This document shows, one piece after another, positions 1 through 8,058 of a DNA stretch of 8,058 nucleotides. Source of the DNA: a virus. Its lineage: Duplodnaviria > Heunggongvirae > Uroviricota > Caudoviricetes. The notes below the pieces were generated by a model, which was not told where the DNA came from, made no database searches, and saw only the letters and a program-made list of their open reading frames with translations. The position numbers and the translations under genes are program-made. The stretch's first letter is position 1, and each line of letters begins with the position of its first letter. The stretch is taken from positions 1-8,058 of IMG/VR virus record IMGVR_UViG_2740892103_000005; one strand, given 5' to 3'.

Positions 1-860
1 AAGAGGAACAGCGGGTCATCAGAGCAGGTACGGTTACCCCAGAAGCGGAAACCGTCGCGGCGAATCAGCGTAGTGACGCCTGACTCATTAAGCAGGTCAG
101 CATCGGTGCCGGACTCCTGCAAATCCCAGAATACAGAGGTGCTGATGCCGGTAACACCGTTCACCCCAACGTTGGACAGTGTTTTATGCCAGCCCTGCTC
201 CTGGTCGATTTTAGCGCGCAGACCCAGCGCACGGGCGGTGGCATACGCGGTGGCGGTGGTACTGGTGACCGTATCCCATGCGAGGAAATCCGGCCAGATG
301 ACCATCAACTCACGCTGGCTGAAATTCTGGCGGTAGGCTTTCACCTCGGAAATGGTCTTACAGCCCCATGCGCTGATATATCCGAAAGCACGCAGCTTCT
401 GACAGACGGATGCCAGTGCAACAGCCACCTCTTTGGTATCCAGTCCCGGCACACCGAGAATACGCGGTTTAACACCGGTTACCGACTCCGCCGCCAGCAG
501 GGCTTTCAGTCCGGTGTACTGACCGTTTTCGTCGGTGGTGCCGATGATATTGGAAACGGTCTGCGCGAGTTTCGTTTCCTCGTCGTCGCCGGTGCCGTCT
601 TCCACACGCACGACAACGGTGACCGGTTTTGACTGGTCGGCGATGGCCTGCAACGATGCCGCCAGCGTGCCTTTTTTACCGGCCTTTGCAATTGCGCTCT
701 GCACATTGGTAATCAGCACCGGTTTATTGAGGGGGAAGGTTTCCGCATCCGCATCGCTGGCCGTGCAGACCATGCCGACAATGGCCGTGGATACGGTGGA
801 AATGACGCGGGTGCCGTCGTTAATCTCCAGCACCTGCACGCCGTGATGATAGTCACTCAT
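1..860 (-). CDS. FI: Tail sheath protein, P2 gpFI-like; N-terminal ~286 codons, C-terminus lies beyond the window start
   Basis: Manual minus-strand translation from ATG at 860-858 reads MSDYHHGVQVLEINDGTRVISTVSTAIVGMVCTASDADAETFPLNKPVLITNVQSAIAKAGKKG... with no stop to position 1. Recognised from memory as P2 FI tail sheath N-terminus. GGAG Shine-Dalgarno lies 8 nt upstream of the ATG. Missing from the ORF track because it has no in-window stop. Confidence 0.9.
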   Translation of the reverse strand, partial: MSDYHHGVQVLEINDGTRVISTVSTAIVGMVCTASDADAETFPLNKPVLITNVQSAIAKAGKKGTLAASLQAIADQSKPVTVVVRVEDGTGDDEETKLAQTVSNIIGTTDENGQYTGLKALLAAESVTGVKPRILGVPGLDTKEVAVALASVCQKLRAFGYISAWGCKTISEVKAYRQNFSQRELMVIWPDFLAWDTVTSTTATAYATARALGLRAKIDQEQGWHKTLSNVGVNGVTGISTSVFWDLQESGTDADLLNESGVTTLIRRDGFRFWGNRTCSDDPLFL

Positions 861-932
861 CCGTTTAACTCCGTGGTTAATGGGTGCAACTATTTTCTGT
901 TGGGCAGTGCATAAGACGCTATTTGACCTGAC

Positions 933-950
933 TGGTCAGTGGATGAAACA
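933..950 (-). promoter_or_regulatory. Putative P2-type late promoter activator element upstream of FI (PF-like)
   Basis: Minus strand reads TGTTTCATCCACTGACCA, i.e. TGT-N12-CCA, one mismatch from the TGT-N12-ACA partial dyad of Ogr-dependent P2 late promoters. It is centred about 80 nt upstream of the FI ATG and sits immediately after a terminator. Position and motif only; the -10 region is weak, as expected for an activator-dependent promoter. Confidence 0.3.
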
Positions 951-954
951 ACAG

Positions 955-984
955 ATTAAAGAAAAGGCGGGCAACTCGCCCGCC
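955..984 (-). terminator. Rho-independent terminator (minus strand) downstream of the cargo gene and upstream of FI
   Basis: GC-rich 7-bp stem GGCGGGC (966-972) / GCCCGCC (978-984) with 5-nt loop. On the minus strand the stem is followed directly by TTTTCTTTAAT; on the plus strand there is no T-tract, so it is orientation-specific. Confidence 0.55.
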
Positions 985-1053
985 CGTCCTGATTTGTACT
1001 CACTCATTTTTCAACTGACAATTTACATAGCCCAAAAGCTATCAAATCAGACA

Positions 1054-1077
1054 GTCTGCTTTGAGCCAAAAGCAGAC
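1054..1077. repeat. Perfect 9-bp inverted repeat hairpin (GTCTGCTTT-N6-AAAGCAGAC)
   Basis: Read directly: 1054-1062 gtctgcttt, loop gagcca, 1069-1077 aaagcagac. Lies between the cargo gene stop and the terminator at 955-984. Could be a second terminator, an RNA processing site or a protein-binding palindrome. Confidence 0.5.
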
Positions 1078-1107
1078 GTTATGGTATGTCAATCAAACAA
1101 GAGGAAG

Positions 1108-1119
1108 TGACCTGCTCCC
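1108..1119 (+). repeat. Direct repeat copy 1 (TGACCTGCTCCC), 3' flank of cargo gene
   Basis: Exact 12-mer also present at 2537-2548. Both copies are preceded by CAATCA at a slightly different spacing. A 12-mer match alone is near chance expectation in 8 kb; the flanking position is what makes it notable. Confidence 0.35.
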
Positions 1120-1146
1120 CGTTGTGGGTGTGAACCTCATGGGCAT

Positions 1147-2373
1147 TCAACCTTTCAATGCTTCAATCGTATTATTAAGTCGACGCAACAGGTCGTCGTA
1201 CGTCAATATGTCTATCATGTTGGCGTACTTACGTTTGATTATCTCAAAATCAAGCAACTGACCGTCGGTCATGTTACCGTTCGCTATCTGATCGCGCCCG
1301 ACAATGATGATGGCTTTTGGGTTAGATATACGAATACACATTCCCGCTGGCAGAGAATTCTTGTAGGCATTCGTAAGCTCTTTTTCACCCTTAACACCCC
1401 ATTTAGATAAATGAAAAATATACTTTTCAGCCTGCATAATACCGCCGCTAAGTTCTGATGTAGGAATATAGTTATCGCGATAGGGCGTCTTGCGAAGGAT
1501 CTTATCATCAAACGGCTTTTTGACTTCGATGATATCAAGGTTGCCGTTTGCATCCACCAGTGCAATGTCTATAAACCGATTTGTTTTAGCCGAAGGATTA
1601 GAGTAATAGTCGAAAATTTTAACCTTCTCGAGGACCTTGATATATTTTGGAAAAAGTAATGTGATGAAGGGTATCATCAGGCTCTGCCAGTCATCTTCAG
1701 ACAAGTTAGTTTTGTTATTCAACGCATCCTGGATAATGTCTCTTATGAGTGTATATTTCTCAATTTCGAGCTTATTTAAAACTTCTAAATCCAGTTTGTC
1801 GGTTTTTCTGATCACTGTTTTTCTGTTTAGGTAATGTTCATACCGTTCGCGAGCATCTTTCATACCATCAAGATAACCTGCGAGAATAGCGTGAACCCTT
1901 GCATTAGCATAGCGATCCAGTTCCCCTGTGTTGGGGAATTTACTTTGCAACTCCTGGAATACGCTTTTTGGTATAGCTTCCGGCTTATCTCCTCCGATGA
2001 TGATGGGATTAGTGTGTTCGAGTAGTTTTGAAAGCCGACCAAAAATGGAGACGTTGCGTTCTGACGCAAATACTTTCCTTTCAAGCTTGATGGACTTATG
2101 TATAAGGACATCTCGATTAATGCTTAGAATCCGTCCCGGAACTGTTATGTATTCATTATTAAGCGTGCCAAAATTAAAGGAATATTCGTAATCATTAAAA
2201 TCCTGAACGGTTGACGGTGGGTTTCTCAAATCCTGGAGTTGAAAGTTAAAAATTCGTGAAATGCATACTGTTTGAAATTTATTTAAACTCTCCCAAACCC
2301 AAATTATTTGTTCTCCGCTGTCACCGTCGTAAGTCATAACAACGTCATTTGATACAAAGCTGAACTGTAACAT
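1147..2373 (-). CDS. Cargo protein in the G-FI hotspot: putative PD-(D/E)xK nuclease, Shedu/DUF4263-like C-terminal domain with an unassigned N-terminal domain; candidate anti-phage defence protein
   Basis: 408-aa ORF with AGAGGAAAT Shine-Dalgarno 4-8 nt upstream of ATG at 2373. Strongly AT-rich versus flanking phage genes (by eye, not computed). Residues ~265-285 read RFIDIALVDANGNLDIIEVKKP, a D...(D/E)xK core. Downstream AIIIVGRD and a C-terminal ILTYDDLLRRL resemble what I recall of Shedu (DUF4263) conserved blocks. Family assignment is from memory and motifs, not a search. Confidence 0.5.
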   Translation of the reverse strand: MLQFSFVSNDVVMTYDGDSGEQIIWVWESLNKFQTVCISRIFNFQLQDLRNPPSTVQDFNDYEYSFNFGTLNNEYITVPGRILSINRDVLIHKSIKLERKVFASERNVSIFGRLSKLLEHTNPIIIGGDKPEAIPKSVFQELQSKFPNTGELDRYANARVHAILAGYLDGMKDARERYEHYLNRKTVIRKTDKLDLEVLNKLEIEKYTLIRDIIQDALNNKTNLSEDDWQSLMIPFITLLFPKYIKVLEKVKIFDYYSNPSAKTNRFIDIALVDANGNLDIIEVKKPFDDKILRKTPYRDNYIPTSELSGGIMQAEKYIFHLSKWGVKGEKELTNAYKNSLPAGMCIRISNPKAIIIVGRDQIANGNMTDGQLLDFEIIKRKYANMIDILTYDDLLRRLNNTIEALKG

Positions 2374-2480
2374 ATTTCCTCTGATTGATAAAACGTCCCA
2401 TATTTTCCTGATAATTGCATTAGAGATCCGGCATGAACTGATGCCCGCCTATAATGACTAACTCTGCAATCACTGTCTCG

Positions 2481-2509
2481 ATATTATGTTCATCCCCCAT
2501 TTTATCCAA
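2481..2509 (-). promoter_or_regulatory. Putative sigma70 promoter for the cargo gene
   Basis: Minus strand reads TTGGAT-17 bp-TAATAT (plus-strand atccaa 2504-2509, atatta 2481-2486), about 110 bp upstream of the cargo ATG and on the gene side of the IS2 insertion. Sequence pattern only. Confidence 0.3.
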
Positions 2510-2536
2510 GTTATAAAATAGCAATCACGTAGATAA

Positions 2537-2548
2537 TGACCTGCTCCC
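2537..2548 (+). repeat. Direct repeat copy 2 (TGACCTGCTCCC), 5' flank of cargo gene
   Basis: Exact match to 1108-1119. Confidence 0.35.
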
Positions 2549-2588
2549 AGTAAACTAACATAGCACGATGTAAGCAAGTTCCGCTTTT

Positions 2589-2593
2589 GGTAC
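2589..2593. repeat. IS2 target-site duplication, copy 1 (GGTAC)
   Basis: The 5 bp immediately outside the IS2 IRR end are identical to the 5 bp immediately outside the IRL end (3925-3929). IS2 is known to make 5-bp duplications. Confidence 0.9.
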
Positions 2594-2634
2594 TGGATTT
2601 GCCCCTATATTTCCAGACATCTGTTATCACTTAA
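2594..2634. repeat. IS2 right terminal inverted repeat (IRR)
   Basis: Imperfect inverted repeat partner of 3884-3924; shared ...CCAGACA...TATCACTTAA core. Confidence 0.85.
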
Positions 2635-3510
2635 CCCATTACAGGCCCGCTGCCGCAGATATTCCCGTGGCGAGCGATAACCCAGCGCACTATGCGGATG
2701 CCATTCGTTATAATGCTCGAACGCCTCTGCAAGGTTCTTTGCTGCCGTTAACCCGTCTGGTTTGGGCATGATACTTATGTAGTCACGCTTTATCGTTTTC
2801 ACGAAGCTCTCTGCTATTCCGTTACTCTCCGGACTCCGCACCGCCGTGTTCTTCGGTTCAAGTCCCAACATCCGGGCGAACTGGCGTGTTTCATTAGCCC
2901 GGTAGCATGAACCATTATCCGTCAGCCACTCCACTGGAGACGACGGAAGATCGTTGCCGAAGCGGCGTTCCACCGCTCCCAGCATGACGTCCTGTACTGT
3001 TTCACTGTTGAAGCCGCCGGTAGTCACCGCCCAGTGCAGTGCCTCACGATCACAGCAGTCCAGCGCGAACGTGACACGCAGTCTCTCTCCGTTATCACAG
3101 CAGAACTCGAACCCGTCAGAGCACCATCGCTGATTGCTTTCTTTCACGGCCACTCTGCCTGTATGTGCCCGTTTCGATGGCGGTACAGCAGGTTTTCGCT
3201 CAAGCAACAGCGCATTCTGGCGCATGATCCGGTAAACACGTTTGGCATTGATCGCAGGCATACCATCAAGTTCTGCCTGTCTGCGAAGCAGCGTCCATAC
3301 CCGACGATAACCATACGTGGGCAGCTCTCCGATAACATGGTGTATACGGAGAAGCACATCCGTATCATCAGTGTGACGACTGCGGCGGCCATCCATCCAG
3401 TCATCGGTTCGTCTGAGAATGACGTGCAACTGCGCACGCGACACCCGGAGACAACGGCTGACTAAGCTTACTCCCCATCCCCGGGCAATAAGGGCGCGTG
3501 CGCTATCCAC
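2605..3510 (-). CDS. insD: IS2 transposase OrfB (InsD), DDE integrase-like catalytic part; expressed as InsCD fusion by -1 frameshift
   Basis: 301-aa ORF (track) beginning (V/M)[29 protein letters not shown]..., recognised as IS2 InsD. Overlaps the insC 3' end in the -1 frame. Confidence 0.92.
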
Positions 3511-3833
3511 TTTTTTGCCCGTCCATATTCAACGGCTTCTTTGAGGAGTTCATTTTCCATCGTTTTCTTGCCGAGCAGGCGCTGGAGTTCTTTAATCTGC
3601 TTCATGGCGGCAGCAAGTTCAGAGGCAGGAACAACCTGTTCTCCGGCGGCGACAGCAGTAAGACTTCCTTCCTGGTATTGCTTACGCCAGAGAAATAACT
3701 GGCTGGCTGCTACACCATGTTGCCGGGCAACGAGGGAGACCGTCATCCCCGGTTCAAAGCTCTGCTGAACAATTGTGATCTTTTCCTGTGTGGTACGCCG
3801 TCTGCGTTTCTCCGGCCCTAAGACATCAATCAT
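3468..3833 (-). CDS. insC: IS2 OrfA (InsC), helix-turn-helix transposase N-terminal protein / regulator
   Basis: Track ORF 3468-3878 trimmed to the internal ATG at 3833, giving [19 protein letters not shown]..., the InsC N-terminus as I recall it. The upstream extension would lie inside the terminal inverted repeat. Confidence 0.9.
3510..3517 (-). other. Programmed -1 ribosomal frameshift slippery site (A AAA AAG) at the insC/insD overlap
   Basis: Minus strand reads GGGCAAAAAAGTGG within the 3468-3510 overlap of the two ORFs, the arrangement typical of IS3-family elements. Confidence 0.7.
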
Positions 3834-3883
3834 CTGTTCTCCAATGACTAGTCTAAAAACTAGTATTAAGACTATCACTTATT

Positions 3884-3924
3884 TAAGTGATACTGGTTGT
3901 CTGGAGATTCAGGGGGCCAGTCTA
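3884..3924. repeat. IS2 left terminal inverted repeat (IRL)
   Basis: See IRR feature; the reverse complement of 3884-3924 aligns with 2594-2634. Confidence 0.85.
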
Positions 3925-3929
3925 GGTAC
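3925..3929. repeat. IS2 target-site duplication, copy 2 (GGTAC)
   Basis: Identical to 2589-2593. Confidence 0.9.
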
Positions 3930-3999
3930 AGAGCAGACTGTCAGATTAAGTTTTACTCTGTGCCATAGATACGTTAGCTCACTCCAGATATCATACAAC

Positions 4000-4527
4000 T
4001 TATTGCGGTATTTCCGGCCATTCAGGATTTGCAGGATCCACACGGCTGACCAGAACGCTGTAGCGTTCCCATGACTCCAGTCGTGCGCGCTCCTCATCCG
4101 TCGCCATATTCAGCCTGACGGCGCGTTCCAGCGGCTGGATAACGCTTTCCGCTTCGGAAAGTAACGCGGCCTTTTGTGATTCGGCCTGTTGTTGCTGTTC
4201 GTCTGCCGTATAAATCCGCTTAATCACGGCACCATCCTTAAACATCCATTTACCTGAGTCATCAGCACGTCGGTTGGCGGTAATATCAGGAACCTCGACA
4301 ACGCTAAAACCTTCAGGGTTAAGCGTTGAAGCATCTCTGGTGATGCCGACAATTATATTATTCTCGTCGTAAACAATCTTTATCGTGTCCTCCTGAAAAT
4401 TATTTACTTCCTCATACCAGTTTTTTCCCTCTTCGGACCATAACCAGATAACATCAAAATTTTTTGTCAGTTGATATTGGGCAACAGTTTTTGGATTACC
4501 CGCAATAATATTTTTTAAATGCTGCAT
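4000..4527 (-). CDS. G: Tail fibre assembly protein (P2 gpG-like chaperone)
   Basis: 175-aa [43 protein letters not shown]...[30 protein letters not shown], recognised as P2 G / Tfa family. Starts 3 nt after the tail fibre stop. Confidence 0.9.
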
Positions 4528-4530
4528 AAA

Positions 4531-6459
4531 TTACACCTGTGCGACGTTATACCATGTTCCATTGATGTATTTTTGTATTGGTCTGAATACTGCGGGGTCA
4601 TCACCATCGACTTCACCGACAATACCAAGCCCGGTAATTACGTGCCCTGCTTTCTCATACATCACACCTTTTTTCATAGTCTGAACAACACGTGTGCCCA
4701 GGCGAATATCTCGTACATAGCGAGAATCCGATTCATCTTTGGTATATGCACCAACATCTCCCGCAGAGGGTTTGCGGGTTGTGGTGTAAAACTCTGACCA
4801 GTCAGCCTCAAATCCATAACCATCACGCGCTGAACGATAATAAATACCGCCGTTCTTATAATTCACACGGAACTGTACGGCAGGGCAACTCCCCTCGCTC
4901 ATATTGAAATGGAGGATTAATGTCGATGCGCCACCAATATTTGCTTGATAGACCCCGCTATTCCAGTTCCAGCCAACAGCTTTATCATTTCCGACAGTGC
5001 TTCCTGTTTTCCCTAAAGCAAATGCAGGCTGCTGGTTTTTCGTGTTGTAGTCTCGTCGCCAGCCAGGAGCATAAGCATCACCATGATTAATATAAGTGAA
5101 TTGAGCGTTAGTGGTGCCGCCTCCGGTGGAAGTGCTTGGTGTTGTTACACGGATGGTCATGGCACCTTTATTACCCATAACCTCAATAACGCAACCTGCA
5201 AGATGAATAGTTCCACAGCCAGTATCGGTAATAATTTTATTATTGCCGTATGACCATGAACATTTGCACATCCAGTACGGATGATTAAATGCACCACGGG
5301 AATCCAGCCATTCAATAAACTGAGCGGTTGTCCAGTTTCCGGCTTCAGTGCTCAAAGCGCCGCTATAAGCACGACAGGCACCGATATTTTTCGTGAAGGT
5401 ATCCTTTCCCGGAATATCCGCACCGTTCTGATCTTTCTGAAGACGTTTTTCAGCATTGTCATAGGCAGACTTCACTGCTTTTGGTGTTGCGGCCAGCGTT
5501 TCAGAATCACTGTTGGTGGCGCTACTGAGCTGGACAAGGCCTTTTCGCGCCGTGGTGGCATCCTGCGCAGTGTATTTCCCGTTAGCAAGGTCATACGCTG
5601 TCTTAACCGCCTTTGGCGTTGCTGCAAGCGTTTCAGAATCGCTGTTGGTGGCGCTACTGAGCTGGACAAGACCTTTTCGCGCTGTGGTGGCGTCCTGTGC
5701 AGTGTATTTCCCGTTAGCAAGGTCATATGCTGCCTTTACCGCTTTTGGTGTAGCGGCGAGCGTTTCAGACGTGCTGTTGGTGGCGCTACTGAGCTGGACA
5801 AGGCCTTTTCGCGCTGTGGTGGCATCCTGCGCAGTGTATTTCCCGTTAGCAAGATCATACGCGGCCTTTACCGCTTTCGGCGTTGCGGCCAGTGTTTCAG
5901 ACGTGCTGTTGATCGCACTGCTTAACTGAGTAAAACCTTTTGCGGTCAGCGAGGCGTCCGGGTGACGTCGTGACTGTTCATGCTCTGCAATTTTGTCATC
6001 AACGTAATCCTGCGTCGCCATCACCGTTGTGGTGTCAATGGTCAGCGCCACTGAGGCCACACTGCTGACGATGATGACCATGCGACAGGTCTGCGAACGC
6101 CCTGAGCCTTCGGCAAGAGCTGGCTTATAACTTTCGGCCATGTTCGCCACGGCAATTAATGTTCCCGCATCATCGTACAGGCCAAGCTCACGCATCCAGA
6201 AACCGCCCACCTCCGGCGGAATAACCAGCTCTGCGATAATATAATTACTGTTTCGTTTGTCCTGGCTGATTTTGTTCAGCGCATGTCGCCAGACTTCATG
6301 GATAAGCCCGGTCTGTCCGGCATCCGGGACAGGCAATTTACCACCGCCATCCCCGACGGCCATCGTGGTAATGTTGACCTTCCGCCCTCCCGGCGCGGTT
6401 GCCGCTGCCAGCTTTGCTGCACCGGCAGTGGTGATAACGGTTCTGAATTTTGTGCTCAT
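4531..6459 (-). CDS. H: Tail fibre protein (P2 gpH-like) with internal tandem repeats and a distal receptor-binding domain
   Basis: 642-aa ORF with N-terminus MSTKFRTVITTAGAAKLAAATAPGGRKVNITTMAVGDGGGKLPVPDAGQTGLIHEVWRHALNK..., recognised as P2 H. GAGGA Shine-Dalgarno upstream of ATG at 6459. Confidence 0.9.
   Translation of the reverse strand: MSTKFRTVITTAGAAKLAAATAPGGRKVNITTMAVGDGGGKLPVPDAGQTGLIHEVWRHALNKISQDKRNSNYIIAELVIPPEVGGFWMRELGLYDDAGTLIAVANMAESYKPALAEGSGRSQTCRMVIIVSSVASVALTIDTTTVMATQDYVDDKIAEHEQSRRHPDASLTAKGFTQLSSAINSTSETLAATPKAVKAAYDLANGKYTAQDATTARKGLVQLSSATNSTSETLAATPKAVKAAYDLANGKYTAQDATTARKGLVQLSSATNSDSETLAATPKAVKTAYDLANGKYTAQDATTARKGLVQLSSATNSDSETLAATPKAVKSAYDNAEKRLQKDQNGADIPGKDTFTKNIGACRAYSGALSTEAGNWTTAQFIEWLDSRGAFNHPYWMCKCSWSYGNNKIITDTGCGTIHLAGCVIEVMGNKGAMTIRVTTPSTSTGGGTTNAQFTYINHGDAYAPGWRRDYNTKNQQPAFALGKTGSTVGNDKAVGWNWNSGVYQANIGGASTLILHFNMSEGSCPAVQFRVNYKNGGIYYRSARDGYGFEADWSEFYTTTRKPSAGDVGAYTKDESDSRYVRDIRLGTRVVQTMKKGVMYEKAGHVITGLGIVGEVDGDDPAVFRPIQKYINGTWYNVAQV
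5470..5935. repeat. Tandem ~120-bp (40-aa) in-frame repeats inside tail fibre gene H, ~3.7 copies
   Basis: Protein repeat unit LSSATNS(T/D)SETLAATPKAVK(A/T/S)AYDLANGKYTAQDATTARKGLVQ occurs 3 times plus a partial fourth. DNA copies are about 90% identical with period 120 bp. The antisense ORFs in the track (5281-5925, 5513-5929) show the same periodicity. Confidence 0.85.
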
Positions 6460-6469
6460 TATTCCTCAC

Positions 6470-7000
6470 TTATCCGGGGTAAACCGTAATTACATCGCCG
6501 TCGTAAGCCACACCACCGGCGAACAGGTAGCCGGGAATGTCCCGGGTAATGTTCAGGCCAATAAGGTGACGGCTTGCAGGTTTGGCATCAGCAATCAGCC
6601 GTTCCATTTCCTGATACATTGCCTCTGTGATGCCACTTTCCAGTACACCAATATCAAGCCGGAAGGTGCCCGGCGGGTCACTGGTTTCCCACCACTCCGT
6701 CACGTTGATGAGATAGCCCAGCGGCTCCACCACACGCCGGATTGCACCTATCGTGCCCTTATGACAGTGGATGAAATAGGCATCGCGGATAACGGCGCGT
6801 TTTGTCGCTTCCGGCCACTTTTCATCCCACCTGTCGACCGAAAACGCCCACGCCAGCCACGGCAGCAGATTTGCCGGACAGGTGTCCGGGTTCCACAGTT
6901 CACGAATACTGACCGGCGTTTTTTCAATTTCCGCACAGGCTTTTGCGGCGGCAACTTCAAGCGGTGATGAGCCGGTCGGCAGCAGTCGCGAATCACTCAT
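6470..7000 (-). CDS. I: Baseplate assembly protein (P2 gpI-like)
   Basis: 176-aa ORF MSDSRLLPTGSSPLEVAAAKACAEIEKTPVSIRELWNPDTCPANLLPWLAWAFSVDRWDEKW..., recognised as P2 I. Start overlaps the J stop by 8 nt. Confidence 0.9.
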   Translation of the reverse strand: MSDSRLLPTGSSPLEVAAAKACAEIEKTPVSIRELWNPDTCPANLLPWLAWAFSVDRWDEKWPEATKRAVIRDAYFIHCHKGTIGAIRRVVEPLGYLINVTEWWETSDPPGTFRLDIGVLESGITEAMYQEMERLIADAKPASRHLIGLNITRDIPGYLFAGGVAYDGDVITVYPG

Positions 7001-7901
7001 CCGAGCCCCCGGTCACGACGCGGTATTCGGTGCAGAAAGACGCCTGCGTACTGTTGAGCACAATGTCGGCCAGTGGTGCAGCCAGCTCGACACGCTGCAC
7101 GCCTTCCACATGCAAAGCGGCATAAATAGCAGACAGACGGATGTCGCGCCCCAGCCGGTGCTGTGCCGTGATGTACGCTTCCAGTTTTTTCACGGCAGCA
7201 GCGCGGATGGGTTCGCTTTCGGGACCAGGGTAAAGGTAAAGCGTGGCGTTTATCTGGTATTCAACGATGGCGGCAGACTGCACGGTCACGCGGTCGGCCA
7301 CCGGCCTGACGTCCTCACCATTCAGGGCGTTGCGCACCACCGCCAGCAGGTCTTCGGATGCAACACCGTTATTTTCGCGAGACAGCACGGAGATAGTGAC
7401 GCAGGCCGGAGACGGACTGGTGACAGAGATATCCGCGACACGCCCGTCGGCACTGCGACCATGATACTGATAGGCTCCCACCGACCCGGCGACGCTTAAG
7501 CCCTCAAACGCCTGCTGAATACGCAGACGATAATCGGTGTCAGACTCCATCACTGCCGGTGTCGGCGGGATGGTCGAATCATCTGCCGGGGTGATAGTCA
7601 GGCGCGTGGTGTTGTAATTGGCACCAATCACATCAAGGTCATTACCGGCGGCACAGGCCAGCATCACCGCCCGCGCAGCCTCATTCACACGCTGACGCCA
7701 GATAAGCTCACGATAAGCATTTTCCTCCAGCAGTTTGACGAGAGGCTCAGATTCCAGCGTCAGGGTACGGGCGACCGCCTCCTGCTGGTCTTCCGGGTAA
7801 AGGGAAATCAGTGTCGCCTTGCGTTCAGCGAGAATGGTTTCAAAGTCCAGCTCCTCGACCACATCCGGTGCGGGTAGCTGGTTCAGGTCGATAATCGGCA
7901 T
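6993..7901 (-). CDS. J: Baseplate assembly protein (P2 gpJ-like)
   Basis: 302-aa ORF MPIIDLNQLPAPDVVEELDFETILAERKATLISLYPEDQQEAVARTLTLESEPLVKLLEENAYRELIWRQRVNEAARAV..., recognised as P2 J. Confidence 0.9.
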   Translation of the reverse strand: MPIIDLNQLPAPDVVEELDFETILAERKATLISLYPEDQQEAVARTLTLESEPLVKLLEENAYRELIWRQRVNEAARAVMLACAAGNDLDVIGANYNTTRLTITPADDSTIPPTPAVMESDTDYRLRIQQAFEGLSVAGSVGAYQYHGRSADGRVADISVTSPSPACVTISVLSRENNGVASEDLLAVVRNALNGEDVRPVADRVTVQSAAIVEYQINATLYLYPGPESEPIRAAAVKKLEAYITAQHRLGRDIRLSAIYAALHVEGVQRVELAAPLADIVLNSTQASFCTEYRVVTGGSDE

Positions 7902-7905
7902 GGTT

Positions 7906-8058
7906 TCAACTCACAGGGATGGTTAACGAAAGTGGTTGGCCGGTGTCGTTGTGCTGACCGGTTAACGTGACCGTCATTCGCCCGTCAAAACTGCGCGCCG
8001 TGGTGACGGATGACAGGGTGACGCGGGGTTCCCATTTCAGCACGGCCATGTAACAGGC
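7906..8058 (-). CDS. W: Baseplate protein (P2 gpW-like), C-terminal ~50 codons; N-terminus beyond window end
   Basis: Manual minus-strand translation gives ...ACYMAVLKWEPRVTLSSVTTARSFDGRMTVTLTGQHNDTGQPLSLTIPVS then TGA at 7908-7906. Matches the P2 W C-terminus as I recall it. The frame is open to the window edge. Confidence 0.85.
   Translation of the reverse strand, partial: ACYMAVLKWEPRVTLSSVTTARSFDGRMTVTLTGQHNDTGQPLSLTIPVS

What the first reader, a model, noticed from the sequence alone, without database searches (positions are those of the whole stretch)
1147..2373. Single-gene AT-rich cargo at the G-FI (Z/fun) hotspot of a P2-like prophage: candidate Shedu-like nuclease defence protein
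Seen in sequence: a 408-aa minus-strand ORF sits exactly between tail-fibre assembly gene G and sheath gene FI. It has its own RBS and putative promoter, is followed by hairpin and terminator structures, and is much more AT-rich than the flanking phage genes, which argues for horizontal acquisition. Established knowledge: the G-FI interval of P2-like phages (P2 Z/fun locus) is a variable hotspot that commonly carries anti-phage defence cargo. Inference: the C-terminal third contains a PD-(D/E)xK-like core (FIDIALVD...IIEVKKP, roughly D269/D274-E283-K285) plus IVGRD and a terminal TYDDL block, which I interpret as a Shedu/DUF4263-type nuclease domain. No partner gene is present, so it would act as a single-gene system. 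I cannot tell without a search whether it is a known Shedu variant, the P2 Fun(Z) protein itself, or an undescribed family.
Basis: partly seen in the sequence, partly recalled or inferred. Interest (0 to 1): 0.8.

Follow-up and report, generated by a model that had tools for sequence, protein, structure and literature searches.

The report
Known E. coli Shedu nuclease (EcSduA/PD-T4-8)

Summary
The 408-aa ORF at 1147..2373 (-) is real and AT-rich (39.5% GC against 57.8% for FI). It is cargo of a P2-like prophage between genes G and FI. It is a Shedu nuclease: PADLOC SduA E=1e-219 over the full length, and Pfam SduA_C (formerly DUF4263) E=3e-33. It matches the "Shedu effector protein" of PDB 8PS4/8PS5/8PS6 at 407 of 408 residues (D119E only). 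That protein is EcSduA of Loeff et al. (bioRxiv 2023): a tetramer whose N-terminal clamp senses free dsDNA ends and whose PD-(D/E)xK domain nicks about 14 nt from the 5' end. By strain, gene length and DNA identity it is also PD-T4-8 from ECOR31 (Vassallo 2022), which defends from its native promoter, and ORF1 of the P2-EC31 Z region (GenBank AJ512677). Loeff et al. already note Shedu in the P2 Z/fun locus, and PGAP annotates it in 53 of 5,426 complete E. coli genomes. It is not Fun(Z). Verdict: interpretation supported, already known, low interest.

The parts
1147..2373 (-). sduA: Shedu immune nuclease, 408 aa plus stop. An allele of EcSduA / PD-T4-8.
   Evidence: ORF. PADLOC SduA E=1.2e-219, model positions 1-406 of 407. 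407 of 408 residues identical to PDB 8PS4/8PS5. The exact sequence is in NCBI as 'Shedu immune nuclease family protein'.
1939..2373 (-). Codons 1-145: N-terminal sensor domain (DNA-end clamp; holds W25, R106, K116; the one substitution, D119E, lies here).
   Evidence: Domain limits come from Loeff et al.. Identity to the 8PS6 N-terminal domain crystal construct. Residues checked.
1810..1938 (-). Codons 146-188: alpha-helical linker (holds R154 and Y181 of DNA-binding patch 2).
   Evidence: Limits from Loeff et al.; residues conserved.
1150..1791 (-). Codons 195-408: DUF4263/SduA_C PD-(D/E)xK nuclease domain (E226, Q230, D269, E283, K285, Q314).
   Evidence: Pfam PF14082 over residues 224-396, 115.6 bits against a cutoff of 27. 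Active-site residues conserved.
2378..2381 (-). Shine-Dalgarno-like GAGG, 5-8 nt upstream of the ATG.
   Evidence: Read directly from the sequence.
2481..2509 (-). Predicted sigma-70 promoter TTGGAT-17-TAATAT. A prediction only.
   Evidence: The -35 and -10 features of AJ512677.1, mapped to the window through the 99.5% alignment. Below the 9-of-12 threshold of the scan. A native-promoter clone of PD-T4-8 is functional.
1081..2593 (-). Cargo module that replaces the fun(Z) segment of P2 (about 1.5 kb, 40% GC).
   Evidence: Homology to P2 NC_001895 ends at window 3925 and resumes at 1080. Composition.
1101..1120 (-). Terminator-like hairpin just after the sduA stop codon.
1054..1077 (-). Hairpin GTCTGCTTTTGGCTCAAAGCAGAC at the FI-side cargo border. 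It corresponds to the 'right inverted repeat' of AJ512677.1.
965..985 (-). Strong G+C-rich stem with a T-run (9 pairs, 7 of them G-C) in the conserved P2 backbone upstream of FI. The likely terminator of the sduA transcript.
   Evidence: Lies within the stretch that is 90% identical to P2.
2594..3924 (-). IS2 (IS3 family), 1,331 bp, with transposase ORFs at 3468..3878 and 2605..3510. Same orientation as sduA. Not part of the defence system.
   Evidence: Pfam HTH_Tnp_1, rve and rve_3. Terminal inverted repeats. Ends and length. PGAP names matching copies 'IS3-like element IS2 family transposase'.
2589..2593 (.). IS2 target-site duplication, copy 1 (GGTAC on the + strand).
   Evidence: The empty site has a single copy in strain 20A24 and in P2-EC31.
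3925..3929 (.). IS2 target-site duplication, copy 2.
4000..4527 (-). P2 gene G (tail fibre assembly protein), the upstream phage neighbour.
   Evidence: Pfam Caudo_TAP E=2.9e-36. 92% nucleotide identity to P2 G.
1..860 (-). P2 gene FI (tail sheath), 5' part, which runs off the window. The downstream phage neighbour.
   Evidence: Translation begins MSDYHHGVQV. 99.7% identical to annotated FI sheath proteins of P2-like phages.

Best explanation
This is an intact allele of the characterised E. coli type I Shedu nuclease (EcSduA, also called PD-T4-8). It is carried as single-gene cargo in the Z/fun hotspot, between the V and F late operons, of a P2-like prophage.

Mechanism shown in the literature for the protein that is 407 of 408 residues identical:
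- SduA forms a homotetramer.
- Pairs of N-terminal domains form a narrow clamp that accepts only a free dsDNA end, which stacks on W25.
- The duplex then runs along a basic channel over the DUF4263 PD-(D/E)xK site (E226, Q230, D269, E283, K285, Q314, with Mg2+).
- The 5' strand is nicked about 13-14 nt from the end.
- Circular host and plasmid DNA is spared. Linear phage DNA and the intermediates of recombination-dependent replication in T-even phages are hit.
- The result is more than 30,000-fold protection against T2 and T6 without killing the cell.
- T6 escapes by losing the helicase UvsW.

Inferred for this window: the allele works the same way, because every validated residue is conserved and the only change is the conservative D119E. 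It is expressed from its own promoter during lysogeny, which protects the lysogen and so the prophage. The IS2 220 bp upstream of the start codon is a later, lineage-specific insertion that leaves the gene and its predicted promoter intact.
For: -: 913 bits, 407 of 408 residues identical to PDB 8PS4/8PS5 (full length) and 8PS6 (N-terminal domain).
- PADLOC SduA PDLC04067, E=1.2e-219, end to end.
- Pfam SduA_C, 115.6 bits (cutoff 27).
- all 13 residues tested by mutation are conserved.
- mechanism, phenotypes and escape mutants from Loeff et al. (10.1101/2023.08.10.552762). The paper also states that Shedu occurs in the P2 Z/fun locus.
- the EcSduA accession ELC07825.1 is in the same 90% cluster, and the exact window protein is already in NCBI.
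- PD-T4-8 is a 1,227-bp DUF4263 gene from ECOR31, active from its native promoter on a low-copy plasmid.
- the Z region of prophage P2-EC31 (from ECOR31) is 99.5% identical in DNA.
- other strains have the same G-sduA-FI arrangement without IS2, annotated as Shedu.
- the module occupies the slot that fun(Z) holds in P2.
Against: - Nothing was tested on this exact allele. E119 lies 3 residues from K116 of DNA-binding patch 1, so an effect is unlikely but untested.
- The IS2 insertion removes whatever lay more than 220 bp upstream. The functional PD-T4-8 clone carried 257 or 324 bp of upstream DNA, so a distal regulatory element could be lost.
- The promoter is only predicted (8 of 12 matches).
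- The literature disagrees on outcome. Gu et al. (PMC10441436) cite PD-T4-8 as proposed to act by abortive infection, whereas Loeff et al. saw non-abortive protection from arabinose-driven expression.
- In the DNA-bound structure the scissile phosphate is about 12 A from the catalytic centre, so the activation step is unresolved.
- I could not compare RCP52534.1 (PD-T4-8) residue by residue. Identity is inferred from strain, gene length and the P2-EC31 record.
Confidence: 0.93

Rival explanations
1. Same protein, but at native expression level it defends by abortive infection. Nuclease activation in infected cells would also damage host DNA or arrest growth, so the population is protected rather than the infected cell.
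For: [quoted passage not shown]. Vassallo et al. tested native-promoter, low-copy constructs at MOI 0.05 and 5. The isolated nuclease domain is toxic.
Against: Cells with EcSduA infected with T6 at MOI 5 grew like uninfected cells. Circular plasmid transformation was unaffected. I could not read the per-system abortive-infection flag in Vassallo's figure, so the claim reaches me second-hand.
Confidence: 0.15
2. The gene is intact, but the IS2 insertion silences or misregulates it in this strain, so it is a decaying or inert passenger here.
For: IS2 lies 220 bp upstream of the ATG, at the cargo border. This is less upstream DNA than in the functional PD-T4-8 clone (257 or 324 bp). None of 5,426 complete genomes carries this junction.
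Against: The ORF is full length with no damaging change. The predicted -35 and -10 boxes and the RBS are untouched, 80 bp or more from the IS end. The same insertion persists in at least one other assembly, with the same IS2-sduA junction in a third. The spacer has no significant structure or terminator that IS2 would disrupt.
Confidence: 0.1
3. It works like B. cereus Shedu. An auto-inhibited tetramer would be activated by a conformational change and assembly into an octamer that makes staggered double-strand cuts, rather than by end-directed nicking.
For: Gu et al. showed this for the B. cereus protein, and both proteins share the DUF4263 core and N-terminal autoinhibition. The 12 A gap in the EcSduA-DNA structure implies an unseen activation step.
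Against: The N-terminal domains are unrelated. Gu et al. place PD-T4-8 in a different class, Type 1B. The phmmer search of the PDB at E<=1 returned only the three EcSduA entries. [quoted passage not shown]
Confidence: 0.05

Closest known systems
EcSduA, the Shedu effector of E. coli KTE10 (ELC07825.1; PDB 8PS4, 8PS5, 8PS6; Loeff, Walter, Rosalen and Jinek, bioRxiv 10.1101/2023.08.10.552762)
   Same: 407 of 408 residues, same length, same domains, all validated residues conserved. The P2 Z/fun location is also noted in that paper.
   Different: One conservative substitution (D119E). This copy has an IS2 inserted 220 bp upstream.
PD-T4-8 (Vassallo et al. 2022, PMC9519451; ECOR31, RCP52534.1)
   Same: A 1,227-bp single DUF4263 gene from the strain that hosts prophage P2-EC31, whose Z region is 99.5% identical in DNA to the window. 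It was selected with T4 and is active from its native promoter.
   Different: The protein sequences were not compared directly. PD-T4-8 was named as a new system before it was folded into Shedu (Type 1B in Gu et al.).
ORF1 of the P2-EC31 proviral Z region (GenBank AJ512677.1, 'putative lysogenic conversion protein')
   Same: Same locus, 99.5% nucleotide identity, same flanks. Promoter and flanking inverted repeats are annotated there.
   Different: The deposited CDS is shorter (321..1409). The alignment has one gap and tblastn splits into two pieces, consistent with a frameshift in that record. It has no IS2.
Bacillus cereus B4264 SduA (the founding Shedu; Doron et al. 2018 from my own knowledge; structure in Gu et al., PMC10441436)
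   Same: C-terminal DUF4263 PD-(D/E)xK nuclease, homotetramer, N-terminal autoinhibition, single-gene defence.
   Different: Unrelated N-terminal domain and a different proposed activation (octamer, staggered double-strand cuts). The best PADLOC hits to other SduA subfamilies reach only E of about 1e-12, over the C-terminal half.
P2 Fun(Z) (NP_046777.1)
   Same: Occupies the same G-FI slot in P2 and is a non-essential lysogenic-conversion and phage-exclusion gene that blocks T5.
   Different: 528 aa, on the strand opposite to G and FI, with no detectable sequence similarity (best blastp E=3.4).

Membership tests
Shedu (SduA) anti-phage defence system | A DUF4263 / SduA_C domain (Pfam PF14082) above the gathering threshold | tested here: met
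   115.6 bits against a cutoff of 27, residues 224-396 covering model positions 2-159 of 159. 16 PADLOC SduA models hit, the best at E=1.2e-219 over the full length.
Shedu (SduA) anti-phage defence system | An intact PD-(D/E)xK catalytic set (E226, Q230, D269, E283, K285, Q314 in EcSduA numbering) | tested here: met
   All six residues are present at the same positions. The residue list comes from Loeff et al..
Shedu (SduA) anti-phage defence system | Single-gene system with no obligate partner gene | tested here: met
   In the IS-free alleles the gene lies alone between G and FI. The only other ORFs in the interval here are the IS2 transposase genes. EcSduA and PD-T4-8 defend alone.
Shedu (SduA) anti-phage defence system | Confers phage resistance that depends on nuclease activity | not testable with these tools
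   Shown for the 99.75%-identical EcSduA (T2 and T6, more than 30,000-fold; lost in active-site mutants) and for PD-T4-8. Not tested for this allele.
Type I Shedu, EcSduA subfamily (Type 1B of Gu et al.): DNA-end-sensing clamp | The EcSduA-type N-terminal domain with W25 and the DNA-binding patches R106/K116, R154/Y181 and Y256/K263 | tested here: met
   Residues 1-188 match the 8PS6 construct with a single change, D119E. All seven residues are conserved.
Type I Shedu, EcSduA subfamily (Type 1B of Gu et al.): DNA-end-sensing clamp | Homotetramer that nicks linear dsDNA about 13-14 nt from the 5' end and spares circular DNA | not testable with these tools
   Published for EcSduA. Inferred here from 99.75% identity.
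P2 Z/fun hotspot cargo | A variable segment between the end of the V operon (gene G) and the F operon promoter and gene FI of a P2-like phage | tested here: met
   J, I, H and G lie upstream and FI downstream. P2 homology breaks at 3925 and resumes at 1080, and P2 holds fun(Z) there. GC drops from about 0.58 to 0.40. Only 53 of the 901 genomes that match the flanks carry this cargo.
P2 Fun(Z) protein | Sequence homology to NP_046777.1 | tested here: not met
   Best blastp E=3.4 over 15 residues. A tblastn search of 50,697 phage records, reference P2 (NC_001895) among them, found only P2-EC31.

The most novel reading that the evidence does not exclude
The only feature here that is not already in the literature is the IS2 element. 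It sits precisely at the G-side border of the cargo, inside the left flanking inverted repeat, and in the same orientation as sduA. The most novel reading still open is that this insertion rewires Shedu expression, for example by uncoupling it from read-through of the late V operon or by supplying an outward or hybrid promoter. It could also mobilise the cargo. One metagenome contig has the same IS2-sduA junction but unrelated DNA on the far side of IS2, which would fit an IS2-mediated transfer of the defence gene out of the prophage. The D119E change near DNA-binding patch 1 could also shift specificity.
Probability: 0.1. Interest if true: 0.25.

Novelty: already known. Interest (0 to 1): 0.08.

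Why it matters
As a discovery it matters little. The protein, its structure, its mechanism, its phage targets, its escape route and its residence in the P2 Z/fun hotspot are all published, and standard pipelines (PGAP, PADLOC, Pfam) already name it.

The value is methodological. A reader working from raw sequence alone correctly identified a hotspot cargo gene, its fold family and three of its catalytic residues. That supports using the same reasoning on hotspots where the cargo is truly unknown.

For annotating this strain, the useful facts are that the lysogen probably resists T-even phages through an intact Shedu gene, and that an IS2 has landed at the edge of the cargo.

Tried and rejected
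- Fun(Z) identity: rejected. No similarity (best blastp E=3.4), and P2 was not hit in the tblastn search of phage records.
- Undescribed family: rejected.
- Conserved core P2 gene: rejected. The full cargo is in 53 of 5,426 genomes, while 901 match the flanks. It is absent from reference P2 and found in only 1 of 50,697 phage records.
- Known RNA element in the intergenic regions: none at Rfam gathering thresholds.
- Structured leader or terminator in the intact G-sduA spacer that IS2 might have disrupted: the fold is no better than shuffled sequence (z=0.11), and no terminator-like site lies on that strand.
- NCBIfam: no model hit, even though PGAP names the protein. This adds nothing either way.
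- Flanking inverted repeats as evidence of a mobile cassette: only a 29-nt, 86% match with E=0.043 inside a 1.9-kb search, too weak to build on.
- Source genome among complete RefSeq E. coli: the IS2-sduA junction was not found. It was found in the draft assembly GCA_021657315.1.
- Structure prediction and fold search: not run, because an experimental structure at 99.75% identity exists.

Full report
**Observation**

The window holds the tail module of a P2-like prophage, all on the minus strand:
- J at 6993..7901, I at 6470..7000, H at 4531..6459 and G at 4000..4527.
- The start of sheath gene FI at 860, running off the window (translation MSDYHHGVQV...). It is 99.7% identical to annotated FI proteins of P2-like phages.

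Its GC content is 39.5%, against 57.8% for FI and 56-59% for I and J. Three terminator-like hairpins follow it on the same strand, at 1120..1101, 1077..1054 and 985..965.

The gene is not directly next to G. Window 2594..3924 is a complete 1,331-bp IS2:
- It carries IS3-family transposase ORFs with HTH_Tnp_1, rve and rve_3 domains.
- It has terminal inverted repeats.
- It is flanked by a 5-bp direct duplication, GGTAC, at 2589..2593 and 3925..3929.

Two IS-free copies of the locus have a single GTACC at that point: strain 20A24 and the GenBank record for prophage P2-EC31. The sequence is otherwise continuous, so this is a simple transposition into a pre-existing G-sduA spacer.

The insertion lies 220 bp upstream of the start codon. 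It is 80 bp upstream of the -35 box that the P2-EC31 depositors annotated, which maps to window 2509..2481 as TTGGAT-17-TAATAT. That promoter is only a prediction. It matches 8 of 12 consensus positions, and the scan found nothing better on that strand.

**What the gene is**

- PADLOC's SduA model PDLC04067 matches end to end at E=1.2e-219, and fifteen further SduA subfamily models match more weakly over the C-terminal half.
- Pfam SduA_C (PF14082, the former DUF4263) scores 115.6 bits against a cutoff of 27, over residues 224-396.
- A sequence search of the PDB returns the "Shedu effector protein" of entries 8PS4 and 8PS5 (full length) and 8PS6 (N-terminal domain). Identity is 407 of 408 residues, and the single change is D119 to E.
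- These are the structures of EcSduA from E. coli KTE10, accession ELC07825.1, described by Loeff, Walter, Rosalen and Jinek (bioRxiv 10.1101/2023.08.10.552762).
- An exact-sequence lookup shows the window protein is already in NCBI under several accessions as "Shedu immune nuclease family protein". ELC07825.1 is in the same 90% cluster.

**Earlier sightings of the same gene**

- Vassallo et al. 2022 (PMC9519451) isolated PD-T4-8 by functional selection with T4. It is a single DUF4263 gene of 1,227 bp from strain ECOR31. They showed it defends from its native promoter on a low-copy plasmid.
- ECOR31 is the host of prophage P2-EC31. That prophage's "Z-region, ORF1" was deposited two decades ago as a "putative lysogenic conversion protein" (AJ512677.1), and it is 99.5% identical in DNA to the window.
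- Gu et al. (PMC10441436) classify PD-T4-8 as a Type 1B Shedu.
- Loeff et al. state explicitly that Shedu systems occur in the Z/fun locus of P2 prophages.
- PGAP annotates the gene as Shedu in the 53 of 5,426 complete E. coli genomes that carry the full cargo. All of those copies are chromosomal.

**How it works**

Shown in the literature for the 99.75%-identical protein:
1. EcSduA is a homotetramer.
2. Its N-terminal domains (residues 1-145) pair into 17 A clamps that admit only a frayed end of a duplex, stacked on W25.
3. The DNA then follows a basic channel (patches R106/K116, R154/Y181 and Y256/K263) across the DUF4263 PD-(D/E)xK site. That site is formed by E226, Q230, D269, E283, K285 and Q314 with Mg2+.
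4. The 5' strand is nicked about 13-14 nt from the end.
5. Circular plasmids are not affected. Linear fragments transform about 10-fold less well.
6. T2 and T6 plate more than 30,000-fold less efficiently, without death of infected cells.
7. T6 escapers carry mutations in the helicase gene uvsW, which ties the defence to the linear intermediates of recombination-dependent replication.
8. The nuclease domain alone is toxic, so the N-terminal domain also restrains it.

Inferred for this window: all thirteen of those residues are present at the same positions. D274 is not among them. I therefore infer that this allele works the same way.

**Context**

Comparison with reference P2 (NC_001895) shows homology ending at window 3925, which is the IS2 target site, and resuming at 1080. 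The cargo is therefore about 1.5 kb, 1081..2593. It replaces the 2.1-kb P2 segment that holds the V-operon terminator and fun(Z). Fun(Z) is 528 aa, lies on the opposite strand in P2, and has no detectable similarity to SduA (best blastp E=3.4). The strongest downstream terminator, at 985..965, lies in the conserved phage backbone just upstream of the FI promoter region.

**The IS2 insertion**

- None of the 5,426 complete RefSeq genomes has the IS2-sduA junction.
- The draft assembly GCA_021657315.1 is collinear with the window through the IS, at 99.94% over 5,373 bp.
- A metagenome contig (ERZ1304437) shares the IS2-sduA junction but has different DNA beyond the far end of IS2.

The insertion is therefore real and lineage-specific. 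I found no structured element or terminator in the intact spacer that it would have destroyed. The functional PD-T4-8 clone carried slightly more upstream DNA than remains here: 257 or 324 bp against 220 bp. A regulatory effect therefore cannot be excluded.

**Open points**

- Abortive against direct immunity is reported differently by different groups.
- The catalytic activation step is unresolved, because the scissile phosphate sits about 12 A from the active site in the DNA complex.
- This exact E119 allele, with its IS2-truncated upstream region, has not been tested.
- I could not compare RCP52534.1 directly with the window protein.

**Verdict**

The feature is already known in sequence, structure, mechanism and genomic location, so interest is low.

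Noticed in passing
window 2594..3924 (TSD at 2589..2593 and 3925..3929): A complete 1,331-bp IS2 with a 5-bp target-site duplication is inserted between G and sduA, exactly where homology to P2 ends (the cargo border). It has the same orientation as sduA. It is absent from 5,426 complete E. coli genomes but present in the draft assembly GCA_021657315.1 (L007).
   Followed up: yes
L008 (ERZ1304437 NODE_5108), locus 1..1067 against window 3925 onward: This metagenome contig shares the IS2-sduA-FI arrangement (99.7%), but left of IS2 it carries a TetR-like gene instead of phage gene G. That is either a chimeric assembly across the IS or an IS2-mediated rearrangement.
   Followed up: partly
window 3925..3947 plus 2583..2588, against 1045..1073: A 29-nt imperfect (86%) inverted repeat brackets the cargo, and the IS2 target lies inside the left arm. 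It corresponds to the 'left/right inverted repeat' features of AJ512677.1. Statistical support is weak (E=0.043 in a 1.9-kb self-search).
   Followed up: partly
window 5458..5901 (inside H, 4531..6459, minus strand): 3.4 tandem copies of a 132-bp unit (88% matches) encode the four Phage_fiber_2 repeats of the tail fibre protein.
   Followed up: partly
window 4200..4650: GC dips to 0.38-0.41 across the 3' end of H and the 5' end of G, unlike the rest of the tail genes. This suggests a mosaic, exchanged receptor-binding and chaperone module.
   Followed up: no
window 2017..2019 (codon 119 of sduA): The only difference from the crystallised and cryo-EM EcSduA is D119E, three residues from K116 of DNA-binding patch 1.
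   Followed up: partly
L002 (AJ512677.1) CDS 321..1409: The old P2-EC31 record annotates a truncated 362-aa ORF. The alignment to the window has one gap and tblastn splits into two pieces, which fits a frameshift or sequencing error in that record.
   Followed up: partly
literature (PMC10441436 against 10.1101/2023.08.10.552762): PD-T4-8 is cited as acting by abortive infection, while the near-identical EcSduA is reported as non-abortive. The difference may come from expression level or from the phage used (T4 against T6).
   Followed up: partly
L001 13773..14558 (+), strain 20A24 prophage, outside the window: A 261-aa hypothetical protein lies on the opposite strand between baseplate gene V and the virion morphogenesis gene. 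From memory this is the position of orf30 in P2, and it could be another variable slot.
   Followed up: no

Follow-up and report, generated by a model that had tools for sequence, protein, structure and literature searches.

The type I Shedu nuclease EcSduA of Escherichia coli KTE10 is the closest described relative of the protein considered here, and was characterized by Loeff, Walter, Rosalen and Jinek, first on bioRxiv in 2023 (Loeff et al., 10.1101/2023.08.10.552762) and later in Cell 188:721 (2025) (cited in PMC12904381). Two cryo-EM structures (8PS4 and 8PS5) and a crystal structure of residues 1-188 (8PS6) are available, and the polypeptide is divided into an N-terminal domain (1-145), described as being without structural homologues, a helical linker extending to residue 188 or 194, and a nuclease domain (195-408) (10.1101/2023.08.10.552762). 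EcSduA assembles as a tetramer, a dimer of dimers whose N-terminal domains form two clamps, and in the DNA-bound cryo-EM structure a double-stranded DNA end lies inside the clamp, where continuous B-form DNA would clash; the scissile phosphate is about 12 Å from the catalytic centre (10.1101/2023.08.10.552762). The published KD for a 40-bp duplex, by fluorescence polarization, is about 12 nM. Expressed from a plasmid, the protein cuts the plating of T2 and T6, the phages against which it is strong within a six-phage panel, by a factor of more than 30,000 with no abortive infection, and it lowers transformation by linear fragments while leaving transformation by circular plasmid unaffected. Mutational data show that the catalytic residues are needed for defence, which is also lost in the W25A mutant. 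Toxicity is seen when residues 195-408 or 146-408 are expressed by themselves, whereas residues 1-145 or 1-188 alone are harmless. In T6 escapers, uvsW is the only gene with shared mutations (10.1101/2023.08.10.552762), which fits an attack on linear intermediates of recombination-dependent replication. A 2026 review gives the same account of the mechanism (PMC12904381).

Two further bodies of work bear on the present locus. Shedu systems have been reported to occur in the Z/fun locus of phage P2 (10.1101/2023.08.10.552762); they go unmentioned in the main texts of Rousset et al. (2022), which concerns the old/tin locus, and of a 2026 NAR paper on P2/P4 hotspots. The Shedu protein of Bacillus cereus has been classed as "Type 1A," with N-terminal domains of the sPC4/Whirly type, in a scheme that runs over classes N1-N59 and Types 1A-1X (Gu et al., 2023). 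Here, we examine an IMG/VR virus record (IMGVR_UViG_2740892103_000005) over a window of 8,058 nucleotides, a term that denotes the whole stretch of DNA analyzed, and we focus on the N-terminal region of a nuclease gene that an initial annotation, made from the sequence alone, had put forward as a possibly novel sensor or regulatory domain.

Identity of the Nuclease Gene

The gene, sduA, is a clean and uninterrupted frame of 408 codons on the minus strand, as seen in the list of open reading frames and their translations (Table 1). The initial annotation had assigned positions 1609-2373 to the first 255 residues, and in this it was accurate: the translation of that segment on the minus strand runs over residues 1-255 and begins MLQFSFVSNDVVMTYDGDSGEQ. 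A full-length sequence search of the PDB matched the window protein to the EcSduA chains of 8PS4 and 8PS5, deposited under the name "Shedu effector protein," at 407 of 408 positions (E 1e-274), the sole difference from 8PS4 being E119 in place of the D119 of the deposited chain. The 191-residue chain of 8PS6, which holds the N-terminal region 1-188, is identical at 187 of 188 positions, and a 408-residue protein in the public databases, P0018, is 100% identical, E119 included. Two PADLOC SduA models, PDLC04067 (E 1e-219) and PDLC00388 (E 4e-171), span residues 1-407 from end to end; an NCBIfam scan of the whole 408-residue protein gave no match. Every residue mutated in the EcSduA study is present, namely W25, R106, K116, R154, Y181, E226, Q230, Y256, K263, D269, E283, K285 and Q314.

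Length and layout also agree with a type I system. At 408 residues, with about 194 of them ahead of the nuclease domain, the protein stands apart from the nuclease-only type II proteins of about 254 residues, and it is encoded as a single gene whose neighbours in the window are phage tail genes and an IS2 element; in IS-free prophages it lies alone between G and FI. Because the PDB match extends to 407 of 408 residues over the full length, we identify the window protein as the EcSduA of Loeff et al. Judged from sequence, positions 1609-2373 almost certainly represent the first 255 residues of this anti-phage nuclease, a type I Shedu protein whose gene is cargo of a P2-like prophage at the Z/fun site, and no evidence from the window contradicts the assignment to EcSduA.

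Table 1. Features of the window around sduA, with positions counted from the first letter of the window.
Feature	Position	Strand	Remarks
Tail sheath FI, 5' part	860-3	(-)	Pfam Phage_sheath_1, Gp18_domIII_N; synteny; downstream neighbour of the cargo site
sduA	1147..2373	(-)	Complete 408-residue Shedu nuclease, E119 variant of EcSduA; coordinates include the stop codon at the 1147 end
DUF4263 / SduA_C PD-(D/E)xK nuclease domain	1150..1791	(-)	Codons 195-408; holds E226, Q230, D269, E283, K285, Q314
Alpha-helical linker, sensor to nuclease	1792..1938	(-)	Codons 146-194; published map; patch 2 DNA-contact residues R154 and Y181
N-terminal DNA-end-sensing domain	1939..2373	(-)	Codons 1-145; two copies form a clamp; holds W25, R106, K116
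Predicted sduA promoter	2480..2509	(-)	AJ512677 annotation mapped by blastn, +/-1 nt owing to one gap in the alignment; -35 at ~2503-2508, -10 at ~2480-2485
IS2 (1331 bp, IS3 family)	2594..3924	(-)	Context, not Shedu; orfA 3878-3468, orfB 3510-2605; Pfam HTH_Tnp_1, rve
Tail fibre assembly G	4527-4000	(-)	Pfam Caudo_TAP, E 3e-36; synteny with strain 20A24; upstream neighbour of the cargo site
Tail fibre H	6459-4531	(-)	Pfam Phage_tail_fib, Phage_fiber_2
Tail protein I	7000-6470	(-)	Pfam Tail_P2_I
Baseplate J	7901-6993	(-)	Pfam Baseplate_J

The near-identity to EcSduA bears directly on the suggestion that the region may define a new specificity variant. It is exceedingly improbable that this is a new sensor variant with a specificity unlike that of characterized Shedu proteins, even though type I Shedu proteins as a class have very diverse N-terminal domains and the one encoded here has no Pfam model and is unrelated to that of the B. 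cereus protein. The region is the characterized EcSduA one, and the single change falls at a naturally variable position, 119, outside the residues mutated in the published study. The claim of novelty consequently falls, because EcSduA has been characterized, with solved structures (8PS4, 8PS5 and 8PS6), and is identical to the window protein at 407 of 408 positions over the full length; near-identity to a characterized protein, which the initial annotation had itself named as counting against its proposal, is what is found.

Organization of the N-Terminal Region

The first 255 residues had been treated as one domain carrying no recognizable motif, a description that stands in part. No Walker A pattern occurs in residues 1-255, and the most hydrophobic stretch of 19 residues reaches a Kyte-Doolittle mean of only 1.2, so that there is no clear hydrophobic segment; the absence of a Walker motif and of a transmembrane segment had been correctly noted. 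In a Pfam search at E<=1, SduA_C (PF14082) alone matches the protein, over residues 224-396 (E 3.1e-33; 115.6 bits, the cut-off being 27), and residues 1-223 are without any model. The lack of a recognizable motif therefore holds for Pfam over residues 1-223 and for NCBIfam, but not for the PADLOC SduA models and 8PS6, which do recognize the region. The reported lack of a catalytic signature is wrong for the last 30 residues, since SduA_C begins at residue 224 and both E226 and Q230 lie within 1-255. Nor is the segment a single domain: it takes in the sensor (1-145), the linker (146-~194) and, from the nuclease, the initial ~60 residues, and residue 255 marks no boundary.

An AlphaFold model of residues 1-190, built on an alignment of 47 homologues, has a mean pLDDT of 82.5; within residues 1-145 the majority of 10-residue blocks reach 83-96, and linker helices are predicted at 153-165 and 173-189. 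This N-terminal fold has no Pfam family and no solved structural relative besides EcSduA. The original observation is thus partly confirmed, in that there is neither a general-purpose family model nor another fold relative, but its boundary was misplaced and catalytic residues were included within it.

Conservation and Distribution of the EcSduA Type

The residues of the active site are conserved across the family. E226, D269, E283, K285 and Q314 are invariant in 62 divergent homologues, and Q230 is kept in 61 of these. W25, in the N-terminal domain, is retained in 46/48 close and 53/62 distant homologues, and R106 in all 48 close homologues and 40 of the 62 distant ones. Residue 119, which follows the DNA-contact residue K116 by three positions, varies across the family; the 48 close homologues have E (32), D (7), N (5) or G (4) at this position, and the D119 form occurs in the prophage of strain 20A24.

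An exhaustive HMMER search with residues 1-190 returned 439 representatives of 50%-identity clusters at E<=1e-3, 251 of them at E<=1e-10, and the best 150 matches are proteins of no more than 468 residues with the domain N-terminal or nearly so. SduA_C was present in every one of 62 full-length divergent representatives sampled, none of which has a further convincing domain, and no fusion of the N-terminal domain to another effector was seen among these or among the best 150 HMMER matches. A full-length search yielded 1773 clusters at E<=1e-10, and the architecture of about 408 residues recurs at 60-75% identity in Pseudomonas, Aquitalea, Janthinobacterium, Alcaligenes, Sinorhizobium, Pectobacterium and other Proteobacteria. 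A word-indexed homologue search with residues 1-192 alone gave only 17 matches, mostly fragments, and is uninformative on distribution. Within E. coli, the gene is found in 53 of 5426 complete genomes, each copy chromosomal and at least 99% identical. Judged by these homologues, the EcSduA type is no private variant but a Shedu subfamily that is widespread and well conserved.

Proposed Mechanism of DNA-End Sensing

With one residue separating the window protein from D119 EcSduA (99.75% identity), the published mechanism may be carried over by identity, and we infer that the protein would bind free double-stranded DNA ends as a homotetramer and nick about 13-14 nt from the 5' end. Four nuclease domains would form the core of the tetramer, and the N-terminal domains would pair on each side into a clamp of ~17 Å, too narrow for continuous B-form DNA, that would admit only a free double-stranded end, with W25 stabilizing that end. 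Binding of the end would then guide the duplex along a channel of basic character (R106/K116, R154/Y181 and Y256/K263) over an active site, where the 5' strand would be nicked at the distance given above. Circular host and plasmid DNA would be spared, while linear phage DNA and the recombination-dependent replication intermediates of T-even phages would be attacked. The nuclease would be toxic when deprived of its N-terminal domain, so that this domain would serve both as sensor and as restraint. The earlier guess of a sensory or regulatory role was accordingly a good one, published experiments having established that EcSduA's N-terminal domain senses DNA ends and restrains the nuclease, and the structural comparison and truncation-toxicity experiments that had been proposed alongside it are already in print for EcSduA.

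End recognition alone leaves unexplained how host DNA ends are spared and why heterologous Shedu is toxic, and the N-terminal domain might have an extra role, such as the docking of a phage-encoded trigger or inhibitor, that could explain the phage specificity of EcSduA. Anti-Shedu proteins are indeed expected by Loeff et al. (10.1101/2023.08.10.552762), and there is no other solved fold relative to constrain the functions of the domain. Nonetheless, the mutations shared by T6 escapers fall only in uvsW and not in a candidate trigger gene, and the domain is fused only to SduA_C in the 62 divergent full-length representatives (62/62), and we consider such a role improbable. DNA-end sensing combined with restraint of the nuclease remains the reading that we adopt.

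The Prophage Locus and Its Cargo Slot

All genes of the window lie on the minus strand in the order J, I, H, G, [IS2], sduA, FI. A syntenic P2-like prophage in strain 20A24, free of the IS, carries a gene labelled "Shedu immune nuclease family protein" beside one labelled as a phage tail sheath protein. GC content is 37-42% across sduA as against 54-60% in the flanking phage structural genes, as expected for acquired cargo. By blastn, the record AJ512677 ("P2-EC31 proviral Z-region") is 99.5-100% identical to the window over 831-2593 and 3925-4029. We place the gene in Z/fun, the cargo slot of a P2-like phage between G and FI, because the description of AJ512677, the statement of the EcSduA authors on the Z/fun locus and the gene order of P2 all point there. 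The annotation of the sduA locus in AJ512677 is out of date. Its ORF1 (454-1542, "putative lysogenic conversion protein") measures 1089 nt, or 362 codons, as compared with the 408-codon protein of solved structure.

Several repeated elements were observed in and around the slot. A hairpin element of ~32 nt (TCYGCTTTTGG..AGCAGACTGTCWGATT) flanks the cassette as two inverted copies, at ~2581-2593 continued at 3925-3943 and at ~1052-1083, and both copies fall within features that AJ512677 labels "left/right inverted repeat." The right copy scores as terminator-like downstream of sduA (1077-1054, minus strand). These flanking hairpins may be terminators, or they may be recombination boundaries for the swapping of cargo. 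A separate, strong and GC-rich terminator-like hairpin (GGGCGGGCGAGTTGCCCGCCT, then TTTCTTT) lies at 965-985 on the minus strand, in the interval from the sduA cassette to the beginning of FI, and the P2 late promoter for FI would be expected just downstream of it. Farther away, the tail fibre gene H (4531-6459, minus strand) contains four tandem units of ~132 bp at 5452-5944, matched by four Phage_fiber_2 domains in Pfam; the encoded protein repeats "...TAKGFTQLSSA.NSTSETLAATPKAVKAAYDLANGKYTAQDAT...", and the self-matches are 82-89% identical at offsets of ~132 or 264 bp.

The IS2 Insertion Upstream of sduA

When the window is aligned with the IS-free prophage and with P2-EC31, exactly 1331 bp remain unmatched and the flanking alignments overlap by 5 bp; the insert, a complete IS2, is bounded by a target duplication of 5 bp, GGTAC (2589-2593 and 3925-3929). 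Elements annotated as "IS3-like element IS2 family transposase" match it at 99.8% identity. It is placed upstream of sduA, 220 bp from the start codon, and follows the stop codon of G by 75 bp; both genes run in its orientation. The element landed exactly in the loop (GGTAC) of the left hairpin copy. An IS at this site is absent from all 5426 complete E. coli genomes searched, the best coverage (83%) being that of the window minus the IS, and the insertion is therefore probably recent. The annotated sduA promoter is kept between IS2 and the start codon; a simple consensus scan of the minus strand did not recover this AJ512677-annotated promoter.

An element of 1331 bp only 220 bp ahead of the start codon, probably inserted recently (0/5426 complete E. 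coli genomes have an IS in place), might have silenced or misregulated a known EcSduA gene and left a functionally inert copy. Against this, the sduA reading frame is intact, the annotated promoter between IS2 and the ATG has been retained, and the insertion spares both the coding sequence and the neighbouring structural genes; an inert copy is unlikely, and we treat the gene as an intact EcSduA allele. There is likewise a small chance that either IS2, in the hairpin loop of the cassette, alters sduA expression, or E119 subtly changes the binding of DNA ends. Were either effect real, it would add only a small detail of regulation or of allelic variation to a characterized system.

Comparison with Known Shedu Systems

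As a discovery, the region carries little weight: the structure of the N-terminal domain, its sensing of DNA ends, its restraint of the nuclease, the phenotypes of its truncations and its home in P2 Z/fun have all been published. A missing Pfam model is not the same as missing knowledge. What is gained is a firm annotation, as the E119 allele of EcSduA, carried by a P2-like prophage that has probably acquired its IS2 recently, together with a corrected domain map (1-145 sensor, 146-~194 linker and 195-408 nuclease).

Set against described N-terminal domains of Shedu proteins, that of the window is unrelated to the B. cereus type and the same as that of EcSduA in 8PS6, so that the comparison that had been suggested as a check bears out a difference from the former only. 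The B. cereus protein (8TI8, 8TI9 and 8TIA) shares the DUF4263 core, the family profile matching 8TI8 over positions 172-394 (E 9e-13). No relation of the N-terminal domains was found, the profile matching 8TI8 only from position 172 and 8TI9 only from position 208; because only the linker and nuclease region is matched, we regard the two N-terminal domains as unrelated. The B. cereus N-terminal domain likewise restrains its nuclease, as in EcSduA.

The cassette of the window occupies exactly the P2 Z/fun cargo slot, has a low GC content and is bordered by short hairpin elements that are repeated; IS2 is an addition to the slot in the window. The corresponding region of P2-EC31 (AJ512677) is 99.5% identical over 1763 nt, covering the gene, the annotated promoter and the flanking repeats; this record, which dates from around 2002, before Shedu was recognized, lacks IS2 and aligns to the window with one indel. 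EcSduA of KTE10 resembles the window protein in its 408 residues, its three-part architecture, its functional residues and its Z/fun location in P2-like prophages, whereas the window locus differs from it in having E119 for D119 and an IS2 element 220 bp upstream.

Follow-up and report, generated by a model that had tools for sequence, protein, structure and literature searches.

The window, by which we mean the whole stretch of 8,058 bp analysed here, is the entire contig LSEH01000146.1 of the draft assembly GCA_001637985.1. The P2 late-region gene order is kept across the window, with every gene on the minus strand, and G (tail-fibre assembly) and FI (tail sheath) enclose both an insertion sequence and a cargo gene (Table 1). 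Within H (window ~5470-5930), a ~44-aa unit is repeated four times in tandem, with Pfam Phage_fiber_2 found in 4 stretches, and these repeats also create long spurious ORFs in the other frames. Note that the contig ends (window 1 and 8058) fall inside FI and just past the J start, though IS2 was assembled through, and such breaks in conserved structural genes suggest the presence of a second P2-like prophage in the host. Rfam and tRNA scans of the window gave no matches.

Table 1. Genes, mobile element and sequence signals of the window (coordinates in window positions).
Feature	Position	Strand	Remarks
J, baseplate	7901-6993	minus	full length
I	7000-6470	minus	full length
H, tail fibre	4531-6459	minus	642 aa, intact
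G, tail-fibre assembly protein	4000-4527	minus	175 aa, intact
G-proximal boundary inverted repeat, G-side fragment	3930-3947		18 nt
Target-site duplication GGTAC, G side	3925-3929		single copy in empty alleles
IS2, complete	2594-3924	minus	1,331 bp; 0 indels and 7 substitutions vs K-12 IS2A
IRL, high-coordinate end	3883-3924	minus	42 bp; one A>G at IS position 32
orfA / insC	3468-3833	minus	121 aa; A20T vs K-12
A6G programmed -1 frameshift site	3510-3516	minus	IS positions 409-415
orfB / insD	2605-3510	minus	301 aa; A73T vs K-12; rve integrase core
IRR, low-coordinate end adjoining sduA	2594-2634	minus	41 bp; identical to K-12 IS2A
Target-site duplication GGTAC, sduA side	2589-2593
G-proximal boundary inverted repeat, cargo-side fragment	2580-2593		14 nt; split off by IS2
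Putative sduA promoter, TTGGAT-17-TAATAT	2481-2509	minus	84 nt from the IRR end of IS2
sduA (Shedu), cargo gene	1147-2373	minus	408 aa; 39.5% GC; PADLOC, Pfam and PDB 8PS4
FI-proximal boundary inverted repeat, partner arm	1045-1076		9-bp stem, 6-nt loop; terminator-like on the minus strand
Intrinsic-terminator-like hairpin, strong (GGGCGGGC...GCCCGCC + TTTTCTTT)	965-985	minus	conserved backbone downstream of the slot
FI, tail sheath	2-860	minus	N-terminal 286 aa, open; contig end falls inside the gene

The cargo protein was identified as SduA by PADLOC, with a full-length match (1.2e-219), and carries the Pfam domain SduA_C (3.1e-33) on residues 224-396, i.e., the C-terminal DUF4263 / PD-(D/E)xK nuclease domain that characterizes Shedu. 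In addition, 407 of its 408 residues are identical to those of the EcSduA structure PDB 8PS4, and the cargo is thus assigned, from its sequence, to sduA of Shedu, with the predicted role of a single-protein defence nuclease. The anti-phage activity of EcSduA was demonstrated by Loeff et al. (bioRxiv 10.1101/2023.08.10.552762) for this near-identical protein, which is not the window allele, and the same authors gave the Z/fun hotspot of P2 prophages as a Shedu site. Indeed, gene order and Pfam place the cargo of the window in this slot, as variable cargo found between G and FI and inside the conserved J-I-H-G / FI order, and 108 phage records align to the flanks, yet to only about 22% of the slot region. 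The GC content of sduA (39.5% vs 46-58% in the adjoining phage genes) is as expected for acquired cargo.

The insertion sequence is a complete IS2, in agreement with the first-pass annotation, which had described a full-length element with both terminal repeats, the slippery site and intact insC and insD: both ORFs are open, and the alignment to IS2A of K-12 MG1655 (NC_000913.3 381260-382590) is gapless, with 99.5% identity. The element reads 5'-TGGATTTGCCCC at its low end (IRR) and ...GGGGGCCAGTCTA-3' at its high end (IRL), with the repeat lengths reported for IS2 (IRL 42 bp, IRR 41 bp; PMC3299598), and the terminal inverted repeat arms (2602-2634 / 3883-3915) are 79% complementary. Note that the variant at position 32 of IRL is a common natural one, since the exact 50-mer containing it occurs in 2,387 E. 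coli records. The four characters by which an IS2 is recognized were all found, namely the size and ends, orfA and orfB joined by A6G, the HTH and DDE core domains (Pfam HTH_Tnp_1, 2e-19; HTH_21, 1.4e-10; rve, 1.1e-18; rve_3, 1.8e-18) and a 5-bp duplication, and a conceptual -1 shift at the A6G site would lead to an OrfAB of 409 aa without any stop. IS3 family members transpose by a copy-and-paste route through a minicircle (PMC3299598), and the window IS2 is apparently transposition-competent. Full-length IS2 is present in 4,059 of the 5,426 complete E. coli genomes, with a best identity of 99.8% to the window copy.

The perfect GGTAC duplication noted at first reading was found again, the two copies being identical on either side of the element, and a random 5-bp flank match has odds of ~1/1024. 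IS2 lies in the spacer between G and the cargo gene, is oriented like the phage genes and breaks no ORF, as had been stated; the distance of 75 nt from the G stop was also reproduced, and the distance to the sduA ATG is 220 nt (previously given as about 215).

Removing IS2 and one GGTAC from the window leaves 6,722 bp. Aligned to the P2-like prophage found in E. coli 20A24, this sequence shows no gap and a total of 149 mismatches, and the 80 bp around the junction are identical. The empty site, whose reconstruction from P2-like prophages lacking the IS had been proposed by the first-pass annotation, was thereby recovered as collinear, gapless and with a single GGTAC. A much closer empty allele (CP091506.1) was obtained through an exact-protein look-up, and H is identical to that of an empty-site prophage (613/613). 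The same occupied junction was found in a second assembly, GCA_021657315.1, on a 108-kb contig that begins only ~4 kb upstream of the locus; both junctions are reproduced there, and this recurrence in an independent assembly speaks against a mis-join. This second occupied allele was reached only via the exact-protein look-up and not via the junction 31-mer, as the exact 31-mer across the IRR junction has no match in the genome, viral or metagenome contig sets. Among the 5,426 complete E. coli genomes, megablast identified the occupied junction in none and the unoccupied Shedu-type junction in 53.

On the G side, the flank is identical over 2,449 of 2,449 nt between the window, the occupied allele of GCA_021657315.1 and the empty allele of CP091506.1, and because this flank does not differ from that of the empty allele, the insertion is recent relative to any divergence of the prophages. 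The element had been called 'recent, still-mobile'; its recency is confirmed by this comparison, and its mobility would hold insofar as an intact sequence implies it. Between the two occupied alleles, the IS2 copies show 3 differences, at window positions 3776, 3294 and 2776 (alignment columns 246, 728 and 1246), and the compared flanks show none, either over 320 nt, over the 2,449 nt of the G side or over the 220 nt between IS2 and sduA. One very recent event would not by itself account for these 3 differences. They result most likely from (i) gene conversion among IS2 copies or (ii) short-read consensus error in a multicopy element, and independent insertions are a possible explanation as well.

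The first-pass annotation overlooked that the cargo is Shedu sduA, and also that the slot is bounded by a conserved inverted repeat to which GGTAC belongs; this repeat is split by IS2. In the empty allele, the cargo is flanked by a 32-nt imperfect inverted repeat (27/32 complementary), of which ~5e-6 pairs would be expected by chance, and the GGTAC sits inside its G-proximal arm (TCCGCTTTTGGTAC followed by AGAGCAGACTGTCAGATT), so that G plus this conserved boundary repeat is what lay upstream of the cargo before the insertion. In locus L001, the arms occupy 2545-2576 and 4080-4111. When five P2-like phages with unrelated cargo were aligned (Wphi with orf44, 12474III with SMEK, P24C9 with HAD+NUDIX, pro147 and L-413C), their backbone similarity stopped at the inner edge of each arm, and therefore the arms represent conserved edges of the slot and not a part of the Shedu cassette. 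The boundary repeat is unchanged in P2-like phages with unrelated cargo of either orientation, and each arm consists of 'AATCTGACA' plus a 9-bp stem with a 6-nt loop, the tails pointing outward as in an outward-facing insulating terminator pair.

The proviral Z-region of bacteriophage P2-EC31 (AJ512677) carries the same cassette, with 99.7% DNA identity, in an unoccupied state without IS2. Its depositors annotated left and right inverted repeats, which map to window 2578-2593+3930-4026 and 987-1077. The paper behind this 2002 record is that of Nilsson et al. 2004 (doi 10.1093/molbev/msg223). In AJ512677, ORF1 is 362 aa long (454-1542), and its end falls ~137 nt short of the stop codon of the window ORF (408 aa); this shorter ORF is likely due to a frameshift difference or to a sequencing error near the 3' end of the record.

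Two overlapping stems can be drawn within the boundary repeat. Over 81 IMG/VR boundary sequences, the stem GTCCGCTCY/AGAGCGGAC pairs in 86% of cells and the stem GGCACAGAG/CTCTGTGCC in 97%, and the covariation of both remained at the level of shuffles in these 81 sequences, for which the search pattern had fixed much of one arm; a functional hairpin would thus be permitted by these data. When the empty site is folded, it is the second stem that is favoured (-20.3 kcal/mol, z = -3.2 vs shuffles). The first stem is split by IS2, and the second one is intact on the G side of the element (GGTACAGAG, 3925-3933 / CTCTGTGCC, 3956-3964), where it survives because GGTAC was duplicated. Most phages have GGCAC at this place, and arms with GGTAC are a minority. 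We also considered the G-side repeat as a terminator of the G operon and rejected it, as it is not followed by a T-run on the coding strand and is not called when the empty allele is scanned for terminators.

Further repeats were observed around the slot. A 12-nt perfect direct repeat, TGACCTGCTCCC, is present at window 1108-1119 and 2537-2548, i.e., 31 nt inside each boundary arm, and brackets sduA together with its promoter; ~0.11 such repeats would be expected by chance in the stretch, and the pair may mark a cassette end, serve as an operator or be coincidental. In addition, one P2-like IMG/VR contig (L083) contains two G-side boundary repeats in the same orientation (10204-10224 and 11412-11432), 1,208 bp apart, which suggests that two cargo cassettes with separate boundaries are stacked there.

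Altogether, we hold with considerable confidence that the locus results from the recent insertion of an ordinary IS2 in the G-sduA spacer of a P2-like prophage, and that the element is most likely a near-neutral passenger there. In this course of events, an ordinary IS2 recently entered the spacer between G and sduA, the cut fell at GGTAC within the G-side palindromic repeat of the Z/fun slot, with duplication of the 5 bp, and the site is dispensable for the phage. The sduA promoter is kept, at 84 nt from the end of IS2, and the prophage has gained 1,336 bp, a portable homology block being left beside the defence gene. The P2 structural operon from FI onward has its own late promoter. Because G lies upstream, FI would be served by this late promoter and a strong terminator-like hairpin is located at 985-965, no essential gene should be affected by polarity. 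The only evident cost to the phage is the extra 1,336 bp to package, and this added length could affect packaging. We infer from this arrangement that the insertion would be neutral for both phage development and Shedu expression, and the splitting of the boundary repeat may conceivably be costly to the phage.

The most direct challenge to neutrality would be that IS2 alters Shedu expression, through read-out of orfAB through IRR, through a fusion promoter at IRR or through the loss of read-through from G, which we consider unlikely but by no means negligible. IS2 fusion promoters have activated ampC (Jaurin & Normark 1983), acrEF and neoR, with an outward -35 located in IRR (PMC9330008), and the window shows the arrangement of these activations, with IRR pointing towards sduA in the same orientation. 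The outward -35 would be TGGAAA, as inferred from the 17-nt Pjunc spacer. However, IS2-flank fusion offers a single, weak candidate, TGGAAA-17-TACCAA, which has 4+3 of 12 matches and a -10 without the final T, and the consensus promoter scan called nothing at the IRR junction. A fusion promoter of this kind would have a usable -10 at 16-18 nt (17 nt in IS2) from the -35 of IRR, and the -10 found here matches at 3/6 positions. Concerning read-out, the minus-strand scan gave no terminator-like site either within IS2 or from IS2 to sduA, and since none separates orfB from sduA, the transposase transcript could continue into sduA; on the other hand, P_IRL is described as weak, and OrfA acts as a repressor whose binding sequence is found at the left end of IS2 (PMC3299598). 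Moreover, the native sduA promoter is untouched. Its retention on the gene side, as the first-pass annotation had predicted for 2481-2509, is borne out by its position beyond the IS2 end and by its agreement with AJ512677, as TTGGAT-17-TAATAT coincides with the minus_35 and minus_10 annotated there, although the consensus scan scores it below its threshold. For sduA expression, the near-neutral passenger accordingly remains our preferred reading.

Other explanations concern the insertion event itself. That IS2 marks a decaying or domesticated prophage appears improbable, even though ISEc12 breaks the tail-fibre gene H in strain MLI106K3 and one metagenome contig (L014) joins the IS2-sduA junction to chromosomal acuR DNA and not to G, which, if real, means a split prophage. 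Indeed, no visible phage gene is broken in the window, the insertion is in a non-essential spacer (the visible part of the prophage being 8 kb), and IS-free prophages have an identical H and identical G-side DNA. The 'domesticated prophage region' of the first-pass annotation is not supported, given that none of J, I, H, G and sduA is shortened when compared to IS-free relatives and that the visible FI is open; an IS in a non-essential spacer shows only that the phage DNA was in a cell with an active IS2. It would be more improbable still that IS2 prefers the boundary palindrome as a target and that the window and GCA_021657315.1 represent independent insertions at the same pentamer. IS2 is reported to prefer intrinsically bent targets (PMC3299598), the target palindrome folds better than shuffles (z about -3.2), and the two IS2 copies are separated by 3 substitutions vs none in the compared flanks (320 nt and 2,449 nt). 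Against this, SNPs inside a multicopy IS are unreliable in short-read assemblies, the site is occupied in 0 of 5,426 complete genomes vs 53 empty Shedu-type sites, and one event in one lineage is the simplest account of an identical site, orientation and flanks. Finally, since the window is a whole draft contig of 8,058 bp and IS2 is multicopy in most E. coli, the element might have been mis-joined into the contig from repeat reads, but the perfect 5-bp duplication, the element length of exactly 1,331 bp and the recurrence of both junctions in an independent assembly (108-kb contig) make such an artefact extremely improbable. A single recent insertion of an ordinary IS2 is thus the reading that we retain.

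The metagenome contig L014 (ENA ERZ1304437 NODE_5108, 7,999 bp) deserves a separate description. Its positions 1-2628 contain an IRR-sduA junction identical to that of the window, and its IRL side abuts chromosomal acuR/alcohol-dehydrogenase DNA. The IS2 of this contig has a different 5' half, with 7 other SNPs in the first ~500 bp, and is without a matching 5-bp duplication; the contig has 2.3x coverage and is reported in 3 samples. It represents either a true IS2 x IS2 rearrangement that split the prophage or a chimeric low-coverage contig. There is a slim chance that the boundary palindrome serves as a preferred IS2 landing site and that the IS then acts as portable homology which relocates or splits the Shedu prophage. 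If this were true, IS2 homology would provide one route by which defence cargo leaves the phage or by which a prophage becomes grounded, as L014 hints.

IS2, Shedu and EcSduA, the Z/fun hotspot and the flanking inverted repeats have each already been described, and the insertion adds another copy of a known element. A 2026 survey found transposable elements almost nonexistent in P2/P4 and not in significant numbers in defence hotspots (PMC13586616), and because of this near-absence the occurrence of IS2 in a P2-like defence slot is uncommon, and it is not surprising. Our literature search on IS2 orientation and polarity found no usable account. The insertion matters little alone, and its modest value is that of a clean and datable case in which an IS entered a phage defence hotspot; in addition, the alleles with and without IS2, which do not differ over the 2,449 nt compared on the G side, form a natural isogenic pair for the effect of an upstream IS on a prophage defence gene.

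When compared to known systems, the window IS2 shares with K-12 IS2A the length of 1,331 bp, the orfA/orfB overlap, the A6G site and IRR, and differs from it by its insertion site, K-12 IS2A having its own 5-bp duplication ATTAC and the window copy GGTAC. The same tail-fibre and cargo region also contains an IS in E. coli MLI106K3 (NZ_CP117020.1; locus L020, 3193-7803), whose near-identical Shedu prophage carries the IS21-family element ISEc12 within H; this insertion interrupts and inactivates H, in contrast to the intergenic IS2 of the window. As for the cargo, EcSduA (PDB 8PS4/8PS5/8PS6) has D in the structure where the window protein has E119 and is otherwise the same, and the work on EcSduA used an arabinose-inducible promoter and not the native context (Loeff et al., bioRxiv 10.1101/2023.08.10.552762). 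In the ampC, acrEF and neoR cases, IRR faces the downstream gene in the same orientation as in the window (PMC9330008), but in those cases a usable -10 was available at the right spacing from the IS, whereas in the window the hexamer 17 nt away is TACCAA, and sduA has its own promoter 84 nt further.
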